Shown here piece after piece: positions 1-64,000 of a stretch of 64,000 nt of DNA. The stretch comes from a virus (lineage: Duplodnaviria > Caudoviricetes), in the IMG/VR virus record IMGVR_UViG_3300036824_000037, positions 64,817 through 128,816 of that record; one strand, given 5' to 3'. Made by a program: the position numbers and the translations under genes. The notes below the pieces were generated by a model, which saw nothing but the letters and a program-made list of their open reading frames with translations, did not search any database and was not told where the DNA came from. Every line of letters starts with the position of its first letter. Position 1 is the first letter of the stretch.

Positions 1-20
1 GATGTGGGGTTCGAAAGCGT

Positions 21-153
21 GGAGCGGATGTGGGGGTGAGTACCGCGTTAATGTCCTAGGCCGCTAGACGACAGGGCGCTTGCGCGCCCCGGTGGGATTC
101 GAACCCACGTCCTTCCTGGGAAAGAGGTAAGCGACACTCGTTCGACCCGCTCC
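21..153 (-). ncRNA. yrlA: YrlA-like Y RNA (Ro60/Rsr-binding stem plus circularly permuted tRNA-like domain)
   Basis: Minus strand: 5' GGAGCGGGTCGAA pairs with 3' CACATCCGCTCC (GNCGAA Ro motif); inner stem GAGTGTCGC/GCGGTACTC; T arm GTGGG-TTCGAAT-CCCAC; acceptor-like stem CGGGGCGC-GCAA-GCGCCCTG closed by a tetraloop; D arm GTCT-AGCGGCCTA-GGAC. Confidence 0.85.
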
Positions 154-187
154 CAAGCCTTCGCTGTTCAGTTGTAGCCGAGGCGGA

Positions 188-253
188 ACGGATGTGGGCG
201 TTGGGACCGGAAAGGAACCCAAGCAATGGATAACCGATCCCTGTTCGACCCGT
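188..253 (-). ncRNA. Second, short Y RNA-like ncRNA (Ro-binding stem only)
   Basis: Same terminal motifs as 21..153: ACGGGTCGAA ... CACATCCGT, inner stem GGGATCGG/CCGGTCCC, and TTA after the stem; no tRNA domain. Confidence 0.7.
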
Positions 254-434
254 CGAGCGCGTGCGCCAGGTACTGGACGGGACGATAGCCGCCCGCCCGC
301 CTAGGCGCGAATCGTTTCCCGCCACATCGCGCGTTTCGTTGCGTGGCGTCGCCTTTCGTCATCGCTTCGTTGCGCGACTCTGGCCAGAAGCGTTCGATTG
401 GATCGCTGCGCACCACAGTGCCACCATCGGGGCC

Positions 435-629
435 ATGGCAACTGATCGGCCGTTGACCACCGCCCAGACCCAGGCGCTGCGGTACGTCCAAGACGTGACC
501 GCGACGGCATTGGACCGCTGGCCGCAAGCGAGCGACGAGGAGCGGCGGGACCTGCTCGCGTCGCTGCGCCTTCACGCGGACCAGGCGGCGCTGCTGCTGC
601 ACGCGGACCTGGACGGGAGTGGCCGATGA
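435..629 (+). CDS. hypothetical protein (probably leaderless)
   Basis: ATG at 435 preceded by -10-like CACCAT; stop overlaps the next start (ATGA). Confidence 0.6.
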   Translation: MATDRPLTTAQTQALRYVQDVTATALDRWPQASDEERRDLLASLRLHADQAALLLHADLDGSGR

Positions 630-979
630 TCCGCGCGTATGTGGCGCACGCCCAGTACGGCGGCGCGGTCGCGATCTCCCTGGTGTTGCACGGCGCGGAG
701 CCGGACATCCCGCGCCGGATCCTGCGGGTCGTCTCGTCCGGTGAGGGCGACGAGTACCGGATGCACACCGAGTGGCATCAGTTCGACCCCTATGACGCGG
801 TGCCGCCGACGCTGACTCTGGGCCACGACGAGGCGATCGCGCTGATGGAGGCGCTGCGCACCCACTACTCGGGCGTGGACGACGCGCGGATGCTGCGGTC
901 GGACTACGACAAGGAACGCGGCCGAGTGGATGACCTGCTCAAGGTCGTGTCCGAGGTGGCACTCGGGAGGGCGGCGTGA
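626..979 (+). CDS. hypothetical phage protein
   Basis: Translationally coupled ORF with high GC3. Confidence 0.7.
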   Translation: MIRAYVAHAQYGGAVAISLVLHGAEPDIPRRILRVVSSGEGDEYRMHTEWHQFDPYDAVPPTLTLGHDEAIALMEALRTHYSGVDDARMLRSDYDKERGRVDDLLKVVSEVALGRAA

Positions 980-1422
980 CCAGATTCAACGCGATCGAAG
1001 CGCCCCTGCAGGCCGCAGCGGAGCGCGCGGCCGAGCGGATACGCGTACATCTCGTCGAGGACGGGGAGGCCGCCAGGGCCGCAACGCCCGGGCGGTGGGA
1101 GAAGGTCGCGGACATCGACGAGTGCGACGAGTTCGAGGTGCGCTCGGATCAGAGTCCACCGGGACGCCCGCGCACCCTGTACCGCTGGGTCGTCAGCGCG
1201 GGCGGCCGTGGCGGCGTGTATGACGAGGCGGACGCCGACCACATCGCCCGGCACGACCCGGCGCGGGTGCTGGACCAGTGCGGTTCGCTCGCCGACGCGC
1301 TGATGGATCTGGAGCGGATCGCGACGCGCAGCCCGGACCCGGATTCGCGCATGTGGGCACGAGGCGTGATCCATCACCTGGCGCGCATCTGGGAACCGGA
1401 CGAGGACGGCGCCGATGGCTGA
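976..1422 (+). CDS. DUF6221-like actinophage protein
   Basis: ATPGRW and ADHIARHDPARVL motifs. Confidence 0.65.
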   Translation: MTRFNAIEAPLQAAAERAAERIRVHLVEDGEAARAATPGRWEKVADIDECDEFEVRSDQSPPGRPRTLYRWVVSAGGRGGVYDEADADHIARHDPARVLDQCGSLADALMDLERIATRSPDPDSRMWARGVIHHLARIWEPDEDGADG

Positions 1423-1600
1423 CCGTGATGCGGTGCTCGTGACGCTGACCGCCGAAATCCCGACGCGGCCCGGCCCGGCGCCGGTGGCGCCGGCAGGGCC
1501 GTACGCGCGCCTACTCCGGAGTCAAGGCGTCAGCGCCGGCGAACTGGAGCGGATCAAGGCGGGGCTACTCGCGCTCGCCGGACCGGAGGCCACCGCATGA
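1415..1600 (+). CDS. hypothetical protein
   Basis: Overlapping, coupled ORF. Confidence 0.55.
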   Translation: MADRDAVLVTLTAEIPTRPGPAPVAPAGPYARLLRSQGVSAGELERIKAGLLALAGPEATA

Positions 1601-2007
1601 CCGAGTTTACGATCCAACTCGTCGGCGACCGGGGCGTGCTGCTCGTGGAGGGCCGCGTGAGCCCCCTGTTTGGCGAGCTGGTCGGCTGCAAGATCGAACG
1701 CATCATGCCGCTGGACTTCACACGCCCCGACCCGCCCCCGTCCCACATCAGTGCGTTGCCCAAGCCCGTCGTGGAGGTGACGCTGCGCCTGCCGCTCGGC
1801 GGCAACGACCGGCTCACGCTGGTGCGCGACACCAGCATCGAGACGCTGAACGGGCCGACCGAATCGGAGATCCGCTCGTCGGGGCCGGGTGCGGTGGCGC
1901 TGCTGGACCGGTGGCTCGCCCAGCATGAGGACGAGCCGGGTGGGGCGCTGATCGCGAAGGCGCGGGAACTGCTCACCGGGAACGCCGATTGGAGGCGGCA
2001 ACCGTGA
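1597..2007 (+). CDS. hypothetical protein
   Basis: GGAGG RBS, ATGA coupling. Confidence 0.65.
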   Translation: MTEFTIQLVGDRGVLLVEGRVSPLFGELVGCKIERIMPLDFTRPDPPPSHISALPKPVVEVTLRLPLGGNDRLTLVRDTSIETLNGPTESEIRSSGPGAVALLDRWLAQHEDEPGGALIAKARELLTGNADWRRQP

Positions 2008-2638
2008 GCGGGCACACGTCCTGGGCCGCTTACAGAGCGTGCCGAGAGCGTGCCATGTGGGACGCATCGACCCCGCAGCAGCGCCGTGAGCGCGCGACAT
2101 GCAGGCGCCGCGACAGGGGCACCCTCGACCGCGCCCTGTGGGCCGGGCAGGTGCGCGACAAGCTCACCCAAGCCTTGGGCGCGGCCAGCCGGGCGAGCCG
2201 TTCGACTGGCGGGTATGGCCACCCACCGACGAACAGGAGATCGCGGACGCTGCGGCGCGCGAGTTCGGGTTCAAACCGTTCAGGGCGCCGGGGCGTTACG
2301 ATCCGGCGCTTGACGGCGTCACCACCGCGGCGGAACGAGAGGCCGCACACCAGGCGCTGATGGACGGGCTGGCCGAGTTGAGGTTCTCTAGCGCGTACGG
2401 CCAGGCGTGGGCCGCGCCAGCCTACGTCGGCCAGTTACGGCGCGACCGGAACGGGGTGTTCGGCGAGTTCGACCCGACGCCCCCGCGCATCGCTGAACCT
2501 GAGCGCCGCCGTCACCGCTGCGACGAGCGCTGCACCTGCCCGGCGGACGGCAAGCCGATGTTCTACGCCCCGTCGCAGGCCGTGCACGCCTGCGTCGACC
2601 CTGACTGCCGCTATGCGCGGCCGGAAGACCTGCCGTGA
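2004..2638 (+). pseudogene. hypothetical protein split by a frameshift near 2185 (error or decay)
   Basis: GTG start with GGAGG at 2004; the protein-like reading moves frame; span is 635 bp (one base short); C-terminal Cys motifs. Confidence 0.45.
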
Positions 2639-2871
2639 GCGACCAGGTGACCGCCTACCAGGGCGCACCGTCCACCCCGATGCCCGCCCTGCCCGCGACG
2701 GCGTTCCTGCACGTCTGGTTGGACATCGCCCTGAACGACCCGGTGGGGCGGCCGGTGCTCTGCCCGCGCTGCCGCGCCGTGGCCGCGTCGGTGGAGGTCG
2801 GGCGCGGCGAGCCGGCCTGGTTCCGGATCGGGCCGTGCGGGTGCCTGTTCGAGATCGTTGGGGGCGGCTGA
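2635..2871 (+). CDS. small Zn-ribbon-like protein
   Basis: CPRC ... PCGC motifs, coupled. Confidence 0.6.
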   Translation: MSDQVTAYQGAPSTPMPALPATAFLHVWLDIALNDPVGRPVLCPRCRAVAASVEVGRGEPAWFRIGPCGCLFEIVGGG

Positions 2872-3191
2872 TGCGCTTCCGAACCTGGGTGCGTTTCCCC
2901 GACGGCGCGATCCGCCACGCCCGCTACGACTCGGTCACCGACACCGTGACCCGGTTCCTGTGCGCCGACGCCGACGAGGCCCTGCATCTCGGCGGGGCGA
3001 TGGACGACGACTACGACCCGGCGTGGGACGGACTCGGCATGCCGGTGACGCTCGCGACCGATTACGACGACACGCACTGGCCTGGGACCGCGTACCGGGA
3101 GCCGGGCTCGGACTGGTGGTGGCTGACCTCCGGCACCGAGCCGGGCGACGACGTTATCCGCGAGGGGCTGCCGGGGTGGGCGCGCGGATGA
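2871..3191 (+). CDS. hypothetical protein
   Basis: TGATG coupling; MRFRTWVRFPDG start. Confidence 0.65.
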   Translation: MRFRTWVRFPDGAIRHARYDSVTDTVTRFLCADADEALHLGGAMDDDYDPAWDGLGMPVTLATDYDDTHWPGTAYREPGSDWWWLTSGTEPGDDVIREGLPGWARG

Positions 3192-3210
3192 GCGAGGGGA
3201 ACGCGGCGGC

Positions 3211-3621
3211 GTGACCCGCGCCCCGGTGGACGAGCGGCACGCCTGCCCGGGTCTGGTGTGGATCGACTCCGACGCCCACCCGTGCGGACTGTGGTGGCGC
3301 CACGACGGCGAGCATGTGCCGTTCGTGGGGGATTACCTGCCGCCGCCGCTCCTGCACCCGCTCGACGCGCGACTGGTCCCGATCCGGGCGCGCGAGACGG
3401 GGACTGCGTGCCCGAACGGGCATGGCGGCCGGTGGTTCGAGCCGTTCCCGGGGCGGCGGTGGTGGATCGAGCCGAGCTACCAGGTGGAGGCGACGACAGC
3501 GTTGCGGCACTTCGTGGACGGCCACTGGCTGGCGCCGCAGACCGAGCTCGAGTGGCGGTTCGAACCATGTGGGTGCACGTTCCGGGAGATTGTCACAGCG
3601 CCCGATGTCGAATTGAACTGA
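3211..3621 (+). CDS. hypothetical Cys/His-rich protein
   Basis: CPNGH ... PCGC motifs; last gene of the + operon. Confidence 0.6.
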   Translation: MTRAPVDERHACPGLVWIDSDAHPCGLWWRHDGEHVPFVGDYLPPPLLHPLDARLVPIRARETGTACPNGHGGRWFEPFPGRRWWIEPSYQVEATTALRHFVDGHWLAPQTELEWRFEPCGCTFREIVTAPDVELN

Positions 3622-3658
3622 ACAACTCGACGCGGTGTTGCGGACACTGCAACGCTGG

Positions 3659-3880
3659 TCAGGCGGCGCGCCGGGCTTGGCGGATCACGCCCTCGACGGC
3701 GAGATCACGCGCGAACGCCGCGGCGTCGCGCAGCAGCCGGGGTATCCCACAGGAGCACGGGGTTCCCGCGCCGTCGAACTGGGCGCAAAGATCGTTATGG
3801 ATGTTCGTGCTGTCGCTCGAGGCTGCGTCCAGGCGCTCGAGCAGATCCCACTCGGCGTCGGCTTCCGGGACTGTCCCCAC
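3659..3880 (-). CDS. hypothetical protein
   Basis: H..C...CSC motif; convergent with the + operon. Confidence 0.5.
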   Translation of the reverse strand: MGTVPEADAEWDLLERLDAASSDSTNIHNDLCAQFDGAGTPCSCGIPRLLRDAAAFARDLAVEGVIRQARRAA

Positions 3881-3949
3881 GGGCCATTGTTGTACACCAG
3901 TCCGCTGACATGCGCGCCCCGATCACGGAAACCGGGGCGCGCGTGCAGG

Positions 3950-4234
3950 TCAGTGCTGAGGCGCCTGCCTGTGGCGCATCATGGCGCACAGCGCGGACCA
4001 GGTTGCGCGGGCGGCCTGGTAGATGAGCGCGAACCCGAGCCTCCACGCGGTGCCGACACTGAGGGCGCCCTGCTCCTCGGCGGACAGTTTGTCGGGGTGC
4101 CAGAGGAACACGGTGGCGCCCTCGCCGGGCTCCGACGCGACACCCACGATCCACTTGCCGCCGCCGGACACGTCGCGCCCGACGCACACCGTTTCGGAGT
4201 GCAGCGCGGGCCTACAGAACGTCGCGTGGGTCAT
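3950..4234 (-). CDS. hypothetical protein (distant DUF6907-like)
   Basis: H-x3-C-x4-H-x4-C N-terminus and C-terminal amphipathic helix; coupled to the upstream gene. Confidence 0.55.
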   Translation of the reverse strand: MTHATFCRPALHSETVCVGRDVSGGGKWIVGVASEPGEGATVFLWHPDKLSAEEQGALSVGTAWRLGFALIYQAARATWSALCAMMRHRQAPQH

Positions 4235-4488
4235 CGCACGGGCCTCAGCAGAGTGAGCACGGGCCGCTCCGGCTCGTCGCCGCGCCGTTCGGCCGCCTCG
4301 GCGGCTTCCCGCCCGAGGGTGATCAGTTCGAACGCGCGGAACAGGTCGGCGAGTTCCTCGCGGGTGACGGTGTCGAGGCGGGCAATGGCGCGGTAGTCGG
4401 CGGCGGTCTTGCCCGCGACGTAGCCCTGCCGGTAGGCGACGCTGTTCCACATCAGGTTGTGGACGAGTTTGCGCAGGCGACGGATCAT
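4231..4488 (-). CDS. hypothetical protein
   Basis: ATGA coupling at both ends. Confidence 0.6.
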   Translation of the reverse strand: MIRRLRKLVHNLMWNSVAYRQGYVAGKTAADYRAIARLDTVTREELADLFRAFELITLGREAAEAAERRGDEPERPVLTLLRPVR

Positions 4489-4850
4489 GCTCCACCGCCT
4501 GTCGCCGCGTAGAGGCGCCGGGCCAGGGTGTCGATCGTCGCCTGGAGTGCGGCGCGGTCGGCGAAGTCCGCCGCCGTCCACAGGCGCACCGCCAGCATCC
4601 GCGCCCCGTCGGCGGTGAAGTCGGCGGCCGGTCGCGGCAGGTCGCACAGGCGCACGCCCGGCGCCTGCCCCTCGGCCTGGTTGACGATGACGTGCTCGCC
4701 GAACGCGTCGCCCTGCCCGGTCCAGTGGTCGTCGGTGACGCCCGGCTCGATATGCGCGGCCTGACACCAGGGCGGGCAGGTCGGCAGGCTGAACTCGTCG
4801 TGCAGGCTCGGGGCCGCGGAGGGCGTGGGTGTGGTGGTGAGAGACTGCAT
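4485..4850 (-). CDS. DUF6907-like protein
   Basis: TCPPWC...H motif and DFT..GAR.LA....AAD; paralogue of 28812..29153. Confidence 0.65.
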   Translation of the reverse strand: MQSLTTTPTPSAAPSLHDEFSLPTCPPWCQAAHIEPGVTDDHWTGQGDAFGEHVIVNQAEGQAPGVRLCDLPRPAADFTADGARMLAVRLWTAADFADRAALQATIDTLARRLYAATGGGA

Positions 4851-4882
4851 CTGATCCGGATTCCTTCCACGGGACGGATCAA

Positions 4883-4912
4883 GGCCCGGCAGCGTTTGCG
4901 CGCTGCCGGGCC
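4883..4912 (-). terminator. 12-bp stem hairpin between xis and the DUF6907-like gene
   Basis: GGCCCGGCAGCG-tttgcg-CGCTGCCGGGCC. Confidence 0.5.
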
Positions 4913-4919
4913 ACTTGTG

Positions 4920-5123
4920 TTACGCCGCGAGGACGGCGTCGATGTTGAGGTACTCGTGCAATGCGGCGTCCGGGATCCGGAACTGGTTGCCGACTTTCAC
5001 GGCCTTGAGTTCGCCGCTGTGGATCAGGCGGTACACGGTGGCCTTCCCGATGTGAAGCGCCTCCGCCACCGCCTCTGGTGTGTACATCTCGCCGAGGTCG
5101 GGCCGGTTTTTCGGCGCTGCCAT
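4920..5123 (-). CDS. xis: excisionase-family (HTH_17) DNA-binding protein
   Basis: YTPEAVAEALHIGKATVYRLIHSGELKAVKVGNQFRIP; AGGAGG RBS. Confidence 0.85.
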   Translation of the reverse strand: MAAPKNRPDLGEMYTPEAVAEALHIGKATVYRLIHSGELKAVKVGNQFRIPDAALHEYLNIDAVLAA

Positions 5124-5166
5124 CGGGCCTCCTCTGTGTTGTTGACTCCCATGAGGCAGAGTATCA

Positions 5167-5184
5167 CTACACGCACTGTACTGC
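5167..5184. promoter_or_regulatory. putative GntR operator overlapping the xis promoter
   Basis: CTACACGCACTGTACTGC matches the reverse complement of 5995..6012 at 17/18 positions. Confidence 0.55.
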
Positions 5185-5219
5185 TACACTGATCCTGATG
5201 AAACTCATGAGAACGGCGA

Positions 5220-5247
5220 AAGCCCCGGCCATCGGCGGCCGGGGCTT
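5220..5247 (-). terminator. intrinsic terminator downstream of GntR
   Basis: AAGCCCCGGCC-atcggc-GGCCGGGGCTT. Confidence 0.65.
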
Positions 5248-5269
5248 CACAACGGAGGCACGGGTGGCG

Positions 5270-5971
5270 TCACAACTCGAACTGCACCACGTACCGCTCC
5301 GCACTCATGACGAACTGCGCCACCTCCACCGCACGCCCCGCCGCCGTGCGCGCCTGACGCACCGCGCGCAACAGCGAGATACCGGTGCGCACACCCAGCT
5401 CGCTGCGCTCCTCGCGCCGACCCACGGGTGCGCCGACCCACACCGACGCCGACCCGGCCGGGAAGCCCAGCCGCGCCAGCTCCGCGACCGTCCCGTCCGG
5501 GATGACCTCGCGGCGCGCCAGCGCGGTGCCGTCGGCCACGTCCATCGGGTAGTAGGCCGTGACCAGCTCGACCGGTCCGAGCCGCTCGCGCACGATCGCC
5601 GACCGGCGTTCGATCACCACCGCCCCAGTCTCGATGCCGAGCAGGTCGGCGGCAAAGCGGGGCGCACCGACCGGGCCGACTGCCGCGATCCTCTCGCTCT
5701 CCCCGTCTCGCAGCGCCCGGTCGAGAGTGAGGGGCACCTCCGTGACCTCGGTCGGCACGCGCACGAAAACTCCGACGCCCTGGCGCACCTCGACCGCGCC
5801 GTCCGCTCGCAGGGCCGACAGTGCCCGCTGCACGGTCTGCGTCGAGACGTCGTACTGGTCCATCAGGTCGCGCACCGACGGCAGCCGGCCGCCGGGGGGC
5901 CATTCCCCGTCCGTGATCCTGGCCTGCAACTCGCTCGCGATGCGCTGCGCACCCATGGTCAGCTCCGCCAC
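5270..5971 (-). CDS. GntR/HutC family regulator with UTRA domain (KorSA-like)
   Basis: RLPSVRDLMDQYDVSTQTVQRALSALRADGAVEVRQGVGVFV wHTH plus a UTRA-like C-terminus. Confidence 0.9.
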   Translation of the reverse strand: MAELTMGAQRIASELQARITDGEWPPGGRLPSVRDLMDQYDVSTQTVQRALSALRADGAVEVRQGVGVFVRVPTEVTEVPLTLDRALRDGESERIAAVGPVGAPRFAADLLGIETGAVVIERRSAIVRERLGPVELVTAYYPMDVADGTALARREVIPDGTVAELARLGFPAGSASVWVGAPVGRREERSELGVRTGISLLRAVRQARTAAGRAVEVAQFVMSAERYVVQFEL

Positions 5972-5994
5972 GGCCGTCCTTCCGTCGTAGCACG

Positions 5995-6012
5995 GCAGCA
6001 CAGTGCGTGTAG
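5995..6012. promoter_or_regulatory. putative GntR operator in the divergent GntR/helicase promoter
   Basis: Inverted copy of 5167..5184; extra CACTGA-TC-TCAGTG palindrome adjacent. Confidence 0.55.
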
Positions 6013-6063
6013 CACTGATCTCAGTGTCGCACTGTATCGGTTCGGTGCCACGGCAGGCCGCCG

Positions 6064-6291
6064 GTGACCGCGCTTGACGACTACGACTGCGGCTACGCCG
6101 ATGGCGTCGAGGAAGGGCGCCGACGGGCCGAGGCGGAGATCGCACAGTCCTGGGCCGAACTCGCCCGCAGCATCCGGCGCGACGCCGAACGGCTACGCGG
6201 ACCCGTACCGGAACCCCAGCGGCGCGAGCAGCACGACGACAGCATCTGGTTCACGCCCGCCGAGCGGGCCATATGGGCGGGTGAAGCGTGA
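6064..6291 (+). CDS. small hypothetical protein upstream of the helicase
   Basis: GYADGVEEGRRRA motif; coupled to the AAA gene. Confidence 0.6.
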   Translation: MTALDDYDCGYADGVEEGRRRAEAEIAQSWAELARSIRRDAERLRGPVPEPQRREQHDDSIWFTPAERAIWAGEA

Positions 6292-7505
6292 TCGAGGACA
6301 ACGTCGCCTACGCGGGCTTTCGGGACTTCATGGACGAGCAGGACCGCGCCGAGCACGACCCCGGACCCCCTGACGACGAACCCGCGCCGGACGATGAACG
6401 GGCGCAGTCGCGGCGGATCGTCCTGACCCCGGCGTCGAAGATCAAGCTTCGCAAGGTCGAGTGGCTCTGGGACACCACCCCGGAGGGCGAGTTCCCCACC
6501 TCGCACGGGCGCATCCCCGCGAACACGCTCGCCCTCGGCTCCGGCGGCGCCGGGATCGGCAAGTCGCAGTTCTGCGCCTGGTTCGCCGCCCGCATCACGC
6601 GCGGGACACTGCCCGGCGCGCTGTTCGGCAGGCCCCGCTCCGTCATCTACGCCGCCACGGAAGACGACTGGGAGCGCACCATCGCGCCCCGTCTCGTCGC
6701 GGCCGGAGCCGACCTCGACCGGATCTACCGCATCGACGTCCGCGACGACGAGGACCTGCACGCCCGGCTCACCCTGCCGTCGGACATCTCGCTTCTCGGC
6801 AAGGCGTCCGAGCAGTACAACGTGGCGCTCGTCATCGCCGACCCGCTGCTGTCACTGATCGACGACAAGATCAACGACTATCGGCAGAAGGAAGTGCGCA
6901 ACGCGCTCGAACCGCTGGCCGCCTGCGCGGGCAGGCACGGCTTCACGGTCCTCGGGCTGGTCCACTTCACCAAGTCCGGCGCGGCCGACCCGCTCAACCG
7001 CGTCTCGGGTTCGGGCGCCTTCGGCCAGGTCGTGCGGTCCGTGGTCGCGTTCGTGCGCAACGAGTCGGAGGACGGCGGCCCGAAGTTCGTGATGTCGCAG
7101 GTCAAGAACAACCTGGGCCGGCTGGACCTGCCGTCGTTCAGCTACTCGATCGAACCGGTGACCGTCGCGACGGAAGAGGGCGACGCGTACCTGTCCAAGT
7201 TCGTGCTCGGCGAGGAGACCACGACGTCGGTCACGCAGGTGATGCGGGCGGAGTTGCAGGGCTCCGAGGACAACGGCGCCACGGGCGAGGCGATGGAGTG
7301 GCTGCGCGGGATTCTCGCGGACAACGGCGGCTCGGAAAAGCTCTCCGAGATCAAGAAGCTGGCGAAGAAGGAGGGCATCGCCGAGGCGACGCTCTACCGG
7401 GCATCCAAGAAACTCGGCGTCCGCTCGAAGGTCGTCGGGTTCGGCAAGGAGCGGACGTCGACCTGGTACCTGCGGGAGGCGTGGCCGACCGAGGAAGAGG
7501 CTTGA
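6288..7505 (+). CDS. AAA_25 / RepA-like SF4 helicase with C-terminal winged helix
   Basis: VEWLW, Walker A GGAGIGKS, Walker B LVIADP, HFTK, GSGAF, KNNLG; no primase domain. Confidence 0.85.
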   Translation: MIEDNVAYAGFRDFMDEQDRAEHDPGPPDDEPAPDDERAQSRRIVLTPASKIKLRKVEWLWDTTPEGEFPTSHGRIPANTLALGSGGAGIGKSQFCAWFAARITRGTLPGALFGRPRSVIYAATEDDWERTIAPRLVAAGADLDRIYRIDVRDDEDLHARLTLPSDISLLGKASEQYNVALVIADPLLSLIDDKINDYRQKEVRNALEPLAACAGRHGFTVLGLVHFTKSGAADPLNRVSGSGAFGQVVRSVVAFVRNESEDGGPKFVMSQVKNNLGRLDLPSFSYSIEPVTVATEEGDAYLSKFVLGEETTTSVTQVMRAELQGSEDNGATGEAMEWLRGILADNGGSEKLSEIKKLAKKEGIAEATLYRASKKLGVRSKVVGFGKERTSTWYLREAWPTEEEA

Positions 7506-7506
7506 T

Positions 7507-7732
7507 CAACTATCACTCGCCTGCGCGTTGATAGCGATGAGAGTTATGAGAGTTATGCGCTTGACCTGCGGGTTAGCGGGAGGGGTCTTGATAGTTACGG
7601 GCGATCCCGGTGAGAGCTATGGAGCCCGACTTGATCATGGTCATCTTCATAACTCTCAGTCTCCATCCATAACTCTCACCATAACTATCAACGAAGAAGA
7701 GCAGGTCAGAACCATAACTCTCATAACTATCA
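7507..7732. repeat. mirror-symmetric iteron array, putative replication origin
   Basis: About five TGAKAGYTAY-type copies at 7529-7620 face five ATAACTMTCA copies at 7649-7732; TGACCTGC (7562) and GCAGGTCA (7701) are symmetric; region is AT-rich. Confidence 0.75.
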
Positions 7733-7765
7733 GCGCCTCGTGTGTGACGGCGCCGGGTGCGGTCG

Positions 7766-8932
7766 TCACCGCCGCACCCACACGCCCGCGCCCCGCGGGT
7801 GCGCCTTCTCCAGCGGCCCGGCCACCCGCACATTCACCGCCAGCGGACCGTTGAGCGGGTGTAGTGAGTGCCGGATCTCGCCGCCCTCCACCACCCGGCC
7901 CTTGTCGTCCGTGAGCAGCAGGAATCCGCCGGGATTGAAGTCCGGCTCCCGCGAGAGGATGTCCGCCGCGACCTGGAGCATCGGCTCCGAGACGGGCCTC
8001 GGGATGTGCACCGCCAGCAGCGACCCGACCTGCTTGAAGCCCTCCGGCGGCTTCTTGCCGACCGTCACCCCGGCGCGCGCCAGGCAGCTGCGGGAGTGCT
8101 CGCGCAGCAACGTCTCGGCCGCGCCGTCCGTCTTGAGTACCCGGCGCCACGAGCAGTGCGAGCATCGGGCGTGGTAAGCGCCAGTTGCCGTGGAGGCGTT
8201 CGTGAGGGCGTCGGAGATCCGCTTCGCCATGCCGGTCACCGCCTCGTGCAGCGCCTCCACGTCCGAGGCGAGCGTCCCGCGCGGATACACGGTGCACTGC
8301 GGGTCGCCCTCGTTGTGCACCAGGCAGAACACGCCCCGCTCGCCACTGGCCGGGACCTTGGCGCACGGCTGCCGCATCGGCTCGCAGCCGCACGACGTCC
8401 ACCGGCCGTGAGCCGAGAACCCGAAACAGTGGTGCGCCCGCGCGGTCGCCGGCTTCGTGCTGGCCGCCGCCAGTTCCCCGGCGCAGCGCGAGCACCCGAA
8501 CTGAGCGACGTGCACGCCGTTGATGTGGTGCGACTCGTGCGCCAAAGCCTCCCGCTCATCCGCACTCGGCCGGTACGGCACGACCTGCGCGCACCCGTAA
8601 TGCGCCCGGTGCGGCCCATAGGCGACGACCCGCACCAGCGCCGGATCGATCTCGCCGGACAGGCCGTCAGCGTCGAGCGCGGCCAACTCGTCGAGGTCTT
8701 CGAGCCCGCACACAGGACACTGGCCGGGCGCCGGGTCTGGGGCCTTCAGCTCCCAGCCCGGCGGCGACCACTGCGGCGTTGGCGAGGGCTCAACACTCCA
8801 CGGCCGCCTTGCGAACAGTCCGCCGGCCGCCGACCGCAGCCACTCCCAGATCGCGGCCATCCGCCCCGTGGCGATCAGCCACAGCGACACCACGGCCTCC
8901 AACGCGACGAGGGCGGCGATCGCGAGGTTCAT
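7766..8932 (-). CDS. membrane-anchored multi-Zn-finger hypothetical protein
   Basis: N-terminal TM helix; CPVC, CSRC and CSHC motifs. Confidence 0.6.
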   Translation of the reverse strand: MNLAIAALVALEAVVSLWLIATGRMAAIWEWLRSAAGGLFARRPWSVEPSPTPQWSPPGWELKAPDPAPGQCPVCGLEDLDELAALDADGLSGEIDPALVRVVAYGPHRAHYGCAQVVPYRPSADEREALAHESHHINGVHVAQFGCSRCAGELAAASTKPATARAHHCFGFSAHGRWTSCGCEPMRQPCAKVPASGERGVFCLVHNEGDPQCTVYPRGTLASDVEALHEAVTGMAKRISDALTNASTATGAYHARCSHCSWRRVLKTDGAAETLLREHSRSCLARAGVTVGKKPPEGFKQVGSLLAVHIPRPVSEPMLQVAADILSREPDFNPGGFLLLTDDKGRVVEGGEIRHSLHPLNGPLAVNVRVAGPLEKAHPRGAGVWVRR

Positions 8933-8968
8933 TGCCCACCCCAAACGCGCGTTCCAGGCGTGGCCTGG

Positions 8969-9361
8969 TCACTCATCACTTTCCTCCGCTTCAAGCAGCG
9001 ACTCCTCCACGGTCGCGCCCATGGCCCGCAGCGCCTGCACCGGGTCCGCCGCGAGCACGCACCCGCACGGCAGCGCACGCACCACAGCGCCGGCCATGTT
9101 CACCCGGAACGCGCCGTGATCCACGCTGTCCGGGTGCTCCGGCGGCGGCGGGGAACGCAGTTCGCAGCCCTCCACCGCCACATCCTCAGCCGGCTCGCCG
9201 CACTGCGGGCATACGAGCCCCGACGACGCCGGTGTGAGCGTCACGGTCCGCGTCGCCGACTGGCGCCCCGTCGCGTACCGGGCGAGCAGGCCCGCGTCCT
9301 CGGCCTCGAACGGCGCCGAGAACGAGGCGGACAGCGAACCCGCGCGGATCCCGTCGGTCAC
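8969..9361 (-). CDS. Zn-ribbon hypothetical protein
   Basis: CPQC ... PCGC. Confidence 0.6.
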   Translation of the reverse strand: MTDGIRAGSLSASFSAPFEAEDAGLLARYATGRQSATRTVTLTPASSGLVCPQCGEPAEDVAVEGCELRSPPPPEHPDSVDHGAFRVNMAGAVVRALPCGCVLAADPVQALRAMGATVEESLLEAEESDE

Positions 9362-9681
9362 GTCACGCTCACCGTGGCCTTCGGATGGCTCGCGCACTCT
9401 GCCACGAACCGCTCCAGGAACTCCAGCGTGATTTCCGAGTTGCCCCAGCCGTTCTCCGGGTTCATCGCGCTGTACGCCTTGGGCCGGTCCTGCATGTCGG
9501 CGACCGCCCTGCGCAATCGGGGCAGCACCTCGCCCGCGTTCTCGCCGTCCAAGTCGCGCAGACCGCAGCCCAACGCCTCACGGAACATCGGCCCCACGTT
9601 GTAGGTGATGTTCCCGACGTCGGCAACGCAGGCCATGCACTCGCCCCCAGTGTCGATCCGCAGGGTCACGTCGTAACTCAC
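9358..9681 (-). CDS. conserved phage hypothetical protein
   Basis: NITYN..M and NPENGWG motifs, recurrent in phages. Confidence 0.75.
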   Translation of the reverse strand: MSYDVTLRIDTGGECMACVADVGNITYNVGPMFREALGCGLRDLDGENAGEVLPRLRRAVADMQDRPKAYSAMNPENGWGNSEITLEFLERFVAECASHPKATVSVT

Positions 9682-10055
9682 AGCTTCGCCCACCAGTCCC
9701 TCAGCCGCAGCAGTGCCGTGATCGCCTCCACGGCCTCGTCCGCGCACACCGGATCGTCGTACTCCACCTCGAGCCGTACCCGCGTGCGCCCGATCGGCGG
9801 GCCCGTCAGCAGATACGCGTCACGGGTCGTGTTGATCGCCCATGTGCAGATGTGCGGACCCCCGTGCGCCTCGGGTTCACTGCCTTCAGCGACGGACGCG
9901 GCGAGCAGGTACTTCCACCCGAACTCGCGCGCCTCATCCGGCGTCATGTAGTCGTCGTCGCCCGGCGACATGACCACGACGCGGCCGCCCTCGACCCAGC
10001 CCTGCTCACGCACCTGCTCGGCGAGGTCGTTGCGGTGGATGTGCGGCATGGTCAC
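9678..10055 (-). CDS. hypothetical protein
   Basis: GTGA coupling. Confidence 0.6.
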   Translation of the reverse strand: MTMPHIHRNDLAEQVREQGWVEGGRVVVMSPGDDDYMTPDEAREFGWKYLLAASVAEGSEPEAHGGPHICTWAINTTRDAYLLTGPPIGRTRVRLEVEYDDPVCADEAVEAITALLRLRDWWAKL

Positions 10056-10318
10056 CTCGCCCGAGCGTCCGGGTCGACGAAGATGGCGTAGGTGTCGATG
10101 CTCGCCTGCCGGCCCGCGAACACCCCGCACACCTGCAACACCGCGCCCTTCGCCCGCGCCTCCGCCTGCGCCATGTCCTCCGCGGTGCGCGCATCCCCGG
10201 CCGGGTAGTACTCGAGCCAGCGCTCCATCGTCTCGGGGAAGAATCCGACGACGGTGCACCACCCCATCTCTTCCTGCAGTTCCTCGGCGAGGATCTCCGC
10301 CGCGTCCCGGGACGCCAT
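10052..10318 (-). CDS. hypothetical protein
   Basis: TGATG coupling. Confidence 0.65.
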   Translation of the reverse strand: MASRDAAEILAEELQEEMGWCTVVGFFPETMERWLEYYPAGDARTAEDMAQAEARAKGAVLQVCGVFAGRQASIDTYAIFVDPDARAR

Positions 10319-10884
10319 CAGTGCCGTCCCGCGCTGCGCGAACCGCTGTAGCCGCTACTGCGCGACGAACTCGACCCGGAACCCGAGCCGCCGCGCGACC
10401 CGCCGCCGTACGAGGTCGTGCTGCGCGACCCGGACCCGAACTGCTTCGTGTTCACCTTCGACCCGGTGACCGTGCCCCCCGCCGACGACTTGTACACCGC
10501 CTTCGCCGAGGCTGTCTTGATCTGGGTGCGGTACGTCGTGGAGAAGTGCACGACGGTGACGCTGCGGTACCGGGTCCGGTAGCTGACCGGGACGTAGGTG
10601 TTGTAGTACGCGGGCGAGGAGTAGTAGTCCCAGTACGCCTCTTCCCAGCTGAGCGCCATCGGGGTGGGGATCGACCCGACGGGGCACAGCCCGGCCGCCA
10701 TGAGGTTGTACGCCTCCTGCGCGTCCTGGACGTAGTAGCACTCGCGCACGTTGTTCACGCTCTGCCAGTACGCGGCCGGGGTGTACGTCGCTGCGGCACT
10801 GTCGTCGGACGAGCCGCAGGCGGCGAGCGTCCCGGCGAACACGGCGCCGGCCATGAGCACCGCGACGCGGCGGGGGATCTTCAT
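10318..10884 (-). CDS. lipoprotein with Ser/Gly/Arg-rich tail
   Basis: Signal peptide with lipobox LAAC; low-complexity C-terminus. Confidence 0.8.
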   Translation of the reverse strand: MKIPRRVAVLMAGAVFAGTLAACGSSDDSAAATYTPAAYWQSVNNVRECYYVQDAQEAYNLMAAGLCPVGSIPTPMALSWEEAYWDYYSSPAYYNTYVPVSYRTRYRSVTVVHFSTTYRTQIKTASAKAVYKSSAGGTVTGSKVNTKQFGSGSRSTTSYGGGSRGGSGSGSSSSRSSGYSGSRSAGRH

Positions 10885-10966
10885 CGGGTCCTTCTCTCGG
10901 TTGGTTAAACGTTAGATGATCAGATGTCTGATGAGGCCAGGGTTGTGCGCCGAAGAGCGGTGCGGG

Positions 10967-11299
10967 TCAGCCGGTCGGCGTCTGCGCGTCCACGGGCACC
11001 TCGACCCACTCCCCGGCGCGATGCCAGCGCTGACGCCGCACCAGCGTCCACGCACCCGCCGGCATCAGCGCGATGAACTCGCGCGCGTCCTGCTCGTCGT
11101 CGCGCAGGTCGACTCGAGCCGGATCGCGCCACGCCCGGCAGCGAACGCCCCACTCGGTGTACGGCGACCCGAACGCCTCGAGCTCGTCCGCCATCGCCGC
11201 GGCGAGCGGAACCAGCGCTTCGCGCGCGTCGAGCCCGTCCGTGGTCGGCTGCTGCGCCCGCTCGACCAGGGCGCGCACCCGGGCAAGGTCGATACTCAC
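10967..11299 (-). CDS. hypothetical protein
   Basis: EWGVR ... LVRR..W motif. Confidence 0.6.
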   Translation of the reverse strand: MSIDLARVRALVERAQQPTTDGLDAREALVPLAAAMADELEAFGSPYTEWGVRCRAWRDPARVDLRDDEQDAREFIALMPAGAWTLVRRQRWHRAGEWVEVPVDAQTPTG

Positions 11300-11610
11300 G
11301 ACCACTCCCGGCCGTTGTAATCGCAATGCGCGCCGTTGTGGTCGCGTTCCTTCTCGCACTGCACGGGCACGTCCTGGACGTCACCCTCGGCGAAACACTG
11401 CCGCACGATCCCGTGCTTGCGAAACGCGTCCACGATCGCCTCGTCGTCCTCGAACTCGCTAAGGCTCTCGCCTTCCGTGTCCCAGCCGCGGTTCTGGAGC
11501 GCGGCGATTAAGACGTTGCAGACGTCCCGCTTGAGGTCGTCGCTGGCGCCGTGCTCGATCAGTTTGCGCGCGACGGGGTCGAATACCTCGTCGCCACCAG
11601 CCCAGCCCAT
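11296..11610 (-). CDS. conserved actinophage hypothetical protein
   Basis: MGWAGG.EVFDPVA ... WDT..ESL; AAGGAG RBS. Confidence 0.7.
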   Translation of the reverse strand: MGWAGGDEVFDPVARKLIEHGASDDLKRDVCNVLIAALQNRGWDTEGESLSEFEDDEAIVDAFRKHGIVRQCFAEGDVQDVPVQCEKERDHNGAHCDYNGREWS

Positions 11611-11611
11611 G

Positions 11612-12013
11612 TCAGTGCTCCTTGAAAAGTTCGGTGGTGATGTCCTGTCGGCTGAACGATCCGGTGCCAGCGAGTGCGTCACCCAGCAGGCTCTCCGCGT
11701 TCATCCATGCAACGCGTTGGACGTGATCGGTGGACATCTCGACGACCTGTCTCATCGCCTCCCGGCACCGCTCTACGCGTTCAATCACCCCGCGCAGGTC
11801 CGTGTTCTCCCGCCGCAGCCGGACAGGCTCATCCCCGCCGAGCCCGAGTCGCCGCTGTCGTAGGCGCCGCGTCAGGCGCTTGCGGTCGGACAACACCAGA
11901 CGCAGGTCATCATCAACGGCCGCGTCGATGGCCGGCTGCTGGGATTCGGCCGTGAACAGTCTCCCCAGTCGCTCAGCGGCCAGATCCGCAGGTGTCTCGT
12001 CGGTTTCGGGCAT
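11612..12013 (-). CDS. hypothetical protein
   Basis: GGAGG RBS, coupled. Confidence 0.6.
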   Translation of the reverse strand: MPETDETPADLAAERLGRLFTAESQQPAIDAAVDDDLRLVLSDRKRLTRRLRQRRLGLGGDEPVRLRRENTDLRGVIERVERCREAMRQVVEMSTDHVQRVAWMNAESLLGDALAGTGSFSRQDITTELFKEH

Positions 12014-12387
12014 CAGTTGCCTCCTTCACTCTTGCCGCCCACGCGCGCCTCTTCAGCGCAGGGAATGCACGGTGTCTGGTCGAACCCGGTCTGCCGACAG
12101 TTGTGGCAGCCCTTGCCGGGCACGTCGGGCCGCGGCGAGCAGGACAGGCACACATGCGAGCGCCCGCACGGAAACCTGGCCGCCTGCGGGTCCGCCGGGT
12201 ACGGCCACGCTCCGGTGTCCCGCTCCTCGATACGCCGGTCCCGCAATTCCTCGAGCCACTCCACGACCCGGGCGACCCGGCGCAGCTCGGTGTTGGCGTC
12301 CTTCAGGTGCGCGGCGATGGCCTCGGGGGAGGCGTTGCGCTCGAACGACGCGCGGTACGCGGGCTGTACGTCCCAACGGGCGGCCAT
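12013..12387 (-). CDS. hypothetical protein with C-terminal Zn finger
   Basis: CLSC, CHNC and CIPC motifs. Confidence 0.6.
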   Translation of the reverse strand: MAARWDVQPAYRASFERNASPEAIAAHLKDANTELRRVARVVEWLEELRDRRIEERDTGAWPYPADPQAARFPCGRSHVCLSCSPRPDVPGKGCHNCRQTGFDQTPCIPCAEEARVGGKSEGGN

Positions 12388-13013
12388 CAGTTGCCTCCCG
12401 TCGCGACGACGGCCCGGATCCCGGACCGGCTGATGATCCGCTCGACCTTCGCCGCGAACACACCCTCCGTCACGTCCGTGTCCTGGGTGAAGTGCTGCAT
12501 CGCGCACAGCGCCGTCACCGCCACGTCCGCCAACTCGTTCAACAGGTCGTCCAGTGAGTGGGTCACACCCTTGCGTGGGTTCTGCCCCACCATCCCGATA
12601 TACGCGGCGACGGCCTCGCCGCACTCCTCGGCGAGCTTCATCACCCGCATCGAGTCCTCGTGCGGCCCGACCGGGTTGGACTCGTCGAGCCACCGCGTGA
12701 TCGCGCCGATGTCCGCGAACAGGTCGCCGGCGCTGGACGCGGCACGCAGCCGATCCACCTCCGCGGCTAGCTCCTCGCGGCTGCGGTGGCCTGGCCCCGG
12801 GATGCCCAGGTCGACCCAGGCGCCGTCGCGCAACTCCTTGGTCACACCCACGGTGCGCCGGTAGCGCAGCCTGTTGCCCGTCTCCGGGTGCCAGCCCTCG
12901 TGCCAGTTCGCCCGGTGCGTGCAGGGCAGCACGCACTGCACGGGCAGCGACCAGTGGACCGAGATGCAGCGCTCCGGGTTGGTCATGTCGGGGGCGAGCG
13001 GCGGGATCTTCAT
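12387..13013 (-). CDS. mazG: MazG-like NTP pyrophosphohydrolase
   Basis: KLAEECGE ... NPRKGVTH ... NELADV. Confidence 0.85.
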   Translation of the reverse strand: MKIPPLAPDMTNPERCISVHWSLPVQCVLPCTHRANWHEGWHPETGNRLRYRRTVGVTKELRDGAWVDLGIPGPGHRSREELAAEVDRLRAASSAGDLFADIGAITRWLDESNPVGPHEDSMRVMKLAEECGEAVAAYIGMVGQNPRKGVTHSLDDLLNELADVAVTALCAMQHFTQDTDVTEGVFAAKVERIISRSGIRAVVATGGN

Positions 13014-13501
13014 CGCATCTCCAACGCGGTCTTGAGGTCGTCGAAGAACCGCACAACGTTGAGCATTAAGTTCTGGTCGAGTTCCTCGGCCCGCTTGACA
13101 ACCGATCTGGCCGCGTCGAGTTGCCCGCAGGCGTGGTCGTACTCCTGCTTGACGGTGGGCTCCCAGCCCACGTACTTCGCCAGCTCCACGCGCAGCCGGA
13201 TCACCTCGGCGATCAGGTCCCGCATGTCCGTCGGCGCCGCGGCCACGAACTTGGCGATCAGCTCGGCGTCGTACCGGCGCTCGGTCTCGACGCAGGTGCG
13301 GTACGCGCCCTCGATCTCGCCGACGATGTACTCACCCGCGGTGGCGAGGACGATCTCGTCCGTTTCGATCGTCCAGCCGTTGACCCCGTCGTCGTCGTCG
13401 TAGTCGAGGTGCGGTTCGGCGGCCCACGGGTGCTCGGTGGCCGGGATGCGCGCCTCGATCTCGGCGAGGCGGTCGTCGGACAGCGCAGTATCGGCGCCCA
13501 T
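13010..13501 (-). CDS. Ead/Ea22-like protein
   Basis: RLAEIEAR..ATEHPW ... AKFVAAAPTDMRDLIAEVIRLR. Confidence 0.6.
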   Translation of the reverse strand: MGADTALSDDRLAEIEARIPATEHPWAAEPHLDYDDDDGVNGWTIETDEIVLATAGEYIVGEIEGAYRTCVETERRYDAELIAKFVAAAPTDMRDLIAEVIRLRVELAKYVGWEPTVKQEYDHACGQLDAARSVVKRAEELDQNLMLNVVRFFDDLKTALEMR

Positions 13502-14022
13502 CACTCGCCACCCGTCGACGCTGCGGCGAGCAGTGCCCGCTGTGCGTCCGTGAGGTCTTCCATCGGCACGTCGACCTCGGTGGTGACCTTGATGCGCCAC
13601 ACCCGCCACTCCGTTGGGATGCCGTCGAGGTACATGTCCACCGCGCCCTGCTCCTCGGTGGAGTCGGCCCAGGTGAACGTGCCGGTTTCGCCGGTGCGGT
13701 TCGTGTAGTCGATCTCGGCGGCGAGTTGCGCGAGTACGCGGGTGGCGAACGGGTCGCCGTCCGGGCGCCAGTCCTCACCGTCGGTGAAGTTCCACACCGG
13801 CGCCGGCGGGAGCGGGAACACCGCGTCCAGGTAACCGCGAATCTCGCTGACATCGCGCTCGTCGAGTTCGCGGGTGAGCAGGTTCTTGCCGGAGCCGTTG
13901 AACTTCGGGCCGGCCAGCCGGTAGCCGTGGCCCACACCCGTCTCGTTGAGTTGATTGATGGAGAGTTGGAGTTTGCCGGTCCATTCGTCCCGGTCGACGT
14001 CGATCACGATCCTGTTGGGCAT
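13501..14022 (-). CDS. hypothetical protein
   Basis: GYRLAGPKF motif; AGGAG RBS. Confidence 0.7.
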   Translation of the reverse strand: MPNRIVIDVDRDEWTGKLQLSINQLNETGVGHGYRLAGPKFNGSGKNLLTRELDERDVSEIRGYLDAVFPLPPAPVWNFTDGEDWRPDGDPFATRVLAQLAAEIDYTNRTGETGTFTWADSTEEQGAVDMYLDGIPTEWRVWRIKVTTEVDVPMEDLTDAQRALLAAASTGGE

Positions 14023-14097
14023 GTGCTGCTCCTGTCGTTCGGTCGGGTTGGAGCCGGGCGCACCCCGGCGGAGGGGGTCCGGGGCGCACCCGGCGGC

Positions 14098-14664
14098 TTA
14101 TGGGGTTGCCGCCTCGGCGGCTTCGGGGTGCTTGACTTCCGCGTGTTCGGCCAGGTCGAGCACGAGATCACCGCACGCCTCGCACTCGGAGCAGTTCTCG
14201 CAGAACGAGCACGGCGGATGCGCGGTCACCGCACACTGGCAGGACTCCGCAGGCGCAGCGGTCCACTCGTGGTGCTCCCGGATGCCCTCGACGATGCGCC
14301 GCAGCGCCTCGATCGCGGCGGCGTTCGACACCGGCCGCGAGGTCTCGGGCTCACCCCGGCCGCCGGACTCGAACACGCGCACCCGCTGGCGGCGGCCGTA
14401 CGGCACCGAGACGCGCAGGGGTCGTCCGGGGTAGTCGAACGCGAAGGACTTCGCCGGGTTACGCGGTGCGATCAGGTAGCCGCTGCCGTCCGGCAGGGGC
14501 GTTTTCACGCAGCCCCCACGGCTGGCCTCTTCGGCTGCGTCGAGGACCTGGTACCGGGTGGCGCTCGGGCCTCTCGGTCGGCGCGGCTTACGGGCGGCGT
14601 CCTGCCGGATCGTCCGCGCCAGCTCCGCGAATAGCGCCTCGACGACTTCGACTTCGGTGGCCAC
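14098..14664 (-). CDS. hypothetical protein with C-terminal Cys cluster
   Basis: CQC...PPCSFCENCSECEAC. Confidence 0.6.
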   Translation of the reverse strand: MATEVEVVEALFAELARTIRQDAARKPRRPRGPSATRYQVLDAAEEASRGGCVKTPLPDGSGYLIAPRNPAKSFAFDYPGRPLRVSVPYGRRQRVRVFESGGRGEPETSRPVSNAAAIEALRRIVEGIREHHEWTAAPAESCQCAVTAHPPCSFCENCSECEACGDLVLDLAEHAEVKHPEAAEAATP

Positions 14665-14666
14665 GG

Positions 14667-14926
14667 TCAGTTCCCTTCCGGGGTTGCGTGCTTGGCGAGT
14701 TCCGCGCGGCCCGCGCCGGTCACGACGGCGACTGTGTACGTCCCGTAGGCGGCAGGGGTCCGTTCGAGGAGGCCGCACTCGAAAAGCTTCTTGACGTCGG
14801 CGGTTCGGTCGAGCGCGGCGTTCGGCGGACCGACCTGCCAGGGGGCGCCGGGCCCGTGCGCCACACCCGCCCCCACGCGGCCAGGCGCAGGATCGCGAGG
14901 TGCGCGGGCGACAGGCGGGAACCCAT
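14667..14926 (-). pseudogene. small wHTH-like protein with frameshift
   Basis: MGSRLSPAHLAILR start and LFECGLLE...TGAGRAEL end lie in different frames; 260 bp. Confidence 0.45.
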
Positions 14927-14943
14927 GTCAGTGGTCTTCCGGT

Positions 14944-15246
14944 TCATGGTTGGGGGGTGTCGGGCAGCCATGGCCACGAGGGCAGCACGCGGCGCACGTC
15001 GGCGAGCACCGATAGCCAGCCCGAGCCGTACTCGCTCGTGTACTCGTGCCAGCACGCGTCGGCGTCCATCTCGATCGCGGCATCCTCGAACGCGTCACCG
15101 TCGCCAGCGTCGAGAACGGCACTCAGCCGGCCGCGCGCATCAGCCCGGCCGCCACGGAACGCGGAGGTCCAGGCGCCCTGATTGGTGTCGCTGCTGCCGT
15201 CCGCGATGCGGCACAGCTCGGCGCGCTGGGTGTCGGTGAGGTTCAT
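14944..15246 (-). CDS. hypothetical protein
   Basis: Coupled ORF; 3' end possibly frameshifted in a C6 run. Confidence 0.6.
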   Translation of the reverse strand: MNLTDTQRAELCRIADGSSDTNQGAWTSAFRGGRADARGRLSAVLDAGDGDAFEDAAIEMDADACWHEYTSEYGSGWLSVLADVRRVLPSWPWLPDTPQP

Positions 15247-15515
15247 GCCGAGGCGCCTTCCGTCGGAGTGCCGAGCAGTGCCCTGCCCGTGTCGGTGATC
15301 GCGGCGTACACGACCTGTCCGCGCGCCTCGCCCTCCACGGCCAGCCCGTCCCTGATCAGGGCGCGCATCTGCGCGGTGACCGTCGCCCGGTAGCCGCGCC
15401 GGCCAGGAGCGGACCAGTGCGAGAGCGGGTCGGCGTACCGGTACACCTCGCCGCGCGCGACCCGGGAGAGGACCTCGCGGCGCGACAGGCGCGGCTCGGG
15501 CGGATAGACGGCCAC
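15243..15515 (-). CDS. small wHTH-like protein
   Basis: ALIRDGL...ITDTGRALL motif. Confidence 0.6.
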   Translation of the reverse strand: MAVYPPEPRLSRREVLSRVARGEVYRYADPLSHWSAPGRRGYRATVTAQMRALIRDGLAVEGEARGQVVYAAITDTGRALLGTPTEGASA

Positions 15516-15517
15516 GG

Positions 15518-15706
15518 TCAGGCTCCGTTCGGGTCGGTGAGGCGGTCGCGGATGGCGCGCACGATGTCCGCGGCCCGGTCCAGGTTCTGCACGTCGGCGG
15601 CAGTGGTGTCGGCGCACTCGATCAGCTCGACGATCGCGGTCAGCGCCCGGTCCGCCTTCGCGTACGTCAGCTTCCGGGGGTGCCTGGGGTGCGTCATCGC
15701 GGGCAT
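15518..15706 (-). CDS. hypothetical protein
   Basis: Short ORF with RBS within the operon. Confidence 0.55.
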   Translation of the reverse strand: MPAMTHPRHPRKLTYAKADRALTAIVELIECADTTAADVQNLDRAADIVRAIRDRLTDPNGA

Positions 15707-15707
15707 G

Positions 15708-16550
15708 TCAGGCTCCGATCGGGATCTCAGCGGCGGCGACTATCTCCGCCATCGACAGGTCGGCCTTGAACGTGTGGCCCACCAGCTCCTCGACGGCGAG
15801 GTACTCCTGGGCCATGGCCGGATTCAGGCGGGCGGACAGGACGAGTTCCTTGCGGCCCGCGAGGACGCAGAACATGCACGACAGCCGCGGCATCCCTGCG
15901 TCGTAAGCCGGGTGGTGCGGAAGACCTGAGCGGCGGATCGTGTCCCACACCTGCTCAGTTGTCCAGTCGAAGATGGGTAGCCACCGGTCGACAGTGCGTC
16001 GACTGTTGCTTGCGGCCCCATCAGGGCCGAATGGCACCTTCTTGGCGCGCGCCGGTGACTCCTCGGCCCTGATGCCCAGGCAGTTCAGGATCCTGATCGG
16101 GCGGTCTGGGTGCGCGGCACGATGATCCGCGGCCAGTTGCGTCATGAACTTGGCGACCTGGGCCGTCTTCTGGTCGGACGTGCAGTACCTGGCCTGGCTG
16201 GACGGCCATGCTGGCGTGGTGGTGTCGCCCTTCGCCCGCAGCGTGAGGTGGCGCGAGACAACCTGGTCGAGCAGGTCCTCGAGGCGGCGGACGGTCACGA
16301 ATCGAAGCCCGTACGCAGCAGCCTGCGTTTCGGCGAGTTCACGGGTGCCCTCCCACTCGACGCGGCCAAGGTCGGCGTGAACGACGACGATCCGGTCGCG
16401 GGAGATGCTCTCGGCGTCGGCGCGCTCGACCAGGTGCGTAAGCATCGCCTGGGAATCCTTGCCCGCGCTGGAGTTGACGAGGACCACGTCGTAGTCGCCC
16501 AGGTCGGGCGTGGTGCGGGCGATGTCGAACAACGCCAGGGCGGCGGTCAT
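15708..16550 (-). CDS. PAPS reductase-family (PP-loop) protein
   Basis: SSAGKDS PP-loop, RYCTSDQK, GIRAEESPAR, PIFDW, RLSCMFC. Confidence 0.9.
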   Translation of the reverse strand: MTAALALFDIARTTPDLGDYDVVLVNSSAGKDSQAMLTHLVERADAESISRDRIVVVHADLGRVEWEGTRELAETQAAAYGLRFVTVRRLEDLLDQVVSRHLTLRAKGDTTTPAWPSSQARYCTSDQKTAQVAKFMTQLAADHRAAHPDRPIRILNCLGIRAEESPARAKKVPFGPDGAASNSRRTVDRWLPIFDWTTEQVWDTIRRSGLPHHPAYDAGMPRLSCMFCVLAGRKELVLSARLNPAMAQEYLAVEELVGHTFKADLSMAEIVAAAEIPIGA

Positions 16551-16552
16551 CG

Positions 16553-16741
16553 TCAGGCTCCGGTCTCGGTGGTTTCGGCGCCCAGGTACTCGCCGGTGAT
16601 GTAGCCGGGGATCGCGGCGTGGCACTCGGCCCATGACGGGCGGCTGCTGACGGACGGGACGCGGGCGATCCCGGTCTCGGTGCCGCGCGGCGTGCTGGCC
16701 GAGTAGCGGACCAGGTGGATCGTCGGGGCGGCCGAGTTGGT
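16553..16741 (-). other. 62-codon reading frame lacking a start, in frame after the TAG of the upstream gene
   Basis: GGAGG-tcgcc-TAG-ACC...; protein-like high-GC3 codons; stop abuts the next gene. Confidence 0.45.
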
Positions 16742-17332
16742 CTAGGCGACCTCCGTCAGCGCGGCGGTGCGGGCGTACGTAGCGGCTGCCTTCTGCAGGA
16801 CCGCGACGGTGTACGCGTAGACCCGCACGAGTCGGTGGCCGCGCACGTCCAGGCCGCTCTTGGCCGGGTCGGTCCCGTACTGCTCGCGGTACGCCTTGGC
16901 CTCGGCGCGCCCGAACGGGGAGCTGTACGACTTCACGAACGCCGCGTCGGTATGCAGCACGGCCGCCAGGTAGCCGGCGGCGGTGTGCTGGTCGGTGTTC
17001 ACGCGGGCGGCGACCTTGCGCAGGTTGTGCAGGCGCCGGGTGACGGAGTCGAACCGGCCAGGCTTGGCGCTGCGGGTGCGCGGGGTCTTGCGCAGGTGGT
17101 CCATCGGCTTCGGCAGTGTGACCGTGACCGTCTCGCCGATCGGGCGTAGCTGCCCGGCCGGGACGCTCCAGTGGCCGCGGTGGGTGTCGCCGGGCTGCGG
17201 GTCCTGCTCGACCAGGAACGTGTCGGCGCCGTCCTGGCGCTCGACGGTGCCGGTGTAGCTCTTGCGGGTCCAGCGCGAGGTGAAGGCGACGCGGTCGCCG
17301 GGCTGGTACTGGGCGGTGGTCGTGGCGGTCAT
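16742..17332 (-). CDS. hypothetical protein (SH3-like N-terminus)
   Basis: YQPGDRV...YTGTV motif; first gene after a strong promoter. Confidence 0.7.
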   Translation of the reverse strand: MTATTTAQYQPGDRVAFTSRWTRKSYTGTVERQDGADTFLVEQDPQPGDTHRGHWSVPAGQLRPIGETVTVTLPKPMDHLRKTPRTRSAKPGRFDSVTRRLHNLRKVAARVNTDQHTAAGYLAAVLHTDAAFVKSYSSPFGRAEAKAYREQYGTDPAKSGLDVRGHRLVRVYAYTVAVLQKAAATYARTAALTEVA

Positions 17333-17386
17333 TGCGGGTTCCCCTCCGGTTCAGCGTCCGCCTCTCGGGCGCTCCCTGCACTGAGA

Positions 17387-17478
17387 ACACTATTCGCGAA
17401 CCCTAGTCGCGTCAAGGCTGTTCGCGGATGGCATTCACGGTTACTGTGTGAACAGTGGCCCGCATACCGTTCGCGAAC
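17387..17478. promoter_or_regulatory. divergent promoters with GTTCGCGAAC-type operators
   Basis: Leftward TTGACG-N17-TAGTGT; operator copies at 17392, 17420 and 17469 (the last a perfect palindrome). Confidence 0.7.
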
Positions 17479-17499
17479 AGAGGTGACACAATGGCGCCC

Positions 17500-17721
17500 A
17501 TGGAAGAAGACCTCGCCGCCCGCATGAAGCAGAGCGCCGCCCGATTCAGGCGCACCAAGAGCGCCTACGAGACCGCGCGCGCCGACCTGTACTCGCTGAT
17601 CTTCGACGCGGACGAGGAGGACTGTGGACCGTCCGAGATCGCTCGGGCCAGCGGCTTTACGCGCGAATGGGTGTCCAAGGTCATCGCCGCCGAGAAGAAG
17701 CGCCGAGGCATCGGGGACTGA
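17500..17721 (+). CDS. small HTH repressor (leaderless)
   Basis: GPSEIARASGFTREWVSKV HTH; CACAAT-N7-ATG. Confidence 0.8.
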   Translation: MEEDLAARMKQSAARFRRTKSAYETARADLYSLIFDADEEDCGPSEIARASGFTREWVSKVIAAEKKRRGIGD

Positions 17722-17726
17722 CCCGT

Positions 17727-17849
17727 TCACCGCACCCCCACCAGCCGCGCCACCTCGGCGATCAGCCACCCGACTGTGGCGAGCGTCGCGGGCAGCGCGA
17801 CCACGGTCACGACCGGCGGGACACGGCGGCGCCTGCGTCGAGTGGTCAC
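17727..17849 (-). CDS. small membrane peptide
   Basis: Arg run plus hydrophobic helix; GTGA coupling. Confidence 0.45.
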   Translation of the reverse strand: MTTRRRRRRVPPVVTVVALPATLATVGWLIAEVARLVGVR

Positions 17850-17950
17850 CGGCCACCCTTCCCAGCGTCGATGAACAGGTTGACCAGCCACGCGATCCCG
17901 GCGCCGCACGTGAGCGAGCAGGCGACGCGTATCAGCGCCCACCCGGTCAC
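17846..17950 (-). CDS. small membrane peptide
   Basis: VTGWALIRVACSLTCGAGIAWLVNLFIDAGKGGR, coupled at both ends. Confidence 0.45.
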   Translation of the reverse strand: MTGWALIRVACSLTCGAGIAWLVNLFIDAGKGGR

Positions 17951-18228
17951 CGGGGATCACCCATCTCGGCCCGGCCGCAGCGGCACGCGGCGCGCCCGTC
18001 GTCCGGGTCCCCGGCGAACCAGCCGGGCGGGATGTCGAGCCACGCGCAGATCAGCAGGAAATTCAGCGCGTCCGGGGTGTTGTGCCCGCACTCGACCCGG
18101 GCCAGGGTCGTGAACGGGACACCGGCCAGGGCGGCGGCATCGCGCAGGGTCAGTCCGCGGCGGCGCCGCTCCTGCCGGACCAGGCGGCCGAGCACCTTGA
18201 GGCACGTGGGTGCGACGGAGTCAGCCAT
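17947..18228 (-). CDS. XRE-family HTH regulator
   Basis: RRRRGLTLRDAAALAGVPFTTLARVECG. Confidence 0.85.
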   Translation of the reverse strand: MADSVAPTCLKVLGRLVRQERRRRGLTLRDAAALAGVPFTTLARVECGHNTPDALNFLLICAWLDIPPGWFAGDPDDGRAACRCGRAEMGDPR

Positions 18229-18534
18229 CGGACACCTCGAGGGCGTGGACGATCTGACTCAGGACGCGGCGCTCGCCGGTGTCCTCGTCGGCGAGCTGCG
18301 CGTGAAGGGCGGCGACGGCGGCCCGGACCCGCTCAAGCAGTGCCTCGGCGTTCTCGCGCTGCTCGGCCTCCCCGCGCCAGATGCGGGCCTGGTCGGTCTC
18401 GGTCTGCGCGCGTGCGACCGCGGCGTCCAGCGCCCGGGCGAGCGCCTGGGGGTGTCGGCGGGCAGGTTCGCGCGCACCCAGCGCAGTTCCGCGGCTAGGG
18501 TGCGGTGCGCCGGGGGCGCCTGGAGCTCGGTCAT
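18221..18534 (-). pseudogene. hypothetical protein frameshifted in a C5 run
   Basis: 314 bp; adding one C at ~18447 joins ADTP to QALARAL. Confidence 0.5.
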
Positions 18535-18716
18535 TTGCGCCTCGCCGGGATGCGGTGGCCGACATGGTGGTGCGACGGATCCGCGGGGCAGCGATACGCG
18601 ACGAGCACGACGGGCGACGCTCCCGCGGCGACCAGGGCGGCGAGGTGTCCGAGGGCGGCCTTCCGGGTGGCGTGCTTGATCTTGCCGGTGCAGGCGCGCG
18701 CCTTCGTCTTGATCAT
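18531..18716 (-). CDS. small Zn-binding phage protein
   Basis: CTGK..H....A...AYRC....HVGH. Confidence 0.65.
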   Translation of the reverse strand: MIKTKARACTGKIKHATRKAALGHLAALVAAGASPVVLVAYRCPADPSHHHVGHRIPARRK

Positions 18717-19087
18717 CGGCGCTCCCGGGCGGTGTCGCCGAGGGTTTTGAGCACGGCCCGGCCCGCGTCGCGCAGGGCTGCGTCCCGCCCGGATGGGGCC
18801 CGAAGCGCGGCCCACCGGGATGCGAGGGCCCGCACCGCGTCCACCTGCGCGCGTGCAGGGGCGTCGTCCCAGGCGGGGCCCAGCTTCTCGTAGCCGAGCG
18901 CCACCGCGTGCGCCCGGCTGGTCGCGCCGAGCCGGTCCAGGATGCGCCGCATGTGCGAGCGCACGGTGTGGCTGGACAGGAACAGTTTCTCGCCGATCGC
19001 GGCGTTGCTCAGGCCCTGCGCGGCCAGCGCGAGCACCTCGAGTTCGCGCCCGGTCAGGGCGCTGCCGGGCTGCGCGGGTTCGCTCAC
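18713..19087 (-). CDS. LuxR-type HTH regulator
   Basis: LTGRELEVLALAAQGLSNAAIGEKLFLSSHTVRSH. Confidence 0.9.
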   Translation of the reverse strand: MSEPAQPGSALTGRELEVLALAAQGLSNAAIGEKLFLSSHTVRSHMRRILDRLGATSRAHAVALGYEKLGPAWDDAPARAQVDAVRALASRWAALRAPSGRDAALRDAGRAVLKTLGDTARERR

Positions 19088-19653
19088 CGTGCACCCCCGA
19101 TGCGGGCGAGTTCCCGGGCGGCGGCCCAGTGGTCGTGCACGCCGAGCAGCTTGTACGCGGCGCCGGCGTCGTGGCGCACGGTGGCCACGGTCAGGCCCAG
19201 GGCGCGCCCGACCTGCCGCTGGGTGTCGCCGGCGAGCATCCCGAGCAGGATCCGGTGCTGGCGTTCGGTCAGCGGGCCGCGGGGCAGGTGCGCGAAATCC
19301 GGCGGGGCGTCGTCGCGCGGGCGGATCCAGCCCTGGCGCACCGCGGCCATCACGACCTCGGGGACCGCGATCGGGGCGGTGGGGTCCGGCAGTTCCGACG
19401 CGGGGAGGCTACGGAGGTCCGTGGAGGCGCCAGGAGCCACGCTGACGGCTTGCGGGGTGGTTTCGCGCAATCGGAGACGCTGCGGCGCCCCAGCGCCCCC
19501 CTGCGGGGCTGTGCGCGGCTCGGCGACGGGCCGGGGATGCCCCGTGGCGGTTCGGTAGGAGGCGCCAGGGTCGCGAACGGGCGCCGGGGGTTCCGGGACC
19601 CCCGCGGGTGCCTGCCGGACGCTCAGGGGCGCTGTGAGGCCGCGGGGGTTCAC
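19084..19653 (-). CDS. protein with C-terminal LuxR-type HTH
   Basis: LTERQHRILLGMLAGDTQRQVGRALGLTVATVRH. Confidence 0.7.
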   Translation of the reverse strand: MNPRGLTAPLSVRQAPAGVPEPPAPVRDPGASYRTATGHPRPVAEPRTAPQGGAGAPQRLRLRETTPQAVSVAPGASTDLRSLPASELPDPTAPIAVPEVVMAAVRQGWIRPRDDAPPDFAHLPRGPLTERQHRILLGMLAGDTQRQVGRALGLTVATVRHDAGAAYKLLGVHDHWAAARELARIGGAR

Positions 19654-20123
19654 GCCTCGCCTCCCGTCATGTCGCTCGGCACGGTGTCCGGGACCTCGAC
19701 CGCCACGTCCAGCGCCGCACTCGGCGAGACGGTCAGCGAGTCCGAGCGGTCCGTGTCCAGGTCCACGACCAGGAACGTGATCGTGTCGGTGGCACGGCCG
19801 AACATGCCGGGCAAGTCCCCTTCGCGCTTGTCGGTCACCCGCAGTGCCCGTCGCCCGGGTTCGCCGCTGAGGTACCGGCCGTCGACCGCGATCAGGGCGC
19901 CGTTGTTCACGTCGGACGCGAACGCGGCCTGCCAGGTGCGGGACTCGACAGCGGGCGCGTCGGGGGCGGCCCGCCGGTCGTGGACGTCGCCGCACGCGCA
20001 GGGAACGCCCTGCCCGTCGCCGGCCGGTTCGCGTCCGTTGGCGGCGAGGGCGTCGCGCACCTCGGCGGCGAAGTCGGACAGGGCGTCGAAACCGGCGATG
20101 AGGATCTTGTTGCGCAGGTTCAT
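19650..20123 (-). CDS. hypothetical protein
   Basis: AAGGAG RBS, high GC3. Confidence 0.65.
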   Translation of the reverse strand: MNLRNKILIAGFDALSDFAAEVRDALAANGREPAGDGQGVPCACGDVHDRRAAPDAPAVESRTWQAAFASDVNNGALIAVDGRYLSGEPGRRALRVTDKREGDLPGMFGRATDTITFLVVDLDTDRSDSLTVSPSAALDVAVEVPDTVPSDMTGGEA

Positions 20124-20147
20124 CGGTTCTCCTTCGGTGGTCGGTGG

Positions 20148-20519
20148 TCACGCTGCCGCGGAGTCGGCGCGGGCTTTCGCCTTGGCTTTGAGCGCCCGGC
20201 GCCGCAGCGTGCGGCGCTCCTTGGAGTCCAGGCCCCCGACGACGCCGTCCGCGGGGCCGGATTCCAGGGCCCACGCCCGGCAGGGGCCGATCACGGCGCA
20301 GCGGGCGCAGATCGCCTTGGCCTGCGCGGTGAGATCGGGCTGCGAGGGCGGGGCGAAGAACAGCTCAGGGTCGGCGCCGCGGCAGGCCCCGTCGCCTCGC
20401 CACGACTGCGGGCCGGGCGCTGTGGCCGGGGGTGTGCCCGTGGGCGGTTTCGCCTGCCGGCGGCCCGGCCCGGCGGACTCCATGTGCCCGACCGGGCGGG
20501 CGGTCGTACGTGAGCGCAT
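20148..20519 (-). CDS. whiB: WhiB-family Fe-S transcription factor
   Basis: ACRGADPELFF...AKAICARCAVIGPC...GVVGG. Confidence 0.92.
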   Translation of the reverse strand: MRSRTTARPVGHMESAGPGRRQAKPPTGTPPATAPGPQSWRGDGACRGADPELFFAPPSQPDLTAQAKAICARCAVIGPCRAWALESGPADGVVGGLDSKERRTLRRRALKAKAKARADSAAA

Positions 20520-20520
20520 C

Positions 20521-21024
20521 TCAGGTCTCCTTCGGGGCGTCGATGTCGGCGTCCGCCACCCCGGCCAGGGCGTGGGCGAGCATGTCGGCGGCGGCCGAGA
20601 GCGCGCCCGCCCGGCTCATCTCGGCGACGGTGGCGAGCGAGCGGATCTCGCCCTGCGCGAACTCGACGCGCTCGACGACCGCCGCGAGCCGCTCGGCGCG
20701 GTGCCGTTCGCGTTCCCAGTCCTCCACGCTCGGCGCCGCGTCACCGCGACCGCACTCGGGGCAGTAGCCGCGCGAGATCTCCTTGAGCGCGGCGAGTTCC
20801 GCGGTGATCCGGTCGCGCTCCTGGTCGGACTCGGCCAGCCGGTCATGCCACCGCAGCCGCTCGACGAGCAGCGCGTGAAGAGCCTGGGCGGTGAGCGGGT
20901 ACGCCTTGTCCGCCCATACCCGCTCGATCAGGTCGACCGGCGGCCACGCCGCGAGGAAAGCAGCGATCTGCTCGGCGGCCTCCAGCGGATCCATCGGGTC
21001 GGGCGTCGGGTCGGTGGCATTCAC
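20521..21024 (-). CDS. hypothetical protein (coiled coil, CPEC)
   Basis: Coupled ORF. Confidence 0.6.
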   Translation of the reverse strand: MNATDPTPDPMDPLEAAEQIAAFLAAWPPVDLIERVWADKAYPLTAQALHALLVERLRWHDRLAESDQERDRITAELAALKEISRGYCPECGRGDAAPSVEDWERERHRAERLAAVVERVEFAQGEIRSLATVAEMSRAGALSAAADMLAHALAGVADADIDAPKET

Positions 21025-21395
21025 CGGGCGCCCCCTGCCGGCTCGGGCCGTGCCTGAAGGTCCGCCTCGGTGGCGTCGAACCACTTCGTGACCGACACCT
21101 CGCGCGGCACCACCCGCACGCAGACGATGTGCTGCGCGTCGGCGTACCGCTCCCACCAGTCGTTCTCCTGGTGCTCGGTCGCCGGGTCGGCGCGCAGCAG
21201 CGACCAGGTCGTGCCGTCCGCCGGATCGCGGAAGATCACGCGGTAGACGGTGCACCAGCGGTGGTGGGAGTACTCCTCCTCGTCGATGTACGCGCCGTCG
21301 GGGCCGTGGCTCGGGTGGGGCAGCAGCATGGCGTCAAGCTGATCCGCGGTGAAGGTGCGGGTCAGGGCGGTGTCAGGCTGGCCGGTGCTGGTCAA
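21021..21395 (-). CDS. hypothetical phage protein
   Basis: RW...VIF...ATEHQE motif. Confidence 0.65.
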   Translation of the reverse strand: MTSTGQPDTALTRTFTADQLDAMLLPHPSHGPDGAYIDEEEYSHHRWCTVYRVIFRDPADGTTWSLLRADPATEHQENDWWERYADAQHIVCVRVVPREVSVTKWFDATEADLQARPEPAGGAR

Positions 21396-21676
21396 GGTCG
21401 TTTCCCTTCGGGTCGGGTGGATGCGTGCCGCGGCCGGTAGCCGCGTTTGTCGGTGGCTTTGAGCGCCAGTTCGAGGCGCTGGTACCGCTCGGCGGTCACC
21501 GTGGGGGTGTCGCCGTAGCGGGCGGCGTACTCGTCGGCGAGCGCCTGCAAGCACGCGGTGCGCTGCGCGGGGGTCAGGTCCGCGAGCGGGTCGGCGAGGC
21601 GCGCGGGGGTGCGCCGGGCGGGGTCGTTCAGCGGCACGGCCCGCTCCGGGTGGGTGCGGATGGTCGCGGCGGTCAT
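21392..21676 (-). CDS. hypothetical protein
   Basis: Coupled ORF. Confidence 0.55.
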   Translation of the reverse strand: MTAATIRTHPERAVPLNDPARRTPARLADPLADLTPAQRTACLQALADEYAARYGDTPTVTAERYQRLELALKATDKRGYRPRHASTRPEGKRP

Positions 21677-22527
21677 GCGGCGTAACCCAGGCCCAGGTCG
21701 AGGACACCCTGCGCACCCAACGGACGGTTCGACCACAGCACCTCGACCCGGGACCGTTTGCCGTCGGCGCCGTTGCCCGTGGTCGTGGACAACCGCTCGC
21801 AGTGCCAGCCCCCGTACAGCTCGTCGTAGAGCGGCGACGTGTAGCCGGACAGCACCACCGCGGCCTTGCAGGCGCCCAACGCCCCGGCCAACTCGCGGTG
21901 ACCCGCTTCGCTCGCCATCTCCAGGCCGTAGCGATTCGGGCCGGACCGCGTGGTGCCGAGATACGGCGGATCGACGTACAGCAGCACGTCACGGTGCGCG
22001 CCGTACTTCGCGATCAGGTCCAGCGCAGGCAGGCACTCGAGCGTGACGGTCCGCAGCCGCTCGGCGCAGGGCGCGATCAGGTCGACGGCGCGGTCGATGG
22101 TTGTGGCGACGGGGTGCTGGCCCCCTCCGGTTGAGGCGCGCCCGATCGCATGCCGCCAGCCCTCGTGTCCGTCGAAACGCCGCCCGCGGCCCTGGTGCAG
22201 GATCACCCAGGCCAGGCGTGCGCGCTCCAGGCCGGGCAGCGATTCGTCACCGATTCTGGCGAGCGCGTCGCTGTATTCGGCGCGGGAGTGCGGCGTCATC
22301 TCGCAGGCGCGGACCAGGTCTCCGGTGGCATCGCGCAGCACCCGCCAGAAGTTCACCAGCCGGCCGTCGAGGTCGTTGACGGTCTCCTGCGGGGACGGCG
22401 GTTTCGCGAGAAGCACCGCAAGTGAGCCACAGAACGGCTCCACGTAGTGCTGGTGCGCGGGGAGCATGCTCACAATCCACGGCGCCGTGGTGGTCTTTCC
22501 GCCGAAGTACGGGATCGCGGACTTCAT
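21673..22527 (-). CDS. dam: DNA adenine methyltransferase (D12/Dam class)
   Basis: PYFGGK, YVEPFCGS, VNDLD, YVDPPY. Confidence 0.92.
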   Translation of the reverse strand: MKSAIPYFGGKTTTAPWIVSMLPAHQHYVEPFCGSLAVLLAKPPSPQETVNDLDGRLVNFWRVLRDATGDLVRACEMTPHSRAEYSDALARIGDESLPGLERARLAWVILHQGRGRRFDGHEGWRHAIGRASTGGGQHPVATTIDRAVDLIAPCAERLRTVTLECLPALDLIAKYGAHRDVLLYVDPPYLGTTRSGPNRYGLEMASEAGHRELAGALGACKAAVVLSGYTSPLYDELYGGWHCERLSTTTGNGADGKRSRVEVLWSNRPLGAQGVLDLGLGYAA

Positions 22528-22826
22528 GCCGCCACCTGCTCGCGCCCGCCGCGACAGCCCGGGCACAGCGGGTTGCCGCCGACGCCGTACCTGCGGCACC
22601 TCGTCGAGCAGGAGGCGCACGGACCCCACTCGGCGCCCTTCATCGCGGCATCGGACGGGGCCTGGGTCCGGACCGGGCGGGGGATGCGCGGCGGCACCAC
22701 GGGCTCGGGCAGGCCCGCGAGCGCGGACGGGGTACAGGAGCGGCACCGCAGGCCGACCAGGAACAGGCGCACCTCGTCCGTGCTGCCGCAACGCGACAAG
22801 GCGCAACGGGGCGACGTGGCGGTCAC
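22524..22826 (-). CDS. Zn-finger hypothetical protein
   Basis: Multiple CxxC motifs; RYG.GGNPLC. Confidence 0.65.
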   Translation of the reverse strand: MTATSPRCALSRCGSTDEVRLFLVGLRCRSCTPSALAGLPEPVVPPRIPRPVRTQAPSDAAMKGAEWGPCASCSTRCRRYGVGGNPLCPGCRGGREQVAA

Positions 22827-24583
22827 GCGGCACCGCCTAAGCCGAACAGCGACGGCTGGATCGGCTTGCTCAGCCTCAGCTTGGCGAGTTCCGCCGCAAC
22901 CGGGTCCCGGTCGATCAGGACGCACCGGAACCCCTCCACGATCGCCGCCTCGCCCGTGGCGCCCGTCCCGCAGAAGGGGTCCAAGATCACCCCGCCCGGT
23001 GGGGTCACGAGCCTGACCAGCCATCTCATGAGATCCACGGGCTTGACCGTCGGCCATGCCGTGCCGTCCGCGAGCCGGGGACGCTCGGACGCCGCGGCCT
23101 TCGGCTCGAACTTGAAGACCGGGTAGAACCTCGAAGCGCCGCCCTCATCGTCGTGGCCGCGAATCGTGTTCGGGCCGGTCGGGCCGTTGTAGACCGCCCC
23201 GCGCCGTTCCCCGCGCCGCGATGCCGCACTGGTCGTTACCCCCGACTGCCGGTCCATCTCCGCGACCGGACAGCCCGGGGTGCACCGGAACACGGGCACG
23301 ACCTCCGGTCCGTGCAGCGGCCCGTTCGGTCGCTGATCGCCCGAGTCCGCGCCCACATCGGCGAAACCGCCCGGCCGACTGCCGCGCTCCTGCCCGCTGC
23401 GCGAGTCGCCCCGCAGCGCGCGCGCACCCACCTGCTCGCACTCCGGGGAGTGCGTCAGCAGCAGGTTCGTCGGCCAGCGGCCCAGGTCGTGCGCAGAGTC
23501 CTCACGGATCCCGGTCCACTCGCCGAGGGTGTCGCCGTTGCGCGGCGAATCGATCCCGACCACGGACGCGCACTTGTCGCGGTACTCCGACCCGGCGCGG
23601 GTCCGGCAGGCATCCACGTTCAGGGCGCCCGTGCCGTGCTCGAGGACGTTCGCGACGGTGGCGTTGAACCCGGTCCGCTTGCGCGCCACGATGATCGGCT
23701 CGTGCGCCGGCTTCAGCTGGGTGTTCCAGCCGGTCCAGGACTTCGCCTCGTCCGTCGCCGGGGTGGTGATCGGGTACTCGCCGGCGCTGAGCCCCGCGAT
23801 CTGCACCGGCGACTCGCGCCGCACCCGGAAGCCTTGGCCGACGACCTCGCGGCGGGCGAAGTCCTCGCCGATCTCGCCCTTGCGCCCGTTGAGCTCCTCG
23901 ACGAGCGGCAGGACCTCCGCGTCGTCGAACCCGAGCGCGTCGCGCAGCACCGCCCACTGCTCCAGCGTCGGCACGACCGCGGCCTTGCCGGCGATCGCGC
24001 ACCAGTGGCTGGCCATCCCGTTGAACCCGAACAGCGCGTCGATGCGGGCCGTGGTCCAACCGCCAGTGTCGCGGGCATCCCGCAGCCACGCCGTGACCCG
24101 CAGTACGCCCTCGCGGTCGTCGCGGTGGCGGTCGATCGCCTTGCCGATGTCCTGGCCTTTCGGCATCCCCTGGCCGTACGCCCACACGAGCGCAGGGCCG
24201 ATGGAGGAGATCTCGTCTCGGATCTCGAACCCGGCGATCCGGATCGACAGGCCCATCAGGTCGTAGGTGCGCGGCGCGGCGAAGCACAGCAGGTGGCCGC
24301 CGGGCTTGAGCACCCGGTGGCACTCGTCCCACACGCCGGGTGGGGGCACGAAGCTGTCCCACGATTTCGACATGAACCCCTTACCGTCGGGGACGTGGGT
24401 GCGGTCCCCGGCCATCCACGCGGCGATGGCCTGCAGCACGGTGGCGGTGGACAGCTCGGCCAGGCCGTACGGCGGGTCGCAGATCACCGCGTCGATCGAC
24501 TCGTCCGCGAGTGTGGGCAGCACGTCGAGGCTGTCGCCGAGGTGCAGCACGCAGCCGTCGCCGTCGTCGAAGTACGGCTTCAC
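22823..24583 (-). CDS. N6/N4 (beta-class) DNA methyltransferase with inserted HTH
   Basis: DPPY near the N-terminus, TVKP..LMRWL, LDPFCGTG near the C-terminus. Confidence 0.92.
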   Translation of the reverse strand: MKPYFDDGDGCVLHLGDSLDVLPTLADESIDAVICDPPYGLAELSTATVLQAIAAWMAGDRTHVPDGKGFMSKSWDSFVPPPGVWDECHRVLKPGGHLLCFAAPRTYDLMGLSIRIAGFEIRDEISSIGPALVWAYGQGMPKGQDIGKAIDRHRDDREGVLRVTAWLRDARDTGGWTTARIDALFGFNGMASHWCAIAGKAAVVPTLEQWAVLRDALGFDDAEVLPLVEELNGRKGEIGEDFARREVVGQGFRVRRESPVQIAGLSAGEYPITTPATDEAKSWTGWNTQLKPAHEPIIVARKRTGFNATVANVLEHGTGALNVDACRTRAGSEYRDKCASVVGIDSPRNGDTLGEWTGIREDSAHDLGRWPTNLLLTHSPECEQVGARALRGDSRSGQERGSRPGGFADVGADSGDQRPNGPLHGPEVVPVFRCTPGCPVAEMDRQSGVTTSAASRRGERRGAVYNGPTGPNTIRGHDDEGGASRFYPVFKFEPKAAASERPRLADGTAWPTVKPVDLMRWLVRLVTPPGGVILDPFCGTGATGEAAIVEGFRCVLIDRDPVAAELAKLRLSKPIQPSLFGLGGAA

Positions 24584-25005
24584 GTCGCGCTCCCCGCCGC
24601 GTCGCCCGCGTTCCCGGCCGAACCGGCGTGCGGGTCGCCCTGCGCGGCGGCGTAGGCGTTCTCCAGCTCGACGTAGATCCCGGTGACGTCCTCGTTGAGT
24701 TCGCAGAGGTCCTGCGCCCAGCGTTCGTCGTCCGGGGGCGGCGCCTCGTTCGCGTCGAAGTGCAGCAGCCCCGAGACCTTGCCCTGGATCTGCTCGACGC
24801 CGACCATCAGCCGGTCCGCGAGCAGCGACGCGGCCAGGACCTGACGCAGGTCGCCGAAGGTGGCGCTGTACCCGGCGATGTCGAAGATCGGTGTGTCGTC
24901 GCCGATCTCGCCGTCCTGCGCGGCCTGGTCGATCAGGTCCTGGATCCGGTGGGCGGCGGTGTCCGCGCCGCCCGTTGTCGTGTCCTTCATGTTCTGGGTG
25001 GTCAT
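24580..25005 (-). CDS. hypothetical protein
   Basis: GGAGG RBS. Confidence 0.65.
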   Translation of the reverse strand: MTTQNMKDTTTGGADTAAHRIQDLIDQAAQDGEIGDDTPIFDIAGYSATFGDLRQVLAASLLADRLMVGVEQIQGKVSGLLHFDANEAPPPDDERWAQDLCELNEDVTGIYVELENAYAAAQGDPHAGSAGNAGDAAGSAT

Positions 25006-25115
25006 GTGGCGGTTCCTCCACGGCTCGGGTGGCTCAAAGGCGGTCGTGCGGCGCGCTGCGGGCGTTCCGGAGGGCTCGCAGGCGGCGGGTGGTGCCGGAC
25101 GGCTGCGCGGCGCGG

Positions 25116-25613
25116 TCACGGGGCGGCGCCGTCGGTCGGGTCCGGGTCGGGCAGGTACATGGCGCTGATCGCGGCGAGTCCGTCGGTGAGGGTGCGCAGG
25201 TATGCGTTGGCGTCGGCCTCCGCGCCGCGGTCGCGCTGCGGCCACCGGCCACTGCGTCCGACGATGGCCCAGTACGCGGTGTCGAGGCGCCGCAGGTCGG
25301 CCAGCGCCGTGAACGCTGCCGGGTCGATGCGTTGGGCGCAGGTGTCGCAGACGGTGGCGACGTGGTCGGCGGCGAGGGCGAACACGAGGGTGTTCAGTTC
25401 CTCGGGGATGGGCTGGTGGCAGGTGGCGCAGGGGGAGGTGAACGGGCGCGCCGCGATCCGGAGCGCGGGGTCGCCGGGGAACTCCCGCTCGCACACGGCG
25501 TCGTCGTGGAAACCGCAGTCGGGGCAGTGGTGTCCGTGCGGTGTGCAGACCAGGGGCTGGGTGCAGGTGGGGCAGCGGCCCCGGGTCGGGTTCGCGGTCT
25601 GGGTGGCGGTCAT
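25116..25613 (-). CDS. multi-Zn-finger hypothetical protein
   Basis: Four CxxC pairs; AAGGAG RBS. Confidence 0.7.
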   Translation of the reverse strand: MTATQTANPTRGRCPTCTQPLVCTPHGHHCPDCGFHDDAVCEREFPGDPALRIAARPFTSPCATCHQPIPEELNTLVFALAADHVATVCDTCAQRIDPAAFTALADLRRLDTAYWAIVGRSGRWPQRDRGAEADANAYLRTLTDGLAAISAMYLPDPDPTDGAAP

Positions 25614-25702
25614 GGTGTGGCTCCTTCCGGGGCCGGAGGGGTTGCGGGGTTCGGGGTGGTTCCGGATGGCTTGCGCCGTCAGCGAGTGCGGCGTGCTGGA
25701 GA

Positions 25703-27130
25703 TCACCGGGCATCCCCCGCGGCGCTCGACGGGGTCCATGAGTTGGGGGCCTTGTCGACCATGCGTCCGTAGTGGCCCTGGAACAGGGCTTCGGCGGTGA
25801 ACGGGGCGCCGCTGCGCTGCTTCTCGACGATGACCTCGATCAGCCCGGCCTTGTTCTCCTCGCCGTACAGCTCGGGCCGGTGCAGCAGGAGCACGTTGTC
25901 GGCGTCCTGCTCCAGTGAGCCGGACTCGCGCAGGTCGGACTTGGTGGGCCGCTTGTCGGAGCGCTTCTCGGACTCCCGGTTGAGCTGGGCGAGGGCGACG
26001 ATCGGGATGTCGAACTCGCCCGCCATGATCTTCAGTCCGCGGGAGAGCGCGGCGACGGACTGCTCGCGGTTCTGCTCCCGGGGCGGGGTGACCAGTTGCA
26101 GGTAGTCCACGATCAGCAGGTCGCAGCCGGGTCCGCGGCGCAGGGTGCGCACGAGGTTGCGCAGGTAGCTCAGGTCGAGTTGGCGCGTGTCGTCGATGCG
26201 CAGCGGCGCCTCGGTGATCCGGTCCACGACGGAGGCGATGCGCGCCCAGTCGCCTTCGTCGAGCCGGTCGTCGTCGATGCGGCCCATGTCGACGCGGGCC
26301 TCGGAGCACACGAGCCGGTCCATGACCTCGTCGCCGGTCATCTCGAGCGACGCGAGCAGGACCGGGTGGCCCATGCGCATGGCGGTGGCGCGGGCGATGC
26401 ACAGGCCCAGGACGCTTTTGCCGGTTCCGGGGCGCCCCGCGATGAGGGTGACCTGGCCGGGCTTGAAGCCGCGGAACCGGTCGTCGAGGTCGCGCAGCCC
26501 GAAGCAGCCCATGGAGGGCTTGACCTCGCGGGGCTTCTCGAACCGGTCGAGGGTGCGCGGCAGGCGGTCGCCGGCGGACGGCGGCATGTCGCTGGGGTTG
26601 TCGGCCTCGGCCTCGTCGAGCAGCACGCGGGCGCGGGCGAGCGCGGCGGGGATGTCGTCGCGGGTGATGGTGCGGGCGAGGCCGACGAGGTTGTGGCCGA
26701 TGCGGCCGACGGCGCGCAGCTTGGCGCACTGGCGGATGACGGCCGCGTGCGAGGGTGCGGCGTCGGGGATCGGGATGTTCTCGCAGAGCCCGTACACGTA
26801 GGCCGCGGGGATGGCGCCGAGCCGTCCGCGCTCGCGCAGTTCGCTGATCACGCTGAGCGGGTCGGTGAACCGGCTGTCGCGGCGCAGTTCGAGGATGATC
26901 TGGGCGACCTCTTCGAGCTTCGCGTCGGCGAAGTGCTCGGGGCGCACCTGCTGGAAGACGTCGTCGATGATCCGGGGTGCGGTGAGCATGGAGCCGACGA
27001 CGATGCGCTCGGCGTCCTGGTCGCGGGCTCCGGTGGCGCCGCCGTCGAGGTGCGCCCAGGGGTCGTTCTCCATGGGGGCGATCTGGACGTTGTCGTAGCC
27101 GCCGCCCCAGTCGACGTCGGTGGTGGTCAC
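25703..27130 (-). CDS. dnaB: replicative DNA helicase DnaB
   Basis: AGRPGTGKS, SLEM, VDYLQL, AQLNR, DLRESGSLEQDAD. Confidence 0.95.
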   Translation of the reverse strand: MTTTDVDWGGGYDNVQIAPMENDPWAHLDGGATGARDQDAERIVVGSMLTAPRIIDDVFQQVRPEHFADAKLEEVAQIILELRRDSRFTDPLSVISELRERGRLGAIPAAYVYGLCENIPIPDAAPSHAAVIRQCAKLRAVGRIGHNLVGLARTITRDDIPAALARARVLLDEAEADNPSDMPPSAGDRLPRTLDRFEKPREVKPSMGCFGLRDLDDRFRGFKPGQVTLIAGRPGTGKSVLGLCIARATAMRMGHPVLLASLEMTGDEVMDRLVCSEARVDMGRIDDDRLDEGDWARIASVVDRITEAPLRIDDTRQLDLSYLRNLVRTLRRGPGCDLLIVDYLQLVTPPREQNREQSVAALSRGLKIMAGEFDIPIVALAQLNRESEKRSDKRPTKSDLRESGSLEQDADNVLLLHRPELYGEENKAGLIEVIVEKQRSGAPFTAEALFQGHYGRMVDKAPNSWTPSSAAGDAR

Positions 27131-27831
27131 TTGGCCCTCCGGCGGTCGGTGCCGCGCAGTTCGACCTGGGTGCACATCGCGGCGAGGCGGGACGCGGTGC
27201 GGTCTCCGATGGCTTTGCGCAGGTCGTCGACCCTCAGGTTGGTGGTGAGGATCATCGGGAGGTTCTGTTCGTAGCGGTGGTTGACCAGCCGGTAGGTGAC
27301 GTCCTCGGTGAACTGGGTGTCTTTGGCGGCGCCGACGTCGTCGAGCAGGAGCAGGTCGAGGTCGGCGTAGCGGGTGAACACCTCGTGGCTGTCGATGCCG
27401 TCGCGGGGGCGCAGTTCGGCGTAGAGGTCGACGGCGGAGGTGCCGCGCCAGCCGATCGGTGGCCGGCCGGATTCGGCGATGAGGCGTAGTGCGCCGTATG
27501 CCTGGTGTGTTTTTCCGGTGCCGGCGTTGCCGAGCAGTAGCAGCGAGCCGCAGGCGGCGCGGTCGGCGATGTAGGCGCGGGCCCAGCGGATCACCTCGGG
27601 GTGGTCGGCGTGGGCGTTGCGGAACAGGGGCGGGGTCCACAGGTGCAGGCAGCGCTGGGCGGTGGCGCGGTTCTGGGCGATGGTTTCGTCGGGGGTGGGT
27701 GGCGCGTCGGGGTTGTGGTCGGGGTCGGGTGTGGTGTCGCGGGCTCGGGCGAACCGGTCGAGCAGGGTTGCGGTGTCGGCCAGGCCGCGGCGCGGGCGGG
27801 GGTCGTCGGCGGGCATCGTGGGGCCTTTCAC
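27127..27831 (-). CDS. DnaC/IstB-like AAA+ helicase loader
   Basis: GNAGTGKT, LLLDDVG, TTNL, SRL. Confidence 0.9.
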   Translation of the reverse strand: MKGPTMPADDPRPRRGLADTATLLDRFARARDTTPDPDHNPDAPPTPDETIAQNRATAQRCLHLWTPPLFRNAHADHPEVIRWARAYIADRAACGSLLLLGNAGTGKTHQAYGALRLIAESGRPPIGWRGTSAVDLYAELRPRDGIDSHEVFTRYADLDLLLLDDVGAAKDTQFTEDVTYRLVNHRYEQNLPMILTTNLRVDDLRKAIGDRTASRLAAMCTQVELRGTDRRRAK

Positions 27832-28700
27832 AGGTTGCCCGCGTAGGGGCGCTCGTCGTCGGGGTCTTCGAGGTACGCCTGATAGCCGCCGGACGCGCGG
27901 GCGTCGTGCGGCTGCTTGGGCTCGTCCTCCCAGCAGCGCTTGTTCAGCCAGGTCGCGGGGAGTTTGGTGTAGGTGGCGTCCTGGCCCTTGCGGCTGATCG
28001 CGTACAGCGCTGCGGCGTCGATGACCAGTTGGGGGTCGGCGCCGACGTCTTCGATCGCCTTGGTCCAGGCGGCTTCGGCTTCGCCGGGGGCCTCGCGTCT
28101 GGGGTATGCGCGGTAGAACTCGTCGAACCGGGGCGCTACGGGGCGGTTGGCTCGCGATCGTGTGCGGCGCTTCGTGGCGGACTGTGCGCCGGAAGAAGAA
28201 GACGAAGTCTTCTTCTTATCTATATCTGTCTCTGTCTCTGTCTCTGCTTCGTTTTGCTTGCCGTTTGCTTCAAGCGAACCCGAAGCACTTGCTTCGTGTT
28301 TTGCTTCACTGCGCCGGGTTGCCCCGGAGGCCTTACCTCCCCGCTGACCTGCGGCTGCGCGCTTCTCGGACAACTCGCGGACCTCGGCTGCGCTGCGCTG
28401 GTGGTCGAGGTAGTCGTGGACCACGTACACGTCGCCGATGCCTTGAGGGCAGTCCTTGCAGTCGTGTGAAGCGGGATGCCACAGATTTGCTTCGAGCAAC
28501 CGCGAAGCAAGTGCTTCGCTTTTGCTTAGGTCCGTCAGGCGCGCCACCATGCGCGCCGGGATCATGCCGTCCGTCAACTGCCGCGAGCAGTAGCAGAGCC
28601 CCGAGACGTACAGCCACGCAGCCTCACCGCCCACCTCGGCGATCTTCGGGTGGTCGGGCAGGCCGTCATGCAGCCGGACGTACGTACGGCGGTCGGCCAT
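27828..28700 (-). CDS. phage replication initiator (lambda O-like)
   Basis: HPK...AAWLY...TDG N-domain, HDYLDHQ, ETETETDID linker, FDEFYRAYPR...PATWLN..WED C-domain. Confidence 0.85.
   Translation of the reverse strand: MADRRTYVRLHDGLPDHPKIAEVGGEAAWLYVSGLCYCSRQLTDGMIPARMVARLTDLSKSEALASRLLEANLWHPASHDCKDCPQGIGDVYVVHDYLDHQRSAAEVRELSEKRAAAGQRGGKASGATRRSEAKHEASASGSLEANGKQNEAETETETDIDKKKTSSSSSGAQSATKRRTRSRANRPVAPRFDEFYRAYPRREAPGEAEAAWTKAIEDVGADPQLVIDAAALYAISRKGQDATYTKLPATWLNKRCWEDEPKQPHDARASGGYQAYLEDPDDERPYAGNL
28196..28530. repeat. phage origin iterons inside the initiator gene
   Basis: Repeated TTGCTTC; exact 16-bp inverted pair at 28281..28296 and 28503..28518; AT-rich (TCTGTC)n tract. Confidence 0.75.
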
Positions 28701-28757
28701 AGGACCGGCGCCTCCTTGCTATGGGTCGATGGGGCGGAGGGCTGCGTTCCGGCGCTC

Positions 28758-28799
28758 GCGCCGGGCGGCTGGTATCTCGCGGGATCAGCCGCCCGGCGC
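28758..28799 (-). terminator. 14-bp perfect stem hairpin upstream of the initiator gene
   Basis: GCGCCGGGCGGCTG-N14-CAGCCGCCCGGCGC. Confidence 0.5.
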
Positions 28800-28811
28800 T
28801 GCGGCGCGCAG

Positions 28812-29153
28812 TCAGGCGGCGACGAGTTCGGCCAGACGGCGGATGGTGTCGGCGGTGAGTGACGGCTCGGCGTACCGCTCGGCGAGGTCCGCGGCCTGGA
28901 GCATCTGGAGCGCGACGAGGCGGGCCTGCTGCGGGGTGAAGTCGTGCGACGGCGACTCGAGCTCGATCAGGCGCACGGTGGGCGGCTCGCCGTCGCACTG
29001 GCTCACGATCACGGGGCCGTCGGTGCCGAAGAATTCGAGCGCGGTGCCGTGCTGGCTGTAGCTGGTGGGGTCGGCGTGCCCCTCGCAGAACGGCGGACAG
29101 GTCGAGAGCCTGTCGAAGATGCCGTTGGGGGCGGGACCGGTAACCTCTGCCAT
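28812..29153 (-). CDS. DUF6907-like protein
   Basis: TCPPFCEGH; DFTPQQARLVA...AAD; paralogue of 4485..4850. Confidence 0.7.
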   Translation of the reverse strand: MAEVTGPAPNGIFDRLSTCPPFCEGHADPTSYSQHGTALEFFGTDGPVIVSQCDGEPPTVRLIELESPSHDFTPQQARLVALQMLQAADLAERYAEPSLTADTIRRLAELVAA

Positions 29154-29242
29154 GTGGCTCACTACTCCCGGTTGCATCGGGTGATGGGCCTAGGCCTCGA
29201 CCAGTGATCTCACCCGCCGGTCGGGGCCGCCCTGACGCTCCG

Positions 29243-29272
29243 AGTCTAGGTTGTGCAACCGTATCTGCACAA
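29243..29272 (-). promoter_or_regulatory. promoter with operator-like palindrome in the spacer
   Basis: TTGTGC-N18-TAGACT on the minus strand; GGTTG-TG-CAACC in the spacer. Confidence 0.55.
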
Positions 29273-29394
29273 GTAAGCTGTGACACATGAACCGAGTCCG
29301 CTTGCTGCACCCAACCGGAGCGCCCCGGCCGCCACGCAACCCCAGCCCGATAGGCCATCTCCACTTGGCCAAGTCCGTGTGCGACCATGTCCCC

Positions 29395-29685
29395 GTGGCG
29401 CGCATCGACCCCGACGACAACGACCCGGCACTCGCCCCCGTGATGGCAGCCGTCGCGGCGCTGACGGATGCCGAAAAGGCGGTTGAGTCGCGTCGTGCTG
29501 AGCTCGGCAAGGCGGTGGCCGAGGCCATCCGCAACGGAGTGAAGCCCGCCGTCCTGGTGCGGAAGACGAAGAAGTCCGCAGAGACCATCCGCACGTGGGC
29601 TCGCGCAAACGGTGTCGATCCCCTGCGGGACCCACGAGGCGCCGCGAAGTCCGCTGCCAAGCACGCCGCGTCCGCCGAGGACTGA
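29395..29685 (+). CDS. small HTH repressor (leaderless)
   Basis: GVKPAVLVRKTKKSAETIRTWAR HTH; GACCAT-N6-GTG. Confidence 0.75.
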   Translation: MARIDPDDNDPALAPVMAAVAALTDAEKAVESRRAELGKAVAEAIRNGVKPAVLVRKTKKSAETIRTWARANGVDPLRDPRGAAKSAAKHAASAED

Positions 29686-29777
29686 CCGGTGCCGCCGAAG
29701 CCGCTGCCCGAGGTCCAGGAAGCTGGCGGCGCGGTCGAGGATTGACCGGTGAATCCCCCCCGTGACCGTTGGGCGCG

Positions 29778-30176
29778 TCACCGTGGACTCCCGGCGGGTT
29801 CACGCGCGGGCCGCAGGCACCCGCCACCCGACCCGACCGCCCGCAGCAGCGCACCCCAGTCCGTCGCCGGCAACCACCGCTTGTCCAGCAGGTGCGCCGT
29901 CCACTCCACCAACTTCGGCCACGACGAGATCTGCTCGACCGCGATCTCGTACGACCCCTCATCCCGGTCCGTCTGGCACGCGTCGTGCAGCATCCGCCAA
30001 TGCGGCACCGACGGAAGCGCGAACAGCGCCTCCCAATCCAGCGAGGGCGTGTCCGGGATCGCGGACTGCGCCGACTCGAGCGCGTTGATCTCCCGGTAGG
30101 GGACGTACAGCGACCCCTGGCCGGCCGGGATGGGCTTCTTGCACGCGTCGCATATGGCGATCAGTTCGTCGGGCAT
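29778..30176 (-). CDS. hypothetical protein
   Basis: CDAC...HDAC...WTAHL..K.W motif; AGGAG RBS. Confidence 0.7.
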   Translation of the reverse strand: MPDELIAICDACKKPIPAGQGSLYVPYREINALESAQSAIPDTPSLDWEALFALPSVPHWRMLHDACQTDRDEGSYEIAVEQISSWPKLVEWTAHLLDKRWLPATDWGALLRAVGSGGGCLRPAREPAGSPR

Positions 30177-30352
30177 GATTCGTCTCCTGATTCGACGGAT
30201 TGGGTAGCGCAGATCAAAGTGACGGTGAGCGTCGACCCGTCGGGGCGGTGCACCCCGAGCCGGTGCGGCTGCGGTTCGAGCCGGCGGCCGTCGGGGGTGC
30301 GGATGACGGGCTCGGAGCACTGCGGGCAGCGCTGCGTCGTGGTTGTGGTCAC
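30161..30352 (-). CDS. small Zn-ribbon protein
   Basis: CPQC; AGGAGGG RBS. Confidence 0.5.
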   Translation of the reverse strand: MTTTTTQRCPQCSEPVIRTPDGRRLEPQPHRLGVHRPDGSTLTVTLICATQSVESGDESCPTN

Positions 30353-30453
30353 CCCTCCTCGCCCCCGTCCGCACCGGGTTCGGCGAGCAGCTCGGCGAGG
30401 CGCGATCCGGCCAACCCGTGCCGATCACGTCCTTCGCTCGCTACGGTGGTCGC

Positions 30454-30789
30454 ATGACGCAGCCCGCCGAGCCGCCCCCGGAGCCGAGCAACGCGGACCT
30501 GCTCGCCGCGATCACGGCCATCGCCACGGCCCAGAGCGAGCAGGGGGCCGCACTCACCGCGCTGACCGGGAAGGTCGACGCCCTCGCCGCGACACAGGCC
30601 GAGCAGGGCGCCGCCCTCACCGCCGTCGCGGGCAAACTCGACGACGTCGAGACCAAGGTCGACCGGCTCGCCGACGACGTCATGGCCGTCAAGGTCGACA
30701 CCGGGTTCATCGACCGGCACATCGCCGACTTCCAGGGCTGGGCGCGGGCGCACCAGGGCAACCCCGACGCGCATAGGCCGGCAGCCTGA
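30454..30789 (+). CDS. coiled-coil protein with 21-aa tandem repeat (leaderless moron)
   Basis: TACGGT-N6-ATG; EQGAALTA repeated with 63-bp period. Confidence 0.75.
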   Translation: MTQPAEPPPEPSNADLLAAITAIATAQSEQGAALTALTGKVDALAATQAEQGAALTAVAGKLDDVETKVDRLADDVMAVKVDTGFIDRHIADFQGWARAHQGNPDAHRPAA

Positions 30790-30794
30790 GGCGG

Positions 30795-31292
30795 TCATGT
30801 GGCCGCGCCCATCTCAATCCGGAACGGCCCGGGCCCCGGGGGTGGGGGCGGCACATCCTTGGCCGCGTACTCCTGCCAGATCCCCGCTTCCTTCAGCAGG
30901 CCGATGACGAGGCGCCCGGCTTCGGTGAACCGCCAGGAGTCGGCGAATGAGGCGTTGCCATTGAGCATCTTGCGCTCGTCGAACGCGACGAGCCCGCGGC
31001 GCATAAGCGCTCCGCTCGACGCCGACCAGGCGCGCGGGAACTGGCCCGGGTCCGCAACCCACGGAGCGCGATAGTGCAAATCGATGAGGCTCAGGCGGCA
31101 CGCTTCGGCGTTCGTGATCCCGAACTCCGCGATTTCCTCGGCAGCCTTCTCCCTCGCCGCACGCCAGGCGTCTCGCACGGCAAGGTCGCGCGCAAGGCGC
31201 TGGTCGAACCACACGAGGGCCTCGATGTGCGCAGCGCGCAGCGACAGGCTGAACGAGGTGCTGGTGACGTGGTTGCGCAGCGCCTGGTTCAT
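30795..31292 (-). CDS. hypothetical protein
   Basis: ALMRRGLV...FTEAGRLV..LL.EAG motif. Confidence 0.65.
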   Translation of the reverse strand: MNQALRNHVTSTSFSLSLRAAHIEALVWFDQRLARDLAVRDAWRAAREKAAEEIAEFGITNAEACRLSLIDLHYRAPWVADPGQFPRAWSASSGALMRRGLVAFDERKMLNGNASFADSWRFTEAGRLVIGLLKEAGIWQEYAAKDVPPPPPGPGPFRIEMGAAT

Positions 31293-31510
31293 GACGCATC
31301 ACCCCGCGCCTGCTGCGTGAGTTCCGCCGCCTGCCGAGCCCGCCGCGCCGCATAGGCGCACGCCGCTGACATCAGCAGCGCCGACGCCGCGTCTACGGCA
31401 CGCCACTGGCGCGGAGCGACGAACAGTGCCGTCACGGCCAGCGCAACCCAGCCGGCGGCGACCACGAGCACGGCCGCCCGCAGTCGGCGAAAAATCACCG
31501 GGGCGTTCAC
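31289..31510 (-). CDS. small two-TM membrane protein
   Basis: Two hydrophobic helices. Confidence 0.6.
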   Translation of the reverse strand: MNAPVIFRRLRAAVLVVAAGWVALAVTALFVAPRQWRAVDAASALLMSAACAYAARRARQAAELTQQARGDAS

Positions 31511-32073
31511 CGGGCGCCGTCCTTCGCGGGCAGCGCCTTGACCTCGGCCGCGCCGTCTATGCCGGTCAGCCCCAGGTCGATCGCGAGCTGGACGAACGCC
31601 GCCATACCCTTGGGCGTCTTGTGCCAGCGCTCGAATGCGAGGACCCGCCCGGCCATCGGCACCACGTGCTCCCGGTGCGCCAACGCCGCGAGCGCGTGCA
31701 CCGCAGCCGGGGCCGCGACGGACTCGATCGGCGCGGGCAGCGAGTAGGAGCCCGTGCGTCGGATCGACGGGAGAACCTCGTGCGCGAGCCACCGCCGGAA
31801 CGGCTTCACCTGAGGCGACCGGCTGATCATCATCAGGGCGTAGACACCGGCCTCGCTCACCAGCGCCATGACCTGCGGGCCGCCAGGGGTGTCCACGGCC
31901 ATGGACACCCTTTCGTCCTCGTCGAGCTGCGCGACCGCGTCGCGGTACTTGCTGACGCCGACGGCCTCGCACGCGTCCTTCGCGACGAACCAGGGCTCGC
32001 CATCAAGGGAGAGCATCCGCACCGGCTGACCTGTGGTGGGGAAGATGAACGGCTGAACCTGGGTCTCGGTCAT
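31507..32073 (-). CDS. BRO-N domain antirepressor-like protein
   Basis: GEPWFVAKDAC ... VSEAGVY ... FRRWL.HEVLPSIRRTGSY. Confidence 0.9.
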   Translation of the reverse strand: MTETQVQPFIFPTTGQPVRMLSLDGEPWFVAKDACEAVGVSKYRDAVAQLDEDERVSMAVDTPGGPQVMALVSEAGVYALMMISRSPQVKPFRRWLAHEVLPSIRRTGSYSLPAPIESVAAPAAVHALAALAHREHVVPMAGRVLAFERWHKTPKGMAAFVQLAIDLGLTGIDGAAEVKALPAKDGAR

Positions 32074-32385
32074 GGCGTCTCCTTCTGGCTGTGCACGGTG
32101 GGGGGAGTGGGCGTGCAGCATTCGGCGACGGGGCTGCCGGTCTGCGGGTCGAACCGGATGAGGGCGTCGCGGGCGTACCCGACGCCGCAGCGCGAGCACA
32201 CCCCGGCGCGTCTGGCGCGTTCCGGACCGGCCGCGTGCACGCCGTCGGGCAGGCGGTAGCGGCCGGGTTCGCGCGGCGGACGGCGGGAGGCCCGGCGGCA
32301 GGACGGTCAGCAGGCGCGCGGGTGCGGGCCGGCAGTCGGCGCAGGACTCGGCCGGGAGATCGTGGATGCAGCGGGGGTCGGTCAC
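32070..32385 (-). pseudogene. Zn-binding protein, frameshifted; paralogue of 32995..33237
   Basis: CIHDLPAESCADC in one frame, CSRCG...DPQTG..VAECC in another. Confidence 0.5.
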
Positions 32386-32675
32386 GGCTCGACCCCCGAA
32401 CCGTCAGCGCCCTGCTCCCACTTGGCGGCCCAGGCTTCGCGCCGCGCCTCGCGCCGCACGATCTCCTCGATCTCCCTGCACCGCTTGATCGCGACGTCCG
32501 CGAAGCGCCACGCGGTGGTGCCGATCACGGCGCAGAGCAGCGCCCCGGGCCACCACTCGCCCAGCAGGCACAGCGCGGCGATCAGTCCGTAGGCGGATGG
32601 CAGCCACCAGCGCGCGAACTCGAAAAGCGGCCGCGCGCGGATCGCGAGGCGCACGATCAGGTCGACGGCGCTCAT
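32382..32675 (-). CDS. small membrane protein
   Basis: Two TM segments. Confidence 0.6.
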   Translation of the reverse strand: MSAVDLIVRLAIRARPLFEFARWWLPSAYGLIAALCLLGEWWPGALLCAVIGTTAWRFADVAIKRCREIEEIVRREARREAWAAKWEQGADGSGVEP

Positions 32676-32998
32676 ACCGGCACCTCTTCCGGCGCCGCCG
32701 TGGCCGCCGGCCACCGCGCCGCAGCGGCCACCCGCGCCTCGCACGCCGCCCACCCGGCCGCGAACAAGTCCCCCTCCGGCAACAGCCCGGCGAGCAGCAC
32801 CGGCACCGGCGCAGCCAGCGCCCGCGCCACCGCGAGCAGGTGCACCGCGCTCAGGTCGCAGCGCCCGCACTCCCAGTTGCTCACGCTCATCCGACTGACC
32901 CCGACCCGGTCCGCGAGCCCGACCTGAGACATCCCGGCGGCGGTGCGGGCGCCCGCGATGTTCGCGCCGATCTTGGCGGCGTCGGTGCGGGCGCTCAC
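32672..32998 (-). CDS. XRE-family HTH regulator
   Basis: ARTAAGMSQVGLADRVGVSRMSVSNWECG. Confidence 0.88.
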   Translation of the reverse strand: MSARTDAAKIGANIAGARTAAGMSQVGLADRVGVSRMSVSNWECGRCDLSAVHLLAVARALAAPVPVLLAGLLPEGDLFAAGWAACEARVAAAARWPAATAAPEEVPV

Positions 32999-33237
32999 CA
33001 GTCCGCCTCCGTGTCGTCGCAGCACTCCGCGACCCAGCCGCCGGTGTCCGGGTCGTGCGTGATCTGCGCGCCGACCGAGAAGGGCTCGCCACAGCCGCGG
33101 CACTGACCGCGGTAAAGCGCGGTGACCGTGGGGCCGGCCGGCCGGGGCGCCCGGCGCGGGGCCTTCGGTTTGGCGGCGTCGGAGCAGTGCGCACACATGT
33201 CGGCGGGCAGCTCGGTGATCTCGCATCGGGTGGTCAC
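32995..33237 (-). CDS. Zn-binding hypothetical protein
   Basis: CEITELPADMCAHC; CRGC; AECC. Confidence 0.65.
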   Translation of the reverse strand: MTTRCEITELPADMCAHCSDAAKPKAPRRAPRPAGPTVTALYRGQCRGCGEPFSVGAQITHDPDTGGWVAECCDDTEADW

Positions 33238-33659
33238 CGCGCACCCCCGGCTGGGGCGAACCGCGTCAGGGTGGGGCGTCCGGGCGTCAGACCGAGCAGG
33301 CGCGGCAGGTCGGCGAGATCCGCGCCCACGATGCGCGCCCAAAGCGCGGCATGGCACACCCGCGGATCCTGCGTCTCCCGGCAGAAGCAGCCGAGCCGTT
33401 TGCCCGGCAGTTCCATCCGTGCCCGGCGCACCAGGCCCGGCTCCTTACGCAGGAACCCGAGATACTCCTCGACCGCGGCCAGCGCGCCGCCGTACTCCTG
33501 GGCGGTGAACTTGTTCGCGTACGGCGAGCACGCCAACCGCCAGCCGCCCATGGTGCAGCGGCGGCCCACGTACACCACGTCTGCGGCGGCGGGCAGGTCG
33601 AGGCGCGGCCCGAACTCGTGGATACGGCCTTTGAGCGAGACCATGCGCGTTTCAGGCAT
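33234..33659 (-). CDS. DUF4326 domain protein
   Basis: VYVGR...SPYANKF...ELPGKRLGCFC...CHA. Confidence 0.85.
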   Translation of the reverse strand: MPETRMVSLKGRIHEFGPRLDLPAAADVVYVGRRCTMGGWRLACSPYANKFTAQEYGGALAAVEEYLGFLRKEPGLVRRARMELPGKRLGCFCRETQDPRVCHAALWARIVGADLADLPRLLGLTPGRPTLTRFAPAGGAR

Positions 33660-33882
33660 GGTCGCAACCCCCGGCCGGCGGGGGTGGGATGACGGTGAAC
33701 CAGTGCGCGGTCAGGCACCCGTCGCAGGTGACCGCGATTTCCTGCGTCTTCGCGCCGGGATCGGCCTCCACCTCGAGCACGGTGATCGTGGCGCAGTCGC
33801 ACAGGAACTCGATCCCGCCGGGAACGGGCCGCACCCACTCCAGTGAACGGCCCGGCGGCAGGTAGGCGCCAGGTTCAGTCAT
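33652..33882 (-). CDS. small Zn-ribbon protein
   Basis: CDC ... CDGC..HW. Confidence 0.55.
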   Translation of the reverse strand: MTEPGAYLPPGRSLEWVRPVPGGIEFLCDCATITVLEVEADPGAKTQEIAVTCDGCLTAHWFTVIPPPPAGGCDHA

Positions 33883-34204
33883 CCGAAGCCGCCGCCTTCA
33901 CGGCGAGCCCGGCGCGCTTGTACGCGAGCAGGTCGAGGATCAGCCGAAGATGCTCGCCCGGTTCCTCGCCCCGGCCCCGCAACTCCTTCTCCAGCGCCTC
34001 GACCGCTTCGACGAGATCACGGAAGTACTGGTAGAAAGTGCCCGCACTCATCCCGCAGCGCGCGGTCACGCGCTGGACCGCCGCCAGGTGCCACGGCGTG
34101 ACCGCGAGGTGCCCGGCGAGCGCGTCAAGCAGTACCTCGCGGGTTTTGACGGCGTCCGGGCCGAGGGTTCGGCGGTCACGGGCGCGCAGGACGGGGGCGG
34201 TCAT
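33875..34204 (-). CDS. TetR-type N-terminal HTH protein
   Basis: TREVLLDA...CGMSAGTFYQYFRD. Confidence 0.8.
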   Translation of the reverse strand: MTAPVLRARDRRTLGPDAVKTREVLLDALAGHLAVTPWHLAAVQRVTARCGMSAGTFYQYFRDLVEAVEALEKELRGRGEEPGEHLRLILDLLAYKRAGLAVKAAASDD

Positions 34205-34392
34205 CGTTCCTCCGGGGTCGAGTCGTCGTCGTCATCGCGGGGGCCGGACGGCAGACCGAGCACACCGAGGAAGATCGCGACGGCGCCCGCCTCCCACCAC
34301 GCGGCGCGGTGCAGCGTCGTGCCCAACATCACCGCGGTCGCGCCGGCGGCGAGCAGCAGCCACAGCGCGATACGCAGGACCGCGCGCCTCAT
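34201..34392 (-). CDS. small two-TM membrane protein
   Basis: Two hydrophobic helices and an acidic tail. Confidence 0.6.
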   Translation of the reverse strand: MRRAVLRIALWLLLAAGATAVMLGTTLHRAAWWEAGAVAIFLGVLGLPSGPRDDDDDSTPEER

Positions 34393-34721
34393 CGACGCCA
34401 CCTCAGGCCCCGCCACCAGCCCACCGGCGGCGGCGCGTCCTCGGCCTTGGGCTCCTCGGCCGGCCGGCCGCCGAGCGGGGCCTGCGGCGCGAGATCGCCG
34501 CTGCACGCGCAGCGCGGGATGGACTCGGGACCGGCGGGCAGCGCCGCGTCGATGTGGGCGACGATCGTCTCGACGGCGAGCGGCGCGAACTTCCTGCCCG
34601 CGGTCTCGTTCACGCGCTGGAGTACCGCGAGCCGCGCCTCCAACTCGCGTTCGCGCCGCCGCAGCCACATCACCTCGGCGCGCAGCTCGAGCACCGTCAT
34701 GTCCGCGACAACACGCGTCAC
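34389..34721 (-). CDS. hypothetical protein
   Basis: Coupled ORF with coiled coil. Confidence 0.55.
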   Translation of the reverse strand: MTRVVADMTVLELRAEVMWLRRRERELEARLAVLQRVNETAGRKFAPLAVETIVAHIDAALPAGPESIPRCACSGDLAPQAPLGGRPAEEPKAEDAPPPVGWWRGLRWRR

Positions 34722-35347
34722 GCCGCGGCCTCCGGGTGTGCCGCGCGGAACGCCTCAAGGTGCGCGTTCTTCAGGCGCCCGTTCACCGCCACGGGGTAGC
34801 CGTGCGACCGCAGCCACGAACGCGCCGTCTCGTCGTACGCGAGGGCGTCCACCGGGGGCCGCGCCGAGGCTCGCGGGGCCGGTACTGCGGCGACGGTGTC
34901 GACCGCCCCGAGTGCCGCCTCGACCTCGGCGAGTTGCGCCCGCAGCTTCTCGGCCCGTCGACGCAGCGTCACCTTCTCGCGGGTGTTGTCCAGCAGCTTG
35001 CCCAGCAGGTCCGCGTCGTGCCGGATGCGGGCCGCTACCGTGCGGATGCGCCTATCCTCGGACCTGTCGGCGCGGGCGAGCAGCACCTCGATCGCGGCCC
35101 GGTCGACCGCCGGCACGGGAGGCGCCGAAGCGGTCGCGACATCCGGCCGCTCGGGTGCGCCGTCGAGCGTCGCGTGGGTGGCCGCGAGTTCGGTGACCTC
35201 GGCGACAGCCAGGCCGGTCTTGCGGGCCGTCTCCTCGATCCCGACTCCGGCTTCGATCAGCCGCCCGGCCTGCCGGCGCAACGTGGCCCAGGCGGCGCTC
35301 TTCAGTTCGGGGCTCGTGGTGTGGCCGTTCTCGGTGATGGTCGTCAT
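34718..35347 (-). CDS. HTH/coiled-coil protein with C-terminal Lsr2-like DNA-binding domain
   Basis: ARSWLRSHGYPVAVNGRLKNAHLEAFRAAH. Confidence 0.75.
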   Translation of the reverse strand: MTTITENGHTTSPELKSAAWATLRRQAGRLIEAGVGIEETARKTGLAVAEVTELAATHATLDGAPERPDVATASAPPVPAVDRAAIEVLLARADRSEDRRIRTVAARIRHDADLLGKLLDNTREKVTLRRRAEKLRAQLAEVEAALGAVDTVAAVPAPRASARPPVDALAYDETARSWLRSHGYPVAVNGRLKNAHLEAFRAAHPEAAA

Positions 35348-35399
35348 CTCGGTTCCTTCCGGGTGGCGGTGATGGCGTGGTCCTCGACGGGCTCGGCGG

Positions 35400-35887
35400 T
35401 CAGTGCCGCCTCTTGCGCCGACCCCGGCGCTCTACGGGCAGCGGCAGGGTCGGCCGGACGGTCGGGGCCTCCTGCGCCGCCGGCAGGGTGAGCGTCGTCG
35501 CCTCGACCGCAGCGAGCAGCGCATCCAGCTCCCGCACCCGGGCCTGGGACCGGTCCAACTCGGTTTGCAGCGCGCCCCGAGCGCCTCGGCCTTGTCGGCG
35601 CGCACCCGCTCCTCGGCCAGGCGCGTCTCGGCGCACACGACATCCGCCGCGAGCGCTGCGGACATGGCGACGGCGAGCCTCAGTTCGCGGCGGAACACCT
35701 TGAGCCGGGCGTGCGCGGCGGCGAGCGCGAGCAGCGCGAGACGGCACGCACCCCAGGCCGCGTCCCGCTGCTCGGTGATGCGCTGGCCAACCTTGATCAG
35801 CGCGTGTAGCTGCTTCTCCGTGTCCGGCATGAGCACGGGGGCGGCGGTGTCGTTGCCGGTGGGGAGTTCTTCGGTGGCGATCGTCAC
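35400..35887 (-). pseudogene. coiled-coil protein with frameshift near 35577
   Basis: 488 bp; ADKAEAL joins ALQTELDRSQ in another frame at a G4 run. Confidence 0.45.
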
Positions 35888-35933
35888 GGTTGCTCTTTGC
35901 CTGTGGAAGGTGATTGGTGGGAAGTAGTGCGGG

Positions 35934-36467
35934 TTATGCCGCTACGGGTATTCGGGGCACGTACGGAACCAGCGGGGTGTCACCGCGCACGTACAGCGGA
36001 TGCTTCGGGTGACCGGCCTTCGTCACCCCTAGGCACCCCATCCCGGCCGGGGCGAGCAGCCGCGCGACCTCGAGACCGCGGCCATGGAACGCGCCGTGCA
36101 AACCCCACGCGGCGACCACCGGGCCGCCGTCCGCGACCAGCGCGCGCAGCAGGAAACCGGCGTTGTCCGGGCCAACCGGGTCCGGGTGGCTGTAGAGCGA
36201 TTTCGGGTCCGTGGCGCGGAGCGCGAACAGGTTGACCACGGCGATGCCGGTGCAGGCCTCGCGTTTCGCGAACCCGGCGCACCGGCGGATTGTGGGGTCG
36301 TCAACCATGGCGTCGGCGGTCGAGGGGTTGAGCATCACGAACGTCATGACCGGCCCGTCGCCCCACTCGCGCGTCAGCAGGTACCGGTACGTGCGCGACG
36401 GGTCGAACACCGCGCTGCGACGCTCCACGAGGTCGTCGGCGCGGTTGGTGATCAGGTCGTCGGTCAC
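35934..36467 (-). CDS. DUF1643 domain protein
   Basis: YRYLLTREW, MLNPSTAD..DDPTIRRC, VNLFA.RATDP, AAWG, PKHPLY. Confidence 0.9.
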   Translation of the reverse strand: MTDDLITNRADDLVERRSAVFDPSRTYRYLLTREWGDGPVMTFVMLNPSTADAMVDDPTIRRCAGFAKREACTGIAVVNLFALRATDPKSLYSHPDPVGPDNAGFLLRALVADGGPVVAAWGLHGAFHGRGLEVARLLAPAGMGCLGVTKAGHPKHPLYVRGDTPLVPYVPRIPVAA

Positions 36468-37309
36468 GCGGCCACCGACTCCTGCGCCCGCAGCGCCTTC
36501 GCCCGCTCCAGGTTGCGGTCCAACGTCTCGCGGGTGATCCGCAGCCGGGCCGCGATCAGATCCGGGTTCGTCACACCCGTGGTGCGGCGCACGAACTCCG
36601 CGTCCTCCGCCACCACCAAAGGGCGCGGCGTGCGCTCAGTCGGCGCGTCGACCAGGGGCCGCGCGTGCGGGTCGTCCATGTCCTCGCCCCACGCCAACGG
36701 CCACGCCCACCCCTCCCGCGCACCCCGGTTGCGCGCCCGCACCGCACCCACACCCTCCGGCGCGCCGCGCATCTCCAGCCGCTCGAACGCCTCCCGCACG
36801 GCCCGCGCGGTCGCCACGCTGACCGTCTCCAGCCGCCCGCCCAGCAGGTCCGCGACCGTCGACCTGTTCAGTCCCGAGTCCCGCGCGATCGCCTTCTGCA
36901 TGTGGCCCGCCGCATACAGCGCACGCACCCGCCGCACCGAGCCGACCGCGTCCACCATGTGCGCCGCAGACGGGGCGAAACGCACCGCGAGCACACGCCG
37001 GGCGACGACCCGGCGCATCGTGCGCTGGCCGCGCAGCAGCGCCGAGAGCGTCGCCGTGGAGCACCCGGACCCGGCCGCGAGGTCGTGCCACGCCATGCCG
37101 GCGTCCAGCAGCCCGCGGATGTGGTCCGCGACGGGTCCGGCGGCGACGCGCGCGGGCCGGCCGGTGGCGTTGAGGTATCGGCGCTGCTTGTTGTACCGGT
37201 TGCGCGCCGCCCGGCATGTCGGGCAGGAGCAGCCGCGGAGCCCGGACGCGGGCCGGCCCTTCGCGCGGGCCGTGGTGCCGTGCGGCGGGAGGGGACGCGA
37301 GGTGGTCAC
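36464..37309 (-). CDS. Zn-finger plus tandem HTH DNA-binding protein
   Basis: HGT...GCSCPTC; GSVRRVRAL; repeated HTH. Confidence 0.75.
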   Translation of the reverse strand: MTTSRPLPPHGTTARAKGRPASGLRGCSCPTCRAARNRYNKQRRYLNATGRPARVAAGPVADHIRGLLDAGMAWHDLAAGSGCSTATLSALLRGQRTMRRVVARRVLAVRFAPSAAHMVDAVGSVRRVRALYAAGHMQKAIARDSGLNRSTVADLLGGRLETVSVATARAVREAFERLEMRGAPEGVGAVRARNRGAREGWAWPLAWGEDMDDPHARPLVDAPTERTPRPLVVAEDAEFVRRTTGVTNPDLIAARLRITRETLDRNLERAKALRAQESVAA

Positions 37310-37974
37310 GTCTCCTCCCGGATGAGCAGGGAGAAGGTGAGGAACCGGGTCTTGGCGCCGAGGAGCATCTCGGTGCGGATCAGGTACTGCGACGAATCGT
37401 CGGTGATCACGCCCGCGTCCACGATGCCGTCGGTCGCCGCTTTCAAGGTTGGTGACCAGTTGTGGGGGTCGCGGTCGCGGTTGTCCGGCGGGTGCACGAA
37501 CCCGGTGATGCTCACGCGCTCCAGGTGGGGGAGGCGCCGGATCACGGCGAGCTGGTGCGCGATCGTGCGCAGGTTCTTCACGGTCCGGGCGCGCGCGTAG
37601 TGGTTGGGCCGGTCGTTGAGGTTGAGCAGCTTCGTGCGCGCCGGGATCTCGATCGTGAAGGTTCCGGGCTCCCCCTGCACGGTCTTCTTCGGCCGCACTC
37701 GGGTGCTGTCGCCAACGCACGCAGGGGGAGGGGTGGGGCTCGCAGCCGGGCGTGGGGCACCGGCTGCGAGGGCTTGGGAGTCGGCCAGCGACGCCAGGTC
37801 CGCGCAGGAGTCCACGCGCACCGCGGCCTGCGCGAGGCCTTGCGCGACACCGCGCCGGCTCGCGTCCACCAGGTGCGCGGGCACCGGTTCGGCGTCGGTG
37901 AGCGTGTCGGCGAGTTCGCCGAGCAGGTCGGGATCCGGGAGCGCGGCCAGGCGGCGGCGAGAAGCGGCGGTCAC
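37306..37974 (-). CDS. rusA: RusA-like Holliday junction resolvase
   Basis: RDPHN...KAATDGIVDAGVITDDS. Confidence 0.8.
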   Translation of the reverse strand: MTAASRRRLAALPDPDLLGELADTLTDAEPVPAHLVDASRRGVAQGLAQAAVRVDSCADLASLADSQALAAGAPRPAASPTPPPACVGDSTRVRPKKTVQGEPGTFTIEIPARTKLLNLNDRPNHYARARTVKNLRTIAHQLAVIRRLPHLERVSITGFVHPPDNRDRDPHNWSPTLKAATDGIVDAGVITDDSSQYLIRTEMLLGAKTRFLTFSLLIREET

Positions 37975-38381
37975 CGGTCCGCCTCCAACTGCGCGGCGAT
38001 CCGGCGCGTGGTGGCCTCGTCGGGCGTCCACAGCCCGAGCTGCCCCTTCGCCGTGACCCCGTGGCTCAGCGCCCGGATGTCGGCCAACTCGAGATGCCAC
38101 GCCCCGGCCTCGGCCCACGGTGAGCAGGCGCCGTCACAGCGATGGCAGTCGGCCAGGGTCGCGACGGCGATGATCCGGCCGTGGTGCCACGATGCGCCGC
38201 GCACATCCATGAGTGCTTCGAGGACGATCGGGTTGAGCAGCGCCATCTCGTCGAAGCCGCGCGCGCTGGTGTGGATCGCGAGCGGGCCCCGGTAGCTGAC
38301 CTGACGGGTTCTGTTCTCAATGGTTTTACGGCCGGAGGCGATGCACTGCGCCCACGGGTGGCGAACCGTAAGGGCTTTCAT
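37971..38381 (-). CDS. ASCH domain protein
   Basis: MKALTVRHPWA..IASGRKTIENR...RGPLAIH...GQLGLW. Confidence 0.9.
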   Translation of the reverse strand: MKALTVRHPWAQCIASGRKTIENRTRQVSYRGPLAIHTSARGFDEMALLNPIVLEALMDVRGASWHHGRIIAVATLADCHRCDGACSPWAEAGAWHLELADIRALSHGVTAKGQLGLWTPDEATTRRIAAQLEADR

Positions 38382-39013
38382 GCCGACACCTCCGCGTCGG
38401 CGCGCTTCCACGAGATCAACACCGGGCAGTCGCGCAACAGGCACTCGTCGTCGCCGTGGTCGTGCAGCACATACGGGGTGGCAGTGAAGACCCCGAAGTC
38501 CGAAGGTGGCGACTCCATCCCGATGTAGCGGGCAACGTCGAACAGGCACCGCTCCCCGTACGGAAGCTTGTCGCACGCAGCCGGGTGCTTCACGTCCACG
38601 TGCTGGCCGCGCTCGAGCGTGACCGTGTGCGCGACGAGCGTCGCCTCCAACACGACCACCGCGGCGAGGGCGTCCAGGTCCGGGCCGAGACCCGGCAGCG
38701 GCGTCATCGACGCCTGAGCCTCGGCCGTCTTCTTGGCTTCGGCTTCGCGGTCGAGGCGCGGCTGCTCGACGGCGCTGCGACAGTCCGGGCACCAGTGCAA
38801 CTCACCGCAGAACAGCCACTCGCCCTGCTCGTTGCCCTCATCGGTCTGCGGCGAGTTGCCGCTCGGCTCCGACTGGGAGCCTTCGGCGACCGACTTCGCG
38901 CGTCCGTACGCGGTGAAGAACACCACGCACTCGGAGTCCGGGTCCTTGTACTGGGCGCCGCACCCGGTGCCGTTGCAGGTGGCGATGTACGCCTCGGTCG
39001 GCTGGAAGGTCAT
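38378..39013 (-). CDS. hypothetical Cys-rich protein
   Basis: Coupled ORF. Confidence 0.6.
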   Translation of the reverse strand: MTFQPTEAYIATCNGTGCGAQYKDPDSECVVFFTAYGRAKSVAEGSQSEPSGNSPQTDEGNEQGEWLFCGELHWCPDCRSAVEQPRLDREAEAKKTAEAQASMTPLPGLGPDLDALAAVVVLEATLVAHTVTLERGQHVDVKHPAACDKLPYGERCLFDVARYIGMESPPSDFGVFTATPYVLHDHGDDECLLRDCPVLISWKRADAEVSA

Positions 39014-39525
39014 CGCGCCGCCACCGCCTCGGGCACGCGCGGGTAACCGTTGTGCTCGCAGCCGTCCAGCTCCCGTCCAACGATGCGGCGCCCCTGGTTG
39101 AGCACGTAGACCATCTCGTCCCTCAGTCCAGAGAGAACCGGCCCGGGGTCGTGGTCGGGTAGCATCCACGGATACGCGTTATCTCCTCGACCGCAGACGA
39201 CGTATTCCTGCGCCTCAAGGGCGATCCGCGCCTGCTCCTTCTTGATCAGCAGGTACGGCTGTACGGCCAGGATCGGAACCACAGCTGCGTCACCTTGCCG
39301 GGACCATTGGTACTGGCTGCGGTGGCGCGGGTTCTTCGGCTCGTGGCGGTACACCTTCCCGCCCCACAGGGACGCGGCCAGTTCATGCGGTTGCGTCCGC
39401 GTCCCGGAGATGCCGATCACTGCGCCGAAGTACGCCTTGCCGCTCCTCTCGGAGCGGTTGATGGTGATGAACCCGTCGCTGTCAATGACTCCGGCGAGGT
39501 AGGCGAGCGTCGTTGCGTCAGGCAC
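39010..39525 (-). CDS. single-motif LAGLIDADG homing endonuclease
   Basis: LAYLAGVIDSDGFITI ... PYLLIKKEQARIA; lower GC than neighbours. Confidence 0.88.
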   Translation of the reverse strand: MPDATTLAYLAGVIDSDGFITINRSERSGKAYFGAVIGISGTRTQPHELAASLWGGKVYRHEPKNPRHRSQYQWSRQGDAAVVPILAVQPYLLIKKEQARIALEAQEYVVCGRGDNAYPWMLPDHDPGPVLSGLRDEMVYVLNQGRRIVGRELDGCEHNGYPRVPEAVAAR

Positions 39526-40777
39526 CGGAGTTCACCGCCTCAAGCGGGCGGCGGCCCTGTGCGGGGATGGCGTGCGGAAACTGACGCACCACGAGGTCGG
39601 TCGGCCACTCGTCGGGCGTGCCGCCCTTGCGGTCGCGCGCGCCATTAGCCCGGGCCCAGATCGCCCCGAGTTGCTTCACGTGCACCGGGACATGCGCCTG
39701 CTGGCATTGCGCAACCAGCGACCGGGCCCACTCGATGTCCATCGGCCGTGCGCCAGGGCCCGACTCTCCACCCGCAACGACCCACTTGATGCCGCGCTGC
39801 TGCCCCCGCTCGCGCGGCCCGAACGAGGTGTACTTGAACGAGTCGTCGTCCATTGCGAGCCGCCCGATGTTGTTCCATGCGTGGACGTACCGGCCGGTGA
39901 CCTGCGGAGCGTTTCGCCCGAACCCGTCGTCCATCGTGACGATGGAGCCGAAGGCCGGCGCGCCCTGCTCGTGCATGCTCCGCATCCAGGCCTGCGGCCC
40001 GCGGCCGAAGCTCTCACTCCAGAAGCCCTCGACGCTGGCGCGGACCTCGGCGGGCACCCAGCCCGGCCACGCCCAGTCCGCCCAGGTGCGTGGAGCCTTC
40101 TCGGGATCCATCGGGCTGATCGGCGGCATCCACGCGGACAGGTCGATCGGGCCGAGCAGCGGCTCCGCGCTGATCCAGCGCACCGCGGCCGGGGTGGCGA
40201 GCAGCGCCGGGATGCGGATGCCAGCCCAGTGCTGATCCTCGACGCTCACCCCGAGGTGCACCCAGGGAATCGGGGGCATCGGCCGGGGCGTGGCCCTATC
40301 GCCTAGCAGCCGCTCGGCGGTCTCCCAGTCCTTGCCGGGGTGGTCGAGGTCGACGAACGCGCGCCACACCATGTCGCCGAACGCGGGGGAGCTGAGCAGG
40401 GAGCGCATCCGGGCGTGCCGCTTGGTCAGGATCTGGAAAACGTGCTGGGGGCTGGCGGCCATCACCGCGAAGACCTGGGCGATGAACTCGTCCGTGATCT
40501 TCGCGTGGAAGAGGTCGGACATGCTGTTCACGAAGATCTTGCGGGACTTGCGCCACGCCATCGGCAGGCTCAGCGAGTCGGCGTGCATCGCGACGCCGAA
40601 CCCGGGGCCGGAGGTGCGCGGGTCGCCGTCGGTCTGGTACTTCGCCGAGCCCATCGCTCTCAGGCGCTTGGCCAGGGTCAGGGCGTAGCAGTGATCACAG
40701 CCGGGGCTGGTGCGGTCGCAACCAGTTGACGGTGACCACGTGGCATCCGTCCACTCGATGGCGGTGTTGTCGGACAT
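39518..40777 (-). CDS. DUF5131 (phage Gp37/Gp68, three-Cys radical-SAM-like) protein
   Basis: IEWTDATW...GC...SPGCDHCYA, FVNSMSDLFH, LTKR, SAEPLLG, GGESG. Confidence 0.92.
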   Translation of the reverse strand: MSDNTAIEWTDATWSPSTGCDRTSPGCDHCYALTLAKRLRAMGSAKYQTDGDPRTSGPGFGVAMHADSLSLPMAWRKSRKIFVNSMSDLFHAKITDEFIAQVFAVMAASPQHVFQILTKRHARMRSLLSSPAFGDMVWRAFVDLDHPGKDWETAERLLGDRATPRPMPPIPWVHLGVSVEDQHWAGIRIPALLATPAAVRWISAEPLLGPIDLSAWMPPISPMDPEKAPRTWADWAWPGWVPAEVRASVEGFWSESFGRGPQAWMRSMHEQGAPAFGSIVTMDDGFGRNAPQVTGRYVHAWNNIGRLAMDDDSFKYTSFGPRERGQQRGIKWVVAGGESGPGARPMDIEWARSLVAQCQQAHVPVHVKQLGAIWARANGARDRKGGTPDEWPTDLVVRQFPHAIPAQGRRPLEAVNSGA

Positions 40778-40948
40778 GTGTCCCCCTCGTTAAGGGATGG
40801 AAGGTTGATCGGGAGCCCCCTCGCCGGGTCCGTCCGCCGACTGGATGCCGACGGGACGGACCCGGGTGCCGCGCGTGCAGGCGCGGCGGACCGGTTCAGA
40901 CGTCGAGGGGGCGCCGCCTGAACCGGGGTCTTTGTTACGAAGGCGCGG

Positions 40949-41113
40949 TCACCATCGGCGCACCGAACCCTCATCGGTCCGCGGCCGAACCGGCGGACGG
41001 GGACGCCGCGGCATCGTGCCGAGCCGACGCAGCACCCGCAGATGACGGCGCTCGCGGCGGGTGCGGTACCAGGGCGCCGCGACAACACCGATCAGCAACA
41101 GGACCCAGGTCAC
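40949..41113 (-). CDS. small membrane-anchored basic peptide
   Basis: VTWVLLLIGVVAAPWYRTRRERR, coupled. Confidence 0.5.
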   Translation of the reverse strand: MTWVLLLIGVVAAPWYRTRRERRHLRVLRRLGTMPRRPRPPVRPRTDEGSVRRW

Positions 41114-41628
41114 GGCTCCACGCCCCCGTCCGCGGCCGCAGCCGCATCACGCGTGAACCGGTTCGCGAGCGTGAGTACCTGCTCGATGTCCTGCGCGACC
41201 TCCGCCGGACGCAGCGGCGCCACGCGATGCGGCAGCGGTGAGCAGTCGAACCAGCCGAACGACGCCGGACCGAACGTCTCGGACACCGTCACCGGGCCCG
41301 GCTCGGGGTCGAACGACAGGTCGTCGCCCACCTCGTCCGGCGCCAGGTCGAGTAGCAGCGACTCGGGCGCCGTAGGCAGGTCCGCGTCCAGGTGCTGCGC
41401 CGTCTGGTGGCAGCAGTGCACCGGCTCCACGTCGCGGCTCCGGGACAGATACGACCAGGCCGCGGACCGCAGCCACGGACCGGCCACACGACCTACGACG
41501 CCGGCGCCGCGCCGCAGCAGAAGCGCGAGCCGGACCAGGTCCGCCAGGAACCGGACGCCGACGGCGGCCAGCACCCAGAATGCCGCGGCAGCATGCTGCG
41601 GATCGGCCAGCCAGAGGATCGGGTTCAC
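41110..41628 (-). CDS. membrane-anchored hypothetical protein
   Basis: N-terminal TM helix. Confidence 0.55.
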   Translation of the reverse strand: MNPILWLADPQHAAAAFWVLAAVGVRFLADLVRLALLLRRGAGVVGRVAGPWLRSAAWSYLSRSRDVEPVHCCHQTAQHLDADLPTAPESLLLDLAPDEVGDDLSFDPEPGPVTVSETFGPASFGWFDCSPLPHRVAPLRPAEVAQDIEQVLTLANRFTRDAAAAADGGVEP

Positions 41629-41768
41629 GAGTCGCCCCCGTCCGGGCCGGAGGACTCGGTGAAGTACTGCTGCGTCACCTTGTCCGCGCGCTTCGACGCA
41701 CGCCCAAGAGCGACCGCGAACACCAGCGAGACCAGGAACACGACGGCGGCGATGACCAGGATCTTCAC
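41625..41768 (-). CDS. small membrane peptide
   Basis: VKILVIAAVVFLVSLVFAVALG. Confidence 0.55.
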   Translation of the reverse strand: MKILVIAAVVFLVSLVFAVALGRASKRADKVTQQYFTESSGPDGGDS

Positions 41769-42505
41769 GACGACACCCCCGCCATGCACGCGTCGTACAG
41801 CGGCCAGCCGAGCGGCACGATGCGCCGCTCCTCGGTGGCGCGGCGCTGACGGTCGAAATGGGCCTGCAAGCCGACCTGCTGCTCGCGCGCCCACGTGACC
41901 TGCGCGTCGTGCAACTCCTCGACGCTCAGTGCCCCGACCGACTCGTGCCGCACCCCGATCTTGTACGCGATCCGGGCCGTAGCCAGGGTGTCCGCTGCCG
42001 CGTCGTGCGCCCCCTCGCCCAGGTCCACGCCGTAGAACGCGGCCATGTCGACGAGCTTGCGGCTGCCCTTGCGGTAGCTGACGTGCTTGTCCAGGACGTA
42101 CACGTCGATCACCGGGCGGATCGGGCCGCCGATGCGCTCCTCAAGCGACGGCAGCCCGTGGCGGCGCAACTCCCACGTCAACATCGAGAAATCGAAGACG
42201 CAATTCATCGCCACAACGGGCGTCCCGTGGCGCATCGCCAAAGCCAGGTCCGCGGCGATGACGTCCAGCAACTCGGCCGGCTTGCCGCCCTCCGCGCGTA
42301 CCCGCTCGGTCGTCCACCCGTGGATCCGGGCCGCCGCCTCGGGCACCTCCACGCCCGGGTCGATGACGAACTGCTGCGTCTGCGCGCCGCCGGGCCCGAT
42401 CTTCACCAGTGCCGAGGTGACGATCTGGTCGGTATCGGTACGGACCCCGGTGGTCTCGCAGTCCCAGCCCAACATGGGCGACGCGAACCAAGGCGTGCCG
42501 TTCAC
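41765..42505 (-). CDS. DEDDh 3'-5' exonuclease (DnaQ-like)
   Basis: DCETTG, MN..FD, AHDAAAD. Confidence 0.9.
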   Translation of the reverse strand: MNGTPWFASPMLGWDCETTGVRTDTDQIVTSALVKIGPGGAQTQQFVIDPGVEVPEAAARIHGWTTERVRAEGGKPAELLDVIAADLALAMRHGTPVVAMNCVFDFSMLTWELRRHGLPSLEERIGGPIRPVIDVYVLDKHVSYRKGSRKLVDMAAFYGVDLGEGAHDAAADTLATARIAYKIGVRHESVGALSVEELHDAQVTWAREQQVGLQAHFDRQRRATEERRIVPLGWPLYDACMAGVSS

Positions 42506-43746
42506 TGGGCACCGCCGTTCTGCAGCCACTGCAGGAACGCGCCCATCTGGGCCTCGGTCGCGGCATTGGACTTCACGCCGCCGTTGCGCTTGGCGAACTC
42601 AACCTCGACCCGCTTGGCGTCCCAGTCGTCCGGGACGTTCTCCATAACCAGCGCCCAGAGCCGGTCCATCTCGTCGTCGTCGGGCAACTCGCCGTCAGCG
42701 GTCTCGTCGTCCGCGTCGTGCGCGTCAGCCGTGTCGGGGGTGTTCGGGCAGCCCTCCTCGTGCTGCTCGGAATCCGCCGGCCACCCGCACGGGCACGTCT
42801 CGGCGGCCGCCCTCTCCGCGGCTTCGCTCTGCGCGGATTCGCGCAGCGCTTTGCCGATCGGCGCGAGGTACGCCTTCAACTCGTCGTCCAGGTGCTCGGC
42901 GGCCAGCGCCTGGTTCCAGATCGCAGTGACCTCGTCAGCGGTCGTCGCGTCGTTCGCGAGCGCCTTGTAATCCGGCCGCGCCGGACCGATCGCCGCACGG
43001 GCGGTGCTGCCCTCGATGCCTGGCTTCGCCCCGCCGATCGCGGCCCGTTCCCCGCCGAGCTCCCCGGAGCCGTTCATCGTCGCGGCGAGGATCTCGCCCG
43101 CGGTCGCGCCGCGCAGCTCCACGATGATGACGGGGAACTTCTTCGTCTCGCCATTGGAGACCCGGGTGCGCGGCTCGATGCGCAGGTTCACCGGCACCAG
43201 CCGGTTCGCCCCCACCGCGGCGCGGATCATGTCCACGGCGGCGGCGATCTCGTTCGCGGCGTAGAAGCTGTGCGACTCGACCCGGAATACGCCCATGTCG
43301 GGCATCTGCGGCAGGATCACATTCAACCGGGTGGTGATCTTGCAGGCGGCGTCCTTCGGCGCCGTCAGGTGGAACGAGTCGCCCCACGTCGCCCGGCACA
43401 GGCACGGCGAGTCCGACAGCGACTCGGTCATGCCGTCGCAGCGCCGCTGCGCCCCGCCCTTGGACCAGGACTCGTAGTCCTGCGACAGCGGATCCCCCGG
43501 CGGCATGATCGCCTCGATGGCGTCCGCGTCGGTGATGACCCGGAACTGGGGTGCGCCGTTGCCCTGCGGCTGCCACTTCTCCGCCTTGCCGCCCCACAGC
43601 GCCGCGGCGGCCTGCACCTGGTGCTCGGCGGGACTGGTCAGGATCCACGTGCGGGAACGCTGCGGGTACTTGCCGTTGAAAATGCCCGTGCGCAGTCGGC
43701 CCAGTTCACGGGCCTGCCTCTGCAGGGTGCTGATGCGGTTGCCCAT
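42502..43746 (-). CDS. Gp3-like (recombination directionality factor-like) family protein, probable ssDNA annealing
   Basis: LQRQARELGRLRTG, W...G..RRCDG, C.C...CK.TTRL.V; next to the exonuclease. Confidence 0.75.
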   Translation of the reverse strand: MGNRISTLQRQARELGRLRTGIFNGKYPQRSRTWILTSPAEHQVQAAAALWGGKAEKWQPQGNGAPQFRVITDADAIEAIMPPGDPLSQDYESWSKGGAQRRCDGMTESLSDSPCLCRATWGDSFHLTAPKDAACKITTRLNVILPQMPDMGVFRVESHSFYAANEIAAAVDMIRAAVGANRLVPVNLRIEPRTRVSNGETKKFPVIIVELRGATAGEILAATMNGSGELGGERAAIGGAKPGIEGSTARAAIGPARPDYKALANDATTADEVTAIWNQALAAEHLDDELKAYLAPIGKALRESAQSEAAERAAAETCPCGWPADSEQHEEGCPNTPDTADAHDADDETADGELPDDDEMDRLWALVMENVPDDWDAKRVEVEFAKRNGGVKSNAATEAQMGAFLQWLQNGGAQ

Positions 43747-43748
43747 GG

Positions 43749-44639
43749 TCAGGCCGCTTCCTTCCGGGATCGATGGGTCAGCACCGGCGCGGACGGCAGT
43801 GCCTTCACGGGGGCGACCGCGCCGCCGGGGGAGACCCGGGCCGCGGCGGTCTTGAGGTCGAGTGCGTGCAGGTACTTGGTGAGCGAGAGAGCGCCCTGGA
43901 ACGCGCCGAACGCGGCCCGGTCGGCGGGCACCTCCATCAGCGCGTAGGTGGTCTTGCGCAGGTTCAGCACGGCGGTGCGGTGCGCCGCCGGCATCGGCTC
44001 CTCGAGTCCGCTGCGCAGCCACACGGTCTTGGCGAAGCGCAGCGCCGCGAGCTGCAGGACGTGGTCCTCGTAAACCGACTCGGCGCCGCGGGTACTGGAC
44101 GTCTTGAAGTCGATCAGCCACAGCTCGCGCTCCCGCTTGAGGCCCGAGCGCAGCCACACCAGAAGATCAAATGTGCCCGCGTATCCGGCGTCGCGGTGCA
44201 CGACCGACGCCTCGGACGCTTCGACGTCCCGGGCGATGTCGACGCCCCACTCGGCGAGCCACGCCAGGTACTGGCGGGTGAACCTGGCCACGTCCGGGTC
44301 CGGGTCCATGGGCAGGCCGAGGTTGTGTGCGTCGGCGGAGGCGTGAACGCGGGAGCCGAGGTCGGCGGCGTCCTCGCGGGCGAACCGGACCTGCGCCTTG
44401 ACCTCTTTGAGCATCTCGTCGCGGGTCTTGGGGTCGCGGCTGGCCTTGACCAGTCGCGGCAGGTTGTCCATCGCGTACTCGGCGGTGATCTTCGCGGACC
44501 AGGGCACGAGCACGGGCTTGTTGATGGCGGTGCCGAGGATGTTGGTGACGGATGGGTAGAGCGCGCCGTCGAACGCCGGGTTGGGGTCGGCGTAGTAGCG
44601 TCCGCTGTCGGTCTCGCGGGCCTGCTTCGGCGTGGTCAC
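43749..44639 (-). CDS. PD-(D/E)XK exonuclease
   Basis: YPSVTNIL, G..VH, YAGTFD, IDFKTS, QLAA. Confidence 0.88.
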   Translation of the reverse strand: MTTPKQARETDSGRYYADPNPAFDGALYPSVTNILGTAINKPVLVPWSAKITAEYAMDNLPRLVKASRDPKTRDEMLKEVKAQVRFAREDAADLGSRVHASADAHNLGLPMDPDPDVARFTRQYLAWLAEWGVDIARDVEASEASVVHRDAGYAGTFDLLVWLRSGLKRERELWLIDFKTSSTRGAESVYEDHVLQLAALRFAKTVWLRSGLEEPMPAAHRTAVLNLRKTTYALMEVPADRAAFGAFQGALSLTKYLHALDLKTAAARVSPGGAVAPVKALPSAPVLTHRSRKEAA

Positions 44640-44905
44640 CGGGCCACCGCCAGCGTCTCGGGCGCCACAGCGGCGTAGTCCGCGATGTCCGCGGCGAGCG
44701 AGTCGAACGCCTCCTGGAACCGCTCGAACGCCACATCCACCGACGCCGGCACCGAATCCGGCCCGGACAACTGCGCGGACGACAACCCGTCGAGCGAACC
44801 CACGGCGTCGCGGTGCAGCCGCAACACCTCGTCCAAGTCCTCGGGGCAGTGCGCGAGCGCGAGACCCAGCACAGCGCGGATCTGGTCGGCAGTCAGGGCG
44901 CTCAT
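44636..44905 (-). CDS. hypothetical protein
   Basis: Coupled ORF. Confidence 0.6.
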   Translation of the reverse strand: MSALTADQIRAVLGLALAHCPEDLDEVLRLHRDAVGSLDGLSSAQLSGPDSVPASVDVAFERFQEAFDSLAADIADYAAVAPETLAVAR

Positions 44906-45219
44906 GCGGCGCTCCCGCCCGAGGTGACGCGCAACCAGTGCGCCTCCATGTCGGCCTTCGTCCACGCCCACACCTGCTCGCCCTCGATCGGCGCAAGCCC
45001 GACCGGGCGCACCCAGCGGTAGCCGACCTCCGCGACCTGGAACCAGCGGTCACCCGCCGACTCGTTCGCGACCAGGACGTAGTCGCCCGCGCGCACCGCG
45101 TCGAGGGTGAGCGACACCAGGTCGCCGTGCACCGGCTCGTCCAGGTCGGTGTCCATCTCGGCAGCGAAGGAGGCGGGTGCGACGAGGGTCGGCACGGCGT
45201 GCTCGGTCAGTGCCGTCAC
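44902..45219 (-). CDS. hypothetical protein
   Basis: Coupled ORF. Confidence 0.6.
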   Translation of the reverse strand: MTALTEHAVPTLVAPASFAAEMDTDLDEPVHGDLVSLTLDAVRAGDYVLVANESAGDRWFQVAEVGYRWVRPVGLAPIEGEQVWAWTKADMEAHWLRVTSGGSAA

Positions 45220-46076
45220 CGGGGCTCACCGCCCTGCGCGTCGTCCACGGCGGGCATGACCTGCGTGGCCTCGGCGTCGCGGATCGTCGCGCCCGGGACC
45301 CGGTGCGGCAGGTTCGCCAGGCTGCGGTCACCCGGGTCCTCGTCCGGGACCGGCGGAGCGGTGCCGTCGGTGTGCACGGGGGAGCCGTTCGCCGTCACCG
45401 TGTACGTCACGAGGCCCGGGGTGCGACCCGTCTCCGTCAGTTCGGCCTCGGCCGGGCGGGGCGCGTCGTCGCGGATCACTGGGATCAGGCCCGTCTCCGC
45501 GGCCGGTTCGTGCGCGTGCACCGCCCGCGCGGCGATCGTGCGCCCGATCCGCTCGACCGCAGCCTTCGTCGCCGCTTCGTCGTCCAGGTCCAGCACCCCG
45601 GCCTCGACCGCGCCCGCCAGCCCGCGACCCAGCGCCTGCGCGCCCTCGGCATTGCGCTCCCCGCGCGTCTGCGCCTTCTCCGCGGCGAGCAACTCGTATC
45701 CGGAGCGCTTGTCCAACTCCGCGTGGTGGACCCGCAGCGCGTCGCTCAACCGTGTCGCGGACCAGTTGTGGCGCAGGCAGTCGGCGAGGACCGCGAGCAT
45801 GTTGTGGGCGACCACGGTGGGGTCGGTGTCCGGGCTGTGGTGGGCGTCGTCCCGCACATCGCCGGGGCGGTTCGTGGCGTGCTGGACCGGCGGGAAGATG
45901 AGCGTGTCCGCAGTCGGGTTCGGGAAGTCGTGCTCTCCGGCGGCGGTTCGGCGGTTCGGCGCGGTCACGTCAGCCGCGCGGGGGCCGAGCAGCCCGAACA
46001 GGCGGCGGCCCGGCTGGGCGCCGTTGGTGTCTTTGTGCGAGGCCTGATTGCCAGTTACTGTGAATGGCAACGCCAC
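45216..46076 (-). CDS. hypothetical protein
   Basis: AAGGGGAG RBS; long high-GC3 ORF. Confidence 0.6.
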   Translation of the reverse strand: MALPFTVTGNQASHKDTNGAQPGRRLFGLLGPRAADVTAPNRRTAAGEHDFPNPTADTLIFPPVQHATNRPGDVRDDAHHSPDTDPTVVAHNMLAVLADCLRHNWSATRLSDALRVHHAELDKRSGYELLAAEKAQTRGERNAEGAQALGRGLAGAVEAGVLDLDDEAATKAAVERIGRTIAARAVHAHEPAAETGLIPVIRDDAPRPAEAELTETGRTPGLVTYTVTANGSPVHTDGTAPPVPDEDPGDRSLANLPHRVPGATIRDAEATQVMPAVDDAQGGEPR

Positions 46077-46159
46077 CACACTCCCCTTCGTTGGCTGGAC
46101 TTGGTGGTTGTTCGACCGCTCCGGCCCGGACGCGACCCGGGCTAGGAGCGGTACTTCGT

Positions 46160-46438
46160 TTAGGAGGCGAGCAGGCGGCGCAGGCCCCGCTCGAGGTCCG
46201 CGTCGTCGACCTGCGCGGACTCGGGCGCGGGACCGGCGTTGAGGCACTTGGCGAGCACCGCGTCGACCTGCGCGGCGGTGAACCGGATCGCCGCCCGGAT
46301 CCCTGCGCCGACCCGCAGGTGCTCCCAGTACTGCTCCGGGTCGCGGGTCTTGCAGTGCGCGTAGACGAACGCGGTGGAGCGGCCCAGCAAAGTGGCCAAC
46401 TCCTGCACGTCGTAGGTGCGGCCCAGTTCCGCGCTCAC
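46160..46438 (-). CDS. excisionase-like HTH protein
   Basis: YDVQELATLLGRSTAFVY...H.RVG...IRFT. Confidence 0.75.
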   Translation of the reverse strand: MSAELGRTYDVQELATLLGRSTAFVYAHCKTRDPEQYWEHLRVGAGIRAAIRFTAAQVDAVLAKCLNAGPAPESAQVDDADLERGLRRLLAS

Positions 46439-46722
46439 GCCGCCACCAGCCCCTCGGCCGGCAGGCGCACCTTCACGATCCGCGCAAACGCCGACTCGAC
46501 CGTTATGCGGCGGCGGCCGGCGGCGTACAGGGCCAGAGCGGTCAGGGTCTCGTTCTCGGGCGGGCGTCCGCTCAGCGCCGGATAGAGGGTTTTCAGGGGG
46601 ATGCCGGTGTCGGCGGCGATACGGCCCACGTTCGGGCGCGCGGGCCCGGTCGCGGTCGCGGGATACCACCAGGCGGGGTCGCCCTTGCTGATCCAGGCGA
46701 TGCTCTCGGGGTCGATCACCAT
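46435..46722 (-). CDS. Cro-like HTH regulator
   Basis: IAADTGIPLKTLYPALSG; divergent from the repressor; start uncertain. Confidence 0.7.
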   Translation of the reverse strand: MVIDPESIAWISKGDPAWWYPATATGPARPNVGRIAADTGIPLKTLYPALSGRPPENETLTALALYAAGRRRITVESAFARIVKVRLPAEGLVAA

Positions 46723-46775
46723 GCACGCCCGGCGTGCGGGACCCGGTGACGCTTCTCGCTCACGGGATTCTCTCA

Positions 46776-47017
46776 CACGAGAGAGACTACTCTTCTTCTT
46801 CCCTGCGCGGAAGGAAATGGGGATGCCGCGTGTAACGGTTCGGCCACAGCCCCTGCACGGCGGCGACGGCGCACAGGGCACTGAGATGTCGCCGCCCTAT
46901 GGCCTTGCGCGCTCCTGGCGCTTACGTTCGTGGTGCGACCAGTGCGCGAGGCGTGCGCGCGCCCGCTACGATTCCCGTGTACGAGAAAAACCCGAGGTCT
47001 TGTGCACGAGAGAGACT
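46776..47017. promoter_or_regulatory. immunity switch region with repeated operators
   Basis: CACGAGAGAGACT direct repeat at 46776 and 47005; partial ACACGAGAG at 47891. Confidence 0.6.
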
Positions 47018-47038
47018 CCGACGACGCGAGGCGACCCG

Positions 47039-47773
47039 ATGCCCCGGAAGACCACCTCCGCCACCCCCCCGCCGTCCGACACCGCAGCCCGCTGGGCCGC
47101 GTGGCTGCGCGGCGCCATGCGCCGCCGCTTCGGACCCGACTACCGCAACGTGGACCTCGTACGCGCCTCCGACCGCCAGATCAGAGACAACACCGTCTCG
47201 CGATGGCTGAGCGGCGCACTGGCCGAAGCCCCCAGCGTGCGCCTGGTCCGCATAGCCGCAACCGCGCTCGACGCGGATCCCGAGGAGGCACTGACCGCCG
47301 CCGGCTACCGGGAGGCGCCCCCACCCGGCGCCGCGACGAGCGGACCGCGCGCCGCCTGGTCCGCATGGCTGAAAGCAGCCGCCGGACACCCCGGGACACG
47401 GGAAGCCGACGCGCGCGCCGCCCTGGCCGCGATCTTCGGCGCGAAGACCGTCCACGCATGGTGGGAAGCCGAGCGGACCGCGAGCGCCGAGGACGTCATC
47501 ACCGTCGCCCGCGTCCTGGACCGCGACCCCGTCGAAGCGCTGCGCGCCGCCGGCCACGACGTGATCGCCGACGTGCTGGCCGAACCGAGGCACCTGACCC
47601 TCGTACGCACCAGCGAGCTGCCCGACGACGCGCGCCGCGAAGCCGAGGACTACGTGCGCCGCGAGGAGGACGCCCTCGTCGCGCGCATCGCCCAGTACAT
47701 GCAGTGGGCGCGCGACGGCGCGCGCATCCGCGCAGAACGGGAGCGCGACGGCAACGGCCACGCTGCGTCGTAA
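47039..47773 (+). CDS. CI-like immunity repressor with two tandem XRE-like domains
   Basis: WAAWL...TVSRW...ALDADPEEALTAAGY and WSAWL...TVHAW...VLDRDPVEALRAAGH. Confidence 0.8.
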   Translation: MPRKTTSATPPPSDTAARWAAWLRGAMRRRFGPDYRNVDLVRASDRQIRDNTVSRWLSGALAEAPSVRLVRIAATALDADPEEALTAAGYREAPPPGAATSGPRAAWSAWLKAAAGHPGTREADARAALAAIFGAKTVHAWWEAERTASAEDVITVARVLDRDPVEALRAAGHDVIADVLAEPRHLTLVRTSELPDDARREAEDYVRREEDALVARIAQYMQWARDGARIRAERERDGNGHAAS

Positions 47774-47908
47774 AACGCGGCACACGCGTAACGTCGCTGA
47801 ATCGAGTGAACATGGTTCCCAACCGCACACACACGCCTACTCTGTGGTGTGGGTACGGGTCACGGCTTCAGGCCGCCAGGGGAGAAGTGGACACGAGAGG
47901 ATGAGCGC

Positions 47909-48217
47909 GTGATCAATGCTCCATCCGGTCTGAGCGTCAACACGCCGAGCGGGGCCACGCTGGCCGTGGCCCTGTGCGCGGTCCTCGCCGGGGGCGCTGT
48001 CGCGGCCCGGTCGTACCGCGCCGCGCGGCGTAAGCCGAGCGCAGGCACGGGAATCGCGTGGCTCGACGCGCACAGCAACGACGAGCTGCGTGACATGGGG
48101 TCGATGCTGCTGGACATCGCCGAGGGGCGCCCCGAGCACGAGCAGGGCCGCGGCCGGCGACCCGTCCCCCTGCACCTGGTCGAGGGCCGCCTACGACCAG
48201 GGCGCCGCGGCGCCTGA
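47909..48217 (+). CDS. membrane-anchored hypothetical protein in the immunity region
   Basis: TM helix LAVALCAVLAGGAVAA. Confidence 0.5.
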   Translation: MINAPSGLSVNTPSGATLAVALCAVLAGGAVAARSYRAARRKPSAGTGIAWLDAHSNDELRDMGSMLLDIAEGRPEHEQGRGRRPVPLHLVEGRLRPGRRGA

Positions 48218-48237
48218 CCCGCAGGATCCGTACCACG

Positions 48238-49665
48238 TCACCCCGCGATCGGTGTCACGGCCGGCGTGTCCGCGTTCCCGATCCGCGCCATCAGCGCGCC
48301 CAGGCCCGCGACCAGGTCGTCGTCGACCTCGGGCAGCAGGTGCCCGTACCGGTCCTGCGTGATCTGGATCGACTTGTGGCCCAGCCGCCGGGAGATCGCG
48401 AGCAGCGGCGCCCCCGACGCGATCAGCAGCGCCACATGGGTGTGGCGCAGGTCGTGCACGCGCGGGATCTGCTCGAGCATCCCCGGGTGCCCGCACCACA
48501 CGATCTGCTGCGCCGTCAGCACGCTCAGCCCCCGCCGTCCGATCCCCGCCGCATGGTCGGCGCCCCGGCACGAACCGCACCGCGCCGACCTATATAAGGC
48601 CGGGCGCCAACGGCGGGTGTAGAAGGTGGAGTGCGTCCAGCGGCCCCCGTTCGGACCGGTGAACACGAGATCCTTCTTGCCCTTGCCTGCAAGATAGGGC
48701 AGCGCCATGTCCACCTGGTCGCCGTTGAGCCCGACCCGCCGCAGCGCCGCCTTCGTCTTTGGCGCGCCGAGATACCAGGACCCGTCGGCGTGCTGCTTCC
48801 ACGCCCGCCACACCCGGAACGCCGGCCGGCGCGCCATCACCTCGAAGTCGCGCACCTGCAGAGCGGCGCCCTCGTTGAACCGCAGCCCGGTGCCGACCAG
48901 CCACTGCGCGAAGTCGCGGGCGTCGGGGTCGGTGAACTGGCCGAGCAGCAGCCCGACCTCCTCGGGGGAGAGGAACACCATCTCCTCGTCGCCCTCCCCG
49001 TCCTCCAATGAGGGCAGGTGTTTGGAGGATTCGGCGCAGGGGTTGCGGGTGCGCAGCGGTGCTTCGCGGTCCACCGCCGTCTGCATGATCGAGTACATGA
49101 GGCCGTGCAGGTTGCGGATCGTCTTGGGCGACAGCGGTTCGCGCAGCCACACCGGCTCACCTGACGGCGACTCGTCCGCGTCGGGGTCCGTGATGCCCGC
49201 GCGCAATCCGGCGATCCACGCGCCGAGACTCTGCGGGCTGATGCTTTCCGGGTCGCGCACGTCCATCTCGCCGAACGCGGGGATCAGATGGTTGTCCAGG
49301 ATGCGGCGGTAGCGGCCCGCGGTGCCCGACTCCAAACCGGAGGCGACGCCGTCCAGCCACCGACTGGCGAACTCGGCGAAGGGCAGCGGCGGCCGGGCCT
49401 GAGCCTTGGCCAACTCCGCGCGGCGTCGCTCCAGCAGCGCCGCATCGACATACCCCACCCCGGGCACGTAGTTCGCAGGCCACTGATGCCCGTTCGCCTC
49501 AAGCGCCGCCTTGAACGCTTTCGCGTGCTTCTCGGTGCGCTGCGGCCCCTTCGCGGGGTTGAACGTCTCGGTCTTCTGCCCGCCGGTGCGGACGCCGCCG
49601 AGACGGAACTTCACGTCCCACACGGTGCCGCCGTCGGCCAGGGTGCGCGGTTTCAGGCTCGCCAT
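48238..49665 (-). CDS. int: tyrosine integrase
   Basis: TGLRFNE, PKT, HDLRHTH, RLGH, RYGH catalytic set. Confidence 0.95.
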   Translation of the reverse strand: MASLKPRTLADGGTVWDVKFRLGGVRTGGQKTETFNPAKGPQRTEKHAKAFKAALEANGHQWPANYVPGVGYVDAALLERRRAELAKAQARPPLPFAEFASRWLDGVASGLESGTAGRYRRILDNHLIPAFGEMDVRDPESISPQSLGAWIAGLRAGITDPDADESPSGEPVWLREPLSPKTIRNLHGLMYSIMQTAVDREAPLRTRNPCAESSKHLPSLEDGEGDEEMVFLSPEEVGLLLGQFTDPDARDFAQWLVGTGLRFNEGAALQVRDFEVMARRPAFRVWRAWKQHADGSWYLGAPKTKAALRRVGLNGDQVDMALPYLAGKGKKDLVFTGPNGGRWTHSTFYTRRWRPALYRSARCGSCRGADHAAGIGRRGLSVLTAQQIVWCGHPGMLEQIPRVHDLRHTHVALLIASGAPLLAISRRLGHKSIQITQDRYGHLLPEVDDDLVAGLGALMARIGNADTPAVTPIAG

Positions 49666-49717
49666 GGCCGTCATCATGCCCGCGCGAACCGGGCGAAAGA
49701 ACCCCGTTTTACCCACT

Positions 49718-49920
49718 CGTGATGTAGGACGTGCTGTAGAGAATCGGCCCTCGCTTGGATTGGTGCCGTTTCCCCTGGTGGAACCTATCAACCTGTGGTG
49801 CGCGAGGGGGGAGTTGAACCCCGATCCCTGTGCAGGTCAGCAGGTGGGTGGAGCTTCTGCTTTCGAAGTCTATCGACGTTTGTCGAGGTCTGTGCGGCCC
49901 CGTGATGTACGGTACAGCAC
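49718..49920. mobile_element. attP: attP; core 49796..49822 resembles the 3' end of an actinobacterial tRNA-Leu
   Basis: Minus strand GGGGTTCAACTCCCCCCTCGCGCACCA; arm-like GTG(A/C)TGTA at 49719, 49731, 49902 and inverted at 49913. Confidence 0.85.
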
Positions 49921-49955
49921 CCGCGATCAAGGCGCGGCGGGGCGTTCCGGAACGC

Positions 49956-49999
49956 GAAAAAGGGCGCCCCGCCCGGCCCGTGTGGGCCAAGCGGGGCGC
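49956..49999 (-). terminator. intrinsic terminator of the late operon
   Basis: GC-rich hairpin followed by TTTT on the minus strand. Confidence 0.7.
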
Positions 50000-50008
50000 G
50001 TAGACGTG

Positions 50009-50914
50009 TCAGGCGTTGCGGCGGGGCAGCCAGATGTTCCCGAGGATCAGCGGCAGCAGACCGCCGGGCGGCCCCTGGGGTGCTTTTCTGGGGGTGCTCG
50101 CGTCGGTCGCGGTGATGTCCGGGGTGAGGACCGGGGGCGGCGTGGGACTGGGCGTGGGGCTGCTCGGCGCGAGTGTCGCCGTGGGTGTGTCGCTGACGAT
50201 CGGCCCGGCTGTCGGGGACGCGCTGCCGCTGGGGCTTGGTGACGGTGACGCGGCGGGCTGTTCGCACACGAGCGCCTGGCGTCCGTTGATCGTCTCCGGG
50301 GTGGGGCTGTATCCGCTCGGGCACGCCGGGCCGGGTTGCCCTTGCGCGCCTTGCGGACCTGGCGGCCCAGCGGGGCCAGCCGGCCCTTGTTCGCCGACGC
50401 CGGGCGCACCGCTCGGCCCGGCACTCCCTTGGGGACCTGGCGGCCCGCTCGGGGCCGGGTGAACGCTCATGTAGTTGCCGACCGCAGTGGCGACCTGCGC
50501 GTCCGACGGTGGCGGACCGGGCGACGGCGGATGCTCGATGAGATACGCGGCCACCACGGTCGTCAGCGCGTCCGTGCTGACGCTTGGCTGTGGCGGGTGC
50601 TGCGCGAGATACCCGTCGACCGCCGCCTGCACCTGCGCGTCCGACGGTCCGGGGCCTTGGGGCCCGGCGGGTCCGGCCTGTCCGATAATCTGCGCGGGCG
50701 GTGGCGCCGACGGTGTGATGCCGTGCGAGGTGAGCTGGTGTTCCGTGGTCAACAGGGCCGACGCGAACTGGTCGTTCGTGACCTTCAGCGCCGCGATCTG
50801 TTGCGCCGCGGCGCGCTCCTGAAGCAGCAGGAACACGATCAGCCCCACGACCACGACCGCGATGAGGCCGCCCAGCGCCCAGGCCGTACTCAGTCCCCGT
50901 CGCGACAACGTCAT
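50009..50914 (-). CDS. membrane-anchored collagen-like repeat protein (lysis-associated)
   Basis: N-terminal TM, coiled coil, (Gly-X-Y)n, duplicated PSDAQV..AV..Y motif. Confidence 0.8.
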   Translation of the reverse strand: MTLSRRGLSTAWALGGLIAVVVVGLIVFLLLQERAAAQQIAALKVTNDQFASALLTTEHQLTSHGITPSAPPPAQIIGQAGPAGPQGPGPSDAQVQAAVDGYLAQHPPQPSVSTDALTTVVAAYLIEHPPSPGPPPSDAQVATAVGNYMSVHPAPSGPPGPQGSAGPSGAPGVGEQGPAGPAGPPGPQGAQGQPGPACPSGYSPTPETINGRQALVCEQPAASPSPSPSGSASPTAGPIVSDTPTATLAPSSPTPSPTPPPVLTPDITATDASTPRKAPQGPPGGLLPLILGNIWLPRRNA

Positions 50915-50915
50915 C

Positions 50916-51368
50916 TCAACGGATGCCTTTCGCCGTGAGTAGCGCCGTCACCCACGCGCCGAGCAGTGCCGCGACCACCGCGCCCACCACCGTGAACACG
51001 GTGATCTTCAGTTGGCGGGACCACTCCGTGCGCTTGGCCGCCTTCTGCTCGAGCTCGGTGCGCACCGCCTTGACCTCGGCCTTGAATTCCGCCCGTAGCG
51101 CCTCGATCGCCTTCGCGAGGTCGTCGTCCCGCGCGACCAGCGCCGCGCGCCGCTCGAGCGAGGTCTTGTCGACCCGGGCGAACGCCGCACTGGTGTCGGT
51201 TTCCAAGTGCTTGACGTCGTCCGCGAGCGCCCGGTGCTCGGACCCCCACAGCTCGGTGGGCACCATCGCCTTGGCGAGCCCGGTGATGCGGTCGTCGGTG
51301 GCGCGCTGGTCCCTCTCGATGCGGTCGAACCGGCGGGAGATCTCCCCGGGGGTCATCTCGTCGGCCAC
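50916..51368 (-). CDS. coiled-coil protein with C-terminal TM (holin-like accessory)
   Basis: Position after the endolysin; C-terminal TM. Confidence 0.65.
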   Translation of the reverse strand: MADEMTPGEISRRFDRIERDQRATDDRITGLAKAMVPTELWGSEHRALADDVKHLETDTSAAFARVDKTSLERRAALVARDDDLAKAIEALRAEFKAEVKAVRTELEQKAAKRTEWSRQLKITVFTVVGAVVAALLGAWVTALLTAKGIR

Positions 51369-51423
51369 GGGACGGCCCTTCTCGTTGCGCTGGGCCGGGG
51401 CAGGATGGAGCCGGGCGCGCTGC

Positions 51424-52329
51424 CTAGTAGAGGTCCGCGCCGACGACGCCGGTGCCGGACTCGAAGACGAGGGAGAGCTTGTTCGCGTCCGCGGTCAGCG
51501 GGATGCTGGTCGCCCCGTCGGTGGACGCGACGGTGTAGGTCTTGATGCTGTTCCAGCCTTTGGCGCTGAAGCTGAAGATCGCGACCCGCACCTGCGCGGT
51601 CCCGAAGTCGTTCGCCAGGGTGAGCGTGCAGCCGCCGCCGAGTACCGCGGCCGGGGGTGTGACGACTCGCGCGGCGCCCTGCTCCAGATCGATGTGCATC
51701 TCGTTCCTCCACTCGCGCGACGCCGCAGCGACGACCGCAGGATTGGGCAGTCGTCCGGGCATCCATTGCCCGTAGTCGGCGGCCATCGCCTGGTTCACGT
51801 CGACCTGCACGCCGCCGATCGTCGCGGACCCGGTCTGGCGGATGGTGGCGCGCCCGTCCCACTGGCCGCCGGACCAGGCGAGGGTCTGCCACGCCCACTG
51901 GGTGGCGCCGGCGTCGAGCGCGGTTTTGAGCGGGTAGTAGCCGCCATATTCGCCAGCCTGGGACCAGCCGAGCACGCTGTCGGCGCCGGCCAGGTACGCC
52001 AGGACTGCCGCTTCCTGGGCGGGGGTGACGTCCCAGTCGGCGCTGAAGTAGATCGGGCGCCCGGACGGCATGCCTGCGGCTGCGGCCTGCTCGAGCGCGA
52101 GTTGTGCGTCGGCGACGCCGCCCGCGTAGCCGCGCAGCATGTCCTGGGCGCCGTACTCCCAGTTGCTGACGACCCAGATGCCGTGCGCCGCGAGCGACTG
52201 GGCCTCGGCGGGCGTGAGATTCTTCGTCGCGTCGCGGCTGAGGTAGCGGCAGGCGAAGGTGTAGCCGGCTGCGGCGATCGCGGCCGGGTCGGGCTTGGTC
52301 CAGGCGTAGTCGATGCCGAGCACCGTCAC
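51424..52329 (-). CDS. endolysin, DUF1906/Rv2525c-like glycoside hydrolase
   Basis: GIDYAW, FACRYLS, KNLT, PIYFSADWD, WQTLAWS. Confidence 0.88.
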   Translation of the reverse strand: MTVLGIDYAWTKPDPAAIAAAGYTFACRYLSRDATKNLTPAEAQSLAAHGIWVVSNWEYGAQDMLRGYAGGVADAQLALEQAAAAGMPSGRPIYFSADWDVTPAQEAAVLAYLAGADSVLGWSQAGEYGGYYPLKTALDAGATQWAWQTLAWSGGQWDGRATIRQTGSATIGGVQVDVNQAMAADYGQWMPGRLPNPAVVAAASREWRNEMHIDLEQGAARVVTPPAAVLGGGCTLTLANDFGTAQVRVAIFSFSAKGWNSIKTYTVASTDGATSIPLTADANKLSLVFESGTGVVGADLY

Positions 52330-52622
52330 TGCGCTCCACCTCCGGCCTGTTCGTGAGCGTCAGCGATGTGCTCGGCTGTGATCCTCGCGGGCACCGTTGG
52401 ATGGTGTTTGCGGCACGCTTTGTACGGTGTGCCGGCCACGGGGTGCGTGCCGGGTCGCCAGCAGAACCGGGGGTGGTTCACGTGGCAGGTGTGGTGGTAC
52501 CAGAACGCGACCGCGGCGGCGGGGATCGAGAATTCCGTGAGGCACGAACCGAAACCGGACCAAAACCCCGACCAGTAGCTCGGGCCGTCCAGGCCGAGGA
52601 CGTGCGCGAGCCAGTGGGTCAC
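52326..52622 (-). CDS. small membrane protein with Cys/His C-terminus (holin candidate)
   Basis: FWSGFG, TM, CHV...CWR...CRKHHP. Confidence 0.65.
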   Translation of the reverse strand: MTHWLAHVLGLDGPSYWSGFWSGFGSCLTEFSIPAAAVAFWYHHTCHVNHPRFCWRPGTHPVAGTPYKACRKHHPTVPARITAEHIADAHEQAGGGAQ

Positions 52623-52629
52623 CTTGACG

Positions 52630-53175
52630 TCACCGCGCGGCGGCGGCCTTCGCCGCGGCTTGGATCATGTGCTGGTGAATGGCGTCGACACGCGCCCGCG
52701 CCTCGGCCGCTACGTACGGGTCGCGGATCACGACAACGGTGTTGTCCTGCCTGGCCTCGCCGGAGTCGGACCAGTTCGTGGACCCGGTCACGACGTCGAT
52801 CCCGTCGATAATCAGCACCTTGAGATGCATTATGGCGTTCTTCTCGCTACGGCCGGTCGCCACCGAGTTCGCCGGGAATCCCGCCTTGGCCAGCAGCGCC
52901 TTCTCGTGCACGCCCGCCGCCTGGCTTGAGTCGAGCGTGAGCTGCACGAACACGCCCGCGTCGTCGAGCTTCGCGTGCATCGCCTCGGTGAGCGCGTCGT
53001 CATCGAACCCGTACATCGCGCACACCAGGGACTGGCGCGCGGATGTGACGAGATCGACGAGGGCCGCGTGGACCTGGTCGACGGGGCTGTAGAGCGTGCG
53101 TAGGTTCGCCGGGTAGCCGGCCGGGTAGCCGCCGCTCTTGTGCTTGTCGAGGTCGGCGAGGCTTGCCAGCGCCAT
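52630..53175 (-). CDS. phospholipase D-family protein, single HKD motif
   Basis: [25 protein letters not shown]. Confidence 0.88.
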
Positions 53176-54533
53176 CAGAGCATCCCCGCGAGGGCGTTCA
53201 ACAGGAGCTGTTCGACGTCCACGGACGGGCCCGCGGGTGGGATCTTGAAGTGCCCGAGGTGACCGTACACGGTCATCGCGCCCCCGGCGATGCCCGGATA
53301 GTCGGTGTCCCAGCCGCACGCGTAGTGCAGCGCGCCGCCGCTGGTGAGGAGTTCGTTGCTGGGGATGTACGCGGGGTCCTCGTTGGCGTAGCCGCACACC
53401 CAGATCCCGGCGGTACCGCCGTAGGTGGCGCGCAGGTAGACGGCATATCCGGAGACGAGTTCCCCGCCGGTCAGGGCGAGGCGCAGCGCCGGGGCGCCCT
53501 GCAAAGTCCAGGTCTGCACGGGAACGTTCACGCTGGTCGCGAAGCTGTTCGCGTCGATCTGCGCGATCATCGCCTGGGCGTGGCGCCGATAGTAGCTCGG
53601 CAGGCCCAGGTTGCCTTCGCGGGCCACGTAGTCGGCGCGCACCGCGGCGAGGTTGCTCGGGCTGGTGGTGATGTCCAGCGGCACCGTCAGGTCGGTATAC
53701 GCGGTGTCGATCGGACCGGTGACCGAGCGGCCCGGGTGCGCCGCCGCCGTGAGGACCGCGGCGCCGAGGCTCTGCCCGAGCGACGACACGAGGGCGAACG
53801 AGCGGGCGCCGACGGGGTCCTGGTCGCCGGCCGCGCCGAGCAGGAACTGGGCGAACACGCCGGGCTTCTGCGCTTCGATGTACGCGCACGCGGCGCCGGG
53901 ATAGTCCGGGTCGGCGAGGGTCTGCCAGCCCCCGGCGACGGGGTGCGCGCCGTATCCGAACAGCACCGCGAGCAGGTGCCCGGCCGTGTCGCGGGCGCAG
54001 AGCATGGGCACGGTCGTCTCGACGTACGGCAGTCCCTCGCGGTTCGCGCTGAAGCTCTGCGTGGTGCTCTGGTAGTCCAGGGTGCACGGGATCTGCGTCG
54101 CGGCGAGAGCCGCCTGCACTGCGGCGACGGCGCCGTTCAGCACCTGCGCGGTGTACGCCTGCAACGCCGTGTCCGCGGTGGACCCCGGTACCACGTTATA
54201 TGCGATCAGCGGGTCGAGTTCCCCCGCGACGGCGCCCCCGTTGTGGGTGTGCGTCGCCGTGATGACCAGATCCTCGTGCCCGATCGGCGTGCCGGGCGGC
54301 CCCATCGGCTCGACCTGCGTGCGGATCGCCAAGTTCAGGGCGCGGGGGATCGCGAGCGTGTCGAGCGACACGATCACGTTGGGCCAACCCGAATCCCACA
54401 GGATCGTGCACCGGGCATACAAGGGCGCGTTGCTGCCGGTGGACAGGCGCGGGGTGTCGCTGCCCAGGCCGGCCAGTGGCGTGCCGGGCGGCGGGGTGAT
54501 GTCGACCTTGGCTGTCGAGATCGCGAGAGGCAC
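53175..54533 (-). CDS. neutral/alkaline ceramidase-like Zn amidohydrolase
   Basis: [47 protein letters not shown]. Confidence 0.82.
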
Positions 54534-54565
54534 GCGGGGCCGCCGTTCACTGAGGGCAGATATCA

Positions 54566-55105
54566 TCAGGTGTGCATCCACATGCATTGCATGTTGCTGG
54601 CGATGGTCGATACGACCGCGCTGGACAGGGCGCCGCCGGAGTTCTGGGTCGCCCACGCTTCGACGTAGTCGCCGACACTGAGCTGAATCAGTGCCGATGT
54701 TTCGATGCCCGGGTCGTTGAACGTCCCTGCGGCGAGCCCGGCATTCCAGCTATACGTGTACGCCGTACCGTTTTTATACAGCTGGATGGTGCGGTTCCCT
54801 GTGGCGTTCGCCGCGAAGACAACTCCCGCTTTGCAGTAGTACCAGCCGCTGACCTGCGCGGTGTACCGGCTGTTGTTGACGCTGTTGCTGTGGCCGCCGT
54901 AGGTGTCGAGCTGCTGCGCGTCGTACGTGATCGCGGCGGGCGTGCCGTTGGCGAACGACTGCGAGACGCCCTGCGTGATGACACACAAAGGCACATTGAG
55001 CAGGTAAGTCAGCGCGTCGCGGGTCGCGTTGAAGTACGCGCCGGCTTCGATCTCGCCGACCGTGAACGTTCTCGGGCTCGGGACGGCGAGGTTCGCCACG
55101 GGCAC
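54566..55105 (-). CDS. minor tail protein (C1q/beta-sandwich-like)
   Basis: VPSPRTFTVGE N-terminus; SRYTAQVSGWY; GDYVE. Confidence 0.75.
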   Translation of the reverse strand: MPVANLAVPSPRTFTVGEIEAGAYFNATRDALTYLLNVPLCVITQGVSQSFANGTPAAITYDAQQLDTYGGHSNSVNNSRYTAQVSGWYYCKAGVVFAANATGNRTIQLYKNGTAYTYSWNAGLAAGTFNDPGIETSALIQLSVGDYVEAWATQNSGGALSSAVVSTIASNMQCMWMHT

Positions 55106-55157
55106 ACCTCCGGCGAGTACTTAGGGACCGGACGAGGCGCGGTAGTGCGTCAGGGGG

Positions 55158-58100
55158 CTAATACGAGACGCGGGTCGTGGCCGCTATCTGGGAGGCGGCA
55201 GTGTCGCCAGCCGGCAGCGGATCGGTCACGGACTCCCCCGCGACGTGGTTGTTCGCCAGGTTCGCCGCAAGGGTGATCACGCAACTGCTGTAGCCGGGCA
55301 CGGCGGCCGCCACGGACAGCACCTGCGGGCACGCCTGGAACGTGCTCGCCGACGCGGCCTGCTCCAGTTGCAGCCCGTCGGCCTGCCACGTCCACGCCCC
55401 GGCGGGGGCGGTCGCGGTCAGCAGGAGCCCGACCTGCGCCCACACCGTGCCCGCGGGTGCTGTCGCGGTCACCGTCATCCGCGTCCACGTCGCTGTGGGC
55501 GACCCGGTCAGCACGACTCCGCTGCTGTTGGTCTGCGCGAGGCTCGTGCCGGTCGCGTCGCGGAACTGCAAGTAGCTCTGCACGGTGGGGTTCGCGCCGG
55601 TGGTCGCGGACCGGGTGTACTCGCTCGCGGTGTACGCGAGCCCCGCCGTGACCGGCACCTTGAGGATGTACAGCAGGCCCTTGGTGGGCACGACGCCGCC
55701 CGCGACGGAAACCTGCCACACATTCGCGCCCTGGAACGCCGTCCCGGACGCGGCGACCGTCGGCGTGCCCACGTCGCCGGCCAGGCCGAGCGGTGTCCCG
55801 GACGCGCCCGCCGCGAGCGGGAGCGCGCCCTCGCCCGCGGTCGCGATGTTCGGGTGCAGGAGGTTGCGGCCCTCGAAGGCCGCGGTGCCCGCGCCGATCC
55901 ACAGCAGGTCGCCCGTGTTCCAGTCGGATGCGGGCGCGTTGGCTTTCACGTCGGGCAGCGGACCGACGGTGATGGTGTTCGTGCCCGAGCTCGACGCGGC
56001 CGCGAGCGTCGTGGACACGGCGCCCAGCACGCTGGACGCGTCCCAGGTCGTGGGGTCGGTGTAGCCCACCGGCAGCGGCTCGCACACCGTGGTCCCGGCG
56101 GCGTGCGTGAACCCGAAATTGCTGGTGAACGTCAGCGTCGCGCTGCTGTACCCGGGGTTGTTGGCGGGGATCCCGGTCGCGGCGAGCGTCATCGTCTCCT
56201 GCCGCACGGTCCCCGCCTCGAACACCAACTGATACCCCTGCGGCAGGGACTGGCTCAGCGCGTTGACCGCCGAGTCGGGCAGTGCGTTGATGCTCGCCTG
56301 GTTCTGCCCGGAGGCCGCCTGCGCGTGCAGGGTCGTGTGCAAGGCGCCGAGCGTCCAGTAGGTCGCCAGGTCCGCGGGCGAGCACTGCAGGTGCACCTCG
56401 ACGCGGCCGGTCGCCGGATCCCAGTCCCAGGCCACCGACTCCACGAAACAGTCGATCTGGATGCTCGCCGCACCCGGCAGCGACGGCGGCCGGCGCATCA
56501 CCCGGATCCGGCTGCCGATCTCCAGTTGCAGGCACACCGCGAACAGGCCCGGCACCGCGGACGGGCACAGTTGCAGGTCGGAGACACGCATCCGGGCGCT
56601 GCGGTACTGCTGGATCAGATAGTTGGAGGCGTCGACCGCCTCCGTGTACAGCAGCGGGTTGATGGTGCGCTGCAGGATCCGCGGGAAGTACGTGGACTGC
56701 GACGTGATGTCGGCCGCGGTCGCGACCTGCCCGGACGCGTAGTGCGTGACCTGCGCGAGATTGAACAGGTGGGTCGAGTCGTAGTCCGGGGTCAGCGACT
56801 CGTACGGCCATTCGCCCGCGGCCGTGTTCTCGCCGAACACGAACTGTGGGGTGCCCTGGTTGTAGCGGGAGGCGCGGGACTTGAACGTGAGCGCGCCGCC
56901 GGTCGACGCGTAGACGTTCCCGGCCTCGGTGAGGGCGACCGCGTCGCATGCGTCGAGGGCGGTCGCGCCCGTCAGGTCGGTCGCCGGCCCCATCTGCTGG
57001 GTCTGGCCCGTGTCGATCGCGGTCGCGCCGGTGTAGCCGACCCAGGTCAGGATCCGTTTGATGCGCGCGCCGGACGACTCGCCCTGCGACGCGGTGCGCC
57101 AGGACGCGTACAGGTTCGCGATCTGGGTGGACGTCAGTGCCGCCGGGATCTGCGCGGCGAACGCCAGATCCCCGGAGATGCCGTCGTTGTACTGGTTCGG
57201 GCCGAACTGTACGGCGGCGCCCAGCACGTCGGCGGTGATCCCGGTGGGGTGCGCGTCGCCGGCCGAGGCTGCGGTCCGGACCGTCCCGTCGAGCGACGTG
57301 GTGAGCGTCAGTCCGTCGGCGGAGAGCGACACGGTCACCAGGTGCCAGTTGCCGTCGGCGTAGTTGTTCGTGAACTGGGTTGATGCGCCCGTCCCGAGGG
57401 CGTTGAAAACGTTGCAGCTGATGTATCCGGCACCGGCCGCGTTCATGTTGATCACGCATGAGCTTGAGTTCGTCGCCAGCCAACCGGGCGGGTATGCCGC
57501 CCACAGCATCACCGTGTTCGACGGCGTCGTGGGCACGCGGAACGCGATGATCCGGGTCCAGCCGCCGGACTGGGGCGGCCCCGGGGTGTTCGCTGTCTTG
57601 TGCAGCGACACGAACGTGCACGCGTTCTGAACGCCGCTGGACGCGGGGTTGCTGAACGTGGCGACCGGGCCGGGTGTGCCGACGAATGCGCTGCCGGGGT
57701 TGGTGGAGGTGACGGTGGAGCCGAAGGTCACCGTGCCGGCGCCGAATGGCGAGTTCTCGACCGGCGCCGCGGCGCGCTTGCCCGTGGTGTCCGCGCAGGA
57801 GGTGGCGCTGGCCGGGTCTGCCAGCTGATAGAAGAAGTCGGGGCCGAGGGCGAGGATTTCGGCGACGAAGGGCGCCGGCAGGGTGTACTGGGCGAGTTGC
57901 GCGAGCGCGTCGACGCCGATGATGTTGACCAGGCCGTAGGTGCCGGTCATGGTCCACGCCTGCGGCCAGCGCTCGACCATGCCCGAGTAGATGTAGTAGG
58001 TCGGCCCCGGGTCCGCCCATGCCGTCGCGGCGGCGGCCTGCTCCATCTGCCACCCGGTCAGATAGAGGATGTTGGTCGCGGTCGTGGACGCCGGGGAGGT

Positions 58101-58886
58101 GATCGCGAGCGACGGGCGGCCCCACACGGCCCCGGCGGGGGCGGTCGCGGTGACGGTGGGCCGCGCCCACGAGGTGACGACGGGGATCGTGAGGACGCTG
58201 CCCGCAGAGGTGGACAGCAGGGTCCCGGTGACGCTGTACCAGTTGATCGACAGGGTGACCTGCACGGTGGCGTCGGCCGAGGAGGCGCGCGACCCGTACA
58301 GGCTGAACGTGTACTGCGACCCTGCGGTGACCTGCACGCAGTCCGCGGCCGGCCCGGTGGGGGCGCCTATGGGGGCGACACCCGCGTACAGGATTCCGTT
58401 CGCGGAGCTGGTGCCGGACGGGGTGGTCCACGCGAGCGCCGTGCTCTGCCCGGACGCGGGCGCGGTCAGGTACAGGCCCTGCGCCAGCGACCCGTTCGTG
58501 CGGGTCTGGTACCAGTAGTTGCCGACCGTGTCCGTGGCCGGGTTCAGCAGCGCCGAGCCGGTGGCGATGATCCGGGGCAGCAGGTTCGCGGTGGGCGCGG
58601 TCTGGGCGCGGATGCGGCAGCCCCGGTACGGCACCACGTTCGGGTAGTTGGCACTGCCCGTGTTGGACGGGTCGAGCGCGCCGTCCTTGTCCTCGAGGCC
58701 CGCGCGCCAGGTCCCGGACGGGTTGGTGTCCAGTTCGTACTGCCGACCGTGCTGGGTGGATCCGGGGAATTTGGTGCGGGCGCTCTGGTCGGTCCAGTAC
58801 GGCGGCAGGGTGGCCTGGTTCGGGGGCGCGTTGAACGCGATCTCGTAGGCGAGCACCGGGGGGAAGGTGGAGATCGTGCCCGCCAC
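55158..58886 (-). CDS. large minor tail/baseplate protein with CBM-like and LamG-like domains
   Basis: Follows the tape measure; two NLL...W.R.TVTATAPAG...Q.EQ modules; ADGNWHLV; ESSGARIKRIL. Confidence 0.85.
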   Translation of the reverse strand: MAGTISTFPPVLAYEIAFNAPPNQATLPPYWTDQSARTKFPGSTQHGRQYELDTNPSGTWRAGLEDKDGALDPSNTGSANYPNVVPYRGCRIRAQTAPTANLLPRIIATGSALLNPATDTVGNYWYQTRTNGSLAQGLYLTAPASGQSTALAWTTPSGTSSANGILYAGVAPIGAPTGPAADCVQVTAGSQYTFSLYGSRASSADATVQVTLSINWYSVTGTLLSTSAGSVLTIPVVTSWARPTVTATAPAGAVWGRPSLAITSPASTTATNILYLTGWQMEQAAAATAWADPGPTYYIYSGMVERWPQAWTMTGTYGLVNIIGVDALAQLAQYTLPAPFVAEILALGPDFFYQLADPASATSCADTTGKRAAAPVENSPFGAGTVTFGSTVTSTNPGSAFVGTPGPVATFSNPASSGVQNACTFVSLHKTANTPGPPQSGGWTRIIAFRVPTTPSNTVMLWAAYPPGWLATNSSSCVINMNAAGAGYISCNVFNALGTGASTQFTNNYADGNWHLVTVSLSADGLTLTTSLDGTVRTAASAGDAHPTGITADVLGAAVQFGPNQYNDGISGDLAFAAQIPAALTSTQIANLYASWRTASQGESSGARIKRILTWVGYTGATAIDTGQTQQMGPATDLTGATALDACDAVALTEAGNVYASTGGALTFKSRASRYNQGTPQFVFGENTAAGEWPYESLTPDYDSTHLFNLAQVTHYASGQVATAADITSQSTYFPRILQRTINPLLYTEAVDASNYLIQQYRSARMRVSDLQLCPSAVPGLFAVCLQLEIGSRIRVMRRPPSLPGAASIQIDCFVESVAWDWDPATGRVEVHLQCSPADLATYWTLGALHTTLHAQAASGQNQASINALPDSAVNALSQSLPQGYQLVFEAGTVRQETMTLAATGIPANNPGYSSATLTFTSNFGFTHAAGTTVCEPLPVGYTDPTTWDASSVLGAVSTTLAAASSSGTNTITVGPLPDVKANAPASDWNTGDLLWIGAGTAAFEGRNLLHPNIATAGEGALPLAAGASGTPLGLAGDVGTPTVAASGTAFQGANVWQVSVAGGVVPTKGLLYILKVPVTAGLAYTASEYTRSATTGANPTVQSYLQFRDATGTSLAQTNSSGVVLTGSPTATWTRMTVTATAPAGTVWAQVGLLLTATAPAGAWTWQADGLQLEQAASASTFQACPQVLSVAAAVPGYSSCVITLAANLANNHVAGESVTDPLPAGDTAASQIAATTRVSY

Positions 58887-58916
58887 GGCGCACCCCCGCC
58901 CGGGTTCGCGCCGGTG

Positions 58917-61900
58917 TCAGCCGCCCAGGCCGTTGCTGGAGTTGCGGCCCTGGTATTGCAGGACCTCGGTGCGCAGCACGTCCACGAGCTTGCGGTCGGT
59001 GATCGCGGAGCCCGCGACGTTGACCGTGTAGTAGTTGTTGACCACTCTCGTGCCGCCGCCGGGGACGTACCCGGCGCTGCCCGAAGCGTTCAGGCCCGCC
59101 AGCACCGCCGGTTTGATCATGCTGGTGGGGGTGATGTAGCCGTCCGCGCCGAACTGCATCAACTCCGGGCCGTCCTCGCCGACCAGCCCGATCTGCCCCG
59201 CCCGGAACGGGCCGCCCGCGGCGTACGCCTGCACGCCCGGGATCTTCTGGACATCGGATGGCGCGCCCGACGACACGATGTCGACGTGCACGGTGGCGTG
59301 CGAGGAGTTGATCCCGGCGAGCAGCGCGTTCAGTCCGTTGATCGCGGGCGCGGTGTTCACGTTCACGGTCGTGCCGTACTGCGGCTTGATCAGCCCGAGC
59401 GACCCGAGGAACCGGTCCACGTCGCCCTTGCTGATTCCGAACTTCGCCCCGAGCGCCTCGATCTGCTGCACCTGGGTCTGCATCGTCGAGGTCGCGGCCC
59501 CGGTTGCCACGCCCGCCGCGCGCTGCTTGTTGTAGTAGTCGACGATGTCGTTCGCGGCCTGCTGGAACGCCTGCTGGTTCGCAATGCCCGCCGTGGTGTT
59601 GCTGGCGATGGTGTTGCCGTTGTCCTTCAGCGACTGCGTCAGGTTGATCACGTCGGAGTTGAACTGCGTCAAAGACTGGGACACGCCGAGCGTGTTCGTC
59701 ATGTCCTTGATTTTGCCGTCGGTGGTCTGCGCCACATCCCCGGCGTGGCTCATCGCGTCCTCGTACTGGGGGAACATGCGGGCCGCGGCCTGCGCGCTCA
59801 GGCCGTTCTCCTGGAACGCCTGGGTGATCGCCTCGAACTGCGTCTTCGCGTCGCCCGCGTGCCCGTCCTTCACCATCTGGCCCAGCGCCTGGTCCAGTTG
59901 CGTCAGGCCCGCCGGCTCCCCCATGGGGTTGCGCCCGGTCTCGCTGAAGGCGTACAACGCGCCGAGTTGGGCCGCGAACTGCGCGACGCTGCCCTGCGCG
60001 CTGGCGGAGCCCTTGGCGACCAGGTCCAGCTCTTCGCTGACCTTGCCGAAGGTGTCGGCGGTGTGGTCGCCGGCCCCGTTCATCGCGGAGATCACGCCCG
60101 TGAGGACCGCGATCCCACCGATTGCGGCGCCGACCACACCGCCGACCAGCCCGAAGTCGCCGAGCACCCCGGCGAGCTTGCCCGCCTTGCCGGCTGCCTT
60201 CTCCGCCTCCCCGGCGCTCGCCGTCTCGGCCTCGGCCATGGTCCCCAGGGCGCCCTCGGCGCCGGACGCGGCGACGGCGACGCCCTCGGTTTCGGTCCTG
60301 AGCGCGCCCAGCTTGGTCGCGCCCGGCCCGGCGCCGAGCCCGTCGAGCGCCGTGGAGAGTTTCGCGGTCTCGGACTCGGTGTTCTGCGCCGCGGCCCCGA
60401 TACCGGTCAGGCCGACCTCGAACAGGGCGAGCTGCCCCGGGGACTGCTCCGAGACCCTGGCGATGTTCTCCAGCTCACCGCCGAACTCGCCGAGCCGGAT
60501 GGGGTCGGCGGCCTGGGTGATGGCGCGCTCCTGCATCCCGAACAGCACCAGTTGCCCGGGCGCCTGCGACGCGGTCTCCTCGATCGCGGCGATCTCCTTG
60601 TCGACCTTCGCCACGCCGTCCGCGGCCTGCGCGAGGCCCGCGAGGTGTGCGCCGTCGAACATCGTGAACTTGTCGAGGGTGGTGGTTGCCGACGTCTTGA
60701 GGTCGTCGAACGCGCCCCGAAGGCCCTTGATCGCGGCTTGCCCGTCGGCTGCGTCCCGCCCGGTGTACGCGGTCTTGAGCGCCCCGACCGCGCCGCTGAT
60801 CTCCTTGGCCTGGTTCAGCGGGAACTGCACGATCGCGGTGGCGAGTCCCACGACGCTCTTCGCGGCGTTGATCCCGCCGAGGATGGCCATCTTGGTGCCG
60901 AGCAGCCCGATCGCGCCGACGGCGAACACCTCGACGAGGGTCTTGTGGCTGGCAAGGAAGTCGGCGAACCATTTGAGGGGCGGTTCGACCACGTTGACGA
61001 GGATCTTCCCGACCAGGTCGAGGGCGCCGAACAGGCCGTGGCCGAGCAGTGACACGGTGGGCGTGACCGCGGAAACGATCTTCGTGAAGGCCTGGTAGGC
61101 GCCCTCGCCGAAGCGGATGAAGTTCTGTGCGACGGGTTCGAGCTTCTTGCCGTCGGCGACGAGGTCGTCGAATATCTTGCGGGCGTCCTGGCCGTAGCGC
61201 TGCAGCGCGGTCAGGTTCTGCGGGCCCTGGCGCGCCTGGGCGTTGAGCATCGCGTTGCCCATGTTGGGGGTCGGCCCGGACGGCGCGGTGAGCTGCTTGC
61301 CGGTGAACCCGGATGCGATCTGCTGCAGCCCGAGGCCCGCGGACTGGAAGAACGGGCCGAGTTTCGCCTCGGCCTGGGTGATGAAGCTGGACAGCATGGG
61401 CAGCGCCTTGGTGCCCAGTTCGATCCCGAGGTTCTCCGCGCCCGTCTTGATCTGGTCCATCTGGAACGCGAAGGTGTGCCTCACGCCCTCCCAGTCCGAC
61501 TCGAACTTGGTCGTCGTCGAGTCGGCGGTGACCTTGTTGAACTTGTCCTGCAGTCCACCGAGGTCCTGCATCAGTGCGAGGATCGCCTTGTCGGACCGCC
61601 CCCCGCCGAAGATCTTCGCTATCGCACTGTCGGCCTCGGTGCCCTTCACGCCCGCGTCGTTCAGCGCGGTCTTGAGGTGTGTGAGCGCGACATAGATGCC
61701 GTCGGGCTTCTGCAGGTCCAGCGCAAGTTGGTTCTGCGTGATCCCGCTCGCCTTGAGGACCTGCGTCATCGCCTCGGTGGAGCCCTTGACGTCCGAGGAC
61801 GCCACCCCGAGCCCCTCGAGCATCTTCGCGGCCTGATGGCTGGGCGTCGCCATCATCGACAGGCCCATGGTCAGGCGGGTGCTGGCCTCTTCGGCGGAGT

Positions 61901-62552
61901 TGCCCCGGTCGGTCAGGTAGCCGATCGCGGACCCGATCGAGGTGATGGAGATGCCCATCGACGCCGCCGTGGGCGCCCAGTTCTTGATCGAGACGTTGAA
62001 GTCCTGGAAGTGGGTGTCGCCCTGCCCGACGATCGCGTTGAGCTGCGCCATCGTCTGCGCGGCCTGCGACGCAGGCACGTTGAACGACTTCATGACCGAC
62101 GACAGGCTGTAGGTCGTGTTCTCGAGCGACGCCCCAGAGATCTGCGCTTCCTCGGCGGCGTACTTGACCACCTGCAGGCTCGTGGCCATGTCCATGCCGG
62201 TGGAGATCGGGTGGTACAGGGCCTCGGCCATCTGCGTGCCGGTGAATCCGACCTGTGTGCCGAGTTTCAGGACGGAACTGGTCGCCGCGTCCACGGCGGC
62301 CTTCGGGGCACCGGCGGCGGTGGACAGCCGGGTCATCTGGGTCTGGAACTCGGATGCGGCCTTGACCGAGGCAACCGCGATGCCGCCGACGGCGATCCCG
62401 ACGCCGAGGCCCACCTTCGCGACCGCGCCGAGCGCGGCGGACATGCGTCCGCCCATCGACTCCGCGTCCGAGGCGGCCTTTTTCAGTCCGGACGAGAACG
62501 GATCGGTGACCGAATCAAGGACTATATACAGGTCCGCGATGGAGCCGGTCAC
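58917..62552 (-). CDS. tape measure protein (TP901-type)
   Basis: 1211 aa, Ala/Gly-rich; ASTRL, AKIFGG; C-terminal YAAGG..VGEDGPEL. Confidence 0.93.
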   Translation of the reverse strand: MTGSIADLYIVLDSVTDPFSSGLKKAASDAESMGGRMSAALGAVAKVGLGVGIAVGGIAVASVKAASEFQTQMTRLSTAAGAPKAAVDAATSSVLKLGTQVGFTGTQMAEALYHPISTGMDMATSLQVVKYAAEEAQISGASLENTTYSLSSVMKSFNVPASQAAQTMAQLNAIVGQGDTHFQDFNVSIKNWAPTAASMGISITSIGSAIGYLTDRGNSAEEASTRLTMGLSMMATPSHQAAKMLEGLGVASSDVKGSTEAMTQVLKASGITQNQLALDLQKPDGIYVALTHLKTALNDAGVKGTEADSAIAKIFGGGRSDKAILALMQDLGGLQDKFNKVTADSTTTKFESDWEGVRHTFAFQMDQIKTGAENLGIELGTKALPMLSSFITQAEAKLGPFFQSAGLGLQQIASGFTGKQLTAPSGPTPNMGNAMLNAQARQGPQNLTALQRYGQDARKIFDDLVADGKKLEPVAQNFIRFGEGAYQAFTKIVSAVTPTVSLLGHGLFGALDLVGKILVNVVEPPLKWFADFLASHKTLVEVFAVGAIGLLGTKMAILGGINAAKSVVGLATAIVQFPLNQAKEISGAVGALKTAYTGRDAADGQAAIKGLRGAFDDLKTSATTTLDKFTMFDGAHLAGLAQAADGVAKVDKEIAAIEETASQAPGQLVLFGMQERAITQAADPIRLGEFGGELENIARVSEQSPGQLALFEVGLTGIGAAAQNTESETAKLSTALDGLGAGPGATKLGALRTETEGVAVAASGAEGALGTMAEAETASAGEAEKAAGKAGKLAGVLGDFGLVGGVVGAAIGGIAVLTGVISAMNGAGDHTADTFGKVSEELDLVAKGSASAQGSVAQFAAQLGALYAFSETGRNPMGEPAGLTQLDQALGQMVKDGHAGDAKTQFEAITQAFQENGLSAQAAARMFPQYEDAMSHAGDVAQTTDGKIKDMTNTLGVSQSLTQFNSDVINLTQSLKDNGNTIASNTTAGIANQQAFQQAANDIVDYYNKQRAAGVATGAATSTMQTQVQQIEALGAKFGISKGDVDRFLGSLGLIKPQYGTTVNVNTAPAINGLNALLAGINSSHATVHVDIVSSGAPSDVQKIPGVQAYAAGGPFRAGQIGLVGEDGPELMQFGADGYITPTSMIKPAVLAGLNASGSAGYVPGGGTRVVNNYYTVNVAGSAITDRKLVDVLRTEVLQYQGRNSSNGLGG

Positions 62553-62581
62553 CGCTCACCCCCGGCCGCGCGTCGAAGGGG

Positions 62582-63055
62582 TCAGGTCACCTTGCGCCAG
62601 CGCCCCGACCCGTATGCGGCGTCGTAGATCGCGCGGGCCGCGGTGCCGGTGCCGTGGCGGAACGCGGGCAGCAGGAACGGGTAGGTGCGCCCGCCGCGTA
62701 GCCCGTGCTCCAGGTAGTAGCCGTACCGGCTCGACGGCGTGCGCCCGGATCCGTAGCCGGGGTAGAACCCGGCGCCGGTGCCCACCCGGGTCGTGTAGTG
62801 GCCCGCGGCGAGGGTGCGCACGGGTTCGTGGGTGATGCTGCGCCGCAGCGTCCCGGAGATCACCGCGGGCCCCGAGCCGGGCCGCGCGGGCGTGGGGGTG
62901 CCGTAGGCGTGCCCCCCGGCACTTGCGTTGATCTTCGCCTGCTTCTCGATCGCGACGGCCATCGCGGTGAGCACCTCGCGGCCCTTGCCCTGCGCCTGCG
63001 CCTCGATCGCTTTGAACACCGCGGTCCACGCGCCCGGTTTCGCCTCGATCGCCAC
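62582..63055 (-). CDS. HK97 gp10-like tail completion protein
   Basis: SGTLRRSI, Y..YLEHG, YPFLLPA. Confidence 0.8.
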   Translation of the reverse strand: MAIEAKPGAWTAVFKAIEAQAQGKGREVLTAMAVAIEKQAKINASAGGHAYGTPTPARPGSGPAVISGTLRRSITHEPVRTLAAGHYTTRVGTGAGFYPGYGSGRTPSSRYGYYLEHGLRGGRTYPFLLPAFRHGTGTAARAIYDAAYGSGRWRKVT

Positions 63056-63065
63056 CGCGCCCCCG

Positions 63066-63685
63066 TCAGTACTCGATTCGCGCTGCGCCGCCGCCCGGGT
63101 CCTGCTTCTTGGCCTTCTCGGCCCGCTCCGCCTCGGCGGCGCGCTGCATCCGGATGAAGTCCCAGGTGAAGGTGCGCACCTCGATGGGCGTGCCCTGCAA
63201 CTCGGCCCAGGTCCAGCGCATCTCGCGCATCAGCTGGAAGTCCACGAACTGCGGCGGGGGTTCCCCCGAGCCCCACGTCCCGTCGAAGATCGACGCTGCG
63301 GCCTCTAGGAGGGCGTGGTACTCGGGGTCTTGGTAGGGTTTCGCCGCTCGTTGACCTCGTTCGAGAGCCGGTTCTGGATCTCGGAGGGCAGCTTCGCGAC
63401 CAGGTCCCCGGTCGCGGGCAGGGCGAGCGGCGGCTGGTCGTCCAGGCCACTGGTCGCGTCGTACACGTGCCAGTCGGTGACCAGCCGGGCGAGAACCTCG
63501 CAGCCGGCGAGGACCGGCTCGTTGCGGTCCAGGACGTTGCCCTGGGCGTCGCGGGCGACGTCGCGGGGGATCAGCCAGGTCTCGGGCACGGTCTGCGGGT
63601 TGCGCAGGGTGACGTAGATGCGGTCGCCGTCCTCCGAGAGCTCCTCGAACTCGACGGTGAAGGTGCGGTTCTTGTAGCCCGCGAT
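63066..63685 (-). CDS. tail assembly chaperone G/GT with programmed -1 frameshift
   Basis: Short form ends at TAG 63305; slippery A-AAC-CCT at 63335..63341 leads into a -1 frame ending 63066; start appears non-canonical (ATC at 63685). Confidence 0.8.
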
Positions 63686-63701
63686 GAGTATCAGCCCCCT
63701 T

Positions 63702-64000
63702 TCAGTACGCGGCCGAGGTGTAGTTGGTGATCGACGCGGTCAGCGCGCCGACGTCGGTGGAGTTGTAGACCCCGGACAGGTCGTAGGCGCCGGTGATGTA
63801 CGTCCCCGTCAGGTCCGGGCCGCCCTTGGTGAACCCGGCCTTGCTCGAGGTGAGCGTCAGCACGCTGCCGCCGAACACCGCGGGCTGGGTGAGCACCGCG
63901 GACGCGGGCAACTGGTTGTACTGCAGGTACAAGTTCAGGTCGGTGTCGGACTCGAAGATCGCCTTCAGGGTGCCGTCGATCTCCAGGCCGCGGTGTTCGG
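63702..64000 (-). CDS. major tail protein, 3' part (runs off the window)
   Basis: Position upstream of the chaperone; C-terminus YNSTDVG...ITNYTSAAY. Confidence 0.75.
   Translation of the reverse strand, partial: EHRGLEIDGTLKAIFESDTDLNLYLQYNQLPASAVLTQPAVFGGSVLTLTSSKAGFTKGGPDLTGTYITGAYDLSGVYNSTDVGALTASITNYTSAAY

Follow-up and report, generated by a model that had tools for sequence, protein, structure and literature searches.

This locus raises the question of what a ceramidase-like gene does at the junction of the tail and lysis genes of an actinobacterial phage. It lies in a stretch of 64,000 nucleotides (the window, analysed at its full length) that makes up the latter half of an IMG/VR record of 128.8 kb, and the source is a large temperate actinobacterial phage. 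A reading of the window made from its letters alone (the sequence-only reading) had seen in the 452-aa product of this gene, designated cer, and in the adjoining phospholipase D (PLD)-family protein a coupled pair of lipid-attacking enzymes. Every gene of the tail-to-lysis region is carried on the minus strand, and the features, from the tail genes to the integrase, are as follows.

58917..62552, minus strand: tape measure protein, 1211 aa (PhageMin_Tail, 3.3e-21; 15 PHROG tape-measure families)
55158..58886, minus strand: large minor tail protein, 1242 aa (phrog_5313, 2.2e-73)
54566..55105, minus strand: t179, the last tail gene, 179 aa, a stand-alone fibre-tip-like domain (phrog_13989)
53175..54533, minus strand: cer, predicted ceramidase-fold Zn amidohydrolase, 452 aa, catalytic domain only (profile, fold, motifs)
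52630..53175, minus strand: single-HKD Nuc-like PLD-family protein, 181 aa (PLDc_2, 1.4e-15; Nuc 1byr, 7.5e-9)
52326..52622, minus strand: Cys/His-rich small protein, 98 aa (composition; its stop overlaps the endolysin start)
51424..52329, minus strand: endolysin, Rv2525c/DUF1906 glycoside-hydrolase-like (PF08924, 6.7e-26; phrog_13480 endolysin, 8e-34)
50916..51368, minus strand: 150-aa coiled-coil protein with a C-terminal transmembrane anchor, a lysis-cassette membrane protein (KD19 2.33 at residue 122)
50009..50914, minus strand: 301-aa protein with an N-terminal transmembrane segment and collagen-like repeats, the last late gene (KD19 3.05 at residue 13)
49964..49999, minus strand: intrinsic terminator closing the late operon (16-bp stem, 14 GC pairs, T run)
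48238-49791: tyrosine integrase, just past the late-operon terminator

The genes of the late operon are closely packed, with start and stop codons that overlap or sit close together. A sigma-70 consensus scan, which is weak evidence in high-GC actinobacteria, revealed no promoter-like site between 48 and 59 kb, and the only strong terminator in this interval follows the lysis genes, none flanking cer. The tight junctions and the lack of a promoter-like site in this interval indicate that cer is embedded in the late operon, where the sequence-only reading had placed it. The same reading had named a membrane protein, a DUF1906 endolysin and holin-like genes downstream. The endolysin and two clear transmembrane proteins stand, the 150-aa protein having a 59% homologue at the equivalent place in the related phage L118 and the 301-aa protein a homologue in L118 and a collagen-like counterpart in L004. 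The 98-aa product, taken at the time for a membrane protein, is rich in Cys and His, shows no strong transmembrane segment by hydropathy and matches no family in Pfam, PHROGs or NCBIfam. On the tail side, counterparts of the 1242-aa protein that are 55-59% identical occur in L009, L010, L101, L110 and L118, and the C-terminal part of t179 matches phrog_13989 (virion structural protein, 1.2e-15).

The cer ORF extends from a GTG start at 54533 to a stop at 53175-53177, and the relatives begin at the residue matching this GTG, which supports the 452-aa form. An alternative ATG start at 54566 would yield 463 aa and overlap the t179 stop. The twin-arginine-like stretch of this longer form (..ERRPRV..) was considered as a Tat signal and rejected, as no hydrophobic region follows it and it constitutes the first strand of the catalytic domain. 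Neither cer nor the PLD protein has a signal peptide, as had been stated from the translations.

As a single sequence cer scored 23.9 bits against Pfam PF04734, below the gathering cut-off of 32.1 and over residues 18-176 only; it matched no PDB sequence, and NCBIfam holds no family for it. Because the single-sequence PDB search returned nothing, a family profile was needed, and a profile of 30 cer family sequences matched Pseudomonas aeruginosa ceramidase (PaCD) at 7e-11 and human neutral ceramidase (nCDase) at 1.7e-8. In the profile alignment to PaCD, the THTH, NR, HP histidine, GE and GYAN..Y motifs fall on known Zn ligands and catalytic residues, with H106/H108, R176, H208, E369, Y393 and Y400 (463-aa numbering) aligned with ATHTH, NR, H, AE and GYAN..Y of PaCD. 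Each of these seven active-site residues is kept unchanged in 45-47 of 47 cer homologues, and every intact phage copy keeps all catalytic residues. The AF2 model of cer (pLDDT 94.5) retrieved only neutral ceramidases in Foldseek (4.6e-25). With VIA-align, model residues 10-463 superpose on chain residues 1-483 of 2zws with a Z score of 35.3 and an rmsd of 3.1 Å over 388 aligned residues; the Z score with 4wgk is 32.4, and the next, unrelated match scores 3.7. As cer ends where the catalytic domain of PaCD ends, at chain residue 483 of 646, it comprises the whole catalytic domain and lacks the C-terminal Ig-like domain. The full ceramidase motif set recognised in the sequence-only reading is thus borne out by profile and fold, although the single-sequence Pfam match stays under its cut-off, and cer is predicted to be a ceramidase-fold zinc amidohydrolase that is catalytically complete as judged by its residues. 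Pairwise dN/dS values of 0.25-0.34, obtained with phage and chromosomal copies, point to purifying selection.

The assignment of the neighbouring protein to the single-HKD PLD family is likewise upheld, by a PLDc_2 score of 57.7 bits against a cut-off of 27 and by one HxKx4D...GSxN motif. Its family is large (~2,300 homologues, many near 70% identity) and has members in Streptomyces and Kitasatospora that are encoded on large contigs of chromosomal DNA; both homologue contexts examined (2/2) proved to be prophage or phage. Among PDB sequences the Nuc endonuclease (1byr) is its best match, with MitoPLD and NucT behind. The TGATG overlap of the cer stop with the PLD start is confirmed and recurs in L004 and L121. 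However, the PLD gene is present without cer in L117 and L118, and in L009, L010 and L099 the slot after cer is taken by a 155-aa Cys/His (HNH-like) protein, whose L099 form matches an HNH endonuclease PHROG (5.9e-12). L012 has neither gene, the lysis-region genes following cer directly. Since the cer stop overlaps whichever gene is next, the TGATG overlap reflects operon packing and is no sign of partnership. The PLD gene appears from these comparisons to be a separate, much commoner Nuc-like gene and the usual occupant of that slot, and the obligatory coupling of the two enzymes does not hold: cer and PLD are not one functionally coupled lipid-attacking module.

A survey of related phages for cer at the tail/lysis position found it in at least nine contigs, so the gene is not absent from this site in relatives. 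Homologues of 74-82% identity stand at the same junction in eight further contigs, and the junction is represented by L004, L009, L010, L012, L099, L101, L110 and L121, with a pseudogene in L013. In L004, L009 and L010 (identical to L098) cer comes right after a t179 homologue and before an endolysin of the GH25 or Rv2525c-like type. L121 shares this layout, its t179 slot being filled by a 177-aa gene matched by position only. The L099 contig starts within cer and continues with the HNH-like gene and an endolysin, while L101 and L110 present a t179 homologue followed by cer, inside which the contigs end. A t179 homologue is thus immediately upstream of cer in L004, L009, L010, L012, L101 and L110. 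L012, with the same placement, and the frameshifted copy of L013 belong to a second, distant clade at 42-47% identity, and in the FastTree phylogeny at least two distant phage clades carry the gene. The sibling phage L118 (129.6 kb) lacks it: there the t176 tail gene is followed by a 21-nt spacer and then by PLD, and its proteins are related to those of the window at 59% (tail), 46% (t179), 70% (PLD) and 54-59% (the two membrane proteins). As one phage copy, that of L013, is a pseudogene, cer is dispensable, and it is optional cargo at the point where the tail genes give way to the lysis region.

The origin of this cargo is indicated by a set of 79 chromosomal loci in Actinomycetota, known from cultivated strains or MAGs, whose copies are 43-63% identical to cer. 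No phage marker accompanies any of the 79 homologues, which shows the family to be mainly cellular rather than a phage family, and the phage copies appear to be host-derived, captured from a widespread actinobacterial subfamily. In the FastTree phylogeny a chromosomal copy of 77% identity, from the uncultured L001, branches within the phage clade. That this copy might be a prophage remnant was considered and dismissed, given that ordinary genes for wall glycans and housekeeping surround it and that the GtrA linkage is common to distant relatives.

Genes for wall-glycan decoration lie near chromosomal relatives (43-77% identity) in five actinobacterial lineages: GT2, GtrA, DUF2142 or DUF6541 and DegT/GFO/Hexapep genes are found within 8 kb in Actinospica, L001, Dactylosporangium, Micrococcaceae and Microbacteriaceae. 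DUF2142 denotes polytopic membrane proteins encoded in loci for cell-wall polysaccharides (PMC9746298). In Actinospica a same-strand series of GT2, a Hexapep acetyltransferase, a DegT aminotransferase, a GFO oxidoreductase, a DUF2142-GtrA fusion and a DUF2142 protein ends with the cer homologue, and the L001 and Dactylosporangium copies have the same gene set. In Arthrobacter, Paenarthrobacter and Sinomonas the cer homologue comes after a 900-aa GH25 muramidase with FG-GAP repeats, with GT2, GtrA and DUF6541 genes 5-8 kb away; DegT, GFO, GtrA, GT2, GH25 and DUF2142 genes are nearby in Cryobacterium and a Microbacteriaceae MAG. The GH25 linkage was also entertained as proof of a peptidoglycan substrate, a claim that is too strong, as these loci come mostly from one heavily sampled family, the Micrococcaceae. 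Copies from Micromonospora, Amycolatopsis and Leifsonia showed no linkage to a glycan locus in the contexts examined, and none of the chromosomal contexts examined contained a lipid-related neighbour.

Twin-arginine (Tat) signals are present in ~22 of the 79 chromosomal members. The Arthrobacter copies have none, as indicated by a stop codon four codons upstream of the start, and the 77% copy of L001 is also without a signal peptide. The wider family comprises 15,694 cluster representatives at E <= 1e-3 and includes a Tachylectin fusion (P0249) that is 43% identical to phage cer across the whole catalytic domain, as well as fusions to ConA-like lectin domains, to FG-GAP repeats and to a beta-lactamase-like domain with an M15 D-Ala-D-Ala dipeptidase. 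In the ESM Atlas, ceramidase-like proteins of 430 aa also occur in archaea and Chloroflexota.

The reading favoured here, to which a probability of about one half is given, is that phages captured in cer a de-N-acylase of envelope glycoconjugates, which is produced late in infection and set free when the cell lyses. An actinobacterial cer gene would have been acquired by the phage as cargo at the tail/lysis boundary. The enzyme would be made with the late operon, the most likely timing for a gene that lies in that operon and has neither promoter nor terminator of its own. As it lacks a signal peptide, cer would reach the envelope only upon breach of the membrane at lysis, like canonical endolysins. 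Its substrate would be an N-acyl or N-acetyl amide in an envelope glycoconjugate, either an amino sugar of a wall glycan or a polyprenyl-phosphate-linked precursor, and an N-acyl sugar on a lipid carrier resembles ceramide chemically. Wall decoration might thereby be edited or stripped at release, so that the receptor on debris is destroyed or endolysin access is eased. Corynephage Cog depends on wall decoration made by a GT2/GtrA-like/GT-C system (PMC9671496; PMC3485146).

A glycan rather than a lipid substrate is suggested by the chromosomal context, Tat export and the lectin fusion, and wall-glycan decoration genes, muramidases, lectin fusions and Tat export together argue for non-sphingolipid substrates. 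Ceramide and ornithine lipid are accordingly not taken as substrates, and the proposal that cer cleaves ornithine or other amide lipids finds no pointer in these data. Against the glycan reading stand the closest solved relatives of cer, which are true ceramidases and leave room for a lipid substrate, and the many chromosomal members (Micromonospora, Amycolatopsis, Leifsonia) outside glycan loci. A search of C. glutamicum, in which a GalN-type pathway is present, also found no cer family member. The signal-less copies of L001 and Arthrobacter moreover suggest cytoplasmic action, a poor fit to a role after lysis.

It is these signal-less chromosomal copies that keep alive a role in lysogenic conversion or superinfection exclusion, in which cer would act in the cytoplasm of the lysogen or infected cell on a lipid- or nucleotide-linked precursor of wall decoration and so alter the phage receptor, like the gtr operons of enterobacterial prophages. 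An optional, host-derived gene at a module boundary would suit such cargo. Phage cer shares its lack of a signal peptide with the L001 copy that adjoins GtrA and GT2, wall decoration by GT2/GtrA-like/GT-C systems is a known phage requirement (PMC9671496), and the 119-nt spacer upstream of the L004 gene leaves room for a promoter. The window copy, however, has codons that overlap those of late genes and is surrounded by neither a promoter-like site nor a terminator, weak though a sigma-70 scan is in high-GC actinobacteria, and the phage record lacks GtrA and GT2; this explanation is therefore held to be rather unlikely. Of the sequence-only proposal, that cer and PLD attack amide-linked lipids (such as ornithine lipids) and phospholipid head groups jointly at lysis or entry, what speaks in favour is the translational coupling by TGATG in the window, L004 and L121, the fact that the nearest solved structures to cer are lipid amidases, and the presence of MitoPLD, a cardiolipin hydrolase, among the PDB matches of PLD. 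The separate occurrence of the two genes described above, the overlap of cer with any following gene, the closer match of PLD to the Nuc endonuclease and the lack of lipid-related neighbours in the chromosomal contexts examined make a joint lipid attack distinctly unlikely.

The recurrence of cer bears on two further explanations. The gene could be a neutral hitch-hiker, carried along by a homing HNH endonuclease next to it and without a role in the phage life cycle, as might be read from the HNH-like gene after cer in three phages, from the pseudogene in L013 and from the 75-80% conservation of cer in L004 and L009, where the flanking t179 is conserved at 40-42%. In L010, L101 and L110, though, t179 is itself at about 77-79%. 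Purifying selection (dN/dS about 0.3), the retention of the catalytic residues in every intact phage copy, the finding of cer in two or more distant clades, each time in a location of the same type, and its presence where the HNH gene is absent (the window, L004, L121, L012) all render a passive passenger improbable. Phage tails with receptor-modifying enzymes are well known, and cer always comes directly after the last tail gene, with codons that sometimes overlap, as would befit a virion enzyme at the tail tip that alters or breaks down a receptor glycan during adsorption. Travel on the virion had also been offered in the sequence-only reading. Yet cer has no N-terminal attachment domain, its start residue and length equal those of the cellular enzymes, and the sibling L118 possesses the same tail proteins without it, so that a place in the virion is very improbable.

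Release of a captured glycoconjugate de-N-acylase at lysis, the favoured reading, can be extended to the cellular family, though only speculatively and with odds well short of even. The catalytic-domain-only subfamily might supply the de-N-acylase that is missing from actinobacterial GT2/GtrA/GT-C wall-decoration pathways, where it would act on amino sugars linked to a lipid or attached to the wall; phages would have captured it on at least two occasions, to edit receptors once lysis sets it free. If so, cer would be the amidase counterpart of viral receptor-destroying enzymes. Should the branch hold the enzyme long sought for de-N-acetylation of lipid-linked amino sugars, a missing step of wall biosynthesis in actinobacteria would be filled in, and the receptor chemistry of phages would become more accessible in a lineage of large temperate actinophages.

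Accessory envelope hydrolases of phages such as LysB are known, and a neutral-ceramidase fold among them is new to the resources and literature searched. The statement that no phage counterpart was known remains valid for PHROGs, for GenBank phages (tblastn of cer against 50,697 records), for the BFVD viral structure library, where a giant-virus protein is the sole match, and for a full-text literature search, which found no phage enzyme of this fold. A tblastn search with the 1242-aa tail protein was likewise empty, and the two results together mark a phage lineage without a close relative among GenBank phage records. The phage copies also point to a large orphan branch of the ceramidase superfamily in prokaryotes.

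By comparison with known systems, cer shares with the neutral ceramidases (PaCD 2ZWS/2ZXC, human nCDase 4WGK; PF04734) the fold of the catalytic domain (Z 35 and 32), the four Zn ligands (His, His, Glu, Tyr) and the aligned catalytic His, Arg and Tyr. It differs from them in sequence (18-19% identity only, with a single-sequence score below the Pfam gathering score), in lacking the C-terminal Ig-like domain that follows residue 483 of PaCD, in having neither signal peptide nor anchor, and in being phage-encoded with relatives in wall-glycan loci. The 181-aa PLD protein has the size and the single HKD motif of Nuc of pKM101 (1BYR), NucT and MitoPLD/Zucchini, but it lacks a signal peptide, and its actinobacterial family is very large and prophage-borne.

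The PpgS/Rv3632/Rv3779 system of arabinogalactan decoration (PMC9671496; PMC3485146), with its missing polyprenyl-P-GalNAc de-N-acetylase, bears a hypothetical likeness to the cer subfamily: the chromosomal relatives adjoin GT2, GtrA-like and polytopic membrane genes, which is the three-component design of that system, yet C. glutamicum has such a pathway and no cer family member. The gtrABC conversion cassettes of enterobacterial prophages are likewise host-derived glycan-editing cargo between late genes and integrase; in the cer phage the cargo is a single hydrolase inside the late operon, and the whole 128.8-kb record has no match to PF04138 (GtrA) or PF00535 (GT2).

The mycobacteriophage enzyme LysB, a cutinase-like serine esterase, cleaves mycolates that are bound through ester linkages. 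Unlike LysB, cer has the neutral-ceramidase fold of a predicted Zn amidase rather than a cutinase-like alpha/beta-hydrolase fold with a Ser nucleophile, matches no lysis family in PHROGs, is optional in its phage group and resides in phages whose hosts are probably not mycolate producers. Its placement is nevertheless of the LysB type, two genes upstream of the endolysin in the same operon, and the two would share the character of an extra hydrolase near the endolysin that has no signal peptide and whose probable target, after the membrane is breached, is a non-peptidoglycan layer of the envelope.

Two relatives, the ENA contig L118 (129.6 kb) and the Streptomyces prophage L117, are siblings of the window phage and have the same order of genes from tail to lysis. 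Together these phages appear to be large temperate actinophages of one lineage, which lacks a close relative among GenBank phage records. The genes considered here, in the window and in other phages carrying a PLD or a ceramidase-like gene, are as follows.

Window 50009-50914 (-): last late gene; N-terminal transmembrane segment, then collagen-like Gly-Pro repeats.
Window 52326-52622 (-): Cys/His-rich protein of 98 aa, between PLD and endolysin.
Window 52630-53175 (-): Nuc-like single-HKD PLD, ~180 aa; also in L117, L118 and L121.
L010 9380-9847, L009 11359-11829 and L099 about 1326-1800: 155-aa Cys/His protein with HNH-like spacing.
L013 7998-9284: ceramidase-like pseudogene, split over three frames.

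The PLD belongs to a very large and tightly conserved family with about 2,300 matches, many at ~70% identity, among which are Streptomyces and Kitasatospora proteins; a search of 50,697 GenBank phages returned no close match. In the contexts examined (L004, L117, L118 and L121), the PLD gene lies close to tail-end or lysis genes, and in L117 it is followed immediately by a TROVE/Ro60 gene, a counterpart to the Ro/Y-RNA genes that the window phage has at another site. Behind the ceramidase-like gene of L009, L010 and L099, the PLD slot is filled by the 155-aa Cys/His protein, the start of its gene overlapping the stop of the gene upstream. This protein may be a homing endonuclease that aids spread of the cargo.

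The 98-aa protein, with Cys/His stretches reading WYHHTCHV...CWRPGTHPV...CRKHHP, has neither a family match nor a strong transmembrane segment, and its slot is occupied in the sibling phages by unrelated genes of 87-103 aa. L118 and L004, the latter a contig with a ceramidase-like gene, each carry a homologue or analogue of the collagen-like protein in the lysis region; the protein may act in lysis as a spanin-like or wall-spanning component.

In L013, a member of a second, distant phage clade, the pseudogene lies directly upstream of an endolysin (Peptidase_C39-like plus Rv2525c-like). Natural fusions in the wider ceramidase-like family join this domain to a beta-lactamase-like domain and an M15 D-Ala-D-Ala dipeptidase (P0329; 1206 aa, 6 cluster members) or to a Tachylectin propeller (P0249; 731 aa, from L120), and both architectures are a hint that the substrates in that family could be cell-wall material or sugars.
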